In this document: piece by piece, positions 1-64,000 of the stretch
Position numbering within the stretch: position 1 is the first letter of the stretch
Layout of the letters: every line of letters begins with the position of its first letter
NCBI RefSeq assembly: GCF_031178445.1
Contig: NZ_JAPSIY010000008.1
Location: forward strand, 65,429 to 129,428
Origin: Microbacterium sp.
GTDB lineage: Bacteria > Actinomycetota > Actinomycetes > Actinomycetales > Microbacteriaceae
DNA length: 64,000 nt
Direction of reading: 5' to 3'
Program-made: the position numbers and the translations under genes
Notes under the pieces: generated by a model
What the model was told of the DNA's origin: nothing
Database searches by the model: none
What the model saw: the letters and a program-made list of their open reading frames with translations, nothing else

Positions 1-2
1 GG

Positions 3-443
3 CCCATCGCCGCGCACCCGCGTACCGTGGCGCTGATGTGGGGTGCGGAGGATCTCGTCGCCTCTCTCGGCGGCATGAGCAGCCGGTTCCCTGACGGCCG
101 CTATCGCGATGTGGCCAGGCACGCGCGATCCACTGTGCTCGTCGCGGCGGCCGCTCATGGCAGGGCGGCTGTGGACGCTGTGCATCTCGACATCGAGGAT
201 GCCGAGGGTCTCGCCCTAGAGGCAGCCGATGCGGCTGCGTCGGGTTTCCGCGCGACGGCGTGCATCCACCCGAAGCAGGTCGCCGTGATCCGCGACGCCT
301 ACCGACCGGACCCGGCCACCGTCGACTGGGCGCGGGCTGTGCTGGCCGCAGCCCAATCCGAACGCGGGGTCTTCCGATTCGAGGGACGGATGGTCGACGA
401 ACCGGTGCTCCGCCACGCCCGTGCAGTGCTCGCGCGATCCTGA
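3..443 (+). CDS. HpcH/HpaI aldolase / citrate lyase beta (CitE-like), 5' truncated by window edge
   Basis: WGAEDL, DAVHLDI, G(F)xATACIHPxQV and GRMVDEPV motifs typical of the CitE family C-terminal half. Confidence 0.85.
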   Translation, partial: PIAAHPRTVALMWGAEDLVASLGGMSSRFPDGRYRDVARHARSTVLVAAAAHGRAAVDAVHLDIEDAEGLALEAADAAASGFRATACIHPKQVAVIRDAYRPDPATVDWARAVLAAAQSERGVFRFEGRMVDEPVLRHARAVLARS

Positions 444-458
444 TCGGGCCTTCTGTCG

Positions 459-1097
459 TCAGGCCGGTTCCCTCGTCGCCGCCACGACGTCGGCGGCAGC
501 AGCCGTCACCACCTGGAGCGGCGTCTCGTCGAGCAGGCGCAGAGTCCCCCGTTCTGCGACGAAGCGGTGCACGGAACCGTTGCGCAGAACGTCGCCCTCA
601 CGGGGAAGGGTTCCTCCCGATACGTGCAGGAGCAGAGCGCGGATGACCCCGCCGTGACTGACCACCACCAGGGACTCGGCGCGGGGCGCGGACCGGCGCC
701 TCGACGCGCGGACGATGCGGTCGAGCGAGTCCAGCGCGCGATCGCGCACCTGGGCCAGGGTCTCCGCGCCGGGAACCTCCGCGTGCCAGTCGCCGTAGCG
801 CGCCAGATAGTCGGCGACGAGCATTCCTTCGCCTTCCCCGAACTCCCGCTCGCGCAGACCCCGCGTGATCGCGGGCGCCGCGAGGCCGAGCTGACCGGCG
901 ATGATCTGCGCCGTCTCCTGCGCGCGCACCAGCGGGCTCGCGTAGATCGCGTCGGGCTTCAGTGCGCTGAGAGCGGACGCGGCGGCGTGCGCGTCGGCGC
1001 GGCCCGTCTCGTTCAGCGGGATGTCGGTCGTCCCCTGGATGCGACGCTCCAGGTTCCAATCGGTCTGGCCATGGCGCACGAGGGTGAGGAGGGTCAC
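459..1097 (-). CDS. Histidine phosphatase family protein (phosphoglycerate mutase-like)
   Basis: LVRHGQTDWN N-terminal motif, SPLxRAxETA, VSHGGVIR. Confidence 0.9.
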   Translation of the reverse strand: MTLLTLVRHGQTDWNLERRIQGTTDIPLNETGRADAHAAASALSALKPDAIYASPLVRAQETAQIIAGQLGLAAPAITRGLREREFGEGEGMLVADYLARYGDWHAEVPGAETLAQVRDRALDSLDRIVRASRRRSAPRAESLVVVSHGGVIRALLLHVSGGTLPREGDVLRNGSVHRFVAERGTLRLLDETPLQVVTAAAADVVAATREPA

Positions 1098-1113
1098 CTC
1101 TCGACCCTAACCG

Positions 1114-1980
1114 TCAGGAACTGAGCAGTCGCTGCGCGATGCCTTCGAGCACGGGGCTCGTGCCGCCTGCGATGACGGCGTTCGCCCATGTGTCGGCGCG
1201 TGTGGGCTCGCGATTGACTATCACGATCGGGATCCCGCGACGGCGGGCGCGTTCGATCACGCGGATGCCGGAGTTCACCATGAGCGAGGTGCCTGCGACC
1301 AGCAGCGCGTCCGACGAGTGCAGCACCGATTCCGCCGCTCGGAAGCGCGCGGCCGGCACGAACTCGCCGAAGAAGACCACCTCGGGTTTCAGCATCCCGC
1401 CGCAGACCGTGCACGGAGGGATCACGAATCCCTCTGAACTCTCGGGCGTGACGTCCCCGTCGGGGTTGAGCTCGATGCGCTCGGGCCGCGTGACCCATGG
1501 GTTGAGACTCTCGAGGCGCTCGGCGACGGCACGCCGGTCGAACACCTGACCGCAGTCCAGGCACAGCACGCGGTGCATCGTGCCATGGATCTCGACGACG
1601 CGCGTGCTCCCGGCCCGCAGGTGCAGACCGTCGACGTTCTGGGTGACGACGCCGCTCACGAGGCCCGCGCGCTCCAGGCGGGCGAGAGCGATGTGACCCT
1701 GATTCGGGTCGGGCGAGGTGAAGGCACGCCAGCCCAGGTGTCCGCCGAGCCAGTATCGACGCCGAGCCGCCTCATCGGCGAGATATGTCTGAATGGTCAT
1801 CGGGTTCGCGCGGGTGCGTGCGCCCGCTCCGCGGTAGGCAGGGATGCCGGAGTCGGTCGAGATACCGGCTCCGGTGAGCACGGCCGTGCGTCGGCCGCGC
1901 AGCAGATCCGTCGCGTGGGTGATGGCCGCGCTCAGCTGCTCGAGCTCGGTCTCGTCGTCTGCACGGTCGGTGGCCTGCAC
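1114..1980 (-). CDS. Sir2-family NAD-dependent deacylase
   Basis: [29 protein letters not shown], CxxC...Cxx[14 protein letters not shown]; GTG start 7 nt downstream of TATCCT. Confidence 0.9.
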
Positions 1981-2040
1981 GGTGATCAGGATATGCCCGT
2001 GCCGGGCGGCGCGGGCCGTCGCACCTGCGAGAGTGGACGC

Positions 2041-2844
2041 ATGAACCCTGTGCGCATCGCTGATCCCGCCGATCCCCGGCTCGACGATTACCGCTCCCTC
2101 ACCGATGTCGCGCTCCGCCGTGCGCGTGAGCCGCAGGGCGGGCTGTACATGGCCGAGTCGGCGAAGGTGATCGGCAGGGCCGTCGCAGCGGGTCACCGCC
2201 CGCGGTCCGTGCTGACGCAGGAGAAGTGGCTGCGCGCGGTGTCCGAAGCGCTCGGCGAGACCGACCCTCCCGTGTACGTCGTCGACGAGGCACTGGCGGA
2301 GCGGGTGACCGGGATCGCGATCCATCGCGGTCCGATGGCGGCGATGCATCGTCCGGCCGAGCCGTCGCTGGCCGAAGTCGTGCGCGACGCGCGGCTGGTG
2401 CTCGTGCTCGAGGACATCGTCGATCACACCAACGTCGGGGCCGCCTTCCGGGCCGCCGCAGGGCTGGGCGCCGACGCGGTGCTCGTGACCCCCCGCTGCG
2501 GCGACCCGCTCTATCGCCGCAGCGTACGCGTCAGCATGGGCACAGTGTTCCAGGTGCCGTGGACGCGGATCGGCGAGTGGTCCGCCGCCGCCGCCGAGCT
2601 GCATGCGCACGGCTTCGAGCTCGCCGCCCTGGCGCTGGATGACGGCGCGGTGGCTCTGGACGCGTACGCGGCCGGTCGTCCACCCCGGGTCGCGCTGATG
2701 ATGGGCACGGAAGGCGACGGCCTGTCCCGCGCCGCGCTAGACGCCGCCGACAGTGTCGTCACCATACCGATGGCGGGTGGAGTCGATTCCCTCAACGTGG
2801 CGTCCGCAGCCGCGGTCGCGCTCTGGGCGATGACCAGGGGCTGA
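2041..2844 (+). CDS. TrmH/SpoU family RNA methyltransferase
   Basis: LEDIVDHTNVGAAFR, GTEGDGL, IPMAGGVDSLNVASAAA. Confidence 0.9.
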   Translation: MNPVRIADPADPRLDDYRSLTDVALRRAREPQGGLYMAESAKVIGRAVAAGHRPRSVLTQEKWLRAVSEALGETDPPVYVVDEALAERVTGIAIHRGPMAAMHRPAEPSLAEVVRDARLVLVLEDIVDHTNVGAAFRAAAGLGADAVLVTPRCGDPLYRRSVRVSMGTVFQVPWTRIGEWSAAAAELHAHGFELAALALDDGAVALDAYAAGRPPRVALMMGTEGDGLSRAALDAADSVVTIPMAGGVDSLNVASAAAVALWAMTRG

Positions 2845-2854
2845 CGGGGCGAGG

Positions 2855-3685
2855 TCAAACCTCGATGTCGCGGATGCGCACCGGCCGGGGCTCAGGACGC
2901 TTCGCCTGCACGTTGTCGCCCGAGGACTGATGGCGGAGCCGGCGCAGCACCCATGGAACAAGATGCTCCCGCGCCCATCCGATGTCACCCGCCCTGGCTT
3001 CTCGCCAGTTGCGCACGGGAACGGGGTCGGGCTGCATCGCCTGCAGCTCGTTCGGCACGTTGAGGGCGCGCAGCACCATGCGTGCCACCTCGTGATGGCC
3101 GAGCGCGTTGTAGTGCAGGCGGTCGTCGTCGAAGAAGCGCGGATCCTGGACCACCTTCAGCGACCACTGATCGGCGACGATGCAATCGTGCCGCTCGGCG
3201 ATGGCGCGCACGTTCTCGTTGTAGATCGCGACCTTGCCCCTGAAGGGACGGAACACCGGCGTGAATCCCGTGTCGATACCTGTGAAGAGCACCACGGCCG
3301 CGCCGGTCGATGACAGTCGCGCGACGGCGTCCTCCAGCAGCGTTGCGATGTCGTCGGGGTCGGTGCCGGGTCGGATCACGTCGTTGCCGCCCGCGCAGAT
3401 GGAGATCAGGTCGGGGTTGAGGGCGACCGCCGGCTCGACCTGATCGCGTACGATCTGCGCGATCAGCTTGCCGCGCACGGCCAGATTGGCGTAGGCGAAG
3501 TCGTCGACGTCCTCCGCGAGCACCTCGGCCACGCGGTCGGCCCAGCCGCGGTGTCTGCCCGGCACGGCGGGGTCGGGATCGCCGATGCCCTCCGTGAACG
3601 AATCTCCGAGAGCGACGAAACGACGCCACGGATGCGGCCCCTCGTTCGGCACGTACGGCGTTCGGGACGTTTCCTGATCGACCAT
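2855..3685 (-). CDS. SGNH/GDSL hydrolase family protein
   Basis: FVALGDSFTEG, YANLAVRG, GGND, DRLHYN; RBS AAGGAG upstream of ATG. Confidence 0.9.
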   Translation of the reverse strand: MVDQETSRTPYVPNEGPHPWRRFVALGDSFTEGIGDPDPAVPGRHRGWADRVAEVLAEDVDDFAYANLAVRGKLIAQIVRDQVEPAVALNPDLISICAGGNDVIRPGTDPDDIATLLEDAVARLSSTGAAVVLFTGIDTGFTPVFRPFRGKVAIYNENVRAIAERHDCIVADQWSLKVVQDPRFFDDDRLHYNALGHHEVARMVLRALNVPNELQAMQPDPVPVRNWREARAGDIGWAREHLVPWVLRRLRHQSSGDNVQAKRPEPRPVRIRDIEV

Positions 3686-3697
3686 CGGGTTCTCCTT

Positions 3698-3722
3698 CGG
3701 CATCCGGCATCCGGCATCCGGC
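3698..3722. repeat. Tandem 7-mer (CGGCATC) x3.5
   Basis: cggcatc cggcatc cggcatc cggc read directly from sequence. Confidence 0.9.
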
Positions 3723-3788
3723 GCGCGAGGTGCTGCCTCGCGCGCCGGGTGAGAGCCTACCGGGATGGCTCCCCGGCGTGCAGGGCAG

Positions 3789-3810
3789 CGTCGGCGGGCT
3801 GGATTATCGT
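3789..3810 (+). promoter_or_regulatory. Candidate PafBC-activated promoter
   Basis: CGTCGG-N10-TATCGT versus mycobacterial consensus TGTCGG-N10-TA-N3-T (1 mismatch), 7 nt before helicase ATG. Confidence 0.5.
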
Positions 3811-3817
3811 TGATGCG

Positions 3818-5560
3818 ATGCTCTCTCCGTCCTTCCCTCAGCGCGCTCCGTGGGGTACCGCGAGCAAGCTCAGGGCATGGCAGCAGGAGGCGCTCGACGA
3901 GTACTTCGCCGCCGACAAGAGGGACTTCCTCGTGGCCGCGACCCCCGGTGCGGGGAAGACGACGTTCGCGCTGACGCTCGCCGTCGAGCTGCTCAAGGCC
4001 GGCGAGGTGAACCGGGTCATCGTGGTGGCGCCGACCGAGCATCTCAAGACGCAGTGGGCGGATGCGGCCGCCCGGGTGCACATCCGGCTGGATCCGCGCT
4101 TCCGCAACAGCCACTGGGCGCCTGCCCGGCACTATCACGGGGTGGTCGTCACCTACGCGCAGGTCGCCGCGAAGTCGAGCGTTCATCGTCATCTCACCGA
4201 GGACGCCAGAACCCTCGTGATCCTCGACGAGGTTCACCACGGCGGCGACGCACTGAGCTGGGGCGACGCGATCCGCGACGCCTACGCCCCGGCACAGCGG
4301 CGGCTGCTGCTGTCGGGAACGCCGTTCCGCAGTGACACGGCGCCGATCCCGTTCGTGGAGTACCTGCCCGACGAATCCGGTGGGCGCGTGTCGAGCACCG
4401 ACTACCGCTACGGGTACGGCCGTGCACTCGCCGACGGGGTCGTGCGGCCCGTGCTGTTCCACATGTACGCGGGGAAGATGCGGTGGCGCACCAGCGCCGG
4501 CGACGAGCTCGAAGCGCATCTTGGACAGGACAACACCAAGGACGTCACCTCCCAGGCCTGGCGGACCGCGCTGGATCCCGAGGGGGAGTGGATGCCGGCA
4601 GTGCTGTCGGCGGCCGACCGGCGTCTGAGCGAGATCCGCCAGCACGTGCCTGATGCCGGGGGGCTGGTGCTCGCCACCGACCAGACCGTGGCTCGCGCGT
4701 ACGCGAAGATCCTGCACAGCCTGACGGGTGAGCAGCCGACCGTCGTGCTGTCCGACGACGCGGCGGCCTCAGAGCGCATCGAGAAGTTCAGCGCGAACGA
4801 TCGCCGCTGGATGGTCGCCGTGCGCATGGTGTCGGAGGGCGTCGATGTCCCGCGGCTCGCCGTAGGCGTCTACGCGACGTCGTCTTCCACCCCGCTGTTC
4901 TTCGCGCAGGCGATCGGCCGCTTCGTGCGAGCTCGCCGGCGCGGCGAGGCCGCCAGCGTGTTCCTGCCGAACGTTCCCGTGCTGATGGGCCTCGCCAACG
5001 AGATGGAGCGTCAGCGCGACCATGCGCTCGACCGTCAGTCGAAGGACGACGATGGTCTCGACGACTCACTGCTCGAGAGCGCGAACCGGGAGGACGACGC
5101 CTCGGATGCGCTCACGCAGGAGTTCAGCTACCAGGCGATCTCCTCGCTCGCGCATTTCGACCGAGTGGTGTTCGAGGGTAAGGAGTTCGGGCAGCTGGCC
5201 GAACCGGGCACCCCCGAGGAGGAGGAGTTCATCGGCCTCCCCGGTCTGCTGGAGCCCGAGCACGTGCACGAGCTGCTGATGCAGCGTCAGGCGCGCCAGT
5301 CGCGGCTCCGCGAGGCGAGAGAGGCATCGACACCGCCGGAGGTGACGACCACGCTGCCCGCGCCGCTGCACCGGACCCTGCGCGAACAGCGACAGCTGCT
5401 CAACAGTCTCGTCGGCCTGTACGCGCGTCAGAGCGGCGAGCCCCACGGCGCCGTGCATGCGGAGCTGCGTCGTGTCTGCGGTGGCCCCGCCGTCGCGCAG
5501 GCGACGGTCACGCAACTGCAGTCGCGTATCGACGTGCTTCGCAAGCGCGTGCGCTCCTGA
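3818..5560 (+). CDS. Superfamily II DEAD/DEAH-box helicase
   Basis: ATPGAGKT Walker A, ILDEVHH, LSGTPFR, MVSEGVDVP, QAIGRFVR. Confidence 0.9.
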   Translation: MLSPSFPQRAPWGTASKLRAWQQEALDEYFAADKRDFLVAATPGAGKTTFALTLAVELLKAGEVNRVIVVAPTEHLKTQWADAAARVHIRLDPRFRNSHWAPARHYHGVVVTYAQVAAKSSVHRHLTEDARTLVILDEVHHGGDALSWGDAIRDAYAPAQRRLLLSGTPFRSDTAPIPFVEYLPDESGGRVSSTDYRYGYGRALADGVVRPVLFHMYAGKMRWRTSAGDELEAHLGQDNTKDVTSQAWRTALDPEGEWMPAVLSAADRRLSEIRQHVPDAGGLVLATDQTVARAYAKILHSLTGEQPTVVLSDDAAASERIEKFSANDRRWMVAVRMVSEGVDVPRLAVGVYATSSSTPLFFAQAIGRFVRARRRGEAASVFLPNVPVLMGLANEMERQRDHALDRQSKDDDGLDDSLLESANREDDASDALTQEFSYQAISSLAHFDRVVFEGKEFGQLAEPGTPEEEEFIGLPGLLEPEHVHELLMQRQARQSRLREAREASTPPEVTTTLPAPLHRTLREQRQLLNSLVGLYARQSGEPHGAVHAELRRVCGGPAVAQATVTQLQSRIDVLRKRVRS

Positions 5561-5574
5561 CGCACCTTCTCGCG

Positions 5575-5604
5575 CCGAACGGGCTGGTCCTGCGCACCGT
5601 TCGG
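5575..5604 (+). terminator. Possible hairpin after helicase
   Basis: CCGAACGG-N14-CCGTTCGG, 8-bp stem, no clear U-tract. Confidence 0.3.
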
Positions 5605-5696
5605 AAACCCGAAAACCTGTCAATCCCGGGCTGGATGCGATCGCGGCCGAGCGCGCTCGATAGCGTGAGTTGTCCCTACACGAGCTCGGAGGCTCC

Positions 5697-6791
5697 ATGA
5701 CCGCGCCCGAACAGTCCACCGCCGCCGACCGGAAGCGGTGGGCGAGGTACCTTGCCGAAGAACGAGCCGAAGGCGCCGTGTACTCGCGTCTCGCGGCCAG
5801 GCGCGACGGCGAGGAGCGGGAGATCCTGTTGTCGCTCGCCGAGGCCGAGAATCGCCATGAGCAGCACTGGCTCGACCTGCTCGGTGGTGAGCCCGCGCGG
5901 ACGCCGAGCGCGGGACTGCGCTCGCGCATGCTGGGCTGGATGGCTGGACGCTTCGGCTCGATCTTCGTGCTCGCACTCGCGCAGAGCGCCGAGGCGCGCT
6001 CACCCTATGACGCCGAGAAGTACGCCACTCCCGCGATGCGGGCCGACGAGAAGGTGCACCACGAGGTCGTCAGAGGTCTCGCCGCGCGTGGCCGGCGGCG
6101 ACTCTCGGGCTCGTTCCGGGCCGCGGTGTTCGGCGCGAACGACGGGCTCGTCTCCAACCTCGCCCTCGTGCTCGGCATCGGCGCCACCGGAGTCGCGCCG
6201 TCGTTCGTGCTGTTCAGCGGCGTCGCCGGGCTTCTCGCCGGGGCACTGTCGATGGGGGCAGGCGAGTTCGTCTCGGTGAGGTCCCAGCGCGAGCTGCTCA
6301 CTGCGACCGAGGCGAACAACGATGCCGATGCGACTGCGGCCGATCTCGACATCGATGCCAACGAGCTCGCCCTCGTCTACCGTGCACGTGGGGTGGGCGA
6401 GGCCGAGGCGCTTGCCAGAGCGGAGCGAGTGCTGACGGCGGCACACGCCGGAGTGCGGCGCACGGCGACGGGGCCGATCGGCACCCACGCCGGGCATTCA
6501 GATCATGACATCGTCGGGAGCGACTGGACCGCGGCGGTGTCGAGCTTCCTGCTGTTCGCGTCAGGCGCGATCGTGCCAGTGCTGCCGTGGATCTTCGGAT
6601 TGAGCGGTGCGACCGCGGTGATCGTCGCGCTCGTACTCGTCGGCGTCGCGCTGCTCACCACGGGTGCGATGGTCGGCATCCTGTCGGGCGGCCCGCCGCT
6701 GAAGCGTGCGCTGCGGCAACTCGCGATCGGTTTCGGTGCCGCTGCGATCACCTATGTGCTCGGACTGGTGTTCGGCGTGGGAGCGGTGTGA
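5697..6791 (+). CDS. VIT1/CCC1 transporter with N-terminal ferritin/rubrerythrin-like domain
   Basis: N-terminal E-rich helices with ExxH (EAENRHEQHW, EKVHH); RAAVFGANDGLVS, AGALSMGAGEFVSV, FASGAIVPVLPW; RBS GGAGG. Confidence 0.88.
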   Translation: MTAPEQSTAADRKRWARYLAEERAEGAVYSRLAARRDGEEREILLSLAEAENRHEQHWLDLLGGEPARTPSAGLRSRMLGWMAGRFGSIFVLALAQSAEARSPYDAEKYATPAMRADEKVHHEVVRGLAARGRRRLSGSFRAAVFGANDGLVSNLALVLGIGATGVAPSFVLFSGVAGLLAGALSMGAGEFVSVRSQRELLTATEANNDADATAADLDIDANELALVYRARGVGEAEALARAERVLTAAHAGVRRTATGPIGTHAGHSDHDIVGSDWTAAVSSFLLFASGAIVPVLPWIFGLSGATAVIVALVLVGVALLTTGAMVGILSGGPPLKRALRQLAIGFGAAAITYVLGLVFGVGAV

Positions 6792-6919
6792 TCCTTCTTC
6801 ACGCGCCGCGGCCCTGACATCTTCGTTACGGAGATCGCGCCGGCAGTCAACCCCCCTCCCGAGATCGGGCGTGATGCGCATGACTGGACTCTCCATCCCC
6901 GAACAGCGAGGAGTTCAGA

Positions 6920-7375
6920 ATGACTCGGATCATCGAGACCGTCGATGTGGATGTGCCCGTCACGGTGGCCTACAACCAGTGGACCCAGTTCGAGAGCTTT
7001 CCCCACTTCCTGGAGGAGGTCGTATCGATCACGCAGACCGACGAAACCCACACGCGCTGGGTGGTGAAGGTGGCGGGTGCGGAACGAGAGTTCGACGCCG
7101 AGATCACGGAGCAGCATCCCGATGAGAGGGTGGCGTGGAGAAGCATCGGGGGCGAGACGGCGCACGCGGGCGCTGTGACCTTCCACCGTCTCTCCGAGAA
7201 CGAGACGCGCGTGACCGTGCAGATCGACTGGGAACCCGAGGGCCTCGCCGAAAAGCTCGGCGCTGCGATGGGAGTCGCGTCGCACGCGGTGAAGAAGGAT
7301 CTCGAAAACTTCAAGGAGTTCATCGAGGGCCGCGGCTCGGCGACGGGTGCTTGGCGGGGTGACGTCGAGGCCTGA
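6920..7375 (+). CDS. SRPBCC family (cyclase/dehydrase) protein
   Basis: AYNQWTQFESFPHFL, EITEQHPDERVAW, DLENFKEFIE; RBS GAGGAG. Confidence 0.88.
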   Translation: MTRIIETVDVDVPVTVAYNQWTQFESFPHFLEEVVSITQTDETHTRWVVKVAGAEREFDAEITEQHPDERVAWRSIGGETAHAGAVTFHRLSENETRVTVQIDWEPEGLAEKLGAAMGVASHAVKKDLENFKEFIEGRGSATGAWRGDVEA

Positions 7376-8321
7376 CGGCGTCCCGGCCCCGCGGCTGTCC
7401 GTCGTCATCCCGGTACGCGATGATGCGATCCTGCTCGAGAGATGCCTGGAGGCGCTCAGCCGTCAGGCTCTTCCGCCCCACGAGGTGATCGTCGTCGACA
7501 ACGCCTCCTCCGACGAGTCGGCGGCGATCGCCAGGGCGGCGGGAGCCCGCGTGGTCGGCTGCGCGATGCCTGGGATCCCGGCAGCGAGTGCGGCGGGGTA
7601 CGACGCCGCCACGGGAGACCTGATCCTGCGGCTGGATGCCGACTGCATCCCCGCGCCGTCCTGGACCCGCGACGTCGACAGCGCCTTCCGCCGCGATCCC
7701 GAACTCGCCGCGGTCACGGGTGCGGCCACGTTCGTGGACGGGCCTCGAGCGCTGCGATCGGGTGGCGCACGACTCTATCTTGGTGCGTACCGGCTTCTCA
7801 CAGCGACGGCGCTCGGTCATAGGGCGTTGTTCGGGTCGAACATGGCGATGCGAGCGGACACGTGGAACCGTGCCAGGGATGGCGTGCACCGATGCGACCC
7901 CGAGATCCATGACGATCTCGACCTGTCGTTCCATGTCGGCGAACTAGGCCGTGTCGGTTGGCTGCGCTCGGAGCCGATGGGGATCTCGAGCCGTCCGATG
8001 TGGAGCGCAGCCGCGTTCGCACGACGGGTGCGCCGGGGGATGCGGACGGTCGTCCTGCACTGGCCGGAGGATTTTCCGCCCCGCCGATGGAGACGGCTGG
8101 CCCGACGGCGCAGACGTGATCGCGGGACGGCGCCCGCAACGCGGCCATCCGGCAATGGCCGAGGGCCCGGATCCATTCGGATCCGGGCCCTCGGCCTTGC
8201 TGTGCGCGAGGGGGGACTTGAACCCCCACGCCCTATTCGGGCACTAGCACCTCAAGCTAGCGCGTCTACCTATTCCGCCACCCGCGCAGGTGATGAACAG
8301 TCGTTGCCGACCGAAGAATGA
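7359..8321 (+). CDS. Glycosyltransferase family 2 (C-terminus probably read-through)
   Basis: SVVIPVRDD, IVVDNASSD, RLDADC, GSNMAMR, HDDLDLS; ORF continues antisense through tRNA-Leu; start uncertain. Confidence 0.8.
   Translation: MTSRPDGVPAPRLSVVIPVRDDAILLERCLEALSRQALPPHEVIVVDNASSDESAAIARAAGARVVGCAMPGIPAASAAGYDAATGDLILRLDADCIPAPSWTRDVDSAFRRDPELAAVTGAATFVDGPRALRSGGARLYLGAYRLLTATALGHRALFGSNMAMRADTWNRARDGVHRCDPEIHDDLDLSFHVGELGRVGWLRSEPMGISSRPMWSAAAFARRVRRGMRTVVLHWPEDFPPRRWRRLARRRRRDRGTAPATRPSGNGRGPGSIRIRALGLAVREGGLEPPRPIRALAPQASASTYSATRAGDEQSLPTEE
8157..8196. terminator. Perfect 18-bp hairpin, probable bidirectional terminator
   Basis: GGCCGAGGGCCCGGATCC-ATTC-GGATCCGGGCCCTCGGCC between convergent GT2 and tRNA. 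Confidence 0.8.
8203..8287 (-). tRNA. tRNA-Leu(GAG), CCA not encoded
   Basis: Acceptor GCGCGGG/CTCGCGC, anticodon stem CTAGC/GCTAG with loop TTGAGGT, long variable arm, T-loop TTCAAGT. Confidence 0.96.
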
Positions 8322-8397
8322 CTTTAGCACGGACGACAGGGCGGCACGAACCGGCACGACGCCCGGGCGTGGCAGGCAGCTTCGATAGCCTGGAGCA

Positions 8398-9693
8398 ATG
8401 ACCGATTCCCCCCTGCCCGAAGTCGTCGAGATCGCACGCGACCTGATCCGCATCGACACCTCCAACTGGGGAGGCGGCAAGGCCAACGGGGAACGCGAAG
8501 CCGCCGAGTACGTCGGTGCCTACCTCGAACGACTGGGGCTGGAGCCCGATTACCACGAGCCGGTCCCTCGACGCACGAACGTGATGGCCCGAGTGCGGGG
8601 CCGCAATCCCGAGCGTCCAGCGCTGGTCGTCCACGGTCACCTCGACGTCGTACCCGCGGTGGCGGAGGACTGGAGCGTCGACCCGTTCGCCGGGGTGGTC
8701 AAGGACGGGCTGCTGTGGGGTCGCGGCGCTGTGGACATGAAGAACATGGACGCCATGATCCTCACCGCCGTCAGCGACATGCTGCGCGCGGGGGAGCAGC
8801 CCGAGCGCGACCTCATCGTCGCGTTCTTCGCCGATGAGGAGAACGGCGGCGTTGAAGGCTCCGCTCTCGTCGTCAAGGACAAGCCCGAGTGGTTCGCCGG
8901 CGCGACGGAGGCGATCAGCGAGGTCGGCGGGTACTCCATCACCGTCGATGATCGCAGGGCATATCTGCTCCAGGTGGGTGAGAAGGCGCTGATGTGGCTG
9001 CGCCTCGTCGCCAAGGGCCGCGCCGGGCACGGCAGCCGTTACCACGAGGACAACGCCGTGACGAGGCTCGCCGAGGCCGTGGCTGCCATCGGGCGCACCC
9101 GCTGGCCGATCCACCTCACTCCCACCACGCGCGCCCTGCTCGCTGGCCTGAGCGCGCTCACCGGCAGGCCTGTCGACGATCCGGATTCGCTGGCGGCCGC
9201 GTCCGGCCCCGCCGAGGCGTTCCTGCGCTCGACGTTCCGAACCACCGCCAACCCGACCGCGCTCACCGCCGGCTACAAGCACAACGTGATTCCCGAGACC
9301 GCCGAGGCTCTCATCGACGTGCGTGTCATCCCCGGTACCGAAGACGACGTGATCGCCGAGCTGCAGCGCATCGTCGGAGACGGCGTCGAGATCCAGACCG
9401 TCGTGCGCGACATCGGCATGGAGACGCCGTTCGAGGGCGATCTCGTCGATCAGATGGTCGCGGCGCTGGGCAGGCACGATCCCGGAGTTCCCGTGATCCC
9501 GTACCTGCTGGGCGCGGGAACCGACAACAAGGCGCTCGCATCGATCGGCATAACCGGCTACGGCTTCGCGCCTCTGCGGCTGCCGGCCGACCTGGACTTC
9601 ACAGGAATGTTCCACGGAGTCGACGAGCGCGTGCCCGTAGAATCGCTTGTCTTCGGCCAGCGCGTGCTGGCCGATCTGCTGCGGTTCTGCTGA
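8398..9693 (+). CDS. M20/M25/M40 family metallopeptidase
   Basis: HGHLDVVP, GRGAVDMK, ADEE, GHGS, GAGTD, FHGVDERV. Confidence 0.92.
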   Translation: MTDSPLPEVVEIARDLIRIDTSNWGGGKANGEREAAEYVGAYLERLGLEPDYHEPVPRRTNVMARVRGRNPERPALVVHGHLDVVPAVAEDWSVDPFAGVVKDGLLWGRGAVDMKNMDAMILTAVSDMLRAGEQPERDLIVAFFADEENGGVEGSALVVKDKPEWFAGATEAISEVGGYSITVDDRRAYLLQVGEKALMWLRLVAKGRAGHGSRYHEDNAVTRLAEAVAAIGRTRWPIHLTPTTRALLAGLSALTGRPVDDPDSLAAASGPAEAFLRSTFRTTANPTALTAGYKHNVIPETAEALIDVRVIPGTEDDVIAELQRIVGDGVEIQTVVRDIGMETPFEGDLVDQMVAALGRHDPGVPVIPYLLGAGTDNKALASIGITGYGFAPLRLPADLDFTGMFHGVDERVPVESLVFGQRVLADLLRFC

Positions 9694-9750
9694 CCGGCAT
9701 CCGCCTGTGCGCGTCCTCCCGCGCCGACGTACCTCCCGAGAAAGCGACGC

Positions 9751-10581
9751 ATGAACCTGCTCGAAGCACTCATCCTCGGCATCGTGCAGGGACTCACCGA
9801 GTTCCTGCCGATCTCCTCCAGCGCGCACCTGCGGATACTCGGCGCGTTCCTGCCCTCCGGCGAGGACCCGGGGGCCGCTTTCACAGCGATCACGCAGATC
9901 GGCACCGAGGCGGCCGTGGTCGTGTTCTTCTGGCGCGACATCGTGCGGATCATCGGGCGGTGGTTCCGCTCGCTGGCCGGCTCAGTACCCCGCAACGACC
10001 CCGACGTGCGCATGGGATGGCTGATCATCCTCGGCAGCATCCCGATCGTGGTGCTCGGGCTGGTGTTCCAGGACAGGATCGAGACCGTGCTCCGCTCGCT
10101 ATGGCTCGTCGCGATCATGCTGATCGGTTTCGGCCTGCTGCTCGGCATCGCCGACTACGTGGGCGCCAAGAAGCGCAAGCTGAACGACCTGACCTACCCG
10201 CACGGCGTCGCGTTCGGGTTCGCGCAGTCACTCGCACTGGTGCCAGGCGTCTCGCGGTCCGGCGGCACCATCACGATGGGTCTCTTCCTCGGCTACGAAC
10301 GCGCCGCCGCCGCGCGGTACGCGTTCCTGCTGGCGATCCCGGCGGTGTTCGGCAGCGGCTTCTACCAGCTGTTCAAGCACTGGGACGACCCCGAGCAGCA
10401 CTTCACCCTGTTCGAGACGTTCGCCGCGACAGGGATCGCGTTCGTGGTGGCGCTCGGTGTGATCGCCTTCTTCATGAACTGGATATCGAAGCGCAGCTTC
10501 CTGCCCTTCGTCATCTACCGTGTGCTGCTGGGTGCGACGATCATCGTCCTGCTGTCGACGGGGGTCATCCCGGCGACGTGA
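9751..10581 (+). CDS. uppP: Undecaprenyl-diphosphate phosphatase
   Basis: [23 protein letters not shown], multi-TM. Confidence 0.95.
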
Positions 10582-10589
10582 CGTCCCGC

Positions 10590-11432
10590 TCAGCGCTTCT
10601 CCGGCCCGTCGCCGCGACGGCGGAGGTAGCGCTCGAATGCCTGGGCGATCGCATCGCCGGAGGCGTCGGGGGAGTCCCACGTGTCTCGGGTGCGCTCGAG
10701 CTGGCGGATGTACTCGGTCATATCCTCGTCCTCGGCCGCGGCGGCATCGATAGACGCCTCCCACGCCGCGGCCTCGGTCCGCAGGTGCTCGCGCTCGGGG
10801 CCCACCCCGGTGAGCTCCTCGAGCCGGTCCAGCAGCGCCAGCGTCGCCTTGGGCGACGGGGCGGCGGTGGCGACGTAGTGCGGCACGCTCGCCCACAGGC
10901 TCGCCGTCGGGATGTCGACCCGCTCGGCGAAGTGCTCGAAGACGCTCAGGATGCCGACAGGTCCTTCGTATGTGGACTTCTCCAGCCCTTGCGTCTCGCG
11001 CAGACGCTCGTTCTGGCTCGAGGCGAACACCGAGATCGGTCGTGTGTGCGGCACGTCGGACAGCATCGCCCCTAGGGTGATGAATCCGGTGATGTCATCG
11101 CGCAGCGCGACATCGATGAACTCGTTCGCGAAGGCCTGCCAGGCACGTGCCGGCTCCGAGCCGGTCAGCAGCCAGATCTCGGTTCCGTCATGCGAAGGCG
11201 AAGGTCGCCACAGGGTCGCCTCCGGCCAGTGCAGCTCTCGCCGCCCGCTCGCATCCATCCTGCTCGCCGGTCGCGTGTACTGGTAGTCGAAGTACAGTTC
11301 GGGATCGACGCTGTGCACCCGGGTGTACTCCGCCGACGCGCGCAACGCGGCGATGGCGCCGCTGGCTGCTTCACCTGCGTCGTTCCAGCCGTCGAACGCG
11401 GCGACGATGATGCGAGAACCGAGAACGTCCAC
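10590..11432 (-). CDS. PAC2 family (proteasome assembly chaperone-like) protein
   Basis: AAFDGWNDAGEAAS, LYFDYQYTRP, GSEP, LSDVPHTRP, WASVPHY; RBS AAGGAG. Confidence 0.9.
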   Translation of the reverse strand: MDVLGSRIIVAAFDGWNDAGEAASGAIAALRASAEYTRVHSVDPELYFDYQYTRPASRMDASGRRELHWPEATLWRPSPSHDGTEIWLLTGSEPARAWQAFANEFIDVALRDDITGFITLGAMLSDVPHTRPISVFASSQNERLRETQGLEKSTYEGPVGILSVFEHFAERVDIPTASLWASVPHYVATAAPSPKATLALLDRLEELTGVGPEREHLRTEAAAWEASIDAAAAEDEDMTEYIRQLERTRDTWDSPDASGDAIAQAFERYLRRRGDGPEKR

Positions 11433-11520
11433 CGCTCTCCTTCCGATCGGTGCGGAGGTATCCCTCAAGGCTAGTCCTCGCGGGCCGGCAGGGCACGGAC
11501 GCCCAGCTAGCATGGGTACG

Positions 11521-12195
11521 GTGATCAGACCCAGCGCAGTCCTGTGGGACATGGACGGTACCCTCGTCGACACCGAACCGTACTGGATGGCGGCCGAGAC
11601 CGAGCTCGTCGCCTCCTACGGCGGCAACTGGACCCACGACGACGCTCTGCAGCTGGTCGGCAAGGGTCTGATCGACAGCGCCGAGATCCTGCGCGGTCGT
11701 GGCGTCGACATGCAGCCCGAGTCGATCGTGCAGCATCTGACCGACCAGGTCACCGCGCGGCTGCGGACCGATGGCGTGCCGTTCCGTCCCGGCGCACGCG
11801 CCCTGCTCGCCGACCTCAGGGAGAAGGGTGTGCCGACGGCCCTCGTGACGATGTCGATGCGCCGCATGGCGCTCGACGTCGTCGAGCTCATCGACTTCAC
11901 CGCGTTCGACCTCGTCGTCGCCGGAGACGATGTGTCCCGCCCGAAGCCGTACGCGGACCCCTATCTGCAGGCGGCCGAGCAGCTCGGAATCGAGATCGCC
12001 GACGCCGTCGTTATCGAGGACTCTGTCACCGGCGTCACCGCAGGCGTCGCCTCCGGCGCCGTGACGCTGGGCGTGCCGCACATCCTCTCGCTCGAGGACT
12101 CCGGCGCTCACGAGCTGTGGCCGACCCTCGAGGGGCGAACCGCCTCCGACCTCCGCGACCTGCACGCACGCTTCACGATGGAGACCACGCGATGA
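11521..12195 (+). CDS. HAD family phosphatase
   Basis: WDMDGTLVDTE, KPYADPY, IEDSVTG. Confidence 0.9.
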   Translation: MIRPSAVLWDMDGTLVDTEPYWMAAETELVASYGGNWTHDDALQLVGKGLIDSAEILRGRGVDMQPESIVQHLTDQVTARLRTDGVPFRPGARALLADLREKGVPTALVTMSMRRMALDVVELIDFTAFDLVVAGDDVSRPKPYADPYLQAAEQLGIEIADAVVIEDSVTGVTAGVASGAVTLGVPHILSLEDSGAHELWPTLEGRTASDLRDLHARFTMETTR

Positions 12196-13202
12196 GCACC
12201 AGCCGACCCAGCGGCCCCTTCCGTGAGGGAGACCGCGTTCAGCTCACCGGCCCGAAGGGGCGCCTGCACACCGTCACGCTCCGCGCCGACGGGGAGCTCC
12301 ACACGCATCACGGAGTGCTGCGCCACCGCGATCTGATAGGGCAGGCGGACGGATCGGTCGTGACCAACAGCTCCGGGCACGACTATCTCGCCCTGCGTCC
12401 GCTTCTGCGCGACTTCGCCATGTCGATGCCGCGCGGAGCGGCGATCGTCTACCCGAAGGATGCCGCCCAGATCGTCATGCAGGCCGACATCTTCCCGGGA
12501 GCGACCGTGGTGGAGGCCGGCGTCGGCTCCGGTGCGCTGTCGCTCGCCCTCCTTCGGGCCATCGGTGCGGACGGCCGATTGGCCTCCTTCGAGCGTCGCG
12601 AGGACTTCGCGGAGGTCGCCAGGGCGAACGTCGAGACGTTCTTCGGCGAATCGCCTGCGACGTGGGAGGTCGTCGTCGGCGACCTCGCCGAGCAGCTGCC
12701 GAACCAGTTCGAGCCCGGCACGGTCGATCGCGTCGTGCTCGACATGCTTGCTCCCTGGGACTGCATCGACGTCGTCGCAGATGCGCTGACACCGGGCGGC
12801 GTGGTGATCTGCTACATCGCCACCGCGACCCAGCTCTCCCGCGTGGCCGAGTACATCCGGGGCACCGGGCTGTTCACCGAGCCCGATGCGTCGGAGACCA
12901 TGGTCCGAGGGTGGCACGTCGAGGGTCTCGCCGTACGACCCGACCACCGCATGGTCGCCCACACGGGATTCCTGCTCACGGCCCGGCGGCTCGCACCGGG
13001 CGCCGTGCCCCCCGAGGTGCGCCGACGCGCCTCCAAGTCGAGCTACGGCGACGAGGATGTCGAACTCTGGACCCCCGGCGCCGTCGGCGATCGCGAGATC
13101 ACGGACAAGAACCTGCGCAAGCGGGTGCGCGAGGCGCAGAAGGCCGCTTCTGGTGCACGCGTCGCGGCCGAGTCGCGCGAGCGGGAGCAGGCATCGGAAT
13201 AG
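12192..13202 (+). CDS. trmI: tRNA (adenine58-N1)-methyltransferase
   Basis: MPRGAAIVYPKDAAQI, EAGVGSGALS, VLDMLAPW, RPDHRMVAHTGFL. Confidence 0.95.
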   Translation: MSTSRPSGPFREGDRVQLTGPKGRLHTVTLRADGELHTHHGVLRHRDLIGQADGSVVTNSSGHDYLALRPLLRDFAMSMPRGAAIVYPKDAAQIVMQADIFPGATVVEAGVGSGALSLALLRAIGADGRLASFERREDFAEVARANVETFFGESPATWEVVVGDLAEQLPNQFEPGTVDRVVLDMLAPWDCIDVVADALTPGGVVICYIATATQLSRVAEYIRGTGLFTEPDASETMVRGWHVEGLAVRPDHRMVAHTGFLLTARRLAPGAVPPEVRRRASKSSYGDEDVELWTPGAVGDREITDKNLRKRVREAQKAASGARVAAESREREQASE

Positions 13203-13212
13203 ACTGGGGCGC

Positions 13213-14124
13213 GTGCGTAAAACGACCGCTGCCTTCTCCGCCATCGCCCTTGCCGCCTTCGCCCTGACCGGCTGCGCTGCAGCCCCAGGGAACGACGGCG
13301 CGGACTGCGCGCCGCGCGAGAGCTCGACCACGCTCGCGTCATCGGCGAAGGTCAGCGGCGACCTCGGCTCGCCGAAGCTCGACCTCGATCGTCCGGTTCG
13401 CACCTCCAAGCTGTCGTATGTCGACGCCATCGAGGGCGAAGGGCGCGCGGTCGCTGAAGAGACGCAGAGCGCGATCGTCACCCTGGCCCTCCACAACGGC
13501 GCGAGCGGCGAGGTCCTGCAGCAGGGCGTCGGGCTGTGGAGCCCCGAGAGCCTTTCGCAGCAGCTTCCCGGCGTGGGCGAGGTTCTGGAGTGCGTCACGG
13601 CCGGGAGCCGCGTCATCGCCTCGATTCCGGCTGCGAGCCTTCCGGAGGGCATGGCAGCGCAGGTCGGTCTTCAGCCCGGCGACAGCCTGGTCGGCGTGTT
13701 CGATGTGCACGACGTGCTGCACACCAGCGCGGAGGGCCGGGACGTTTTCAACGATGCGAGCGGTCTGCCCACAGTCGTCCGTGCAGCTGACGGTCGTCCC
13801 GGGGTCATCATCCCCGATGGCGACGCTCCCAAGGACGCGGTCATGCAGACGCTGATCGAGGGCGAAGGCGACGAGGTCGGCGACGCGGTTCCGCTGTTCA
13901 ACTTCACGGCCGTGAGCTGGTCGGACCGCAGCGTGACCGCGTCGAACTGGGGAGAGAGCGTGTCGTCGAGCACGAGCGGCCTGCCCGAGCAGGTCGTCGA
14001 GGCTATGAAGAAGGCCGCCATCGGATCGCAGCTGCTCGTGGTCGTGCCCGGCGAGGACAGCGATGCCACCGCGTACGTCGTCGACGTCCTCGGCGTGATC
14101 CCGGAAGAGCTGACTCAGGGATGA
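13213..14124 (+). CDS. Lipoprotein with two degenerate FKBP-like domains
   Basis: Lipobox LTGC; GSRVIASIP and GSQLLVVVP strands of the FKBP fold; position directly upstream of pafB. Confidence 0.7.
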   Translation: MRKTTAAFSAIALAAFALTGCAAAPGNDGADCAPRESSTTLASSAKVSGDLGSPKLDLDRPVRTSKLSYVDAIEGEGRAVAEETQSAIVTLALHNGASGEVLQQGVGLWSPESLSQQLPGVGEVLECVTAGSRVIASIPAASLPEGMAAQVGLQPGDSLVGVFDVHDVLHTSAEGRDVFNDASGLPTVVRAADGRPGVIIPDGDAPKDAVMQTLIEGEGDEVGDAVPLFNFTAVSWSDRSVTASNWGESVSSSTSGLPEQVVEAMKKAAIGSQLLVVVPGEDSDATAYVVDVLGVIPEELTQG

Positions 14125-15116
14125 CAGCGGTTCGCATCCCCGCGGAGGAGCGCCTGACGAATCTCGTTGTGGCGCTGATGGCCACGGAGATCGGCCTCAC
14201 CAAACAGCAGATCCTCGACAACGTCTCGGGGTACCGTCAGCGCGCGGAGGCCGGCGCGAAGTCGGACGCGCTCGAGAAGATGTTCGAGCGCGACAAGGAC
14301 GAGCTCCGTGCGCTCGGCATCCCCGTCGAGACGATCGGCGATCCGACCGATCCGCAGGATCTCCGCGAGGCCCGCTACCGCATCCCGCTCGCCGAGTACG
14401 ACCTTCCCGCCGACATCGAGTTCACTGCGGCAGAGCTGGCCGTGCTGCGGCTCGCCGGAAGCGTCTGGAGCGCTGGATCGGTGTCGACGGATGCGCAGTC
14501 CGGCGTGCGCAAGATCCGCGCGCTCGGCATCGACGGCGATGAGCAGATCATCGGCTTCGCACCGCGCATCACCGCGAGGGACGCCGCGTTCCCCGCGCTG
14601 CAGGCCGGCATCGAGAGGTGCAGGGTCGTGGTGTTCGACTACCTCAAGCCGGGGGAGGCCGCGCCCACCCGTCGCCGCATCCGACCGCTCGCACTCGTCG
14701 AGTATGAAGCGCGCTGGCATGTCTATGGTTTCGACCTGGATGCCGACGCCGACCGCACCTTCCTGCTGAGCCGGGTCGTCAGCGACGTGAAGGTCACGGG
14801 ACAGACCTTCGACGCGGCGCTGCGCGATGGCGCAGCGGAGAGGGCTCTCGCCGGGCTGAAGGCGGTGGCCGAGTCGCAGCAGGCTCTTCTCGAGGTCACG
14901 CCCGGCACGGAAGCGGCGTTGCGCCTGGGGCGCAAGGCGACCCCTGCGAGACAGGGCATCCATGTCCCATATGTCGATCGACACATCTTCGCCGATGAGC
15001 TCGCTTCGTACGGCCCTGAGGTGCGTGTGGTCGAGCCCGCCGACCTGAGGGATGCCGTCATCGAGCGGCTCCAAGCCATCGCCGCACGTCATTCCGATGA
15101 GGGGGGTCCCGCATGA
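14121..15116 (+). CDS. pafB: WYL-domain transcriptional regulator PafB
   Basis: ERLTNLVVAL, KMFERDKDELRALG, RTFLLSRV; synteny pafB-pafC-tatA-tatC-helY. Confidence 0.92.
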   Translation: MTAVRIPAEERLTNLVVALMATEIGLTKQQILDNVSGYRQRAEAGAKSDALEKMFERDKDELRALGIPVETIGDPTDPQDLREARYRIPLAEYDLPADIEFTAAELAVLRLAGSVWSAGSVSTDAQSGVRKIRALGIDGDEQIIGFAPRITARDAAFPALQAGIERCRVVVFDYLKPGEAAPTRRRIRPLALVEYEARWHVYGFDLDADADRTFLLSRVVSDVKVTGQTFDAALRDGAAERALAGLKAVAESQQALLEVTPGTEAALRLGRKATPARQGIHVPYVDRHIFADELASYGPEVRVVEPADLRDAVIERLQAIAARHSDEGGPA

Positions 15117-16096
15117 GCCGGTCCAGTCAGCCGCTGCTCGCAGCGGACCGCGTCCGCCTTTATCTCACTCTCGTGCCCTACCTGATCGAGCGCGGTCAGG
15201 TGACGCTCGACGAGGCTGCCGCCGACTTCGACGTGTCCCCGGCCGAGATGCGGTCGATGGTCGAGAAGCTGACCGTGATCGGCCTGCCCGGCGACTCGGG
15301 GTACTGGCAGCTGCCGCAGGAGATGTTCGACATCGACTGGGATCTGCTCGACGAGCATGACGTCATCGAGATCACCAACGACGTCGCGCTTCGTCGCGTG
15401 CCCCGATTCACGGCCCGAGAAGCGGCGGCTCTGCTCGCAGGCCTCCAGATAGTCGCCTCTGTTCCCGCAGTGTCGGAGTCCGGCCTGGTCTCGGGGCTGA
15501 TGGCCAAGCTCTCCAAGGGTTCCGCCGACGCCCCGCCCGATCTCGTGGTCGCCCCCGTCGCGGTGAGCGAGGTTCAGACCGTCGTCTCCCGCGCGCTGCA
15601 CGAAGGCGTCGCCGTGTGCTTCACCTATCAGGCGCCGGACGCAGAGCCCACGACCCGCACCGTGGATCCGATGCAGATCCTCATCACGAACGGTCAGTGG
15701 TACCTGCAGGGCTGGTGCCATCTGCGTCAGGCGATGCGCACTTTCCACCTCGACAGGGTGAGCGATCCGAAGCTGACGGACATCGCCATCACCCATCGTG
15801 ACGTGGCGGTGCCGGAGGCGTTCGGTCAGGATGCCGCCGCGGGTGAGGTCACCGTGCGACTGCCCGAGCGCCTGAGCGCTCTGCTGGACGGGTTCACGCG
15901 TGAAGAGGTCTCGCGCACGGACGGCTGCCTCACCGTGCGACTGCGCATGGCGGACCCTCGTGGGATCAAACGCATCGCCGCTCGATTCGGGGGAGCCCTC
16001 GAGGTGGTGGACCCGGGTATCGGGCGGGCCGCCACACGCGAATGGGCCGAAGCGGGGCTCGCGCTTTACCGTGCGTCCTCCGCCGCCGTTGTGTAG
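15113..16096 (+). CDS. pafC: WYL-domain transcriptional regulator PafC
   Basis: LVPYL, GLPG, WYLQGWCHLRQAMRTFHLDRV; 4-nt overlap with pafB. Confidence 0.92.
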   Translation: MSRSSQPLLAADRVRLYLTLVPYLIERGQVTLDEAAADFDVSPAEMRSMVEKLTVIGLPGDSGYWQLPQEMFDIDWDLLDEHDVIEITNDVALRRVPRFTAREAAALLAGLQIVASVPAVSESGLVSGLMAKLSKGSADAPPDLVVAPVAVSEVQTVVSRALHEGVAVCFTYQAPDAEPTTRTVDPMQILITNGQWYLQGWCHLRQAMRTFHLDRVSDPKLTDIAITHRDVAVPEAFGQDAAAGEVTVRLPERLSALLDGFTREEVSRTDGCLTVRLRMADPRGIKRIAARFGGALEVVDPGIGRAATREWAEAGLALYRASSAAVV

Positions 16097-16134
16097 GTAG
16101 ACTGAACGAAACCACCTACTTTTAGGAGTACGAC

Positions 16135-16383
16135 ATGTTCGGCAATCTCAACGGCTGGCACCTGGTCATCCTCCTCGTCGTCATCCTTCTGCTCTTCGGC
16201 GCGGCAAAGCTGCCTGCGCTGGCCAAGAGCATGGGCCAGTCGGCTCGCGTCTTCAAGGGCGAGATGAAGGCGATGCGCGAAGAGGACGCGTCTGCGGACG
16301 CCTCGAAGACCGATGACCAGGCGGCAACGCAGGCTTCGACGTCCGAGACGCCCTCGCCGTCCTCTGATCGTCCCTCCAGCTGA
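16135..16383 (+). CDS. tatA: Twin-arginine translocase TatA
   Basis: LLFGAAKLPALAKSMGQSARVFK; RBS AGGAG. Confidence 0.95.
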   Translation: MFGNLNGWHLVILLVVILLLFGAAKLPALAKSMGQSARVFKGEMKAMREEDASADASKTDDQAATQASTSETPSPSSDRPSS

Positions 16384-16388
16384 CGGTC

Positions 16389-17210
16389 GTGGCAGCGGCA
16401 GGGTCCCGCGGCGCCACGGATAAGAAGCCAGAGCGCGCTGAGCGGCGCATGTCGCTCGGTGCGCATCTGCTCGAGTTCCGTCGCCGCCTCATGCTCGCGG
16501 CGGCGGGCCTTCTGGTCGGGATGATCGTCGCGTTCCTCGTGACGGATCCGATCATCGCGTTCATCGTCGAGCCGGTCAACAAGATCGCCGAGGAACGGGA
16601 TGCCCTGGTGGGGCTGACCTTCAACTCGGTCACCGAACCGTTCGATCTCCGCATGCGCATGGCGTTCTCGATCGGCATCTTCCTCTCGGCACCCATCTGG
16701 ATGTGGCAGATCTGGGCTTTCGTGATGCCCGGCCTGACGCGCAAAGAGATCAAGTACACGCTGGGATTCATGGCTGCCGCGATCCCGCTGTTCTTCGCCG
16801 GTTGCTACGTCGGCACGCTCGTCGTCCCGCATGTCATCGAGCTGATGGCGAACTTCACCCCCGAGGGGGCGAACAACCTCTACTCCGCGAAGATGTACTA
16901 CGACTTCGTGTTCAAGATGATGATGGTGATCGGCGTGGCCTTCGTGCTGCCTGTCTTCCTCGTCGCGTTGAACTTCGCCGGCATCATGTCGGGGCGCGCG
17001 ATCCTGAAGGGCTGGCGTGTGGCGGTGCTCATCGCGACGACCTTCGCGGCGCTGGCAACGCCGGCTGCGGATGTCGTCAGCATGCTGATGCTGGCGGGAA
17101 TGCTCATCGTGCTGTACTTCGCGGCAGCGGGGCTCTCGGTTCTCCTCGACCGCCGTAAGCGCAAGCAGCGGATCGCCGCCGGACTCGATCCCGACATCGC
17201 CACGGCATGA
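16389..17210 (+). CDS. tatC: Twin-arginine translocase TatC
   Basis: MSLGAHLLEFRRRL, WQIWAFVMPGL, ATPAAD. Confidence 0.95.
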   Translation: MAAAGSRGATDKKPERAERRMSLGAHLLEFRRRLMLAAAGLLVGMIVAFLVTDPIIAFIVEPVNKIAEERDALVGLTFNSVTEPFDLRMRMAFSIGIFLSAPIWMWQIWAFVMPGLTRKEIKYTLGFMAAAIPLFFAGCYVGTLVVPHVIELMANFTPEGANNLYSAKMYYDFVFKMMMVIGVAFVLPVFLVALNFAGIMSGRAILKGWRVAVLIATTFAALATPAADVVSMLMLAGMLIVLYFAAAGLSVLLDRRKRKQRIAAGLDPDIATA

Positions 17211-19678
17211 GTTCGCCGGCTGAGCGCTACGCCGCCGCACGCTCCGCGTCGCAGCATCCTCAGACGCGGGCCTTCGCCGAAGCACAGCGCTTCGAGCTCG
17301 ATCCCTTTCAGATCGACGCGTGCCAGGCTCTGGAGCGCGGCCACAGCGTGCTGGTCGCCGCGCCGACCGGCGCCGGCAAAACGATCGTCGGCGAGTTCGC
17401 GATCCACCTGGCCATGCAGACGCCGAACGACAAGGCGTTCTACACGACCCCGATGAAGGCGCTGTCGAACCAGAAGTTCCGCGAGTTGGTCGACGTCTAC
17501 GGCGCCGCCGAGGTGGGTCTGCTCACCGGCGACACAAACATCAACGGCAACGCGCGCATCGTGGTGATGACCACGGAAGTGCTGCGCAACATGCTCTACG
17601 CCGGCTCTGACGCGCTGCGCGGTCTCCGCTTCGTGGTGATGGATGAGGTGCACTATCTCGCCGACCGGTTCCGCGGACCGGTGTGGGAAGAGGTGATCCT
17701 GCATCTCGCCCACGACGTGCGGCTGATATCCCTGAGTGCCACCGTCTCGAACGCGGAGGAGTTCGGCGACTGGCTCGACACTGTGCGCGGCGACACCGAA
17801 GTCATCGTCTCGGAGACCAGGCCGGTGCCGCTCGAGCAGCACGTTCTCGTGCGGGATGATCTCCTGCCGCTCTTCGACGATCGCGCCGGCGTCGCGACCG
17901 CGCAGGTGAATCAGGAGCTGTTCCGTATCCGGTCCTTCACCGGGTCGCGCTACGACAGCAACAGCCGGGCCCAGGCCTACAACAGCGCCCGTCACGCCGG
18001 CCGGCAGGCGCAGCGGCCGCCCCGCGGCGGCAAGCGCCCTGTCCGCGCGGCGAACATGCGCCGCATCGAGCGGATGGATCGCCCTGACGTGGTGCAGCTC
18101 CTGGAGCGATCGAACCTGCTGCCGGCGATCTTCTTCATCTTCAGCCGCGTGGGATGCGACGCCGCCGTGCAGCAGGTGCGGCGGGCGGGCATCCGTCTGA
18201 CGACGCAGGAGGAGCGCGATCAGATCCGTGCGACCGTCACGGAGCGCACTGCCGCTCTGCAGGACGAGGATCTCGACGTGCTCGGATTCTGGGAGTGGCG
18301 CGACAACCTCGAGCGCGGCGTCGCTGCCCATCACGCGGGCATGCTGCCCGTGTTCAAAGAGGTCGTCGAGGAGCTCTTCCAGCGCAAGCTGGTCAAAGCG
18401 GTGTTCGCCACCGAGACGCTCGCTCTCGGCATCAACATGCCTGCCCGCACCGTCGTGCTGGAGAAGATGGAGAAGTTCAACGGCGAGGCCAGGGTGGCGA
18501 TCACGTCGGGGGAGTACACGCAGCTCACCGGTCGTGCGGGTCGGCGCGGCATCGACGTCGAGGGTCACGCCGTGGTGCAGTGGACCGAGGGCATGGACCC
18601 GCAGTCCGTCGCGGCACTCGCGTCGCGGCGCACCTATCCGCTGAACTCCAGTTTCCGTCCCACCTACAACATGGCGGTCAACCTGATCGACCGCTTCGGT
18701 CGCACCAGGGCGAGAGAGATTCTGGAGTCCTCCTTCGCGCAGTTCCAGGCGGACCGCTCGGTCGTCGGGCTGGCAAGGAAGGTGCGAGACGCTGAGGAGT
18801 CGCTCGACGGCTATCTCAAGGCAATGCAGTGCGAGCGCGGCGACTTCCTCGACTATGCGGCGATACGGCGCGAACTGAGCGATCTCGAGAAGAAGAACCG
18901 TCGTGACGCCGGGCCTCGCGCCGCACGTGACAAGCGCCTCAAGAAGATCCAGCAGCTGCGCACCCGCATGCAGCGCCACGCATGCCACGGCTGCCCCGAT
19001 CGCGAGGCGCACGCACGCTGGGCCGAACGCTACTTCACCCTGAAACGCGACACCGACCGGATCCGCAAGCAGATCGAGAAGCGCACCGGCAGTGTCGCCC
19101 GCATCTTCGACCGAGTGATCGATGTCCTGCAGATCGTCGACTACGTCTCCGGAACCGGTGACGAGCTGGAGCTGACGGATGCAGGACGCACCATGCGCCG
19201 CATCTACGGTGAACGCGACCTGCTGGTGGCCGAGGCGCTGCGCGCGCGGCTTTGGCGGAACCTGGACGCGCCTTCGCTCGCGGCGATGGCCTGCTGCCTG
19301 GTGTACGAGCCGCGCCGTGATGAGCAGAACGCGGGGGAGCGGGGCCTGCCACGCGGCGCGTTCCGCATCGCATACGACGCGACCACTCGCTTGTGGGCCG
19401 AGCTCGACGAGCTCGAGGAGGCGCACTCGCTGCCCCGCACGGAACCTCTTGCGCCAGGGCTCTCCGGCGCCATGCACTCCTGGGCGCGCGGCGGCGCTCT
19501 CGACAGGGTCCTGGTCGACGCCGACATGGCTGCCGGTGACTTCGTCCGCTGGGCCAAGCAGACCATCGACCTGCTCGACCAGCTGTCGATCGTCGCCGAC
19601 GACGACGAGCTGGCGCGCACCGCGAGACGGGCCCTCGACGGCGTGCGGCGGGGCATCGTCGCCTACTCGGGGGTGTGA
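17207..19678 (+). CDS. helY: Ski2/HelY-like DEAD/DEAH RNA helicase
   Basis: APTGAGKT, TPMKALSNQK, MDEVH, LSAT, HHAGM, QLTGRAGRRG, DSHCT-type C-terminus. Confidence 0.93.
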   Translation: MSSPAERYAAARSASQHPQTRAFAEAQRFELDPFQIDACQALERGHSVLVAAPTGAGKTIVGEFAIHLAMQTPNDKAFYTTPMKALSNQKFRELVDVYGAAEVGLLTGDTNINGNARIVVMTTEVLRNMLYAGSDALRGLRFVVMDEVHYLADRFRGPVWEEVILHLAHDVRLISLSATVSNAEEFGDWLDTVRGDTEVIVSETRPVPLEQHVLVRDDLLPLFDDRAGVATAQVNQELFRIRSFTGSRYDSNSRAQAYNSARHAGRQAQRPPRGGKRPVRAANMRRIERMDRPDVVQLLERSNLLPAIFFIFSRVGCDAAVQQVRRAGIRLTTQEERDQIRATVTERTAALQDEDLDVLGFWEWRDNLERGVAAHHAGMLPVFKEVVEELFQRKLVKAVFATETLALGINMPARTVVLEKMEKFNGEARVAITSGEYTQLTGRAGRRGIDVEGHAVVQWTEGMDPQSVAALASRRTYPLNSSFRPTYNMAVNLIDRFGRTRAREILESSFAQFQADRSVVGLARKVRDAEESLDGYLKAMQCERGDFLDYAAIRRELSDLEKKNRRDAGPRAARDKRLKKIQQLRTRMQRHACHGCPDREAHARWAERYFTLKRDTDRIRKQIEKRTGSVARIFDRVIDVLQIVDYVSGTGDELELTDAGRTMRRIYGERDLLVAEALRARLWRNLDAPSLAAMACCLVYEPRRDEQNAGERGLPRGAFRIAYDATTRLWAELDELEEAHSLPRTEPLAPGLSGAMHSWARGGALDRVLVDADMAAGDFVRWAKQTIDLLDQLSIVADDDELARTARRALDGVRRGIVAYSGV

Positions 19679-19681
19679 CGG

Positions 19682-21238
19682 ATGCTCTCCCGCCGGACCG
19701 GGGCTCGACCGCGCCCGCACGACGCGCCCGCCGCGCCTGAACGCCCGATGCTGCCGCTCTGGGCGGCGGTGCTCAGTGCGGCGCTGGCCGGGGTGTTGAT
19801 GGATCTCGCATTCCCCTCAGTGGGTCTGTGGCCGTGCGCCTTCGTGGCGGTCGGGCTGTTGCTCCTCGCCCTGGACGGTCGCCGTATCGGAGGCGCGATC
19901 CTCGTCTCTGCGGTCTACGGCGCGGTGTTCTTTCCCCTGCTGGTGTTCTGGGCGACGCGATACCTGGGCGCCGTGCCATGGCTGGGGCTCGCCGGCGCCG
20001 AAACGGTTCTGACCTCGGTCGCCCTGGTGCCGATCGCGCTCGCCTACCGCTGGCTACCGCGCGCCTGGCCCGGGGCGAGGTCCGTTCTGCTGCCCGTCGT
20101 CGTCGGCGCCCTGTGGGCGATGTACGAGCTGTTCCTGGGCAACTGGCCATACGGGGGGTTCCCTTGGGCCAGATTGGGAATGACGCAATCGCAGGGCCCC
20201 ATGGCCCCTGTCGTGTCGTGGATCGGCGTGACGGGACTCAGCTTCCTCATGGTCACGGCCGTGGCGCTGATCATCGAGTGCGTGCGCGCGTCGGGGTGGC
20301 GTCGCCCGATCGCGCTCGTCGCGCCGGCGGCGACAGTCGCCATTCTGCTGCTCACTCCGCTGTTCCCGACCTCTTCGACGGGGGCGATGCGCATCGGCGC
20401 GGTGCAGGGCAATGGCACCACCGGCTTCTTCGACGATCGAGAGCCGTACGGCGTGATCGAGGCGCAGACACGGGCCACTGAACCGCTCATCGGCGAAGAG
20501 GTGGATCTGCTGGTCTGGCCGGAGGGCGGCGTCGACTACGATCCGTTCCAGGACTCCGCCACCGCGCGGATGCTGACGCGTGTCTCCGCCCGCGTCGACG
20601 CCCCGCTGCTGGCGAACACCGCGACGGAGCGAGGCGACAATGCCTTCAACACCTCGTTCGTGTGGAATGAGGACGGCGCCACCGGTCAGACGCACGACAA
20701 GCGGCATCCCGTGCCGTTCGGCGAGTACGTGCCGAACCGAGAGTTCTTCAACGCGCTCGCGCCCGACCTGGTCGGCCTGCTCACCCGTGAGTACACGCCG
20801 GGAAGCAACTCACCGACCGTCGAGGTGGGCGGCATCGGGGTGGGTCTGGCGATCTGCTTCGACGTGATCTACGACGAGGTGATCCGCGAGAGCGTCGGAG
20901 CGGGAGCGGAGGTCCTGGTCTTCCAGACCAACAATGCCGATTTCCGCGGCACTGACGAGAATCTGCAGCAGCTGGCGTTCGCCCGCATGCGGGCAATGGA
21001 GACCGGCCGCAGTGTGGTGAACGTCTCGACCGTCGGCACGAGTCAGGTCATCCGCCCCGACGGGTCGACCGTCTCGAGCCTGGACGCGAATGAGGCCGGA
21101 GCGCTGCTCGAGGATGTCGAACTTCGCTCCGGCCTCACGGCTGGGGTGGTGCTGGGCCCGTGGGTGCAGCTTGTGCTGGCGCTCGCGGGGCCGGCCGCCC
21201 TGGTGGCCGCCTACGTCGGCTCACGCCGGCGACCGTGA
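19682..21238 (+). CDS. lnt: Apolipoprotein N-acyltransferase
   Basis: PYGGFPW, VWPEG, KRHPVPFGEY, ICFD, TNNA. Confidence 0.93.
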   Translation: MLSRRTGARPRPHDAPAAPERPMLPLWAAVLSAALAGVLMDLAFPSVGLWPCAFVAVGLLLLALDGRRIGGAILVSAVYGAVFFPLLVFWATRYLGAVPWLGLAGAETVLTSVALVPIALAYRWLPRAWPGARSVLLPVVVGALWAMYELFLGNWPYGGFPWARLGMTQSQGPMAPVVSWIGVTGLSFLMVTAVALIIECVRASGWRRPIALVAPAATVAILLLTPLFPTSSTGAMRIGAVQGNGTTGFFDDREPYGVIEAQTRATEPLIGEEVDLLVWPEGGVDYDPFQDSATARMLTRVSARVDAPLLANTATERGDNAFNTSFVWNEDGATGQTHDKRHPVPFGEYVPNREFFNALAPDLVGLLTREYTPGSNSPTVEVGGIGVGLAICFDVIYDEVIRESVGAGAEVLVFQTNNADFRGTDENLQQLAFARMRAMETGRSVVNVSTVGTSQVIRPDGSTVSSLDANEAGALLEDVELRSGLTAGVVLGPWVQLVLALAGPAALVAAYVGSRRRP

Positions 21239-21239
21239 C

Positions 21240-21623
21240 TCAGGCGCCGATGCGCTCCCGTGTCGGGTCCTCGCCCGCGCCGCGACGTGCGCGCACGTAG
21301 GCGAGACGCTCCTCGAGCAGCTCCTCGAGCTCTGCGCGCGTACGGCGCTCGAGCAGCATGTCCCAGTGGGAGCGGGCGGACTTCTCCTCGGAATCGTCGA
21401 GCTTGACCGACTCGCCGTCGACCTGCAGCAGCGCCTCGGCGCCGCAGGTGCGGCATTCCCAGGTCTGCGGAGGCTCAGCATCGGCGGCGAACATCAGCGT
21501 GGTGTCGTGTCCGCACGTCGCGCACTTGTACGTGGTGGCGCGTCGCTCCATGAACACGACGCCCTCTTCACTCTGAAGGCTCTGGGCACCCAGTCGGATG
21601 CCTCGAAGGCTGCGATCTGCCAT
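21240..21623 (-). CDS. rbpA: RNA polymerase-binding protein RbpA
   Basis: MADRSLRG, CxxC...WxCxxC, RSHWDMLLERR. Confidence 0.95.
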   Translation of the reverse strand: MADRSLRGIRLGAQSLQSEEGVVFMERRATTYKCATCGHDTTLMFAADAEPPQTWECRTCGAEALLQVDGESVKLDDSEEKSARSHWDMLLERRTRAELEELLEERLAYVRARRGAGEDPTRERIGA

Positions 21624-21741
21624 TGTGTGGTCCTCTCGTCGCTGTCAGGTATAACGGTCGCGGCTGTGCGGTTCATCCACACCGGCGAGAAGCGGCAGGG
21701 ATTCACAGTGGAATCCCAGGGGCAGCGCTTTCCTGCCTCGG

Positions 21742-22518
21742 TCAGTCCCGATGCAGCAGCGAGACGGCGACGTCGGCGCGATCGCTGACGATGCCGTCCA
21801 CCCCCATGGCGACGAGGCGGCGGATGTCGTCGGGCTCGTTCACCGTCCACACGTGCACTTCGACGTCGCGTGAATGAGCGGCGCGCAGCAGAGCGGGCGT
21901 GAGCACGCGGACGCCGTTGTACCGTTCCGGGATCTGCACCGCGTCGAGATCGGCGAGGATCCTGCCGGGGGAGAGGCGCATGCTCGACGCAGCGCGAAGC
22001 GCCATGATCGTACGGCGACCGCCGGAGGTGGCGGGTCGCAGGGCGGCACCGGCGCGCAGCGCGGCTTCGACCGCCGTGCGGCGACGCCGATCGGAGAAGC
22101 TGGTCAGCAGCACGCGTTCTGTGTGAGGTGCGACGAGCCGGCCCGCCGGTTCCGCGGCGGCATCCGTCTTCACATCGATGTTGAAGCGCGTGTCGGGAAA
22201 CAGCTCCAGCGCCTCCGCAACCGTCAGCAGGCCGCCGTGATCCTCGAAGAGGGTCCGCAGTTCGGCGGTGCGGACGGTGGCTGTGGCTCTCGCGTCACCG
22301 GCGAGACGAATGAGCGTCTCGTCATGCACCAGCACCACGTCGCCGTCGACGGTGAGACGGCAGTCCGTCTCGATGTACTCCGCCCCGGAAGCGTGGGCGG
22401 CGGCGAAAGCGGCGGCGCTGTTCTCCCAAACCGGCGAGTCCTCGCGCGTCGTGGGTATCAGCCCGCGGTGGGCGAGGACTCTGGGGTGCCGGGTTCCGGC
22501 GAAGTACGGGTGCCTCAC
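21742..22518 (-). CDS. Glycerophosphodiester phosphodiesterase family protein
   Basis: LAHRG, ENS, IETDC, HD, NIDVK, HVWTVN, DGIVSD. Confidence 0.9.
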   Translation of the reverse strand: MRHPYFAGTRHPRVLAHRGLIPTTREDSPVWENSAAAFAAAHASGAEYIETDCRLTVDGDVVLVHDETLIRLAGDARATATVRTAELRTLFEDHGGLLTVAEALELFPDTRFNIDVKTDAAAEPAGRLVAPHTERVLLTSFSDRRRRTAVEAALRAGAALRPATSGGRRTIMALRAASSMRLSPGRILADLDAVQIPERYNGVRVLTPALLRAAHSRDVEVHVWTVNEPDDIRRLVAMGVDGIVSDRADVAVSLLHRD

Positions 22519-23441
22519 TCGGTGCGCTGCGAATCGAGCGGCGCTGCGCCCGGGCGGGGCGTGAACGCGCTGCCGATGCCCTTGAGCGCCTCGGTCAGCT
22601 CACTCGGGATGATCCACAGCTTGCTGGATTCGCTCTCGCTGATCTTCGGGAGCATCTGCAGGTACTGGTAGGCCAGCAGCTTGTCGTCGGGCTGACCCTG
22701 GTGGATGGCGGTGAACACGTTCTGGATGGCCTCGGCCTCGCCCTGTGCGCGCAGCACCGCTGCCTGCTTGTCGCCCTCTGCCTTGAGGATCGCAGCCTGA
22801 CGCTGCCCCTCGGCCTCCAGGATCTGCGACTGCTTCGATCCCTCCGCGGTGAGGATGGTCGCGCGACGCTCACGCTCGGCGCGCATCTGCTTCTCCATCG
22901 AGTCCTGAATCGAAACGGGCGGGTCGATCGCCTTCAGCTCCACGCGCGAGACGCGGATACCCCACTTGCCCGTCGCCTCGTCGAGCACGACACGCAACTG
23001 GCCGTTGATGTTGTCGCGGCTGGTCAGGGCCTCTTCGAGGTTGAGCCCGCCGACCACGTTTCGCAGCGTCGTCGTGGTGAGCTGTTCGACCGCGCCGAGA
23101 TAGTTCGCGATCTCGTACGTGGCGGCGCGAGCATCCGTCACCTGGAAGTAGACGACCGTGTCGATCGAGACGACCAGGTTGTCTTCGGTGATGACCGGCT
23201 GCGGTGGGAAGGACACCACCTGCTCGCGCATATCGATCAGCGGCCGCAGGCGGTCGATGAAGGGCACCAGCAGATTCAGACCCGGCGTGAGGGTCTTGTG
23301 GTAGCGGCCCAGCCGCTCCACAACCCCCGCAGTCGCCTGCGGAATGATCCGGATCGAGCGTGCGAGCGTCACCAACACGAAGATGATGACTGCGATCGCG
23401 AGGATCCAGGCGATGGCTGCGGGAAGGAACGAGTCGTCCAT
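22515..23441 (-). CDS. SPFH/Band 7 (QmcA-like) protein
   Basis: VVERLGRY, PPQPVITEDN, EKQMRAERERRA. Confidence 0.93.
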   Translation of the reverse strand: MDDSFLPAAIAWILAIAVIIFVLVTLARSIRIIPQATAGVVERLGRYHKTLTPGLNLLVPFIDRLRPLIDMREQVVSFPPQPVITEDNLVVSIDTVVYFQVTDARAATYEIANYLGAVEQLTTTTLRNVVGGLNLEEALTSRDNINGQLRVVLDEATGKWGIRVSRVELKAIDPPVSIQDSMEKQMRAERERRATILTAEGSKQSQILEAEGQRQAAILKAEGDKQAAVLRAQGEAEAIQNVFTAIHQGQPDDKLLAYQYLQMLPKISESESSKLWIIPSELTEALKGIGSAFTPRPGAAPLDSQRTE

Positions 23442-23450
23442 CGGATGCTC

Positions 23451-23924
23451 CTATTCGGCGACGGGTCGGACGATGGCGGTGGCACCGTGGATCTCGGACA
23501 CCGCGACGCGGGCGCCCTGGGGGATGGGCACGCCGTCGAGAGCGCGCGCGGTCCAGGTGTCGCCGTTGCTGAGCTTGACCTGCCCGGAGATCTGGGTGAT
23601 GTCCTGAAGCGCGGTGCCGCGCAACTCGATCAGCGCGTCGACATTGGACTTGGCCGGATCCTCTCCACGGCGAAGCCGATGCAGGAGAGGCGGGCGGAGG
23701 AAGAGGATGAATGCGGCAGCGCCGGCGGCGGCGATGATCACCTGCGCCCAGAGCGGCAGGCCCACGAGGTCGGTGACCAGTCCTGCCACGCCGCCGAGCG
23801 AGAGCATGAGGAAGGTGAAGTCGAGGGTGAGCATCTCGACCACAAGGAAGACCGCGATCAGCACCAGCCAGCCGATCCAGGCCCACTGCTCGATGCCTTC
23901 GACGAATGCCGTGAAACCGTCCAT
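23451..23924 (-). CDS. NfeD family protein
   Basis: N-terminal TM segments, GQVKL..GDTWTA OB-fold; classic partner of SPFH. Confidence 0.9.
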   Translation of the reverse strand: MDGFTAFVEGIEQWAWIGWLVLIAVFLVVEMLTLDFTFLMLSLGGVAGLVTDLVGLPLWAQVIIAAAGAAAFILFLRPPLLHRLRRGEDPAKSNVDALIELRGTALQDITQISGQVKLSNGDTWTARALDGVPIPQGARVAVSEIHGATAIVRPVAE

Positions 23925-24040
23925 GCGCCCCTCCTGCGGTCAACCTACCACGGGCGTGCTCCGCGGGCCGCGGTGCGCCGGCGTTGTAGGCTGAAGTGTC
24001 GCCCTCCCGGGCGATTTCCGCGCATCAGGAGGAGTCAGAA

Positions 24041-24805
24041 ATGACCCAGGTTCTCCCGGCCGGAGCCCTCGACGGCAAGGTGGCGCTCGTCACCGGCTCG
24101 TCGCGTGGCATCGGCGCCGACACCGTCCGCTACTTCGCCGAGGCCGGCGCGGACGTCGTCATCAACTTCCGCAACAAGGCGCCGCGAGCCGAGAAGCTGG
24201 CCTCCCAGATTCGGGAACTGGGCGTGCGCGCGCTCGTGGTCGGCGCCGACCTGACCGACCCTGAGTCGGTGCAGGCGATGTTCGATGCCGTTCGTCAGGA
24301 GTTCGGCCGCCTCGACATCCTCGTGTTGAACGCCTCCGGGGGCATGGAGTCCGGCATGGCCGAGGACTACGCGCTCAAGCTCAACCGAGACGCTCAGGTC
24401 GGCGCGCTGAAGGCGGCGGAGCCGCTGCTCGGCGACGGTTCGCGCGTGGTGTTCGTGACGAGCCATCAGGCGCATTTCATCCGCACGACTCCGACCATGC
24501 CCGAGTACGAGCCCGTCGCGAAGTCCAAGCGAGCCGGCGAGGACGCTCTGCGTGAGCTGGTGCCCGAGCTCGCCGAGAAGGGCATCGGCTTCACCGTGGT
24601 TTCCGGCGACATGATCGAGGGCACCATCACCGCGACACTGCTCGAGAGGGCGAATCCGGGAGCGATCGCGGGCCGCCGCGAGTCCGCCGGGAAGCTGTAC
24701 AACGTGGCCGAGTTCGCAGCCGAGGTCGCCCGAGCGGCTGTCGATCCCGTGCCGGCCGACAACACGCGTCTGGTCGGAGACACCGCGGACTTCGTCACCG
24801 AGTGA
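24041..24805 (+). CDS. SDR family oxidoreductase
   Basis: VTGSSRGIG, DILVLNASGG, YxxxxxxK; RBS GAGGAG. Confidence 0.9.
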   Translation: MTQVLPAGALDGKVALVTGSSRGIGADTVRYFAEAGADVVINFRNKAPRAEKLASQIRELGVRALVVGADLTDPESVQAMFDAVRQEFGRLDILVLNASGGMESGMAEDYALKLNRDAQVGALKAAEPLLGDGSRVVFVTSHQAHFIRTTPTMPEYEPVAKSKRAGEDALRELVPELAEKGIGFTVVSGDMIEGTITATLLERANPGAIAGRRESAGKLYNVAEFAAEVARAAVDPVPADNTRLVGDTADFVTE

Positions 24806-24808
24806 TTC

Positions 24809-24856
24809 ATGTGAGGAGCCGGTCCCGCCGCACTCGACGGGACCGGCTCCTCACAT
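24809..24856. terminator. Perfect 19-bp hairpin between convergent SDR and HdeD-like genes
   Basis: ATGTGAGGAGCCGGTCCCG-N10-CGGGACCGGCTCCTCACAT. Confidence 0.8.
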
Positions 24857-24863
24857 CTCTGGA

Positions 24864-25454
24864 TCAGACGATCTCGGCCGCGAGTGGATCGATCTGCTCG
24901 GCATCGCGCTTCATCGTCAGGGCGCGCATCAGCTGCAAAGCGCCCAGTACCACGAGCGACGCCCCCAGCATGATCCAGAGCACGGTGGCCGCGTACAGAG
25001 GCGAGAAGAGCACGACTACGCCGGCGATGATTCCCAGTACGGCGTAGAGCAGCGTCCACGCTTTGGAGGCGTCGGCACCGAGCAGACTGAGTGCGACGAA
25101 GCCGTCGACGATCCAGCTGACGCCGATGAAGACGGCAACGACCAGGGCGAAGGTGACGGTCGCTGCGGGCAGGTTGGCGAACGCGATGATCCCGGTCGCC
25201 ATCTAGAGCAGGCCCAGCAGGATGTGACCTGCGCGCGCCCAGCCGCCTCCATTGCCGGAGAAGATGCCGAGCGCGATATACACCAACCCGCCGACGATCA
25301 GGTACGAGGCGAAGATGCCAGTGACGATGACCGCGGACTTCGTCGGCCAGATGAGCAGCACGAGCCCTGCTATCAATGCCAGCGCACCCGACACGGCCAG
25401 GAAGATCCGGACGGAGCGGACGAAGCCCTTCGTCTCAGCGAGCACATCGGTCAT
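24864..25454 (-). pseudogene. HdeD/DUF308 membrane protein interrupted by an in-frame TAG
   Basis: Two in-frame ORFs (25203-25454, 24864-25202) join into one ~196-aa multi-TM protein; TAG at 25203-25205. Confidence 0.8.
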
Positions 25455-25620
25455 GATCAGCCCTTCTCTCGAACGAGTTCGCGCTCAGGATAGCGCTGTG
25501 CCATCGCGACTGCCACGATCGAAGGGCTGACGCATCGCTTCGGCGCGTGCGCTTCCCTGCAGCGCATGTGACGCTAGCCTCTCATCTGCACCCATCGTCT
25601 ACGACCAGGAGTGACCCGCC

Positions 25621-27975
25621 TTGCCTGCACTGCATCCGGCCGACGGCCACGACGCCATCCGCGTCGAGGGCGCGCGCGAGAACAATCTGAAGAACGTGAG
25701 CGTGGAACTGCCGAAACGGCGTCTCACCGTCTTCACCGGGGTGTCGGGCTCCGGTAAGAGCTCCCTCGTCTTCGACACCATCGCTGCGGAGTCCCGCCGC
25801 ATGATCGACGAGACGTACAGCGCCTTCGTGCAGGGGTTCATGCCCTCCGTACCACGACCCGACGTCGACGTGCTCGAGGGCCTCACCACCGCCATCATCG
25901 TCGACCAGGAACGCCTGGGCGCGAATCCCCGTTCGACCGTCGGCACCGTCACGGACGCGAATGCGATGCTGCGCATCCTCTTCTCCAAGCTCGGCAAGCC
26001 CTACATCGGCGGCCCGACCGCGTTCTCGTTCAACATCCCGACGCAGAAGGCCAGCGGCGTGATGACGGGCCCCGGTGGCGAGAAGAAGATCGTCAAGGAC
26101 GCGATCTACCTGGGCGGGATGTGTCCGCGGTGCGAGGGCAGGGGAGCGGTGTCGGACATCGACCTCACGCAGGTCGTCGACGAGACGAAGTCGCTCGACG
26201 AGGGCGCGATCATGGTTCCCGGTTACACCGCCGACGGCTGGATGGTGAAGGGGTTCTCGCAGTCCGGCTTCTATCCGTCCGACAAGCCCATCGAGCAGTT
26301 CACCGAGAAGCAGCGGCACCTGTTCCTGTACGGCGAGGTGACGAAGGTCAAGATCTCGGGGATCAACATGACCTACGAAGGCCTGATCCCCAAGATCACG
26401 AAGGCGATGCTGTCGAAGGACCTCGACGCCTTGCAACCCCACATCCGGCGTTTCGTAGAGCGCGTTGCGACGTTCGCGACCTGCCCGGAATGTGACGGGA
26501 CGCGGCTGACCGAGGGGGCGCGATCGTCGAAGATCGCGGGCATCAGCATCGCCGATGCATGCCGGATGCAGGTCACAGATCTGGCCGAGTGGGTGCGCGG
26601 GCTCGATCTCGCAGAAGCGGGACCACTGCTGAAGGCGCTCAGCGCCAACCTCGACGCGTTCGTCACCCTCGGCCTGGGGTACCTGAGCCTCGACAGGCCG
26701 TCAGGCACGTTGAGTGGGGGAGAAGCGCAGCGCATCAAGCTGCTGCGTCACCTCGGCTCATCGCTCACCGACGTCACCTACGTCTTCGACGAGCCGACCA
26801 TCGGTCTGCATCCGCACGACATCCAGCGGATGAACGGACTGCTGCGCGAACTGCGAGACAAGGGCAACACGGTGCTCGTCGTCGAGCACAAACCTGAGGC
26901 GATCGCGATCGCCGACCACGTCGTCGACCTGGGCCCCGGCGCGGGGAGCAACGGCGGCGAGATCTGTTTCGAAGGCACCGTCGAAGGGCTGCGAGCGAGC
27001 GGGTCTCTCACCGGCCGGCACCTCGATGACCGGGCGGCGCTCAAACCCGCGGTGCGCAAGGCGACCGGCGTGATCGAGGTGCGCGGGGCAACCGCGAACA
27101 ACCTGCAGGACGTGGACATCGACATCCCCACGGGCGTGCTCACCGTCGTGACCGGCGTGGCGGGATCCGGCAAGAGCTCGCTGATCCACGGATCGGTGTC
27201 GCCGCGAGAGGGCGTCATCGCGATCGACCAGTCCGCGATCCGGGGATCGCGACGCAGCAACCCCGCCACCTACACAGGGCTGCTCGAGCCGATCCGCAAG
27301 GCGTTCGCCAAGGCGAACGGCGTCAAGCCGGCGCTGTTCAGTGCCAACTCCGAGGGCGCGTGTCCCACATGCAAGGGGGCCGGTGTCATCATCACCGAGC
27401 TCGGGTTCATGGACACGATCGAGACGCCGTGCGAAGACTGCGGTGGCAAGCGGTTCCAGGCCGCAGTACTGGAGTACAAGCTGGGTGGGCTCGACATCAC
27501 CGAGGTGCTGGACCTGCCGGTCGCGAAGGCGCGGGAGTTCTTCTCCTCGGGCGAAGCGAAGATCCCCGCAGCGGCTGCGATCCTCGGCCGGCTCGAAGAT
27601 GTGGGGCTCGGCTACCTCTCGCTCGGTCAGCCCCTGTCGACTCTGTCGGGCGGTGAGCGGCAGCGCGTCAAGCTCGCCATCCAGATGGGGGAGAAGGGCG
27701 ACGTCTACGTGCTCGACGAGCCGACCACCGGTCTGCACCTCGCAGACGTGCGTCAGATCCTCGGCCTGCTCGACCGGCTGGTCGACGACGGCAAGACCGT
27801 GATCGTCATCGAGCATCACCAGGCGGTGATGGCCCACGCGGACTGGATCATCGACATCGGCCCGGGTGCGGGCCATGACGGAGGCCGGGTCGTGTTCGAG
27901 GGCACACCCGCCGATCTCGTGGCTGCGGCATCGACCTTGACGGGTCAGCATCTGGCCGAGTACGTGGCCGGCTGA
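25621..27975 (+). CDS. UvrA-like ABC ATPase (class II, UvrA2/DrrC-like)
   Basis: GARENNLK, two Walker A motifs (GVSGSGKSS, GVAGSGKSS), LSGGE signatures, CxxC zinc fingers; 784 aa, shorter than canonical UvrA. Confidence 0.92.
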   Translation: MPALHPADGHDAIRVEGARENNLKNVSVELPKRRLTVFTGVSGSGKSSLVFDTIAAESRRMIDETYSAFVQGFMPSVPRPDVDVLEGLTTAIIVDQERLGANPRSTVGTVTDANAMLRILFSKLGKPYIGGPTAFSFNIPTQKASGVMTGPGGEKKIVKDAIYLGGMCPRCEGRGAVSDIDLTQVVDETKSLDEGAIMVPGYTADGWMVKGFSQSGFYPSDKPIEQFTEKQRHLFLYGEVTKVKISGINMTYEGLIPKITKAMLSKDLDALQPHIRRFVERVATFATCPECDGTRLTEGARSSKIAGISIADACRMQVTDLAEWVRGLDLAEAGPLLKALSANLDAFVTLGLGYLSLDRPSGTLSGGEAQRIKLLRHLGSSLTDVTYVFDEPTIGLHPHDIQRMNGLLRELRDKGNTVLVVEHKPEAIAIADHVVDLGPGAGSNGGEICFEGTVEGLRASGSLTGRHLDDRAALKPAVRKATGVIEVRGATANNLQDVDIDIPTGVLTVVTGVAGSGKSSLIHGSVSPREGVIAIDQSAIRGSRRSNPATYTGLLEPIRKAFAKANGVKPALFSANSEGACPTCKGAGVIITELGFMDTIETPCEDCGGKRFQAAVLEYKLGGLDITEVLDLPVAKAREFFSSGEAKIPAAAAILGRLEDVGLGYLSLGQPLSTLSGGERQRVKLAIQMGEKGDVYVLDEPTTGLHLADVRQILGLLDRLVDDGKTVIVIEHHQAVMAHADWIIDIGPGAGHDGGRVVFEGTPADLVAAASTLTGQHLAEYVAG

Positions 27976-27991
27976 ACGAGGAGAGCCGACG

Positions 27992-28783
27992 ATGGCCACC
28001 GATCAGCGCGAGATCGACGAGCGGATCCAGACCTACTACGGTGAAGTCTTCGACGAGGAAGCCAGGCTGACCAGCCGCTCCGCCCAGGGGCCGCTGGAGT
28101 TCGCTCGCACGCAAGAGATCGTCCGGAGGCATGTGCCCGAGGGAAGCATCCTCGATATCGGCGGAGGAGCCGGCGTGCATGCCCGAGCGCTGGTGGACGG
28201 CGGATACGACGTCACCCTGATCGACCCCGTCTCACGGCATGTCGCGCAGGCGCGGGCCGCCGGCGTGCGAGCATCCGTTGCCGATGCACGTGACCTGCCG
28301 TTCGAGGATGCAGTCTTCGACGCCGCGCTCATGCTCGGGCCGCTCTACCATCTGGCGTCGAGCGCTGACCGGCAGGCAGCGCTCCGCGAGGCGCACCGCG
28401 TCGTGCATCCCGGCGGACACGTGTTCGCCGCAGGCCTTTCAAGATATATCGCGTTCGGCAAGGTCTCGCTCGCACGCGCGATGCCTGAGGAACTGCCGGG
28501 GGAGTGGGCCGCTCTCATCACCGGTGGAGCGCCCGTCTCGGGGATGCGGTTTCCGGCGGGGCATTACCACACAGCCGAAGAACTTCACGCTGAGCTGGAG
28601 GAAGCCGGGTTCTCCGAAGTCTCCGTCGTGGGCTTGGAGGGTCCCGCAGGCCTGTACCTGGAGACTGTCGCCGAGGCTGATGCGGAGTTGTCGGACGCGG
28701 CGCTCGAGCTCGCGCGGGCGGCCGAGGCCGTGCCCGGTATCCGCGACTTCAGCGCGCACCTGATCGGGATCGGCCGGGCCTGA
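27992..28783 (+). CDS. Class I SAM-dependent methyltransferase
   Basis: ILDIGGGAG, DARDLPF, GPLYHL; RBS GAGGAG. Confidence 0.88.
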   Translation: MATDQREIDERIQTYYGEVFDEEARLTSRSAQGPLEFARTQEIVRRHVPEGSILDIGGGAGVHARALVDGGYDVTLIDPVSRHVAQARAAGVRASVADARDLPFEDAVFDAALMLGPLYHLASSADRQAALREAHRVVHPGGHVFAAGLSRYIAFGKVSLARAMPEELPGEWAALITGGAPVSGMRFPAGHYHTAEELHAELEEAGFSEVSVVGLEGPAGLYLETVAEADAELSDAALELARAAEAVPGIRDFSAHLIGIGRA

Positions 28784-28858
28784 CCGCGTAGACGCCGTCC
28801 GTCTGCGAGCCCCGCCGGGGGTCTACTCTGTGAGTGTCTCTGACGGAAGGGGTCGGCC

Positions 28859-29041
28859 ATGGGCGTCGAAAGCGGGCAGCTGGCTGAGCATCACGTGCCC
28901 GGCCCCGGCGAGAGCAGTGTCCCAGAGCTCGAAGAGGACGAGACCGTGGCGCCGCGGCCCGAGGAGGCCATCGCCGACGTGCTGCGGGCGAAACCCGACG
29001 TCGCCGACCACAGTCGCGGTACAGGTGGGAACCTGCGGTGA
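28859..29041 (+). CDS. Small acidic hypothetical protein (60 aa)
   Basis: -10-like TACTCT at 28824, RBS-like GGAAGGGG, stop overlaps next GTG start. Confidence 0.55.
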   Translation: MGVESGQLAEHHVPGPGESSVPELEEDETVAPRPEEAIADVLRAKPDVADHSRGTGGNLR

Positions 29042-29276
29042 GAACGCTTGCGCGGAGTCTGCTGTCGGCAGGATTCGCGTTCGTTCTCGCATTCGCCATG
29101 CTCATCCTCGAGAACGGAATCATCGCTGACGTGTCCGGCGGCGTCGGTACGGTCACGTCCGTACAGGCGGGCGTGGGAATCGCGGGAGCCGGGCTGGTTG
29201 TTCGGGGTTCGGTCTGCTGGTCATCGCTGCGCGTCGCCTCACCGCGCGCACACCGGCGCCCAGGGCTGCGACCTAG
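29038..29276 (+). pseudogene. Probable frameshifted small two-TM membrane protein
   Basis: Hydrophobic N-terminus; a 1-nt shift near 29203-29208 continues as FGLLVIAARRLTART to TAG at 29274. Confidence 0.4.
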
Positions 29277-29310
29277 GTGCGGGATCGCGAGCCTGCAGAC
29301 CGCATCAATA

Positions 29311-29338
29311 TAATCCGATAATGCACATTATGTCAGCT
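29311..29338 (+). other. dif-like XerC/XerD recombination site
   Basis: TAATCCGATAA-TGCACA-TTATGTCAGCT: 11-6-11 layout, ATAA..TTAT inner repeat, TTATGT XerD arm; 17/28 identical to E. coli dif; gene orientation switches here. Confidence 0.85.
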
Positions 29339-29387
29339 TGAGGACCTCCACGAACCAGTTGAGTCGCGGAGTCGGGTCGGTCCTCTC

Positions 29388-29753
29388 TCACGCGAGCGCA
29401 GGGACCACCCATGCGGCAGCAGCGAACCCTGCAACAGACACGAGCAGCAGAAGAACGATCCCTGCGCCGACGACCCACGACCGCCGCCTGGAGAGCACCA
29501 CCGTGGCAAGGATCGCTGCTAGACACGCAACTGCTATGACGACAGTCCAAACGGTGGCCGCGACTTGCCGATCGTGGGCGAAGCAGTTTCGCGGGCCTGG
29601 CATCGTCAGAGCACACACCTCTGGCCCGACCGGGACGGCAACCCACCAGATCAAGCCGACCGCGATGAGCGCGAGCAGTGTCATGATCAGAATCCCGACC
29701 ACCATGGCCGCAGTCGGCCGGACTGAGGAGCGTCTTCCCTCGAGGGCCGTCAT
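29388..29753 (-). CDS. Hypothetical 3-TM membrane protein
   Basis: Three hydrophobic segments, Cys pair in loop; TATGAT 6 nt before ATG. Confidence 0.65.
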   Translation of the reverse strand: MTALEGRRSSVRPTAAMVVGILIMTLLALIAVGLIWWVAVPVGPEVCALTMPGPRNCFAHDRQVAATVWTVVIAVACLAAILATVVLSRRRSWVVGAGIVLLLLVSVAGFAAAAWVVPALA

Positions 29754-29833
29754 TTCCTCATCATAAGAGGGCCGCCGTCTCCCCCGCGTTCGCCGGTCCA
29801 CCGGGACAGCACTCGCGAGAATCCCCTCCTCGC

Positions 29834-30334
29834 GTGGGACAATCTTTTGTGCTTCCGACCACGCATGAACCAGCGGGCTACTCCTGCCCGTTCTGCAGGC
29901 TTCAGCAGGGACTGTTCGACGAGCGGAACGCGGCATCCGACATCATCGCTGTCACGGAACGTGCTTATGCGCGCATCGCCCCTAAGTGGTGGCCGGGCAA
30001 TCACGGCGCGGTTCTCGTGATCCCGCGCGTGCACGTGGAGAACATCTATGGAATCTCGGCGGCGGACGGGTTCGCCGTGTGGGACCTCGTGCAGCGCGTC
30101 GCCACGAGCATGCGTTCCGCCTACGGATGCGACGGTACTTCGATCCGGCAGCACAACGAGCCGGGTGGCGATCAGGACGTCTGGCATCTCCATGTGCACG
30201 TCTTCCCCCGCCACGAGAACGATCGTCTCTACCTTCGGCACGATGAGTCCGGGTGGTTCTCTCCTGCCGATCGTGAGCCGTACGCACTGAAGCTGCGCCG
30301 TGCACTACAGCTGCCGTACACGTTCGACGACTGA
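29834..30334 (+). CDS. HIT family protein
   Basis: CPFC, HNEPGGDQDVWHLHVHVFPR histidine triad; start uncertain. Confidence 0.9.
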   Translation: MGQSFVLPTTHEPAGYSCPFCRLQQGLFDERNAASDIIAVTERAYARIAPKWWPGNHGAVLVIPRVHVENIYGISAADGFAVWDLVQRVATSMRSAYGCDGTSIRQHNEPGGDQDVWHLHVHVFPRHENDRLYLRHDESGWFSPADREPYALKLRRALQLPYTFDD

Positions 30335-30407
30335 CCCGCGCGCGAGCGACCATCACCACTCCCCTGCGCCGGCGCTCGAACCGCGGTCACCGCCGCCCAT
30401 GGTCTGC

Positions 30408-30920
30408 TTGATGAGACGTCGGTCATTCCTCGGACGTGACAACGCCGCTCCCCCGTCGCCTAGGCTCTCGAATGTGAAGGCCGCCATACAGATCACGATC
30501 GCGGAGAGCCTGGCAGCCGGCGACCTCGCCCGGATCGAGGCGCTCCTCGCGCAGTTGTCATTGACGGCCACCTTCGAGCCGTCTCGCGTGCAGATGATGC
30601 TCACGACACCGGGAGTGGACCTCTTCGTCGCCCGCGACGCGGAGCGCATCGTCGGGATGGCGACGCTCGTGACGTTTCCACTCGTCACCGGCTGGCGCGG
30701 GATCGTCGAGGATGTGGTCGTGGACCATCTGGCCCGTGGGCGAGGCGTAGCGCGATCGCTGCTCGAAGCGATCATCGACGAGTCCGACCGGCGCCGTCTT
30801 CGCACCCTCGACCTCACGTCTCGTCCGTCACGCGAGTCAGCGCTTCGTCTCTACGAATCGGTCGGGTTCCGGCCTCGCGACACGAATGTCCTGCGATACG
30901 CCCCGCCGTCGGACGGCTGA
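30408..30920 (+). CDS. GNAT family N-acetyltransferase
   Basis: VEDVVVDHLARGRGVA, LYESVGF; start may be GTG 30474. Confidence 0.85.
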   Translation: MMRRRSFLGRDNAAPPSPRLSNVKAAIQITIAESLAAGDLARIEALLAQLSLTATFEPSRVQMMLTTPGVDLFVARDAERIVGMATLVTFPLVTGWRGIVEDVVVDHLARGRGVARSLLEAIIDESDRRRLRTLDLTSRPSRESALRLYESVGFRPRDTNVLRYAPPSDG

Positions 30921-30972
30921 ACAGCAGCCATACGGAAATGCCAACACGCAACCTTGTGCAGGGCCGGCGGGA

Positions 30973-32562
30973 TCACGCCGGCCTGCTCGGCGATGCAAGG
31001 CCGTAGACGTCCAGCCCGCCCGGCACGACAGCGACGGTCGCCGACACCGTACGATCTTCGGACGCACTCGGCGTGACCTCGCCGTCGTGCGCAAAGCCGA
31101 CAGGCTCCGACACACCAGCCTGCGCCTCGATGCGCAGCGACGTCGTGGTGAACGACTCGATCGTTGCCAAGCGCGCACGCCCCGGAACGCGGTCGAGCAT
31201 GGCCGAGGCCCGTACACCGAAGGCAAGCGCGACCAGCCCGCGAAGCCGCGGCATGCGACCTCGAGCATGCAGCACCCGCACGTCCAGCACCCCATCGTCG
31301 AGGCGTCGACGCTGCAGTGGCACCATGGAGGTCGACGAATTCGCCCCTGTCGCGACCGCCACCGACCAGACTCTGGCGGGGCGCCCGTCGACGCGGACGT
31401 CGATCGTCACAGCGCGCGCCAGCACCTTCGCGGCTGCGACAAGAGCTGCGACCGGCTTGCCGAGACGGTTCTCCATCGACTCCCGCTCCGCCACGAAGTC
31501 GGGATAGATTCCGACGGACGCCGCGTTCAGCACCGTGAGCGGCTCGTCCCCTTCGATCGTCAGCTCGGCGATGTCCACGCGCCGTCCTGCACCAGAGCGC
31601 ACCGCGTCGACGGCGTCGTCGATCGTCGGCGCGCCCGCGGTGCGGGCGAAATGATTGAACGTCCCGCCGGGGAAGATCAGCAGCGGAAGGCCGGCGCGTC
31701 GAGCGGCATCTGCGACGGCCGCGACCGAGCCGTCGCCACCCCACACGCCGAGCACTAGAGGCGGCCTCGCCGACGCGAGCGCGTCGCGAACCAGTTCGGC
31801 GATGTCATCGCCTTCCTCGAGGACGTGAGTCGCGGCACCGGGCAGCGCCTCGGAAAGGAAGTTCACAGGCTCAGGTCGCAGTGGATCGATACCTGATGCG
31901 GTGTTCACGAGGATGAGCGCTCCGGTACCGTCGGGCAGCGCAGGCAGCTCGACCGCGGGCGCCGAACGCGCAGGCTCCCGGATGCTGCGTGCAGGCACCA
32001 GCAATCTCCCGGTTACCGCGACGGCCGACCCGAGCGCCGCTCCGCCGACGACATCGGAGAGCCAGTGAGCACCCGTGTGCAGACGCGAGTAGGCCACGGC
32101 GGCACCGAGCGGTGCGAGGATCACGCCGCTGCGGCGCGATTCCAGGGCCACCCCGGTGACGAACGCCGCAGCCGAAGCGGAGTGCCCCGAAGGGAAGGAG
32201 GCCGACGTCGGCGTCTTCTTGAGCCGTCGTGGCACCGGCACGTCCTTGAGCACCGGACGGTCACCGCCGAAGATCTGCTTTCCCACGAGATTGGCCAGTG
32301 CGCTGCCGACGACAAGCGATGCGACACCGCGGACCGCTCCCCGCCGCGCCGCTCCCCCGAGCGCGTAGAGAACCACGGCGATGCCGATCCACAGTCGGCT
32401 GCGATCTGCCAGGTGCGAGAGCCGCGCAAGGGCTCGGTCCAGACTCGGCAGATGCCGGTGACCGTTGATGGCTCTGGAGGCGAGCGCGTCCGCCCGGCGC
32501 ATCCACCGCGGCAGGATGCGCACGCGACGCAAGGCGATGAACGGATGTGCGGTCAGCCCCAT
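30973..32562 (-). CDS. Bifunctional PAP2 phosphatase / diacylglycerol kinase family protein
   Basis: RP..SFPSGHS..SRLHTGAHWLSDV (PAP2); VNTASG, GGDGSV, GGTFNHFA, DGE (DAGK). Confidence 0.9.
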   Translation of the reverse strand: MGLTAHPFIALRRVRILPRWMRRADALASRAINGHRHLPSLDRALARLSHLADRSRLWIGIAVVLYALGGAARRGAVRGVASLVVGSALANLVGKQIFGGDRPVLKDVPVPRRLKKTPTSASFPSGHSASAAAFVTGVALESRRSGVILAPLGAAVAYSRLHTGAHWLSDVVGGAALGSAVAVTGRLLVPARSIREPARSAPAVELPALPDGTGALILVNTASGIDPLRPEPVNFLSEALPGAATHVLEEGDDIAELVRDALASARPPLVLGVWGGDGSVAAVADAARRAGLPLLIFPGGTFNHFARTAGAPTIDDAVDAVRSGAGRRVDIAELTIEGDEPLTVLNAASVGIYPDFVAERESMENRLGKPVAALVAAAKVLARAVTIDVRVDGRPARVWSVAVATGANSSTSMVPLQRRRLDDGVLDVRVLHARGRMPRLRGLVALAFGVRASAMLDRVPGRARLATIESFTTTSLRIEAQAGVSEPVGFAHDGEVTPSASEDRTVSATVAVVPGGLDVYGLASPSRPA

Positions 32563-32663
32563 CTTCTGAGCGTAGACCTCTGGACCGGCGGCGGGGAGGG
32601 GCAGACCCGGCTCCGGAGTGCGCGACGACCCCCGCCGCTGTCTGGCTGGTGCAGGATGGAGCC

Positions 32664-33221
32664 GTGCCCAGCTTTCCCGATGCGACGCTCACGACCTCCA
32701 CGGGTCTGACGCTTTCATCCCTCATGGCCTCAGATGCATCTGCACTCATGAGCGCGTTCTCGGATGCCGAGCTGCGCCGCTGGCTGCCGTTGCCATCGCC
32801 GTACACGATGGATCTCGCGGAGTCCTGGTGCACGAGCACCTCCAGGGAACTGCTCGAGTCGGGCCGGGGTTTCGTTCTCGGGGTCCGCGATCGTGACGCG
32901 CTGGTCGCGAGCATCGACGCGAAGCGGGTCGACTGGCGCGCGCGCACGCTCGAGCTGAGCTACTGGACTGCCGCCTCCCATCGCGGGCACGGCGTCATGT
33001 CGACCGCGGTCCGGCGCGTGGCCGACTGGGTCATCGGCGAGCTGGGCTTCGAGCGCATAGAACTGCGCATCGCGACCGAGAACGTCGGCTCCCTGCGAAC
33101 GGCCGCCCGCGCCGGTTTCGTGCGGGAGGGAGTCGCCCGCAACGCGGGATTCACGGATGCCGGGCGCGTGGATCTCGCCGTCTTCTCTCTGATCCGTTCA
33201 GATCGGCCGAGCAGCGGCTGA
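32664..33221 (+). CDS. RimJ/RimL-type GNAT acetyltransferase
   Basis: ELSYW..HRGHGVM, ENVGSLRTAARAGFVREG; GTG start inferred. Confidence 0.85.
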   Translation: MPSFPDATLTTSTGLTLSSLMASDASALMSAFSDAELRRWLPLPSPYTMDLAESWCTSTSRELLESGRGFVLGVRDRDALVASIDAKRVDWRARTLELSYWTAASHRGHGVMSTAVRRVADWVIGELGFERIELRIATENVGSLRTAARAGFVREGVARNAGFTDAGRVDLAVFSLIRSDRPSSG

Positions 33222-33228
33222 CCCGCGG

Positions 33229-34311
33229 TCAGATCCGACCCCGCATCGGGGTGCGCTCGACGGGATCGCCCTCCTCCGGCATCGTCATCTCGGCACGCAC
33301 GCCCAGCAGGCGCACCTCGCGCGTACGGTCGAGCATCTGCCCCAGCGCAAGCGCAGCATCCACGAACTCACCGCGATCCAGGGTCGGTTGCGGCAGCTTC
33401 CTTCCGATGGTCTTCGTCTCGAACGGTGCGTACCGCACCTTGAGATGCACGCGGGTCACCGGTCGTCCCTCGGCCGCGCAATCGGCGTACGCATGCTCGG
33501 CGAGTTCCCGAATCGCGACGTCGACTTCGCCCGGTGCGGCCAGGTTCTGCTGAAAGGTGATCTCTCGGCTGTGGCTGCGCGCGACCCACGGTGTGTCGTC
33601 GACGACCGCGGGGCCGTTCCCCGAACCGAGGCCGTGGTACCAGGCGCCCAACTTGGGCCCGAACTCCCGAAGCATGGCTTCATGGTCGGCGTCCGCCAGC
33701 TCGCGCACTGTGCGGATCCCGTGTGACGCGAGACGCTTCTCGATCTTCGCGCCGACGCCCCACAGCTCCCGCGTGGAGCGCTCGCCCATCACGTCGAACC
33801 AGTTCTGCTCCGTCAGACGGAAGACTCCCCCGGGCTTGCCGAACTCTGTGGCGATCTTCGCCCGCACCTTGTTGTCGCCGATGCCGACCGAGCACCTCAG
33901 GCCGGTCGCCTCGAGCACCGCCCGCTGCGCCTCACGGGCGACAGCCTCGGGGTCGGCGGTCCGGACGCCGAGAAAGCATTCGTCCCACCCGATGACCTCG
34001 AGCACGACATCGGGAAGCGCGCGAAGGGTCGCCATCACGTGATCCGACGCCGCCTCGTACGCCTCGTGATCCACCGGCAGGAAGACGGCGTCCTCGGGTG
34101 CCTTTCGCGCAGCGATCTTCAGCGGCATGCCCGACCCGATCCCATACTGTCGCGCCTCGTACGAGGCCGTCGAGACCACGGCGCGCTCGGTCGGATCCCC
34201 GCGCCCGCCGACGATGACCGGGCGTCCTGCCAGCTCGGGCCGACGCAGCACCTCGACCGCCGCGATGAACTGATCCATGTCGACGTGCAGCACCCACGAA
34301 GCGAACCCCAT
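33229..34311 (-). CDS. dinB: DNA polymerase IV (Y family)
   Basis: LHVDMDQFIAAVE, STASYEAR, DE acidic pair, SVGIGDNKVRAKIA, KPGG, LWGVG. Confidence 0.92.
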   Translation of the reverse strand: MGFASWVLHVDMDQFIAAVEVLRRPELAGRPVIVGGRGDPTERAVVSTASYEARQYGIGSGMPLKIAARKAPEDAVFLPVDHEAYEAASDHVMATLRALPDVVLEVIGWDECFLGVRTADPEAVAREAQRAVLEATGLRCSVGIGDNKVRAKIATEFGKPGGVFRLTEQNWFDVMGERSTRELWGVGAKIEKRLASHGIRTVRELADADHEAMLREFGPKLGAWYHGLGSGNGPAVVDDTPWVARSHSREITFQQNLAAPGEVDVAIRELAEHAYADCAAEGRPVTRVHLKVRYAPFETKTIGRKLPQPTLDRGEFVDAALALGQMLDRTREVRLLGVRAEMTMPEEGDPVERTPMRGRI

Positions 34312-34406
34312 GCCTCGAGTGTGCCGTGCGCAGGCCCTGTTCGTCACTCCTGTCGACTCGCTTCGCACGATCGCGCCCGCACTCCTCGCGGGACTAGCGT
34401 GGGAAC

Positions 34407-35729
34407 GTGACCTCCTCCCCGCCGCTTCGCTCGACACCGGCCTGGCGCGCGTGGCTGATCTGGTCGGTCGCCGTCGCCGCGTACATGCTGGCGATCGCGA
34501 ACCGGGCGTCCCTCAGCGCCGTCGGCGTCGACGCCGCTGAGCGTTTCCAGGCAGACGCCTCCACTCTCTCACTCTTCGCGGTGGTGCAGCTCGCCGTGTA
34601 CGGCGGGATGCAGCTGCCGATCGGCGTGCTGCTCGACCGCCACGGCTCACGCCCGATCATGGCGATCGGTATGGTCCTGATGGCGCTCGGTCAGCTGGTC
34701 ATGGCCCTCTCCCCCAGCATCGGCATCGCCTTGATCGCGCGAGTGCTCCTGGGCGCCGGCGACGCGGCCGTCTTCCCCGCCGCGCTGCGTCTGGTCGCGA
34801 CTTGGTTCCCCGCACAGCGCGGTCCACTGATGATGCAGCTGACAGGCCAGCTGGGTCAGCTCGGCCAGCTCGTGGCGCTGATCCCCGTCGCCGCCCTGCT
34901 GCATGCGACGACGTGGACCATCACCTTCGGCAGCATCGCCGGCCTGGGGGTTCTCTTCGCGATCCTCGTCTGGGCGCTGATCCGCAACCGCCCGCCCGAG
35001 CGCGCCGCCGATGTCACCGTGAACACCGAGACCGGAGTCGTCAAGGTGGTGACCTCGGCCATCGACACCGGCGTCGGCATCGGGGCCGCATGGGCGCATC
35101 CTGGCACACGGCTCGCATTCTGGTCGCACTTCACGACGCCGTTCGCCGGCACGGCGTTCGTGCTGCTGTGGGGCATGCCGTTCCTCACAGCGGGGGAAGG
35201 CCTGCCGACGGCCGCAGCTGCCGGCGTGCTGTCACTGTTCGTCGTCGCCGGCATGGTGTTCGGACCCCTGCTCGGCGAACTGTCCCGCCGCATTCCCACG
35301 CGACGATCCCTCGGCCTCGTGCTGCCCACGGTCGCCGTTCAGCTTCTCGCCTGGATCGTCGTCATCGTCTGGCCCGGGCCGGCGCCGACCTGGCTGCTTG
35401 TGCTGCTGGTGATCGCGCTCGCCGCCGGCGGCCCTGCCTCGATGATCGCGTTCGACCATGCGCGCACGCACAACCCCGCCCATCGGCTGAGCACGGCTAC
35501 CGGCCTGACGAACGCTGGCGGCTTCCTCGCCGCACTCATCGCGATCTTCCTGATCGGCCTCACTCTCGATCTGCAGGGTGCCGGCACGCCGGAGACGTAC
35601 TCACTCGACGCGTTCCGTCTCGCGTTTCTCACCCAGGTTCCGCTGTGGCTGCTGGGCGCCGTGTTCATCGTGATCGAGCGCAAGCGCACTCGGATCCGGA
35701 TGGGGCTCGATCCGGAGAGGAAGCGATGA
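34407..35729 (+). CDS. MFS transporter
   Basis: About 12 TM segments, GVLLDRHGSR motif A. Confidence 0.9.
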   Translation: MTSSPPLRSTPAWRAWLIWSVAVAAYMLAIANRASLSAVGVDAAERFQADASTLSLFAVVQLAVYGGMQLPIGVLLDRHGSRPIMAIGMVLMALGQLVMALSPSIGIALIARVLLGAGDAAVFPAALRLVATWFPAQRGPLMMQLTGQLGQLGQLVALIPVAALLHATTWTITFGSIAGLGVLFAILVWALIRNRPPERAADVTVNTETGVVKVVTSAIDTGVGIGAAWAHPGTRLAFWSHFTTPFAGTAFVLLWGMPFLTAGEGLPTAAAAGVLSLFVVAGMVFGPLLGELSRRIPTRRSLGLVLPTVAVQLLAWIVVIVWPGPAPTWLLVLLVIALAAGGPASMIAFDHARTHNPAHRLSTATGLTNAGGFLAALIAIFLIGLTLDLQGAGTPETYSLDAFRLAFLTQVPLWLLGAVFIVIERKRTRIRMGLDPERKR

Positions 35730-35741
35730 TCAGCGCTCGTG

Positions 35742-36560
35742 TCACAGACCGAGAGCCTGGAAGGTCTCCACGACCAGTTCGACGCTGACGCGGGCGGGCA
35801 CCTCGGCATCCCCGTCCTCGAACTCCGCGAACTCGACGCCGCGGACGCTGTCGGCGGGCACTGCGGCGAAGATCGCCGCGACCTGATGCGGCAGCAATCC
35901 GCCGCCGACGCGGTATGCAGCAGGGATGTATCCGGGCTCGAGCACATCCCAATCCACGTGGATCCACACGTCGCGCCCTGCGACGACTCGAGCCACGCTC
36001 TCGGGCGTGCTCTCGGATGGGCTGAGCACGGTCACGCCGTGTTCGGCGAGCAGACGCTCCTCGGCGGCGTCGATGTCGCGCGCCCCGACGATGACGACCT
36101 GCTGAGGGTTCAGCCCGGCGCCATGCCCGCTGTCCCACAGTCCGCAGGCGGCGGCGACCACCATGCCACCCAGATAGCCGGACTCGGTCGTGGCAGGCGT
36201 GTTGAAATCCCCGTGCGCGTCGATCCACAGCAGGACCGCGTCCGGGAAGTTCTCAGCGACGGTCGGAAGGGTGCCGAGGCTTGCCGCGCACGTGTTCGTG
36301 GCGAGCACGGGCCGGCGTCCGGCGTCGAGTGAATCCCGCAGCGCCGCACGGAGCGCGATGAGTGTGTCGGATGCCGCCGGCAGACAGACCGACCAGTCGT
36401 CCGTCGCCGGAGCCGAAGGCGAGCCGACGATGCGCGGCGGCACGTCGAGAAGTGCGGACAGCGCTTGGCCGGTCTTGAGCGCGCCGGGGATCGCCCCCGA
36501 CGTCCGATCTGCGACCCGCCCCTGCGAGACGATGACGTCGACCTTCTGTGCCATGTGCAT
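35742..36560 (-). CDS. Arginase/ureohydrolase family protein
   Basis: WIDAHGDFNTP, GARDID, HVDWDVLEP; RBS GAGGAG. Confidence 0.88.
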   Translation of the reverse strand: MHMAQKVDVIVSQGRVADRTSGAIPGALKTGQALSALLDVPPRIVGSPSAPATDDWSVCLPAASDTLIALRAALRDSLDAGRRPVLATNTCAASLGTLPTVAENFPDAVLLWIDAHGDFNTPATTESGYLGGMVVAAACGLWDSGHGAGLNPQQVVIVGARDIDAAEERLLAEHGVTVLSPSESTPESVARVVAGRDVWIHVDWDVLEPGYIPAAYRVGGGLLPHQVAAIFAAVPADSVRGVEFAEFEDGDAEVPARVSVELVVETFQALGL

Positions 36561-36577
36561 ACTCTCCTCGTTCCTGC

Positions 36578-37321
36578 TCATCGTCGTGGCGTCCAGCCGA
36601 GCGGACGCGCTCCTCCCCTGGCACCGCGCTCCACATCCGCACGAGCCGACCAGCCTTGGGCGGCATCCCGTCCGTCGAAGCCTCCGCGCGCCATCCGCAT
36701 GCCCACATCGTCATGGTGCATACGGGGCCCGCCACCGCGGCGCACCGACGCGCGCACGCTCCAGGCTCCGTCCGCGAACCCGCCGCCACGGAAGACCCGG
36801 TAGTCGTCGTAACGTTCCGGATCGAGCAGGTCCCAGCACCACTCCCAGACGTTGCCCAGCATGTCGAACAGCCCGTTCAGGTTCGGCAGCCGTCCGCCGA
36901 CATCCTGCGGCGCGTCCACGCCGTCGAGTGCGGTCCACGCGGTCTCCCCCAGCGGGCCGTAATGCGGTCCGCTGGACCCTGCACGGCAGGCGTACTCCCA
37001 CTCCGCCTCGGTGGGCAGCCGGAAGCCTTCGCTGTCGACATGCCACGTGACGTCCTCGCCGTCGAAGGAGTACGCCGGATCGAGTCCTTCCCACTCCGAC
37101 GCCGCATTGCAGAAGCGGATCGCCCGCAGCCAGCTGAGGTCCCGAGCGGGGCGCCGCGGATGCTGCGCGGGGATGCCGATCACCTCGGCGAACTGCTCCT
37201 CTGTGACGGCGTACACACCGATCTCGAACGGCTCCAGCCGCACGGTGCGGTGCTCTCGGCGACGTGCATCGTGCAGGCTGACGACGCCGGCCGGGAGTGA
37301 CCGCATCTCCCAGGTGTCCAC
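36578..37321 (-). CDS. Formylglycine-generating enzyme (FGE-sulfatase) domain protein
   Basis: RLPTEAEWEYACRAG, NGLFDMLGNVWEWCWD, RVFRGG, GMRMAR. Confidence 0.9.
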   Translation of the reverse strand: MDTWEMRSLPAGVVSLHDARRREHRTVRLEPFEIGVYAVTEEQFAEVIGIPAQHPRRPARDLSWLRAIRFCNAASEWEGLDPAYSFDGEDVTWHVDSEGFRLPTEAEWEYACRAGSSGPHYGPLGETAWTALDGVDAPQDVGGRLPNLNGLFDMLGNVWEWCWDLLDPERYDDYRVFRGGGFADGAWSVRASVRRGGGPRMHHDDVGMRMARGGFDGRDAAQGWSARADVERGARGGARPLGWTPRR

Positions 37322-37324
37322 GAT

Positions 37325-37979
37325 TCAACCCGCCACGGTATCTGGACGCCGACGGCCTGCGGCGTGCTCGTCGCCACCGCTCAGGCGCACGGCGAAGATC
37401 CGCATGAAGAACTGGCACATCGGTCCGACGAGCAGGGCGAATGCGACGGTGCCGACGCCGACAGTACCGCCGAGCGCCCATCCGATGGCGACGACGGTCA
37501 CCTCGAGCGCGGTGCGCACCACCCAGATCGGCAGGCCGAGTCGCGCGTGAAGCCCGGTCATCAGTCCGTCGCGCGGCCCCGGACCGAAGTGCGCGCCGAT
37601 GTACATCCCCGTCGCGGCCGCGAGCACGGTCAGTCCGATCGCGAAGAACAGCACCTGCAAGGCCAGCGCGTCGGGGTACGGGATGACCATGAAGCCGACA
37701 TCGGCCGAAGGCCCCACGAACAGGGCGTTCACGATCGTTCCGATCCCCGGCCTCTGTCTGATCGGTATCCACAGCAGCAGCACCAACACGCTCACCAGCA
37801 CCGTGATGACGCCGAAGCTGAGCGGCACGTGGAAGGAGAGCCCCTGGATGAGCACATCCCACGGTGCTGCACCGATGGACCCCGCGGATGATGAAGGCGA
37901 TCCCGATGCCGTACAGGAACACGCCGACGCAGAGCTGCAGGATGCGCCGCGGGAGCCTGACGCCGCTCACGCGGCTCAT
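37325..37979 (-). pseudogene. YczE/YitT-like membrane protein with +1 frameshift
   Basis: QLCVGVFLYGIG..RG then SIGAAPWDVLIQG in another frame; extra G in the run at 37880-37883; GPGPRDGLMTG motif downstream. Confidence 0.8.
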
Positions 37980-38731
37980 CGCGGTGTCCGCTCGACCCAG
38001 GTGGCGTGCTTGGGCGCCCGGCCGTCGCCGGAAGACGTGCGGGTCACTCGCCGCTGAATCCACGGGCCGACGAACTGACGGTAGTAGGCGAAGCCCTCCG
38101 GACCCGCCGGCGGATGCTGCGAGGGCGACCACCATTCCGCAGGCGGCTCGAGTCCCAGCGCATGCAGCACGCGGGCAGCGACCCTGTGGTGGCCATGCGC
38201 GTTCATGTGCAGGCGATCCTCTGACCAGTACTGCGGTGCGGAGAGCTCGGTGTCGGGCCAGTTCAGCGCTCGGATCACATCCGGTCTGTCCTCGATGCGC
38301 CGGAGCACTGCGGCCGAAAGCTCATCCCCACGGCGCTGCACCAGGCGCCCGACCGGCAGGCGTGCGCTGGGATTCGCACCGGACAGCACGATCAGCCGAA
38401 CGCCCTCCTCGTCGCAACGGCGCAGCACACGGCTGAACGCATCGGCGATGTGCTCGATGTCGGCGTTCGGCCGCAGCATGTCGTTGCCACCGCCGTTGAA
38501 CGAGAGGTGGGTCGGCCGCAACGACAGTGCCGGCTCGAGCTGCTCTTCGACGATGGGCCAGGCGAGACGGCCGCGGATCGCGAGATTGGCGTACTGGATC
38601 GGATGCCCCGTCGCATCGGCCCAGCCCTGAGCTGCGATGTCGGCCCAGCCGCGCACACGCCCGTCCGGCAGCTCGTCGCCGACGCCCTCCGTGAAGGAGT
38701 CCCCGATCGCCACGAAACGCACTGCTGCCAT
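37976..38731 (-). CDS. SGNH/GDSL hydrolase family protein
   Basis: FVAIGDSFTEG, YANLAIRG, GGND, DRLHMN. Confidence 0.9.
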   Translation of the reverse strand: MAAVRFVAIGDSFTEGVGDELPDGRVRGWADIAAQGWADATGHPIQYANLAIRGRLAWPIVEEQLEPALSLRPTHLSFNGGGNDMLRPNADIEHIADAFSRVLRRCDEEGVRLIVLSGANPSARLPVGRLVQRRGDELSAAVLRRIEDRPDVIRALNWPDTELSAPQYWSEDRLHMNAHGHHRVAARVLHALGLEPPAEWWSPSQHPPAGPEGFAYYRQFVGPWIQRRVTRTSSGDGRAPKHATWVERTPR

Positions 38732-38771
38732 GCCTTCCAGCCTAGAGCCGCAGTGCACCCGTGGTGCGTCG

Positions 38772-40124
38772 TCAGCGGTCGTCCAGGGACTTGCCGCGAC
38801 GGTCTGCGAGGCCCCACGCGGCCACCGCGGCGACGACGAAGAACCCTGCGAACACGGTGAAGGCGAGCGGCGCCCCGCCCGTCTGCAGCAGCATCGGAAC
38901 CATGAGTGGGGCGATGATCGACGCGATCCGGCCGACGCCCGCAGCCCAGCCCGCACCTGTCGCCCGCAGCGACGTGGGATAGATCTCAGGCGTGACGGCG
39001 TACAGGGCGCCCCAGGCTCCGAGATTGAAGAACGACAGAGCCATGCCCGCTGCGACGATCGCGAAGGGCTCGCCGGCGGTGCCGAAGAAGAGTGCCGCCA
39101 CCACGGAGCCTGCCAGGAACACCGACAAGGTGAGTCGCCGTCCCCAGAGCTCGATCAGCCACGCGGCGACAGCATAACCGGGCAGCTGGGCGAGCGTGAT
39201 CAGCAGCGTGAAGCCGAAGGAGCGCACCAGGTCGTATCCGGCGTTGAACAGGATCGTCGGGATCCAGATGAACGCTCCGTAGTACGCGAAGTTCACGCAG
39301 AACCAGACAAGCCAGACGCTCGCCGTCCGCAACCGCAGCTCGCGCGACCACAGCATCCGCACTCGCGCGGAGGAGGATTCGGCCAGCACGCGATGCCCCG
39401 GTTCCGCCCGCGAGGCAGGACGGCGGCGCAGGTCTGCGGAGGTCTCCAGCGTCAGGACGACCCGTTCTGCATCCGCGATCCGTCCGCGGGACGCGAGCCA
39501 GCGCGGAGATTCCGGCAGTCCCCAGCGGACGAACAGCGCGTACGCCGCGGGCACGGCGCCGAGGGCGAAGGCCCACCTCCAGCCCGCCTCGGATGCCGGG
39601 ATGACGAAGTACCCGATCAGCGCGGACGCGGTCCACCCCACCGCCCAGAATGCCTCGAGGATGACGATCAGCCGACCGCGGATCGCGGCGGGTGCGAATT
39701 CGCTGACGTAGGTGGAGGCGACGGGAAGCTCGGCGCCGAGGCCGAGCCCGACGAAGAACCGCAGCACCATCAGCATCGCGACCCCGCCGACAAGCGCGCT
39801 GGCACCCGTGGCGAGCCCGTAGACGAGCAGCGTGATGGCGAAGACCTGCCGCCGCCCGATCCGGTCGGCGAGGAGACCACCGACGCCGGCGCCCACAGCC
39901 ATACCCACGAATCCGATGGACGCGATCCAGCCGGTCTCGGCGGGTGTCAGCGCCCACTGCTGCGCAAGCGCGGCGATGATGAACGAGATGAGGCCGACGT
40001 CCATCGCGTCCAACGCCCATCCGATTCCCGAGCCGCTGAGCACGCGGAAGTGGGCTCTGGTGAACGGCAGGGCATCGAGGCGGGCGGCGAGCGACGATCG
40101 GCTCGGCAGCGCGGGGTCCGGCAT
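38772..40124 (-). CDS. MFS transporter (sugar porter / putative metabolite family)
   Basis: DAMD, LADRIGRR, GLGAELPVASTYVSEF, PESPRWL, PEIYPT. Confidence 0.92.
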   Translation of the reverse strand: MPDPALPSRSSLAARLDALPFTRAHFRVLSGSGIGWALDAMDVGLISFIIAALAQQWALTPAETGWIASIGFVGMAVGAGVGGLLADRIGRRQVFAITLLVYGLATGASALVGGVAMLMVLRFFVGLGLGAELPVASTYVSEFAPAAIRGRLIVILEAFWAVGWTASALIGYFVIPASEAGWRWAFALGAVPAAYALFVRWGLPESPRWLASRGRIADAERVVLTLETSADLRRRPASRAEPGHRVLAESSSARVRMLWSRELRLRTASVWLVWFCVNFAYYGAFIWIPTILFNAGYDLVRSFGFTLLITLAQLPGYAVAAWLIELWGRRLTLSVFLAGSVVAALFFGTAGEPFAIVAAGMALSFFNLGAWGALYAVTPEIYPTSLRATGAGWAAGVGRIASIIAPLMVPMLLQTGGAPLAFTVFAGFFVVAAVAAWGLADRRGKSLDDR

Positions 40125-40174
40125 CCTCTCATCGTAGAGGCGCGCGACCCCGCGCCGGAGCACGCGTGACCGGC

Positions 40175-41848
40175 TCAGACCGAGAAGACCGAACGCAGGG
40201 TGTCGAGGCCGACGCCGCCCAGGTCAAGGGCACGCTTGTGGAAGTCCTTGAACGAGAACGCATCACCCTGACGCGCACGCACGGTGTCGCGCACCTGCTC
40301 CCAGATGCGCTGTCCGACCTTGTACGAAGGCGCCTGACCCGGCCAGCCGAGATAGCGGTTGACCTCGAACTGGCGGAACTCGTCGGGCATGTTCACGTTG
40401 CGGCGCATCATCTCGAGTGCGTAGTCGTGGTCCCAGACCCCATCGGCGTCGAGGCGGGGCTTGCCCAGGTGCACTCCGATGTCGAGCACCACGCGCAGCG
40501 CCCGCATCCGCTGCCCATCGAGCATGCCGAGCCTGTCCGCCGGGTCGTCGAGGTAGCCGAGTTCCTCCATGAGCCGCTCGGCGTACAGCGCCCAGCCCTC
40601 GGCGTGTCCGGAGGTGCCGGCGAGCACCCTTCGCCAGGTGTTCAGCTCGGCCCTGTTGTACGTGGCCTGGCCGATCTGCAGGTGATGCCCTGGAACGCCC
40701 TCGTGATAGACCGTGGTCAGCTCGCGCCAGGTGTCGAACTCGGTGACGCCCTCCGGCACCGACCACCACATGCGTCCGGGGCGGGAGAAGTCGTCGGTCG
40801 GACCGGTGTAGTAGATGCCGCCCTCCTGGGTGGGGGCGATCATGCACTCCAGCGCGCGGATCTCGTCCGGGATCTCGAAGTGACTGGCACCCAGCTCGGC
40901 GATCGCCCTGTCGCTCGTCTCCTGCATCCAGTGCTGCAGGGCCTCCGTGCCATGGAGCTTGCGAGCGGGATCGGCCTCCAGGTGAGCGACAGCCTCTTCG
41001 ACGGTAGCGCCGGGGAGGATCTCGTTCGCGATCGACTCCTGCTCGGCGATCATGCGGGCGAGCTCCTCGCGACCCCACTCGTAGGTCTCGTCGAGGTCGA
41101 TCGTCGCCCCCAGGAAGCGGCGGGAGTTCAGGGCGTACAGGTCTCGTCCGACCGCGTCCTGTTCCGCCGCGGCCGGCGCGAGCTCGGAGGTGAGGAACGA
41201 GCGCAGTTCGTCGTACGCCACACGAGCGGCGCCCGCGTGATCGGCCAAATCTCGAGCGAGGGATGCCGGGAGCTGTCCGTCCTGCGGCGCGGCGGTCGCC
41301 ACGAAGGAGGCGAAGAAGCCGTCGTCCGCGCTGTACCTCGCCACCTGGGTGGCGACCTCGATCACCTGCCGGCGTGCGGGGACGACCCCGTGGCGGATGC
41401 CCTCACGGAGCGTCTCGATGTACCCCTTCAGCGCCGCCGGCACCGCTGCGAGGCGCTCGGACACCACGACCCAATCGTCGCCGCTGTCGGTCGGCATGAG
41501 GTCGAACGCCTGCCGGAAATCCTGCGGGGCGGACGCGATGACGTTGAGGTCGCGCAGGTGCCACTGCGCGTCATGCAGCTCGATCTGCAGGCGCAGCTCG
41601 GCCGACAGATCGGCTTTCGTGACCTCGTCGATCGAGTCGACAGGATCGATCGAGTTCAGATCGGCGAGCGTCGAACGGGCCGCCGCCACGGCGCGCTCGT
41701 GTCCCTCCGGGCTGACGTCGTCGAGCCGGCCGTTCGCCTCGTTGCGACCGATGTACGTCGCCAGCGTCGGCGACAGCTCGGTGAGGGTGTCGACCCAGCG
41801 CTCGGCGACCTGATCGATCGCGGACGGGGTGCGGGGTTCAGCAGTCAT
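40175..41848 (-). CDS. DUF885 domain protein
   Basis: YHEGVPGHHLQ, EGWALYAE, YLGWPGQAPSYKVG. Confidence 0.92.
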   Translation of the reverse strand: MTAEPRTPSAIDQVAERWVDTLTELSPTLATYIGRNEANGRLDDVSPEGHERAVAAARSTLADLNSIDPVDSIDEVTKADLSAELRLQIELHDAQWHLRDLNVIASAPQDFRQAFDLMPTDSGDDWVVVSERLAAVPAALKGYIETLREGIRHGVVPARRQVIEVATQVARYSADDGFFASFVATAAPQDGQLPASLARDLADHAGAARVAYDELRSFLTSELAPAAAEQDAVGRDLYALNSRRFLGATIDLDETYEWGREELARMIAEQESIANEILPGATVEEAVAHLEADPARKLHGTEALQHWMQETSDRAIAELGASHFEIPDEIRALECMIAPTQEGGIYYTGPTDDFSRPGRMWWSVPEGVTEFDTWRELTTVYHEGVPGHHLQIGQATYNRAELNTWRRVLAGTSGHAEGWALYAERLMEELGYLDDPADRLGMLDGQRMRALRVVLDIGVHLGKPRLDADGVWDHDYALEMMRRNVNMPDEFRQFEVNRYLGWPGQAPSYKVGQRIWEQVRDTVRARQGDAFSFKDFHKRALDLGGVGLDTLRSVFSV

Positions 41849-41858
41849 GCAGATGAGC

Positions 41859-44492
41859 CTAGTGCGCTGCCTCGTTCCAATCGCGACCGCGACCGACCTG
41901 CACGTCGAGCGGCACCGAGAGGTCTGCGGCGCCTGCCATGCGTTCCTTCACGACACCCTCGACCGTGTCCCACTCCCCCGCTGCCACCTCCACGACGAGC
42001 TCGTCGTGGATCTGCAGCAGCACACGTGAGGCGAGACCCCGCGACACGAGGTCGTCGTGGATGCGGAAGAGCGCCACCTTCATGATGTCGGCCGCGCTTC
42101 CCTGGATGGGAGCGTTCAGCGCGGCGCGCTCCGCGTTCTCACGCAGGACGCGGTTGGGGCTGGACAGATCGGGGAACGGGCGGCGCCGGCCGAAGATGGT
42201 CTCGGTGTAGCCGTCCTCCTTCGCCTTCATCACCGACGCACGCAGGTAGTCGCGCACAGCGCCGAACCGCGCGAAGTACTCCAGCATCAGCTGCTTCGCC
42301 TCGGACTGCTCGATACGGAGCTGCTTGGAGAGACCGAACGCACTGAGCCCATAGACCAAGCCGTATGACATCGCCTTCACCTTGGTCCGCATCGCCGAGG
42401 TGACGTCCTCCGGCTCGACCCCGAAGACCCGCGCCCCCACGAAGCGGTGCAGGTCCTCACCGGAGTTGAACGCCTCGATGAGCCCCGCGTCGCCGGACAG
42501 GTGCGCCATGATGCGCATCTCGATCTGCGAGTAGTCCGCGGTGAGCAGCGTCTCGTATCCCTCACCCACTTCGAACGCACTTCGGATCCGGCGGGACTCC
42601 TCGGTGCGGACCGGAATGTTCTGCAGATTCGGATCGGTGCTCGAGAGCCGGCCCGTCTGACTGCCGGTCTGCACGTACGTGGTGTGGACGCGTCCGTCGG
42701 CGCGGATGGCGGTGTCGAGAGATTCGATGATCTGGCGCAGCTTCGTCGCCTCGCGGTGCTGAGAGAGCTGCTCGAGGAAGGGGTGCGGCGCCTTCTCCTG
42801 AATGTCGGCGAGGGACGCGGCATCCGTCGAGTAGCCGGTCTTCGTCTTACGTGTCTTGGGCAGCTGAAGCTCTTCGAACAGCACCTCCTGCAGCTGCTTG
42901 GGAGAGCCCAGGTTCACCTCGCGACCGATCGTCGCGTACGCGTCCTGCGCGATCGCATCGGCGCGGGTGGCGAGCTCGGCCGAGAACTCCGACAGCACGG
43001 CGTGCGACACGGCGACGCCCGCGAGTTCCATGTCCGCCAGCGTCATCAGCGAAGGCAGCTCGATATCGGTGAGGACGGCGGACACGCTGTCCGGCATGGC
43101 CTCCCGGATCGCGGCGGAGGCGCGCAAGGTGAACCACGCCTCCTGTGCCGGCGTCGCACCCTCGTGCTCGGGCACCAGCTGGGTGGGATCGGCTTCCGGG
43201 AGCTTCTCGCCCAGATAGCGCTCCACCAGGTTGCCGAGGGTCTTGTCGGGAAAGCTCGGGCGCATCAGCCAGCCGCCTAGAAGAGTGTCATCGCTGAGCC
43301 CGCCGAGGCGGATCCCGGCGGACAGCAGCGCCTTGACCTGCGGCTTGGCGTCGTGAAGCACCTTCGGCGCCTCCGCTTCGAGCCACTCGCGCAGGTCGGC
43401 CGCCGCATCCACCGACCAGTCGCATTCGTAGAGCTCGCTCTCGTCGGCGACCCCGATGCGCACGATCTCACCGTCGGCCGTCACGAACGTGACACCGAGC
43501 GGCCCGTCCTGCGACGACGCCCAGGAGGCCAGCGATGCAGCATCCGCCTGCACCGGCTCCGGCATCTCGACCGCGGTCTGGTCGTCGGCGCCGTCGTCCT
43601 CGGCACCCACGGCCTCGAACACGCGAGGCAGGAGCGTGCGGAACTCCAGCCGGGCGAAGATGTCGCGCACGGCCTGGGCGTCGATCGGCGTCACGGCGAT
43701 CTCAGCGGGTCCGACGGGCAGCTCCACGTCGCGCAGCAGCCGGTTCAGCCGGCGGTTGCGACGCACATCCTCGATGTGCTCGCGCAGGTTGCCGCCGACG
43801 ACGCCCTTGATCTCGCCGGCGCGCTCGAGCAGCTCATCGAGCGAGCCGAACTGGGTCAGCCACTTCACGGCCGTCTTCTCCCCCACCTTGGGCACGCCGG
43901 GGAGGTTGTCGCTGGTCTCACCGACCAGTGCCGCGATGTCGGGATACTGTTCCGGGCGCACACCGTATCGCTCGGCCACGGCGGCAGGATCGTATCGCTT
44001 GAGCTGCGATACGCCCTGCACCGAGGGGTAGAGCAGGGTGATGTCGTCGTTCACCAGCTGGATGGTGTCGCGATCACCGGAGACGACGAGCACGTCGTAC
44101 CCCTGCTCCGCCCCCTGTGTGGCCAGCGTGGCGAGGATGTCGTCGGCCTCGACGCCCTCCTTGGTGAGCACGGGCACCGACATCGCGGCCAGGCAGTCCT
44201 GCAGAAGCGGGATCTGGCCACGGAACTCCTGTGGCGTCTCGGAACGGGTGGCCTTGTACTCCGAGTACACCTCGGTGCGGAAGGAGTGCCGCGACGTGTC
44301 GAAGGCGACCGCCAGGTGCGTCGGCTTCTCGGCCTTGATCAGATTGACGAACATCGACAGGAATCCGTAGATGGCGTTCGTGTGCTGGTTGTCCCTGGTG
44401 GTGAAGTTGTCGACCGGGAGGGCGAAGAACGCCCGGTACGCGAGGGAATGGCCGTCGACGACCATGAGGGTAGGCTTTGCGGAGTCCGTCAC
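41859..44492 (-). CDS. polA: DNA polymerase I
   Basis: DGHSLAYRAFF 5'-exonuclease, ADYSQIEMR, KAMSYGLVYG, NAPIQGSAAD, QIHDEL. Confidence 0.97.
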   Translation of the reverse strand: MTDSAKPTLMVVDGHSLAYRAFFALPVDNFTTRDNQHTNAIYGFLSMFVNLIKAEKPTHLAVAFDTSRHSFRTEVYSEYKATRSETPQEFRGQIPLLQDCLAAMSVPVLTKEGVEADDILATLATQGAEQGYDVLVVSGDRDTIQLVNDDITLLYPSVQGVSQLKRYDPAAVAERYGVRPEQYPDIAALVGETSDNLPGVPKVGEKTAVKWLTQFGSLDELLERAGEIKGVVGGNLREHIEDVRRNRRLNRLLRDVELPVGPAEIAVTPIDAQAVRDIFARLEFRTLLPRVFEAVGAEDDGADDQTAVEMPEPVQADAASLASWASSQDGPLGVTFVTADGEIVRIGVADESELYECDWSVDAAADLREWLEAEAPKVLHDAKPQVKALLSAGIRLGGLSDDTLLGGWLMRPSFPDKTLGNLVERYLGEKLPEADPTQLVPEHEGATPAQEAWFTLRASAAIREAMPDSVSAVLTDIELPSLMTLADMELAGVAVSHAVLSEFSAELATRADAIAQDAYATIGREVNLGSPKQLQEVLFEELQLPKTRKTKTGYSTDAASLADIQEKAPHPFLEQLSQHREATKLRQIIESLDTAIRADGRVHTTYVQTGSQTGRLSSTDPNLQNIPVRTEESRRIRSAFEVGEGYETLLTADYSQIEMRIMAHLSGDAGLIEAFNSGEDLHRFVGARVFGVEPEDVTSAMRTKVKAMSYGLVYGLSAFGLSKQLRIEQSEAKQLMLEYFARFGAVRDYLRASVMKAKEDGYTETIFGRRRPFPDLSSPNRVLRENAERAALNAPIQGSAADIMKVALFRIHDDLVSRGLASRVLLQIHDELVVEVAAGEWDTVEGVVKERMAGAADLSVPLDVQVGRGRDWNEAAH

Positions 44493-44498
44493 TCTGCA

Positions 44499-44520
44499 AG
44501 CCTAACGAGCACGACGGACA
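44499..44520 (-). promoter_or_regulatory. Candidate PafBC-activated leaderless promoter of polA
   Basis: TGTCCG-N10-TAGGCT, 6 nt before GTG; 1 mismatch to TGTCGG-N10-TA-N3-T. Confidence 0.55.
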
Positions 44521-44537
44521 CTCGCTGAGGAGGATGA

Positions 44538-44966
44538 GTGAACGAGCCGACCCTGACCCCCGGACTGGAGTGGGCCGCACAGCGCGGCATGGGCGCCCTG
44601 GCCGAGAAGATGGGCATCCGTTGGGTCGAGTTCGCTGTCGATCGATGCGTGGCGACCATGCCGGTGGAGGGCAACACTCAGCCGGCCGGACTGCTCCACG
44701 GCGGTGCGTACGTCGTCCTCGGCGAATCGCTCGGTTCCATGGCCGCGAACCTGCATGCAGGACCCGGGCGTCTTGCCGTCGGCATCGACATCAACGCGAC
44801 GCACACGCGCTCCGCCACCAGCGGGATCGTCACCGGCGTGTGCACGCCCATCCACCTCGGACGCAGCCTCACGGTGCACGAGATCGCGGTCTCCGATGAG
44901 CAGGGCCGTCGCTGCTCGACGGTGCGCATCACCAACATGATCAAGGACCTGCCGGCCGGAGGCTGA
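44538..44966 (+). CDS. PaaI/hotdog-fold thioesterase
   Basis: QPAGLLHGGAYVVLGESLGS, GIDINATH. Confidence 0.92.
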   Translation: MNEPTLTPGLEWAAQRGMGALAEKMGIRWVEFAVDRCVATMPVEGNTQPAGLLHGGAYVVLGESLGSMAANLHAGPGRLAVGIDINATHTRSATSGIVTGVCTPIHLGRSLTVHEIAVSDEQGRRCSTVRITNMIKDLPAGG

Positions 44967-45008
44967 CAGGTCCTCGAGGAGGAACGGACCGGCGCGCGCC
45001 GGCCCCGC

Positions 45009-45626
45009 TCAGGACTTCTTCGGTGCGAGCTGCTCGATGATCGCCTTGGCGACGTCCTGCATGGTCAGACGGCGGTCCATCGACGCCTTCTGGATCCAGC
45101 GGAACGCCTCCGGCTCCGACAGGCCCATCTTCTCGTTCAGCAGGCCCTTGGCCCGGTCCACGAGCTTGCGGGTCTCGAAGCGCTCGACCATGTCGGCGAC
45201 CTCGGCCTCGAGCGTGATGATCTGCTCGTGACGGGCCAACGCGATCTCGATGGCCGGGAGCAGATCGTTGGGGGTGAACGGCTTGACCACGTAAGCCAGT
45301 GCGCCGGCCTCGCTGGCGCGTTCGACGAGCTCCTTCTGGCTGAACGCGGTGAGCAGCACCACCGGGGCGATGTTGTTCTTGTGCAGCTTCTCGGCGGCGC
45401 TGATGCCATCGAGTTGCGGCATCTTCACGTCCATGATGACGAGGTCCGGACGCAGCTCGGTGGCGAGCTGGACAGCCGTCTCGCCGTCTCCAGCCTCTCC
45501 CACGACGTCGAAGCCGTTGTCGCGGAGGATCTCGACGATGTCGAGGCGGATCAGCGACTCGTCCTCGGCGACGACGACGCGTCGGGGTGCGGATGCCGTG
45601 GGCTGCTCAGGCTGTTCTTCGGTCAC
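45009..45626 (-). CDS. pdtaR: ANTAR-domain response regulator
   Basis: Receiver domain (AEDE, MDVKMP) plus RKLVDRAKGLL..EAFRWIQKASMDRR; pyk-tRNA-Leu-polA synteny. Confidence 0.9.
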   Translation of the reverse strand: MTEEQPEQPTASAPRRVVVAEDESLIRLDIVEILRDNGFDVVGEAGDGETAVQLATELRPDLVIMDVKMPQLDGISAAEKLHKNNIAPVVLLTAFSQKELVERASEAGALAYVVKPFTPNDLLPAIEIALARHEQIITLEAEVADMVERFETRKLVDRAKGLLNEKMGLSEPEAFRWIQKASMDRRLTMQDVAKAIIEQLAPKKS

Positions 45627-45727
45627 CCGTCCATCCTACGGGAGACTCGCCCCTGCCCGGAGGAAGCGTCGCCTCATGGGACGGAGGATGCGCGTGGCTG
45701 CGCTACAGTCGAAGACGCGACACACGA

Positions 45728-45810
45728 GCCGGCGTGGCGGAATGGCAGACGCGGAGCACTCAAAATGCTTTGTCCGAGAGGACGTGTGGGTTCGAGTCCC
45801 ACCGCCGGCA
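45728..45810 (+). tRNA. tRNA-Leu(CAA), CCA not encoded
   Basis: Acceptor GCCGGCG/CGCCGGC, anticodon loop CTCAAAA, variable arm, T-loop TTCGAGT. Confidence 0.96.
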
Positions 45811-45869
45811 CTCGAATCGAACTGGCCCGAACGACCTGAGGTCCCAGATCCCGGCCTCGCCACGGGGGC

Positions 45870-46535
45870 TCAGCCCGCCAGCGCCGCCAGCTCTGCCATC
45901 ACCCGCGGGTGCGTCAGCACGCGGAAGTGGCCGCCGGTGTCGAGCTCCACGTTCTTCGCCCCCGGGAGCCGGCTGCCCTCCGGGATGTGCGGGTCGAACC
46001 GTGCGTACACCGACACGATCCGGGCGTTGGCGGCGCGTTGCTGCGACAGGCTCACGATCGAGGGGTGGCCTGGCGACAACGTGCGCAGCGTGCGAGGGAG
46101 CATCAGCCGCGCGTACCTGGACCCGCCGAACGGGGTGGCTACGGCCAGCATCCCCCGCACGCGCTCCGCGTCCGGTCCGAGCATCGCCAGCTTGCCGGCC
46201 AGCCCGCCCTTGCTGTGCGCCAGAAGCACGACGTCACGCAGATCGCGCTCGGCCAGGAACGCGCCCACGCCTTCCGCCATCTCTTCGATCGGACGGAGGT
46301 TGCGGGCAAGACCGTCGACGACGTGTATCGGGTGATCCAGCTCATGTGCGCGTTGGATGACCGGCTGCATGAACTTCCAGGTCTCGTAGATGCCGGGAAG
46401 GACGATGATGGGCGTCCCCCGCCCGTGAGCAAAGCTCTCGGGCTCCTGCCGACTGCCGAAGGCACGCGCCTGCCACACCGCGGCGTAGGCGTAGTCCTCC
46501 ACCCACCACAGGGCGCGCCGCAGAAGCTCGCTCAT
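45870..46535 (-). CDS. Alpha/beta hydrolase (small lipase/esterase-like)
   Basis: VLPGIYE, AHSKGG nucleophile elbow, ATPFGG, GGHF. Confidence 0.8.
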   Translation of the reverse strand: MSELLRRALWWVEDYAYAAVWQARAFGSRQEPESFAHGRGTPIIVLPGIYETWKFMQPVIQRAHELDHPIHVVDGLARNLRPIEEMAEGVGAFLAERDLRDVVLLAHSKGGLAGKLAMLGPDAERVRGMLAVATPFGGSRYARLMLPRTLRTLSPGHPSIVSLSQQRAANARIVSVYARFDPHIPEGSRLPGAKNVELDTGGHFRVLTHPRVMAELAALAG

Positions 46536-47332
46536 CGCCCGTTCCCCCGCGACGGCTCATGCCGATGAGCGTCACTCGTCGGCATTGACGCGCATGCATG
46601 CACGATCGCCGCGGCCACCGCGCGAGGCGCGGAGTGCTGCGCGTTGTGCGCCCGGCCGGGGATCTCGGCCAGCATGGCCTCACGGGCGGCGGCACGCAGC
46701 CGACGGCACCACCCCCGCGTGGCGATCGGGTCTCGGGACCCGCGCACGATGAGCAAGGGCGCCTGAAGGCGCGAGACCCGGTCTTCGATGCGATAGCGGA
46801 GCATGTGCCGCAACTGGGCGAGGTACCAGACCGGCCCGCAGCGCAGGTAGTCGGAGAACACGAGCGCATTCGCTCCAGGGGGCTCGCGCAGCGTGTCCAG
46901 TGCCAGCAGCGCGGCCTGCCACAGCAGGGTCCGGCGGCGCTCATCCGCGACCGGTCCGATCACGACGACACCGCGGGTCAGGTCACGACGGCGAGCAGCG
47001 AGCTCGACCGCCCACTGCGTGCCCATCGACTGTCCCACGACCACGACCGGTCCCGTTCGCAGCTTGTCGAGCAGGCCGGCGAGGGCATCGGCCATCTGCG
47101 TCACGTCGAGGTCGTGGGCAGGCTTGGGCAATCCACCGAAGCCCGGCAGGTCAACCGAGACGACAGTGCCGTGCGCGGAAAGCGCAGAGTGCAGTCGCGC
47201 CAGATAGCGATGCGACATCCCGATCCCGTGCACGAGCACGAAGGTCACCGCACCCGGGCCGGGCGATGTGAGACTGCGGAGGGTGAGACCGGCGACACGG
47301 TGCCTCGTCACTGTCCGCCGGGGCTGCCTCAT
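46532..47332 (-). CDS. Alpha/beta fold hydrolase
   Basis: LVHGIG, DLPGFG, GQSMG, GSRDPI, AHNA. Confidence 0.88.
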   Translation of the reverse strand: MRQPRRTVTRHRVAGLTLRSLTSPGPGAVTFVLVHGIGMSHRYLARLHSALSAHGTVVSVDLPGFGGLPKPAHDLDVTQMADALAGLLDKLRTGPVVVVGQSMGTQWAVELAARRRDLTRGVVVIGPVADERRRTLLWQAALLALDTLREPPGANALVFSDYLRCGPVWYLAQLRHMLRYRIEDRVSRLQAPLLIVRGSRDPIATRGWCRRLRAAAREAMLAEIPGRAHNAQHSAPRAVAAAIVHACASMPTSDAHRHEPSRGNGR

Positions 47333-47409
47333 CCCTGCACGGTACCCCTCATCGAAGACGACAGCACGCAGGGCGGGATCAGGATCCGGCCCTGCGTGCT
47401 GTCGATCGA

Positions 47410-48864
47410 TCAGGCGCGGGACTTGTACACCGGCGCTGCTCCGCCGACGGCGTCGCCGACCTTGTGCACGCGGATGTCGTTGGTGGAGCCGATGATCCCG
47501 GGAGGCGAACCGGAGATCACCACGACCTTGTCGCCCTCCTTCGCCAGTCCTTCGCCGAGCAGGTTCTCGTCCACCTGGTGGTACATCGCATCGGTGTGTT
47601 CGACCATGTCGACCAGCTTCGACTGCAGTCCCCAGGTCAGCGCCATGCGGCGGCGGATGCCGGGCTCGGGCGTGAACGCCAGCATCGGGATGCGGGAGCG
47701 AAGCCGCGACAGGCGGCGCGCGGAGTCACCTGACTGGGTGAACACGCAGAGGAACTTCGCCTCGACGAACTCGGCGACCTCGAGGGCCGCGAGCGTGATG
47801 GCGCCGCCCTGCGTGCGGGGCTTGTTGGTCAGCGGCTGGATGCGCTCCAGACCGTGCTCCTCGGTGGACTCGATGATGCGAGCCATCGTCTCCACGACCA
47901 CGACCGGGTAGTCGCCGACGCTCGTCTCACCGGACAGCATCACGGCGTCCGCGCCGTCGAGAACGGCGTTCGCGACATCCGACGTCTCGGCACGAGTCGG
48001 CACCGGGCTCGAGATCATCGATTCGAGCATCTGGGTGGCCACGATCACAGGCTTGGCGTTGCGGCGCGCGAGCTCCACCGCGCGCTTCTGCACGATCGGC
48101 ACTGCCTCGAGCGGGAGTTCGACGCCCAGATCGCCTCGGGCCACCATGATGCCGTCGAACGCGTCGACGATCTCCTCGAGAGCATCCACCGCCTGCGGCT
48201 TCTCGACTTTGGCGATGACGGGGACGCGCACGCCCTCCTCGGCCATGATCTCGTGCACGCGCTCGACATCGCTCGCGTTGCGCACGAACGACAGGGCGAT
48301 GATGTCCGCGCCGGTACGCAGGCCCCAGCGCAGATCGTCCTCGTCCTTCTCGCTGAGAGCCGGCACGTTCACGGCCACACCCGGGAGGTTGATCCCCTTG
48401 TTGTTCGACACCGCACCGGCGACGACGACGCGCGTGGTGACCACGGTGCCGTCGGTCGAGACCACCTCGACGCGCACCTTGCCGTCGTCGATCAGCAGGA
48501 AGTCGCCCGGCTTCACGTCCTGGGGCAGACCCTTGAAGGTGGTGCCGCAGATCTCGCGGTTGCCGACGATCTCCTCGGTGGTGATCTTGAAGATGTCGCC
48601 CACGGCGAGTTCGTAAGGGCCGTTCTCGAAGCGTCCGAGACGGATCTTCGGACCCTGCAGATCCACGAGAACGGCGACCGCTCGCCCCGCGTCCTCTGCG
48701 GCACGGCGCACGTTCGCGTAGTTCGCCTCGTGAACCGAGTAGTCGCCATGGCTCAGGTTCAGCCGTGCCACGTCGACACCTGCCTCGATCAGTGCACGGA
48801 CCGTTTCATAGGTCGAGGTTGCAGGACCGAGCGTGGCCACGATTTTCGCGCGTCTCAACGGCAT
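47410..48864 (-). CDS. pyk: Pyruvate kinase
   Basis: KIVATLGPA, DLQGPKIR, MVARGDLGVE, ATQMLESM, MLSGETS. Confidence 0.97.
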   Translation of the reverse strand: MPLRRAKIVATLGPATSTYETVRALIEAGVDVARLNLSHGDYSVHEANYANVRRAAEDAGRAVAVLVDLQGPKIRLGRFENGPYELAVGDIFKITTEEIVGNREICGTTFKGLPQDVKPGDFLLIDDGKVRVEVVSTDGTVVTTRVVVAGAVSNNKGINLPGVAVNVPALSEKDEDDLRWGLRTGADIIALSFVRNASDVERVHEIMAEEGVRVPVIAKVEKPQAVDALEEIVDAFDGIMVARGDLGVELPLEAVPIVQKRAVELARRNAKPVIVATQMLESMISSPVPTRAETSDVANAVLDGADAVMLSGETSVGDYPVVVVETMARIIESTEEHGLERIQPLTNKPRTQGGAITLAALEVAEFVEAKFLCVFTQSGDSARRLSRLRSRIPMLAFTPEPGIRRRMALTWGLQSKLVDMVEHTDAMYHQVDENLLGEGLAKEGDKVVVISGSPPGIIGSTNDIRVHKVGDAVGGAAPVYKSRA

Positions 48865-48916
48865 CTCCAGGGTGAGAGGTGTGGATAGGGGACTTGGCGA
48901 CGCTGCCGCGCTCAGC

Positions 48917-50383
48917 CTACGCGGGCTGCACGCTCAGCGCGACATCCGTGGGCGCCACCGGCATGGGCAGCACGGTGGACCCCATCAGGTGCCGATCGAT
49001 CGAGGCGGCCGCCGCGCGACCCTCGGCGATCGCCCAGACGATCAGGGACTGACCGCGGCCGGCATCGCCTGCCACGAACACGCCCTGCTCGGACGTGGCG
49101 TAGTCGGCGTCGCGCACGAACGCGCCCCGGTCTGAGGTCGCAGGCCTGGTGTCGCCGTCGAAGGTGGCAGTCTCCGGTCCTGTGAAGCCCATCGCGATCA
49201 GCACGAGGTCGGCCGGGATCTCACGCTCGGTGCCGCTCTTGGGCACACGCCGGCCGTCGACGAACTCGGTCTCGGCCACGCGCACCGCCCGCACTGCACC
49301 CGCGGAATCGGCGAGGAACTCGACGGTGGACGCCAGGTAGTGGCGTTCGCCGCCCTCCTCGTGCGCGGACTGCACCTCGAAGAGCGTCGGCATCGTCGGC
49401 CATGGCTGGTGCTCACCGCGCTCGGCTCCGGGCTGGCGACCGATCGCCAGGTTGGTCACGCTCAGCGCACCCTGACGGTGCGCCGTGCCGATGCAGTCGG
49501 CCCCGGTGTCGCCGCCGCCGATGACGACCACGTGCTTGCCCTCGGCCGTGATCTGGTTCGGGACGTCGTCGCCGGCGACCGCCTTGTTCGATTCGACGAG
49601 GTACTCCATCGCGAAGTGCACACCCGGCAGATCGCGACCAGGAATCGGCAGGTCGCGCGGCACCGTCGATCCGGTGGCCAGCAGCACCGCGTCGTAGCGC
49701 GCGCGCAGCTCGTCCCAGCCGATGTCGACGCCGATCTGCACACCGGCGCGGAAGCGGGTCCCTTCCGCCTGCATCTGGCGAAGGCGCGCCTCGAGGTGCC
49801 GCTTCTCCATCTTGAAGTCCGGGATGCCGTAGCGCAGCAGTCCGCCGATGCGGTCGTCGCGCTCGTAGACGACCACGGTGTGCCCTGCCCTGGTGAGCTG
49901 CTGCGCCGCCGCGAGCCCGGCCGGACCGGAGCCGACGACGGCCACCGTCTTACCGCTCAGCCGCTGCGGCGGCTGAGGCTCGACCCAACCGCGGGAGAAG
50001 GCCTCGTCGATGATCGAGACCTCGACCTGCTTGATGGTCACGGCGGGCTGGTTGATGCCGAGGACGCACGCGCTCTCGCAGGGGGCGGGGCAGAGCCGGC
50101 CGGTGAACTCGGGGAAGTTGTTCGTCGCGTGCAGGCGATCGATCGCAGCGCGGCCCTCGCCGCGCCACGTCAGATCGTTCCACTCCGGGATCAGATTGCC
50201 CAGCGGGCATCCCGAGTGGCAGAACGGCACACCGCAGTCCATGCAGCGGCCTGCCTGGCGCTTCAGCACCGCGCGGTCGCCGGGCTCGTAGACCTCTTTC
50301 CAGTCCATGATGCGCACCGGCACGGGGCGACGGGCGGGGAGCTCGCGCTCGGTCGTCTTCAGAAAGCCCTTGGGGTCAGCCAC
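48917..50383 (-). CDS. gltD: Glutamate synthase small subunit
   Basis: [36 protein letters not shown]. Confidence 0.97.
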
Positions 50384-53300
50384 CGGTCACCTCCAGGATC
50401 CGGTTCCAGACGGCTTCACCGTCGGGGTCGATACCCGCGGCCTCCGCCTCCTGGCGCATGGTGCGCACGGCGGCGAAGTCGCGCGGCAGCACCTTCGTGA
50501 ATTCGTTCTGAGCTGTGTCGAAGTCCTCGAGGATGGCGGATGCCAACGGCGAAGCGGTGCGCTCCACGTGCTCGACGAGCAGGCTGCGAAGCACTTCGAC
50601 GTCGGCACGGTCGAGCGGCCCGAGCACGAGCTCGCCGCTCGACAGCGCCTCTGCGTTGACTCTGGCCGAGCTGAGGTCGCGGACGTAGGCGACGCCGCCC
50701 GACATCCCGGCACCCAGATTGCGGCCGGTCTCGCCGAGGATCACCGCTGTGCCACCGGTCATGTACTCCAGCGCGTGATCGCCCACCCCTTCGACGACGG
50801 CGGTCGCACCGGAGTTGCGCACGAGGAACCGCTCACCGACGACGCCCGAGATGAACATCGTCCCGCTGGTCGCACCGTAGCCGATGACGTTGCCGGCGAT
50901 CACGTTGCGATGCGGTTCGAACCCGGCGTCGCGCGCGGGACGGATCGTGATGTCGCCTCCGGAGAGACCCTTGCCGACGTAGTCGTTCGCGTCGCCCTCC
51001 AGGCGAAGTGCGATACCGGACGGCAGGAACGCGCCGAGCGACTGCCCTGCCGTGCCGTGCAGAGTGACATCGATCGTCTCCCTCGCCAGTCCCTGCGCCC
51101 CGTAGCGCTTCGTGACGTGATAGCCGAGCATCGTGCCGACAGCACGCTCGGTGTTGCGGATCGGAAGCTCGATGACGACGGGCGCTCCGCTCTCCAGCGC
51201 TTCCGCGGACATCTCGATGAGCGTGGTGTCGAAGTGCCTGCCCAGCTCGTGGTCCTGCTCTCGCGCGCTGCGACGCGGCTCGCCGGCGGGGAACAGCGGG
51301 CCTTCGAGGATCGGTGCGAGGTCGAGGCCGTCGGCCTTCCAATGCCGGATGGCGGCATCAGTGCGCAGCAGCTCGGCGCGCCCGATGATCTCGTCGAGCG
51401 AGCGATAGCCGAGCTCTGCGAGGATCTCACGCACCTCCTCGGCGATGAACTCCATGAAGTTCACGACGAACTCCGGCTTGCCGGTGAAGCGCTCGCGCAG
51501 CAGAGGGTTCTGCGTCGCCACGCCCACCGGGCAGGTGTCGAGATGGCAGACGCGCATCATGATGCAGCCGCTGACAACCAGCGGTGCGGTGGCGAAGCCG
51601 AACTCCTCGGCGCCGAGCAGGGCGCCGATGATCACGTCGCGACCGGTCTTGAGCTGCCCGTCGACCTGTACGACCACCCGGTCGCGCATGCCGTTGAGCA
51701 TGAGCGTCTGCTGCGTCTCCGCGAGACCCAGCTCCCACGGCGTACCGGCGTGCTTCAGCGAGTTCAGCGGGCTCGCCCCGGTGCCGCCGTCGTGGCCCGA
51801 AACCAGCACCACATCGCTGAGCGCCTTGGCGACGCCCGCGGCGACCGCCCCGATGCCCGATTGGCTGACCAGCTTGGTGTGGATCCGCGCATTGGGGTTG
51901 GCTCGCTTGAGGTCGAAGATCAGCTGCTTGAGATCCTCGATCGAGTAGATGTCGTGGTGCGGCGGTGGCGAGATCAGGCCGACGCCTGGGGTCGCGTGAC
52001 GTGTGCGGGCGACCCAGGGGTACACCTTCTGCGGCGGAAGCTGCCCGCCCTCGCCGGGCTTGGCACCCTGGGCGAGCTTGATCTGCAGATCGTCGGCCTC
52101 GGTGAGGTACTGGCTGGTCACGCCGAAACGACCGGACGCCACCTGCTTGATGGCGCTGCGGCGTTCGGGGTCCACCAGGCGCTCCGGGTCCTCTCCCCCT
52201 TCGCCGGTGTTCGACTTCGCGCCGAGGCGGTTCATGGCGATCGCCAGCGTCTCGTGCGCCTCCTGCGAGATCGAGCCGTAGCTCATCGCGCCGCTGGAGA
52301 AGCGCTTGACGATGGCGCTCACCGGTTCGACCTCGTCCAGCGGCACGGGGGGTCGCTCCCCCGTGCGCAGCTCGAACAGTCCGCGCAGCGTCTTCAGCTC
52401 GCGCGCCTGGTCGTCGACCGACCTGGTGTACTCGCGGAAGATGTCGTACCGGCGGGTGCGAGTGGAGTGCTGCAGCCGGAAGACGGTCTCCGGGTTGAAC
52501 AGGTGAGGCGAGCCATCACGTCGCCACTGGTACTCACCGCCGGTCCACAGCCGCTCGTGGGCCCGCGCGGCGGAGTCCTCCGGGTAGGCGAAGTCATGGC
52601 GCGCCTGGTTCTCGGCGAAGACGTCCTGGATGCCGATGCCGCCGAGCTTGGTCTCGGTGCCGGTGAAGTAGGCGTCGACGAATTCCTGGCTGAGGCCCAC
52701 TGCTTCGAACACCTGGGCGCCCGCGTACGACGACACGGTCGAGATGCCCATCTTCGACATGATCTTCAGCACGCCCTTGCCGAGGGCGTAGATCAGGTTG
52801 CGCACCGCCTTCTCGGGGCTGACACCGGTGATGTACCCGGTGCGCACAAGGTGCTCGACGGTCTCCATCGCCAGGTAGGGGTTAACGGCGGATGCACCGT
52901 AGCCGATCAGCGTCGCGACGTGGTGCACTTCGCGCACGTCTCCGGCCTCGACGATCAGACCGACCTTCATCCGGTTCTCGTTGCGGATGAGGTGGTGGTG
53001 GACTGCTGCGACCATGAGCAGCGATGGAATGGGGACGAGGTCCTTGTTCGAGTCGCGGTCGGAGAGAATGATCAGTTCCGCTCCGCGCTCGATCGCGGCA
53101 TCCACCTCGGCGCACATCTCTTCGAGGCGCTCCTGCATGGTGTGCGGGCCCGCATCGAAGTGGTACAGCCCGCGAATGGTCGCGCTGGAGCGTCCGGGCA
53201 GGGCACGGTCGATGTGCCGGATCTTGGCGAGCTCGTCGTTGTCGATCACCGGGAAGTCCAGTGTCACGGTTCGGGCGTGGTCCGGCCCCCAGTCCAGCAG

Positions 53301-54950
53301 GTTGCGCTCCGGGCCGAGGCCGAGCCGCAGGCTGGTGACGACCTCCTCGCGGATCGCGTCGAGCGGCGGGTTCGTCACCTGCGCGAACTGCTGCACGAAG
53401 TAGTCGAACAGCAGTCTCGGTCGCTCGCTGAGCACGGCGATCGGGGTGTCGCTGCCCATGGCGCCGAGCGGCTCGGCGCCGTTCTGCCCCATCGGGGTGA
53501 GCAGAATGCGCACCTCTTCCTCGGTGTACCCGAAGGTGCGCTGACGGCGCGTGATCGACGCGGCCGGATGCACGATGTGCTCGCGCTCGGGCAGGTCGGC
53601 CAGGCGCACCGAACCGGCATCCAGCCACTCCCGCCACGGGTGCATGGTGGCGAGCTCGCGCTTGATCTCGTCGTCCTCCACGATGCGCCCCTGAGCGGTG
53701 TCGACGAGGAACATCCGACCGGGCTGCAGGCGCCCGCGGCGCTTGATGCGTTCCGGCTCGAACTCCAGAACTCCGGTCTCACTGCCGATGACGACCAGAC
53801 CGTCCGTGGTCTCGGTCCAGCGGCCGGGTCGCAGCCCGTTGCGATCGAGGGTCGCCCCCACCTGCGTGCCGTCGGTGAAGATCAGGGCAGCGGGTCCGTC
53901 CCACGGCTCCATCTGGTTCGAGTGGTACTCGTAGAAGGCGCGCAGGTCGGGGTCGATGTCGGCCTGCTTCTCCCAGGCCTCCGGCACCATCATCATCACC
54001 GCGTGCGGCAGGCTGCGCCCCGTGAGCGTCAGCAGTTCGAGCACCTCGTCGAACGACGCGGAATCGCTCGCTCCCGGGGTGCAGATGGGCAGCAGCGGAC
54101 GGATGTCGCCGAGCAGCTCGGACGCGAGCTGCGATTGACGCGCGCGCATCCAGTTGCGGTTGCCGCCGACGGTGTTGATCTCGCCGTTGTGCGCGAGCAT
54201 CCGCAACGGCTGCGCGAGCGGCCACGACGGGAACGTGTTCGTCGAGTACCGGGAGTGCACCACCGCGAGCTCGGAGGCGAATCGTTCGTCCTGCAGGTCG
54301 GGGTAGAACGGCTCCAACTGCAGGGTGGTCACCATGCCCTTGTAGCCGAGCGTGCGAGCCGAGAGCGAGACGAAGTACGCGCCGAGCTCGTGGCCCGCCC
54401 GCTTGCGCAGGCGGTACGCGATGCGGTCGAGGACCAGCGGCGACGAGGCGTCGCGCGCCCCGCTGCCCGGACGCGTGATGAAGAGCTGCTCGAAGGCCGG
54501 GCGCGCCTCGTCGGCGAGCTTGCCCAGGTTCTCGTTGGCGGTGGGGACGACCCGCCAGCCGAGGACGACGAGGCCCTCTTCGGCGGCGATGCGCTCGATG
54601 CCGGCCTTCTGCTCGCGGCGAGCGCTCGACTCCCGGGGGAGGAACGCGAGGCCTGCGGCGTACTCGCCGAGGGGCGGGAGGTCGAAGTCCGTCACCGCCC
54701 GGAGGAATGCGTCCGGCATCTGCGTGAGGATGCCTGCGCCGTCGCCGGTGCCGGCGTCAGAGCCGATCGCACCGCGGTGTTCCAGGTTGCGCAGCGCTTC
54801 GAGCGCCAGCGCGATGATGTCGTGGCCGGGTTCCCCGCGGAGCGTTGCGACCATGGCCAGGCCGCAGGCGTCCTTCTCGTGGGCGGGGTTGTACATCCCC
54901 TGCTTCGGGGGGTAGGCGCCGGAGGCGCCGTAGGGAGGCTGGAAGTACAC
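50376..54950 (-). CDS. gltB: Glutamate synthase large subunit
   Basis: [50 protein letters not shown]. Confidence 0.98.
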
Positions 54951-55037
54951 CAGTCACCGTCCTCAGATCTCGATGAACCCGGGGGACGACGTTGGCCCGC
55001 TCGTTCAGTGTGATGGTTCTCTCGCGGCGAGAGCCGG

Positions 55038-56057
55038 CTATCGGGTGCCGCTCTCGCTCGAGGGAGCGGTGCTTGTGGCGGATGCTCCTGCGGCGACCTC
55101 GTCGGTCGGAGGCTCGCTCACGTCGACGTAATCGCTGGGATTGTCCTGCGATTGTACATCGTCGCCGGCCGGCAGCCGCCCCGGTACGTACGGCGACGGC
55201 TCGACGCCGGTGTGGCGACGCGTCTGCACGATGAGGATCACGATTCCGACGATCACGCCGATGATCGCGGCCCAGACGTTGCTGCGAAGGCCGAGGATGA
55301 CCTCGCTGGGGTCGATGCGGATCGACTCCCAGAGGATGCGCCCCGCGCTGTACCAGATCAGGTAGACGGCGAACAGTCGGCCCCACTGGAAGTACAGCTT
55401 GCGGCTCAGCCAGAGGAGCACGAGCACGCCGAGACCGTTCCAGACGACCTCATACAGGAAGGTCGGGTGGAACAGCGTCCCCTCCTCGAGGCCGGCGGGG
55501 AAGGCGGGGTTGGTCGACTCGATCTCGAGACCCCACGGCAGATCGGTCGGGAGGCCGAAAAGCTCGTGGTTGAACCAGTTGCCGAAGCGGCCCATCGCCT
55601 GCGCGAGCAGCAGTCCCGGCGCGAGGGCGTCGGCGAACGTCCAGAAGCGGATGCCGGTCCAGCGGCATCCGAGCCAGGCGCCCACCGCACCTCCGAGGAG
55701 GGCACCGAAGATGGCGATGCCGCCCTCCCAGATCGCCCAGACCGAACCCGGCTCGAAGGGGTTCCAGGTGTTCTTGCCCGGACCGAAGTAGAAGTTCGGG
55801 TGGGTGAGCACGTGGAAGATGCGCGCACCGATGATCGCGATCGGAACGGCGAGGATGGCGATGTCGATCACGACCCACTTCTCGGCTCCGCGCTTGGTGA
55901 GCCGGTGGTTCGTGAGCAGCACCGCCGCGATGATGCCCGCGATGATGCACAGCGCGTAGAAGTGGATGCGGAGCGGACCGAGCTCGATGTAGCTGACCGG
56001 CGGGCTCGGGATGCTGGTGAGCACGCCCGAGAAGGTGCTGTGAAGCGCGAGGGACAT
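55038..56057 (-). CDS. lgt: Prolipoprotein diacylglyceryl transferase
   Basis: GARIFHV, IWEGG, GRFGNWFNHE, HPTFLYE. Confidence 0.95.
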   Translation of the reverse strand: MSLALHSTFSGVLTSIPSPPVSYIELGPLRIHFYALCIIAGIIAAVLLTNHRLTKRGAEKWVVIDIAILAVPIAIIGARIFHVLTHPNFYFGPGKNTWNPFEPGSVWAIWEGGIAIFGALLGGAVGAWLGCRWTGIRFWTFADALAPGLLLAQAMGRFGNWFNHELFGLPTDLPWGLEIESTNPAFPAGLEEGTLFHPTFLYEVVWNGLGVLVLLWLSRKLYFQWGRLFAVYLIWYSAGRILWESIRIDPSEVILGLRSNVWAAIIGVIVGIVILIVQTRRHTGVEPSPYVPGRLPAGDDVQSQDNPSDYVDVSEPPTDEVAAGASATSTAPSSESGTR

Positions 56058-56067
56058 GAGAGTGAGT

Positions 56068-56871
56068 CTAGTTTCCTGTGTCGAATCGCGCCGACGGCGT
56101 GCCGCCGGCGAGTGCTCGGGTGGTTTCGGCGAGGCGATCGAGGCCGCCGTCGCGGAGCGCCCGGACGAGCGCGGTGCCGACGATCGCGCCATCGGCGTAG
56201 TCGATGACCCCTGCGATCTGCTCGGCGGTCGAGATGCCGATGCCGACGCAGGCGCGAGCCGCTCCCCTGGCGCGAAGGCGGTCGACCAGTGTGCGCGCCG
56301 CCTGATCGAGCGCGGTTCGCTCGCCGGTGATGCCCATCGTCGAGACCGTGTAGACGAACCCGGTCGACGAGGAGATCACCAGGTCGAGGCGCTCATCGGT
56401 CGAGGTCGGTGCCGCCAGGAAGATGCGGTCGAGTCCGGTGCGCTCGCTGGCGGCGATCCACTCCCCCGCAGCTTCCGGCGTGATGTCGGGTGTGATGAGG
56501 CCTGCGCCGCCCGCGGCGAGCAGGTCGTCCGCGTAGCGGTCCACGCCGTACTGCAGTACGGGATTCCAGTAGGTCATCACCACGACGGGGACGTCGACCT
56601 GGTCGCTGATCGCCTTCACCGCGGTGAAGAGATCGCGCATCCGGAACCCGTTCGCGAGTGCCTGCTTGGTGGCCTCCTGGATGATGGCGCCGTCCATCAC
56701 CGGGTCGGAGTACGGCGGGCCGAGCTCGATGATGTCCACGCCGTTGCGCGCGAGGGTGACGGCGGCCTGGATGCTGGTCTCGAGGTCGGGGAACCCGACG
56801 GGAAGATAGCCGATGAACGCGCCGCGACCTTCGGACTGCGCGCGAGCGATCGCGGCCTCGACGCGCGTCAT
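56068..56871 (-). CDS. trpA: Tryptophan synthase alpha chain
   Basis: [29 protein letters not shown]. Confidence 0.97.
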
Positions 56872-58076
56872 CCGGCGTTCTCCTCGTCGTACAGGTGGAA
56901 GTAGCGGGCAGCGGTGTCCATGTCCTTGTCTCCACGGCCCGAGAGGCACACGGCGATGATGCCCTCAGGGCCGAGCTCGCGGCCGAGGCGCACGGCCCCT
57001 GCGAGGGCGTGCGCCGACTCGATCGCGGGAATGATGCCCTCGGTGCGGCTGAGCAGGCGCAGCGCCTGCATGGCCTCGTCGTCGGTGGCCGGGACGTACT
57101 CGGCGCGACCGATGTCGGCCAGCCAGGAGTGCTCAGGGCCGACCCCGGGATAGTCCAGGCCCGCGGAGATCGAGTGCGACTCGGTGGTCTGACCGTCTTC
57201 GTCCTGCAGCACGTAGGTCCGTGCTCCGTGCAGCACGCCGGGCCGACCGCGCTCGATCGACGCCGCGTGCCTCGGAGTGTCGACACCGTCGCCGGCGGCC
57301 TCGACGCCGTATAGCTTCACCGCGTCGTCGTCGAGGAAGGCGTCGAACATGCCGATGGCGTTGGACCCTCCGCCGACGCAGGCCACGACTGCATCCGGGA
57401 GGCGCCCGGCCTCGGCGAGCAGCTGCTCGCGGGCCTCCTCTCCGATGATCTTCTGGAAGTCGCGCACCATGGCGGGGAACGGATGCGGACCCGCCGCGGT
57501 GCCGAAGATGTAGTTGGTGGTCTCGACGGCCGCGACCCAGTCGCGGTAGGCGTCGTTGATGGCGTCCTTCAGGGTGCGCGACCCCGTCGTCACCGCGACG
57601 ACCTCAGCACCCAGCAGTCGCATGCGCGCGACATTCAGCGCCTGCCGCTCGGTGTCCACCTCGCCCATGTAGATCGTGCAGTCGAGCCCGAACAGCGCGG
57701 CCGCGGTGGCGGTGGCGACGCCGTGCTGACCCGCTCCGGTCTCAGCGATCACGCGGGTCTTGCCGAGGCGTTTGGTGAGCAGTGCCTGCCCGAGCACGTT
57801 GTTGATCTTGTGCGACCCCGTGTGATTGAGGTCCTCACGCTTGAGGAAGACGCGCGCGCCACCGGCGTGCTCGGCGAAGCGAGGCACCTCGGTGATCGGA
57901 GACGGGCGCCCGGCGTAGGAGTGCAGCAGGCTCGCGAGCTCGGAGCGGAACGCCGGGTCAGCGATCGCGTCCTCGTATGCGGCCGTGAGCTCGTCGATCG
58001 CTGCGATCAGTGATTCCGGCATGTAACGGCCGCCGAAGTCGCCGAAGAACGGCCCGTGCTGGTCGCGAAGACTCAC
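56868..58076 (-). CDS. trpB: Tryptophan synthase beta chain
   Basis: [41 protein letters not shown]. Confidence 0.98.
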
Positions 58077-58882
58077 TTCGATTCCTTCCGTGCTCGCACC
58101 GGGGTCGAGCCTGCTTCGAGGAAGCCGTGCAGGGTGGTCACCGGGTCTCCCGTGACCAGCGCCTCGCCGATGAGGACCACGTCGGCTCCGGCTTCGCGGT
58201 AGCGACGCACGTCCTCGGGGGCGAGCACGGCCGACTCGGCGATGCGGATCGCGCTGTCGGGGATGCGGTCCGACAGCGTCGCGAACAGATCGCGGTCGAG
58301 TTCGAGTGTCTTCAGGTTCCGGGCGTTCACGCCGATCAGCGTGGCACCCAGGTCGACCGCCAGTTCCAGCTCCTCGGCGGAGTGGGTCTCGACCAGGGGC
58401 GTCATTCCCAGCTGCAGGATCAGGGCGTGCAGTTCCGCCAGCACGCGTGGCTCCAGGCCGGCGACGATCAGCAGGGCGAGATCCGCTCCCGCCGCCCGTG
58501 CCTCGAACACCTGGTACGGCGTGGCGATGAAGTCCTTGCGCAGCACCGGCACGTCGACTCGGGCGGTGACGGCCTCGAGATCGGCCAGACTGCCGCCGAA
58601 ACGGCGCTCCTCTGTCAGCACGCTGATCGCGGACGCTCCGCCCTGCTCGTACAGCGAGGCCTGCAGCGCGGGATCGGGGATCTCGGCGAGGGCGCCTCGC
58701 GACGGACTCGCCCGCTTGACCTCGGCGATGATCTTAACCCGGTCTGCGGGTGCGAGCGCCGCGAGTGCGTCTCGCGCCGCGGGGCGGGAGAGCGCGTCGC
58801 GCTCCACGTCGGCCAGAGGGCGGGTCAGCGCCCGTCGTTCGGCGTCTTCGACAGCGCCGGCCGTCAGGTCGGCGAGGACCAT
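58073..58882 (-). CDS. trpC: Indole-3-glycerol phosphate synthase
   Basis: [35 protein letters not shown]. Confidence 0.97.
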
Positions 58883-59112
58883 CAGTGCGCCTTCGGCGAG
58901 TACTTCGGGCCCTTCACTCCGTAGCCGGCCTTCGCGAGCACCACGCCCACGATGGCGCCGACCACGACGACGGCAGCCGAGATCCACACGAGCACCGGCT
59001 GCTCGAGGCAGAAGAACACGGTGCCGGCCGTGAAGCCGATCAGCATGATCACAACGGCCGTCCAGGCAGCAGGCGAGTGTCCGTGTCCGGGGTCGGCGAT
59101 CGGGTTGGCCAT
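58882..59112 (-). CDS. Small HGxxPAAW-type membrane protein
   Basis: GHGHSPAAWTAV plus two TM segments, upstream of trpC. Confidence 0.85.
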   Translation of the reverse strand: MANPIADPGHGHSPAAWTAVVIMLIGFTAGTVFFCLEQPVLVWISAAVVVVGAIVGVVLAKAGYGVKGPKYSPKAH

Positions 59113-59155
59113 GTTCTCCTCCAGGAAGCTCAGCGTCGGGTTCAGTCTATCGGGG

Positions 59156-59746
59156 TCAGTTCGTCGGGTCGGCGCCGTGGGACAGCTCGTCCCAGGAGTC
59201 GACCGGATCCAGGGGGCCGCTGGTGTGGTCGTGTGTCGCGCTCGCGGCCCGGTAGCGGCGCGCGCCGGCCTTCCAGCGGCGCGCTGTGGTCAGCACGAAG
59301 ACGGATGCCAAAAACAGCACCAGCCAGCAGATCACGGCGACCACGGGCCAGGTCGAGGGCTCGATCCGGTCGACGATGCCTTCGACGGTTCGCTCGCCGG
59401 CGAGCCCGGTCGCCTCCGTGACGGTCGAGGCGACCGCCGAGAGCGGCGGGTCGGCGAGCAGGGGGATCGTACCGATCGTCAGGACGAGTGCTGCCCCCGC
59501 GCCCAGCGCGGCGATGACGTACCGCAGCACGACACCCGCAATCGCGAGCGCGGCGCCGAGAGCCAGTGCGGCCAGCGACAGCGGAGCGAGCAGCGCGATG
59601 GCGTCGGCACCCGGCACGGCGAGCGGGTCGCCGGCGTCGGAGCGGTGCACGGTCAGCCAGGTCTGAGTCGAGGAGATGATCCCCACTCCGCCGGCGAGCA
59701 GAAAGCCCAGCACGGCGATGCTCCGCGCCCTCCGGAGCATCCTCAT
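59156..59746 (-). CDS. Trp biosynthesis-associated membrane protein
   Basis: TQTW, TM segments, RY and [12 protein letters not shown]-terminus. Confidence 0.85.
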
Positions 59747-60096
59747 GACTCGCCGGCCTGCAGGGTCAGCTCCCGGCCGTCGAAACAGGTTCGGGTGCCG
59801 GTGTGACACGCTGCGCCGTGCTGGTCGACGGCGAGCAGGATCGTGTCGCCGTCGCAGTCGACGGAGACGCCGTGCACCTCCTGCGTGTTGCCCGAGGTGT
59901 CGCCCTTGCGCCAGTACTCCTGCCGTGAGCGCGACCAGTACACAGCCCGCCCTCCGCTGAGCGTACGACGCAGCGCCTCGGCATCCATCCACGCGAGCAT
60001 GAGCACCTCGCGCGTGTCGAACTGCTGCACCACTACCGGCGCGAGGCCGTCGGCGTTCCAGGCGACCCGTGCGATGTCGTCGTCGAGGGTGCTCAT
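59743..60096 (-). CDS. hisI: Phosphoribosyl-AMP cyclohydrolase
   Basis: [32 protein letters not shown]. Confidence 0.96.
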
Positions 60097-60854
60097 CGCA
60101 CCACCACCCCGGCGTCGCGCAGGGCATCCTTCACGTCGCCGACGGTGAGCTGTCCGCTGTGGAAGACGCTGGCGGCGAGCACGGCATCCGCGCCGGCGTC
60201 GATGGCCGGGGCGAAGTGCTCGACGGCGCCGGCACCTCCGGAGGCGATCACGGGGACCGACGACACCTCCCGCATGAGCTGCACGAGCTCGAGGTCGAAT
60301 CCGTCCTTCGTGCCGTCCGCGTCGATCGAGTTGACCAGCAGCTCGCCCGCACCGCGGGCGATCGCCTCGCGCGCCCAGTCCAGCGCGTCCAGCGTCGTCT
60401 CAGTGCGCCCGCCGTGGGTGGTCACGACGAAACCCGAATCGGTGCCGCTCGCGCGCTTGACGTCGAGTGACAGCACGAGCACCTGAGCGCCGAACCGGTC
60501 GGCGATCTCGTCGATGAGCGATGGCCGTGCGATGGCGGCGGAGTTCACGCCGACCTTGTCGGCACCGACCGAAAGCAGCCGAGCGACGTCGTCGACGCCA
60601 CGCACTCCGCCGCCGACGGTCAACGGCACGAACACCTGCTCGGCGGTGCGCTGCACGACATCGTAGGTTGTGGCTCTGGCGTCGACCGTCGCGGTGACAT
60701 CGAGGAACGTGATCTCGTCGGCGCCCTGCGCCGCATAGTGCGAGGCCAGTTCGACGGGGTCGCCCATGTCGCGCAGGTCCTTGAAGTTCACGCCCTTCAC
60801 CACGCGCCCGGCGGCGACGTCGAGACAGGGGATGACGCGGGCCGCGAGTGCCAT
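60093..60854 (-). CDS. hisF: Imidazole glycerol phosphate synthase cyclase subunit
   Basis: [34 protein letters not shown]. Confidence 0.97.
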
Positions 60855-61696
60855 CAGAGCCTCGCCGCGTGGATCTCGGTGACGAGGATGGCCCGCGCGC
60901 CGAGCGCGTACAGGTCGTCCATCACCCGGTTCATGCCGCGGCGCGGGATCATCACCCGCACCGCCACCCAGCCGGCGTCGCGCAGCGGTGAGATCGTCGC
61001 GGACTCGCGTCCTGGTGAGATCTTCACGGCCTCGTCGACGAGTTCGGCCGGGAGATCGTAGTCGAGCAGCACGTACTGACGCGCGACCATGACGCCGCGC
61101 AACCGGCGCAGCAGCGTGTCGGTGCCCTCGGGGTCGCCGGGGCGGCTGATCAGCACCGCCTCCGACTCGATGATCACCGGTCCGAAGATCTCCAGCCCCG
61201 CCTGGCGCAGCGTGGTGCCGGTCTCGACGACGTCGGCGATCACGTCGGCGACGCCGAGGCGCACGGCCGACTCCACGGCGCCATCGAGCGGGACCAGCTC
61301 GGCATGAACGCCGTGCTCGCGCAGGAAGTCGTCGACCAGGCCCGGGTAGGCCGAGGCGACGCGCACGCCGTGCAGCTCTTCGATCGAGCCGAACCGCCCG
61401 GGAGGACCCGCGAAGCGGAAGGTCGAGCGCGCGAAACCGAGCTGCTCGATCTCACGGGCGTCCTCCTGTCGCACATCGCGCAGCAGATCGCGTCCGGTGA
61501 TGCCGACGTCGAGGGCGCCCGAGGCGACGTAGGTGGCGATGTCGCGCGGGCGGAGGTAGAAGAACTCGACGTCGTTGTCGGCGTCGACGACGTGCAGGGT
61601 CTTGGCATCGCGTCGACCGGAGTAGCCGGCCTCCGCGAGCATGTCGGCGGCGGTCTCTGAGAGCGAGCCCTTGTTCGGAACGGCGATGCGGAGCAT
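60854..61696 (-). CDS. hisG: ATP phosphoribosyltransferase (long form)
   Basis: [29 protein letters not shown]-terminal regulatory domain. Confidence 0.97.
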
Positions 61697-61734
61697 GAGG
61701 GTCTTTCGGATCGAGCGGTCTGGGACGGGACGCG

Positions 61735-61998
61735 TCACAGATGTCGGTAGACGTCCTCCAGGCTCAGACCCTTGGCGAGCATCATCACCTGCAGGTGGTA
61801 GAGCAGCTGCGAAATCTCCTCGGCGGCATTCTCATTTGACTCGTACTCGGCGGCCATCCACACCTCGGCGGCCTCTTCGACGATCTTCTTGCCGATCGCG
61901 TGCACGCCGCGGTCCAGCTGCGCCACGGTCCCCGACCCCTCGGGGCGGGTGCGCGCGGTCTCCTCGAGTTCGGCGAACAGCTCGTCGAATGTCTTCAC
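61735..61998 (-). CDS. hisE: Phosphoribosyl-ATP pyrophosphatase
   Basis: [22 protein letters not shown]. Confidence 0.96.
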
Positions 61999-62699
61999 GA
62001 TTCCAGGCTAGCCGCTCTCGCGCGCTCCCGGAGCCGGGTGACGGCCGCCGCCACGTCGTCCGCGCCGTAGACGGCGGACCCGGCGACGAACGTGTCGGCG
62101 CCGGCCTGGGCCGCCTGGGCGATGGTGGCGTCGGAGATTCCCCCGTCGACCTGCAGCCAGACGTCCGAACCGCGGCGACGGGCCTCGTCACGCAGTGCGC
62201 GCAGCTTCGGCATGGTCTCGGGCATGAAGCCCTGCCCCCCGAAACCGGGCTCCACCGTCATCACCAGGATCTGGTCGAACTCGTCGAGGATGCCGTACAG
62301 CGCCTCCCCCGCGGTCCCCGGCTTGATTGCGACTCCCGCGCGGGCCCCGATGCCCCGAAGCCGCCGTGCCAGCGCCACCGGATCGGCCGCCGCCTCGAGA
62401 TGGAAGGTGACGCTGGCCGCGCCCAGCTCCGCATATCCCGGTGCCCACCGGTCGGGGTCGGTGATCATGAGGTGCACGTCGAGCGGGATGTGACTGGTCT
62501 CCTGGATCCGCTCGACCATCTGCGGGCCGAAGGTCAGGTTCGGCACGAAGTGGTTGTCCATCACGTCGATGTGGGCGAAGTCCGCCGTCACGATGCGTGC
62601 CAGCTCGGACTGCATGTTCACGAAGTCGGCGGCCAGGATGCTGGGATTGATGCGCGGCGCCTCGGGCAGCCCTGCGACGCGGTTCACGGAGCCGTTCAT
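61995..62699 (-). CDS. rpe: Ribulose-phosphate 3-epimerase
   Basis: [38 protein letters not shown]. Confidence 0.97.
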
Positions 62700-62703
62700 G
62701 GTG

Positions 62704-63999
62704 TCATCCTTCCGTCGTGCGGCGCTGCAGCAGCGCCAGGAACATGGCGTCGGTGCCATGACGGTGCGGCCAGAGCTGCACGCGTCCGCCGTCGCCTGCC
62801 AGGTCGATCGGCGAGACGGCCACCTCGTCGACGACAGCCTTGGCGTCGAGCTCCACGAGGTCGCCGCGGCGACGCAGCACCTCCTCCACCACCCCGTTCG
62901 TCTCGGCGAGGTGCGGCGAGCACGTGACGTAGGCGACGATGCCGCCCGGTGCGAGCGCGTCGACGGCGGAGTCCAGCAGCTGGGTCTGCAGCTCGACGAG
63001 CTCGGCGACGTCCGAGGGAGACTTACGCCAGCGGGCCTCGGGGCGGCGGCGCAGGGCACCGAGACCGGTGCACGGCGCGTCGACGAGGATGCGGTCGTAT
63101 GCGCCGGGATGCTGCGCGGCGAACGCGCGACCGTCCTGCTCGTGCACGGGCACATCGATGGGCAGCGGACGCACGGCATTGCGGACCAGCCCCGCTCGTG
63201 CCTGCACGAGCTCGTTCGCCTCGAGCTGGGCGCCGCCCCCGTGAGCGAGGGCGCCGAGCAGTGCGGTCTTGCCGCCCGGCCCCGCGCACAGATCCAGCCA
63301 CCGCTCCCCCTGCCGCACCGGCGCGGCGGAAGCGAGGGCGAGCGCCACCAGCTGCGAACCCTCGTCCTGGACGCGCACAGCGCCCCCGGCGCGAGCGAGC
63401 ACCTGACGAGGATCACCGCCCGGCGACGCGAACGCGGTGGGTGCATAGGGACGCGCGGGGTCTCCACGCTCGGCGAGCCCGGGCAACGCGACCAGGGTGA
63501 CCTCCGGCGAGACGTTGTCGGCCTCGAGGAGGGCGTCGAGCTCATCGGCGCGTCCCTCGGCGGCCAGGGAGCGTCGCAGGGCGCGGATGACCCACACCGG
63601 GTGCGCGGTGCGCAGCGCGAGCCTCTCATCGTCGGACCGGGCGGTCTGCTCGATCCGCTGCTGCCACACCTCGGGAGTGTCCCTGCCGATGCGGCGGAGC
63701 ACGGCGTTCGCGAAGCCCGATGCCCCTCTTCCGACCTCGGATGCGACCAGGTTCACCGCCTCGTTCACGGCTGCGTGCGGGGCGACGCGGGTGGCCAGCA
63801 GCTGATGCGCGCCCAGGCGCAGAGCGTCGAGCACCGCGGGGTCGATCTGGTCGACGGGGCGGCCTGCCGCGACAGCGATCACCGCGTCGTAGCTGCCCCT
63901 ACGGCGCAGGGTCCCGTAGGTCAGCTCGGTCGCGAGGGCGGCGTCCTGCGCCCCCAGCCCCGCCTCCCCGATCAGTGTCGGCAGCAGCAGGTTCGCGTA
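62704..63999 (-). CDS. rsmB: RsmB/NOP (Sun) rRNA m5C methyltransferase, 5' truncated by window edge
   Basis: NusB-like N-terminus, VQDEGSQ, DLCAGPGGK, DAPCTG, YVTCS. Confidence 0.93.
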   Translation of the reverse strand, partial: YANLLLPTLIGEAGLGAQDAALATELTYGTLRRRGSYDAVIAVAAGRPVDQIDPAVLDALRLGAHQLLATRVAPHAAVNEAVNLVASEVGRGASGFANAVLRRIGRDTPEVWQQRIEQTARSDDERLALRTAHPVWVIRALRRSLAAEGRADELDALLEADNVSPEVTLVALPGLAERGDPARPYAPTAFASPGGDPRQVLARAGGAVRVQDEGSQLVALALASAAPVRQGERWLDLCAGPGGKTALLGALAHGGGAQLEANELVQARAGLVRNAVRPLPIDVPVHEQDGRAFAAQHPGAYDRILVDAPCTGLGALRRRPEARWRKSPSDVAELVELQTQLLDSAVDALAPGGIVAYVTCSPHLAETNGVVEEVLRRRGDLVELDAKAVVDEVAVSPIDLAGDGGRVQLWPHRHGTDAMFLALLQRRTTEG

Positions 64000-64000
64000 G

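Follow-up and report, generated by a model that had tools for sequence, protein, structure and literature searches.

The window, by which we mean the whole 64-kb stretch of DNA analysed here, is about 68% G+C, and the genes identified in it by Pfam and NCBIfam scans flank a short A+T rich site at 29311-29338. To the left of the site are pafC, tatC, a gene for a HelY-like helicase, lnt, rbpA and genes for a glycerophosphodiesterase, SPFH/NfeD proteins and a UvrA paralogue. To the right are genes for DNA polymerase IV and MFS transporters, polA, the gene for an ANTAR response regulator, pyruvate kinase (pyk), glutamate synthase (gltBD), lgt and trpA. The flanking genes are ordinary chromosomal housekeeping genes. 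No integrase or tyrosine recombinase was found in the 40 ORFs of the window that were scanned, a set that leaves out some ORFs near the window ends. The xerC, xerD and ftsK genes are normally sited elsewhere than dif. RNA families and tRNAs are absent from the neighborhood of the site, the sole RNA-family matches of the window being two distant tRNA-Leu genes. The identical locus is found again in metagenome assemblies from soil and rhizosphere. The features that bear on the interpretation are these:

4580-28504, + strand: left-arm polar octamers (T/C)GGGGGAG and G(A/T/C)GGGGGA, 14 of 14 on the + strand and pointing to the dif site
8202-8287 (- strand) and 45728-45811 (+ strand): tRNA-Leu genes (anticodons GAG and CAA), from the RNA-family scan
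25621-27975, + strand: gene of 784 aa for a UvrA paralogue without the UvrB-binding region
27992-29313, + strand: species-specific accessory stretch between the UvrA paralogue and the dif site (a methyltransferase and two small doubtful ORFs)
29311-29338, + strand: complete 28-bp predicted dif site, TAATCCGATAATGCACATTATGTCAGCT
29311-29321, + strand: putative XerC-binding arm, TAATCCGATAA, from alignment with E. coli and mycobacterial dif
29322-29327, + strand: 6-bp central (strand-exchange) region, TGCACA
29328-29338, + strand: putative XerD-binding arm, TTATGTCAGCT, from the published list and the alignment of relatives
29388-34437, no strand assigned: species-specific accessory stretch to the right of the dif site (105-aa ORF, HIT, GNAT, PAP2-diacylglycerol kinase fusion, GNAT, DNA polymerase IV)
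29779-63310, - strand: right-arm octamers of the same two families, 20 of 22 on the - strand and pointing to the dif site (exceptions at 35190 and 54634)

The 28-mer reads as TAATCCGATAA-TGCACA-TTATGTCAGCT. The 11-6-11 structure and the inner ATAA/TTAT inverted repeat that the preliminary description had assigned to it are indeed present at 29311-29338, the full inverted repeat being ATAATG / CATTAT. With A+T at 21 of its 28 positions, the site is also, as had been said of it, the most A+T rich stretch in the window, whether the stretch considered is 28, 40 or 60 bases long. Allowing up to three mismatches, the 28-mer occurs once in the 64 kb and was matched in none of 100 shuffles. The generic dif skeleton, ATAA-N6-TTATGTNANNT, with up to two mismatches likewise occurs once (0.02 occurrences expected). 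The site had been placed in non-coding DNA between convergent ORFs, and this holds except for its first three bases: they are the TAA stop codon of a doubtful 91-aa ORF on the + strand (29038-29313), which is a gene call in just one of five independent contigs. The next ORF to the right of the 28-mer (105 aa, - strand) ends at 29388. Standard annotation was expected to miss such a site, and in the annotated RefSeq Microbacterium record NZ_CP072877.1 no feature lies under the equivalent site.

As a yardstick we used the survey of dif sites by Kono, Arakawa and Tomita (2011; PMC3025954), which holds 66 actinobacterial predictions, and built a weight matrix from the 29 of them that are in register. 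The window site scores 42.6 bits on this matrix, within the range of the training sites themselves (34.7-53.2 bits). No other site in the 64 kb scanned reaches 5 bits on it. The actinobacterial dif consensus, CCGATAA...ACATTATGTCA, is matched by the window site; the outer bases of both arms are unlike those of every published example.

The closest published sites are the predicted dif of Frankia alni, CACGCCGATAATGCACATTATGTCAAGT, and that of Clavibacter michiganensis NCPPB 382, TGCGCCGATAATGCACATTATGTCATGT, Clavibacter being, like Microbacterium, a genus of the Microbacteriaceae (PMC3025954). Each is identical to the window site at 23 of 28 positions, 21 of them contiguous. This 21-base core, CCGATAATGCACATTATGTCA, includes the central TGCACA, and the 11-6-11 layout is shared as well. 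All three sites are intergenic and single-copy in the sequence examined. The differences from the F. alni and Clavibacter sites are confined to the outer XerC-arm bases (TAAT) and to bases 26-27 (GC) of the XerD arm, positions that vary among the published sites too.

Mycobacterial dif, taken from the M. bovis rows of the survey (TAAGCCGATAAGCGACATTATGTCAAGT; PMC3025954), agrees with the window site at 22 of 28 positions, with 10 of 11 in the XerC arm and 9 of 11 in the XerD arm, and has the same layout; the two belong to one family of sites. Its central region departs at three of six positions (TGCACA here, GCGACA in mycobacteria). In mycobacteria, cassettes flanked by dif are excised by the cell's own XerCD (10.1101/758037), and the dif sites of M. 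tuberculosis and M. smegmatis have been used for Xer-cise marker excision. By the logic of that work, since the central regions differ at half of their positions, the Microbacterium and mycobacterial sites would not be expected to recombine with each other.

The preliminary description had compared the site with E. coli dif, and its count of 17 identities in 28 was reproduced position by position against the sequence quoted in PMC3025954. The two share the architecture, the inner ATAA/TTAT repeat, the TTATGT arm and G-rich polar octamers that converge on the site; what differs is the overall sequence, with just those 17 identities, and the polar motifs themselves (KOPS, GGGNAGGG, in E. coli). 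Because the window is actinobacterial, E. coli is the wrong yardstick. Judged by sequence, the comparison with it understates the match, and actinobacterial dif is the better yardstick.

A further precedent is Corynebacterium aurimucosum. Its dif, TTGTCCGATAATGTACATTATGTCAGAT, is 28 bp long and near the actinobacterial consensus, and it was located by plots of architecture-imparting sequences, AIMS (PMC2830990). Two octamer families, the same as those listed above, change strand at the C. aurimucosum dif (PMC2830990). That work used a complete genome, in which dif was placed 180 degrees from oriC, whereas the present analysis is of 64 kb alone.

Conservation was examined in two ways. One was to gather loci through the UvrA-like neighbor gene and to scan them with the dif matrix (L006-L085; 80 loci, about 1.6 Mb). 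The scan returned 21 sites of at least 20 bits, every one of them downstream of the UvrA-like gene and on the same strand, and no dif-like site of at least 20 bits anywhere else in those 1.6 Mb. A UvrA paralogue followed by a same-strand dif-like site is thus found in 21 of the 80 actinobacterial loci, which come from several orders (L006-L010, L013, L015, L016, L022, L024, L025, L033, L035, L041, L045, L047, L056, L060, L066, L070 and L082). The UvrA paralogue is thus a conserved left neighbor of dif in many Actinobacteria. In five of these loci (L007, L047, L056, L066 and L070), from several genera, the site lies only 39-115 bp past the stop codon of the UvrA paralogue. The paralogue of the window scores under the NCBIfam cut-off for UvrA and shares 89-91% identity with proteins from several Microbacterium genomes. 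Its adjacency to dif looks like a very old terminus-proximal gene order; that it is functional, beyond inherited gene order, is a possibility. The rbpA-GDPD-SPFH-NfeD block to the left of the UvrA paralogue is widely conserved too.

The other was an alignment in which the window and five Microbacterium-type loci were compared over 188 bp spanning the site. Only CCGATAATGCACATTATGTC is invariant in it, together with the following AG in five of the six sequences, and the flanks are unalignable. The conserved island is 20-22 bp long, and the central TGCACA is invariant in the five relatives. Within the putative XerC arm, CCGATAA is invariant and the outer four bases are variable, both among the relatives and in the published list; in the putative XerD arm, TTATGTCA is conserved and the outer three bases vary among the relatives. 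Gene order is kept on both sides of the site in L006, L007, L009 and NZ_CP072877.1. The dif site of the last record, TTTGCCGATAATGCACATTATGTCAGTT, is at 402967 and is the only one in 150 kb of the record. The expectation that the site would be conserved across relatives is thus borne out: the core is invariant and occupies the same gene-order position in the five Microbacterium-type loci.

The genes that immediately adjoin the site are more changeable. Small accessory genes next to dif differ, on both sides, between Microbacterium relatives, where such stretches were found at 12343-14450 in L006, 12349-15600 in L008, 12352-15380 in L009 and 12349-16100 in L010. Over the window and the relatives they include genes for methyltransferases, GNATs, HIT, APH, RibD_C and SnoaL proteins, and further ones for a CAAX protease, a PAP2-diacylglycerol kinase fusion and DinB. 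The stretch at 27992-29313 is missing from L007, in which dif lies 54 bp past the stop codon of the UvrA paralogue. On the other side, the MFS gene at 34407-35729 of the window has its counterpart about 520-550 bp from dif in L006 and L007 (549 bp in L007).

Polar octamers provide evidence of a different kind. The AIMS of actinobacteria, (T/C)GGGGGAG and G(A/T/C)GGGGGA, were the means by which dif was located in Corynebacterium genomes (PMC2830990). Of the 36 copies in the window, 34 fit a single change of strand, and the best switch point, 28497-29779, brackets the site. When k-mers were ranked blindly by how far their strand changes with the side of the site, GGGGGAG emerged de novo as the most polar 7-mer, with 24 copies toward dif and one away. 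All of these 25 copies up to 28504 are on the + strand, and from 29779 on 13 of 14 are on the - strand. When the five relatives are added to the window, the ratio of toward to away becomes 96:1. The polarity persists inside genes of the opposite strand, and therefore is not a by-product of gene orientation. It also persists in the accessory inserts, whose octamers are correctly oriented.

The same change of strand is seen wherever the site is. In the 21 loci that contain a dif-like site, octamers on the two strands number 135:1 to the left and 0:105 to the right, so that 240 of 241 fit a switch at the site. Loci that have no dif-like site have polar octamers and no switch. In 100 kb of NZ_CP072877.1, 51 of 52 octamers fit a switch at its dif. 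The E. coli KOPS, in contrast, showed no polarity in the window. We found no literature that pairs GGGGGAG with KOPS or FtsK; the motif has been published instead as an actinobacterial AIMS.

GC skew and gene orientation change in the same place. Cumulative GC skew, which the preliminary description had named as a check, has a local maximum at 29220, 91 bp from the site; neither oriC nor dnaA lies within the 64 kb. The skew is weak in the window, at +0.014 on the left and -0.008 on the right, and beyond about 52 kb it is positive once more. When the window and 18 loci are compared, the left side has the higher skew in 17 of these 19 sequences. Coding bases to the left of dif amount to 17.2 kb on the + strand and 6.3 kb on the - strand, and to the right to 3.2 kb and 24.3 kb, respectively. 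The octamers, the cumulative skew and the gene orientation each change over at the site or no more than about 100-800 bp from it. Because all three converge there, we infer that the window is in the terminus region. The stronger statement made earlier, that the window probably contains the replication terminus, goes beyond the evidence in that it draws a terminus from local polarity alone.

One further feature of the skew is local. Between about 52000 and 58000, the + strand GC skew is clearly positive over gltB, lgt and trpA. The genes there and nearly all of the polar octamers are still on the - strand, the exception being the octamer at 54634 (+ strand), inside gltB.

How else might the locus be read? 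An A+T rich palindrome could have arisen by chance, or another signal (a promoter, a terminator or a regulator-binding site) could merely resemble dif. The inner arms do form a short palindrome, and a sigma-70-like match (CTGACA-18-TATATT, 10 of 12 positions; 29307-29336, - strand) overlaps the site. However, the matrix score and the run of 21 identities shared with independently predicted sites go far beyond what chance would give, and the conservation has the exact limits of the dif core. Downstream of the promoter-like match there is no gene on the - strand, and a terminator scan returned no hit. Such a reading would also leave the coincidence with the polarity switches unexplained, and we regard its probability as negligible. 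The promoter-like match is probably a by-product of the A+T rich dif arms. The site might alternatively be a real dif, but one displaced from the true meeting point of the forks, with replication normally ending outside the window. Several actinobacterial dif predictions are tens of degrees off the computed GC-skew shift point, those of Micrococcus luteus, Thermobifida fusca and Clavibacter among them (PMC3025954), and the skew of the window is weak and non-monotonic. Against displacement, the skew maximum, the octamer switch and the convergence of gene orientation coincide with dif, and the large distances between dif and shift point in weak-skew genomes may reflect unreliable estimates of the shift point. 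We consider displacement unlikely.

A third reading would take the site away from the chromosome, as the Xer site of a plasmid, a megaplasmid or an integrated Xer-exploiting element. Actinobacterial plasmids with dif-like sites do exist (e.g., Prescottella equi pVAPB1593, CTTACCGATAATCCACATTATGTCATCC), the closest annotated match sits in a record labelled 'plasmid' (NZ_CP072877.1), and species-specific accessory genes lie on both sides of the site. Yet the window has the core chromosomal genes tatC, lnt, rbpA, polA, pyk, gltBD, lgt and trpA. The 'plasmid' NZ_CP072877.1 has the same core genes along with the his and aro operons, rpoZ, gmk and efp, and looks like a mislabelled chromosome. Octamer polarity is uniform over about 29 kb to the left and about 35 kb to the right, and switches at the site alone. 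Also missing from the window are flanking repeats and another dif-like site or half-site, and the ORFs scanned include no integrase or element genes. Together these make a plasmid or element origin of the site highly improbable. The preliminary description had proposed, in addition, that the chromosomal site is a potential entry point for mobile elements that exploit Xer. Nothing in the window supports this: it has neither another dif-like site nor, among the ORFs scanned, genes of an element. The matrix scan and two arm searches of the window for a second site or half-site gave nothing beyond chance, a search for repeats bounding the accessory genes gave chance-level matches only, and a phage collection gave no meaningful match. 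A module of the IMEX or pdif type, which has a dif-like site at either end, one of them often degenerate, was rejected, as there are neither two dif-like sites bounding an element nor bounding repeats in the window. It is very unlikely that the accessory genes at dif were the cargo of Xer-mediated integration of circular DNA whose second site was later lost. If they were delivered in this way, dif would be a hotspot of gene capture in Actinobacteria.

We return to the chromosomal reading. The consensus match, the conservation in relatives and the strand switches are observed directly, and with them in hand we hold it to be very probable that 29311-29338 is the chromosomal XerC/XerD dif site of a Microbacterium-like soil actinobacterium, as the preliminary description had proposed. 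Protein binding, FtsK dependence and recombination at the site would be expected to proceed as follows. If the site works like those of E. coli and mycobacteria, its left arm, TAATCCGATAA, would be bound by XerC and its right arm, TTATGTCAGCT, by XerD. Once the chromosome has replicated, septal FtsK would read the polar octamers, (T/C)GGGGGAG and G(A/T/C)GGGGGA, which point to the site from both chromosome arms, and would pump DNA until the sister copies of dif come together. FtsK would then activate strand exchange across TGCACA, by which a chromosome dimer would be resolved into two monomers.

A dif site is an ordinary and expected feature of a chromosome, and this type of site, its polar octamers and the method by which it is found are all in the literature already. 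Its location is nonetheless of use. It would fix the terminus and the two replication arms, and thereby help in orienting contigs, checking assemblies and interpreting strand bias. In Microbacterium, the 28-mer could also be put to use for self-excising markers (Xer-cise).

Some observations were made on other records in passing. NZ_CP072877.1 (L086-L089), a 465-kb record of Microbacterium sp. NIBRBAC000506063, bears the label of a circular plasmid. Even so, the syntenic terminus region is on it along with essential chromosomal genes (polA, pyk, the trp, his and aro operons, rpoZ, gmk, efp, nusB and priA), and it is probably a mislabelled or misassembled chromosome. Its first 50 kb have the look of a conjugative element. 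In P. equi pVAPB1593 (NC_011150.1; L090, 1497-1524), the dif-like sequence CTTACCGATAATCCACATTATGTCATCC has vapB on one side and a hypothetical gene on the other, in DNA that bears no annotation. The search also reported a match at the corresponding place in a second P. equi plasmid (H9, NZ_KX443397.1). The dif-like 28-mer of the conjugative plasmid pVAPB1593 may be a plasmid Xer resolution site. Lastly, a dif-like match was found in Nonomuraea gerenzanensis (NZ_LT559118.1, 6487918-6487945), at about 55% of the length of an 11.85-Mb record that is in the plasmid collection and is evidently a chromosome.
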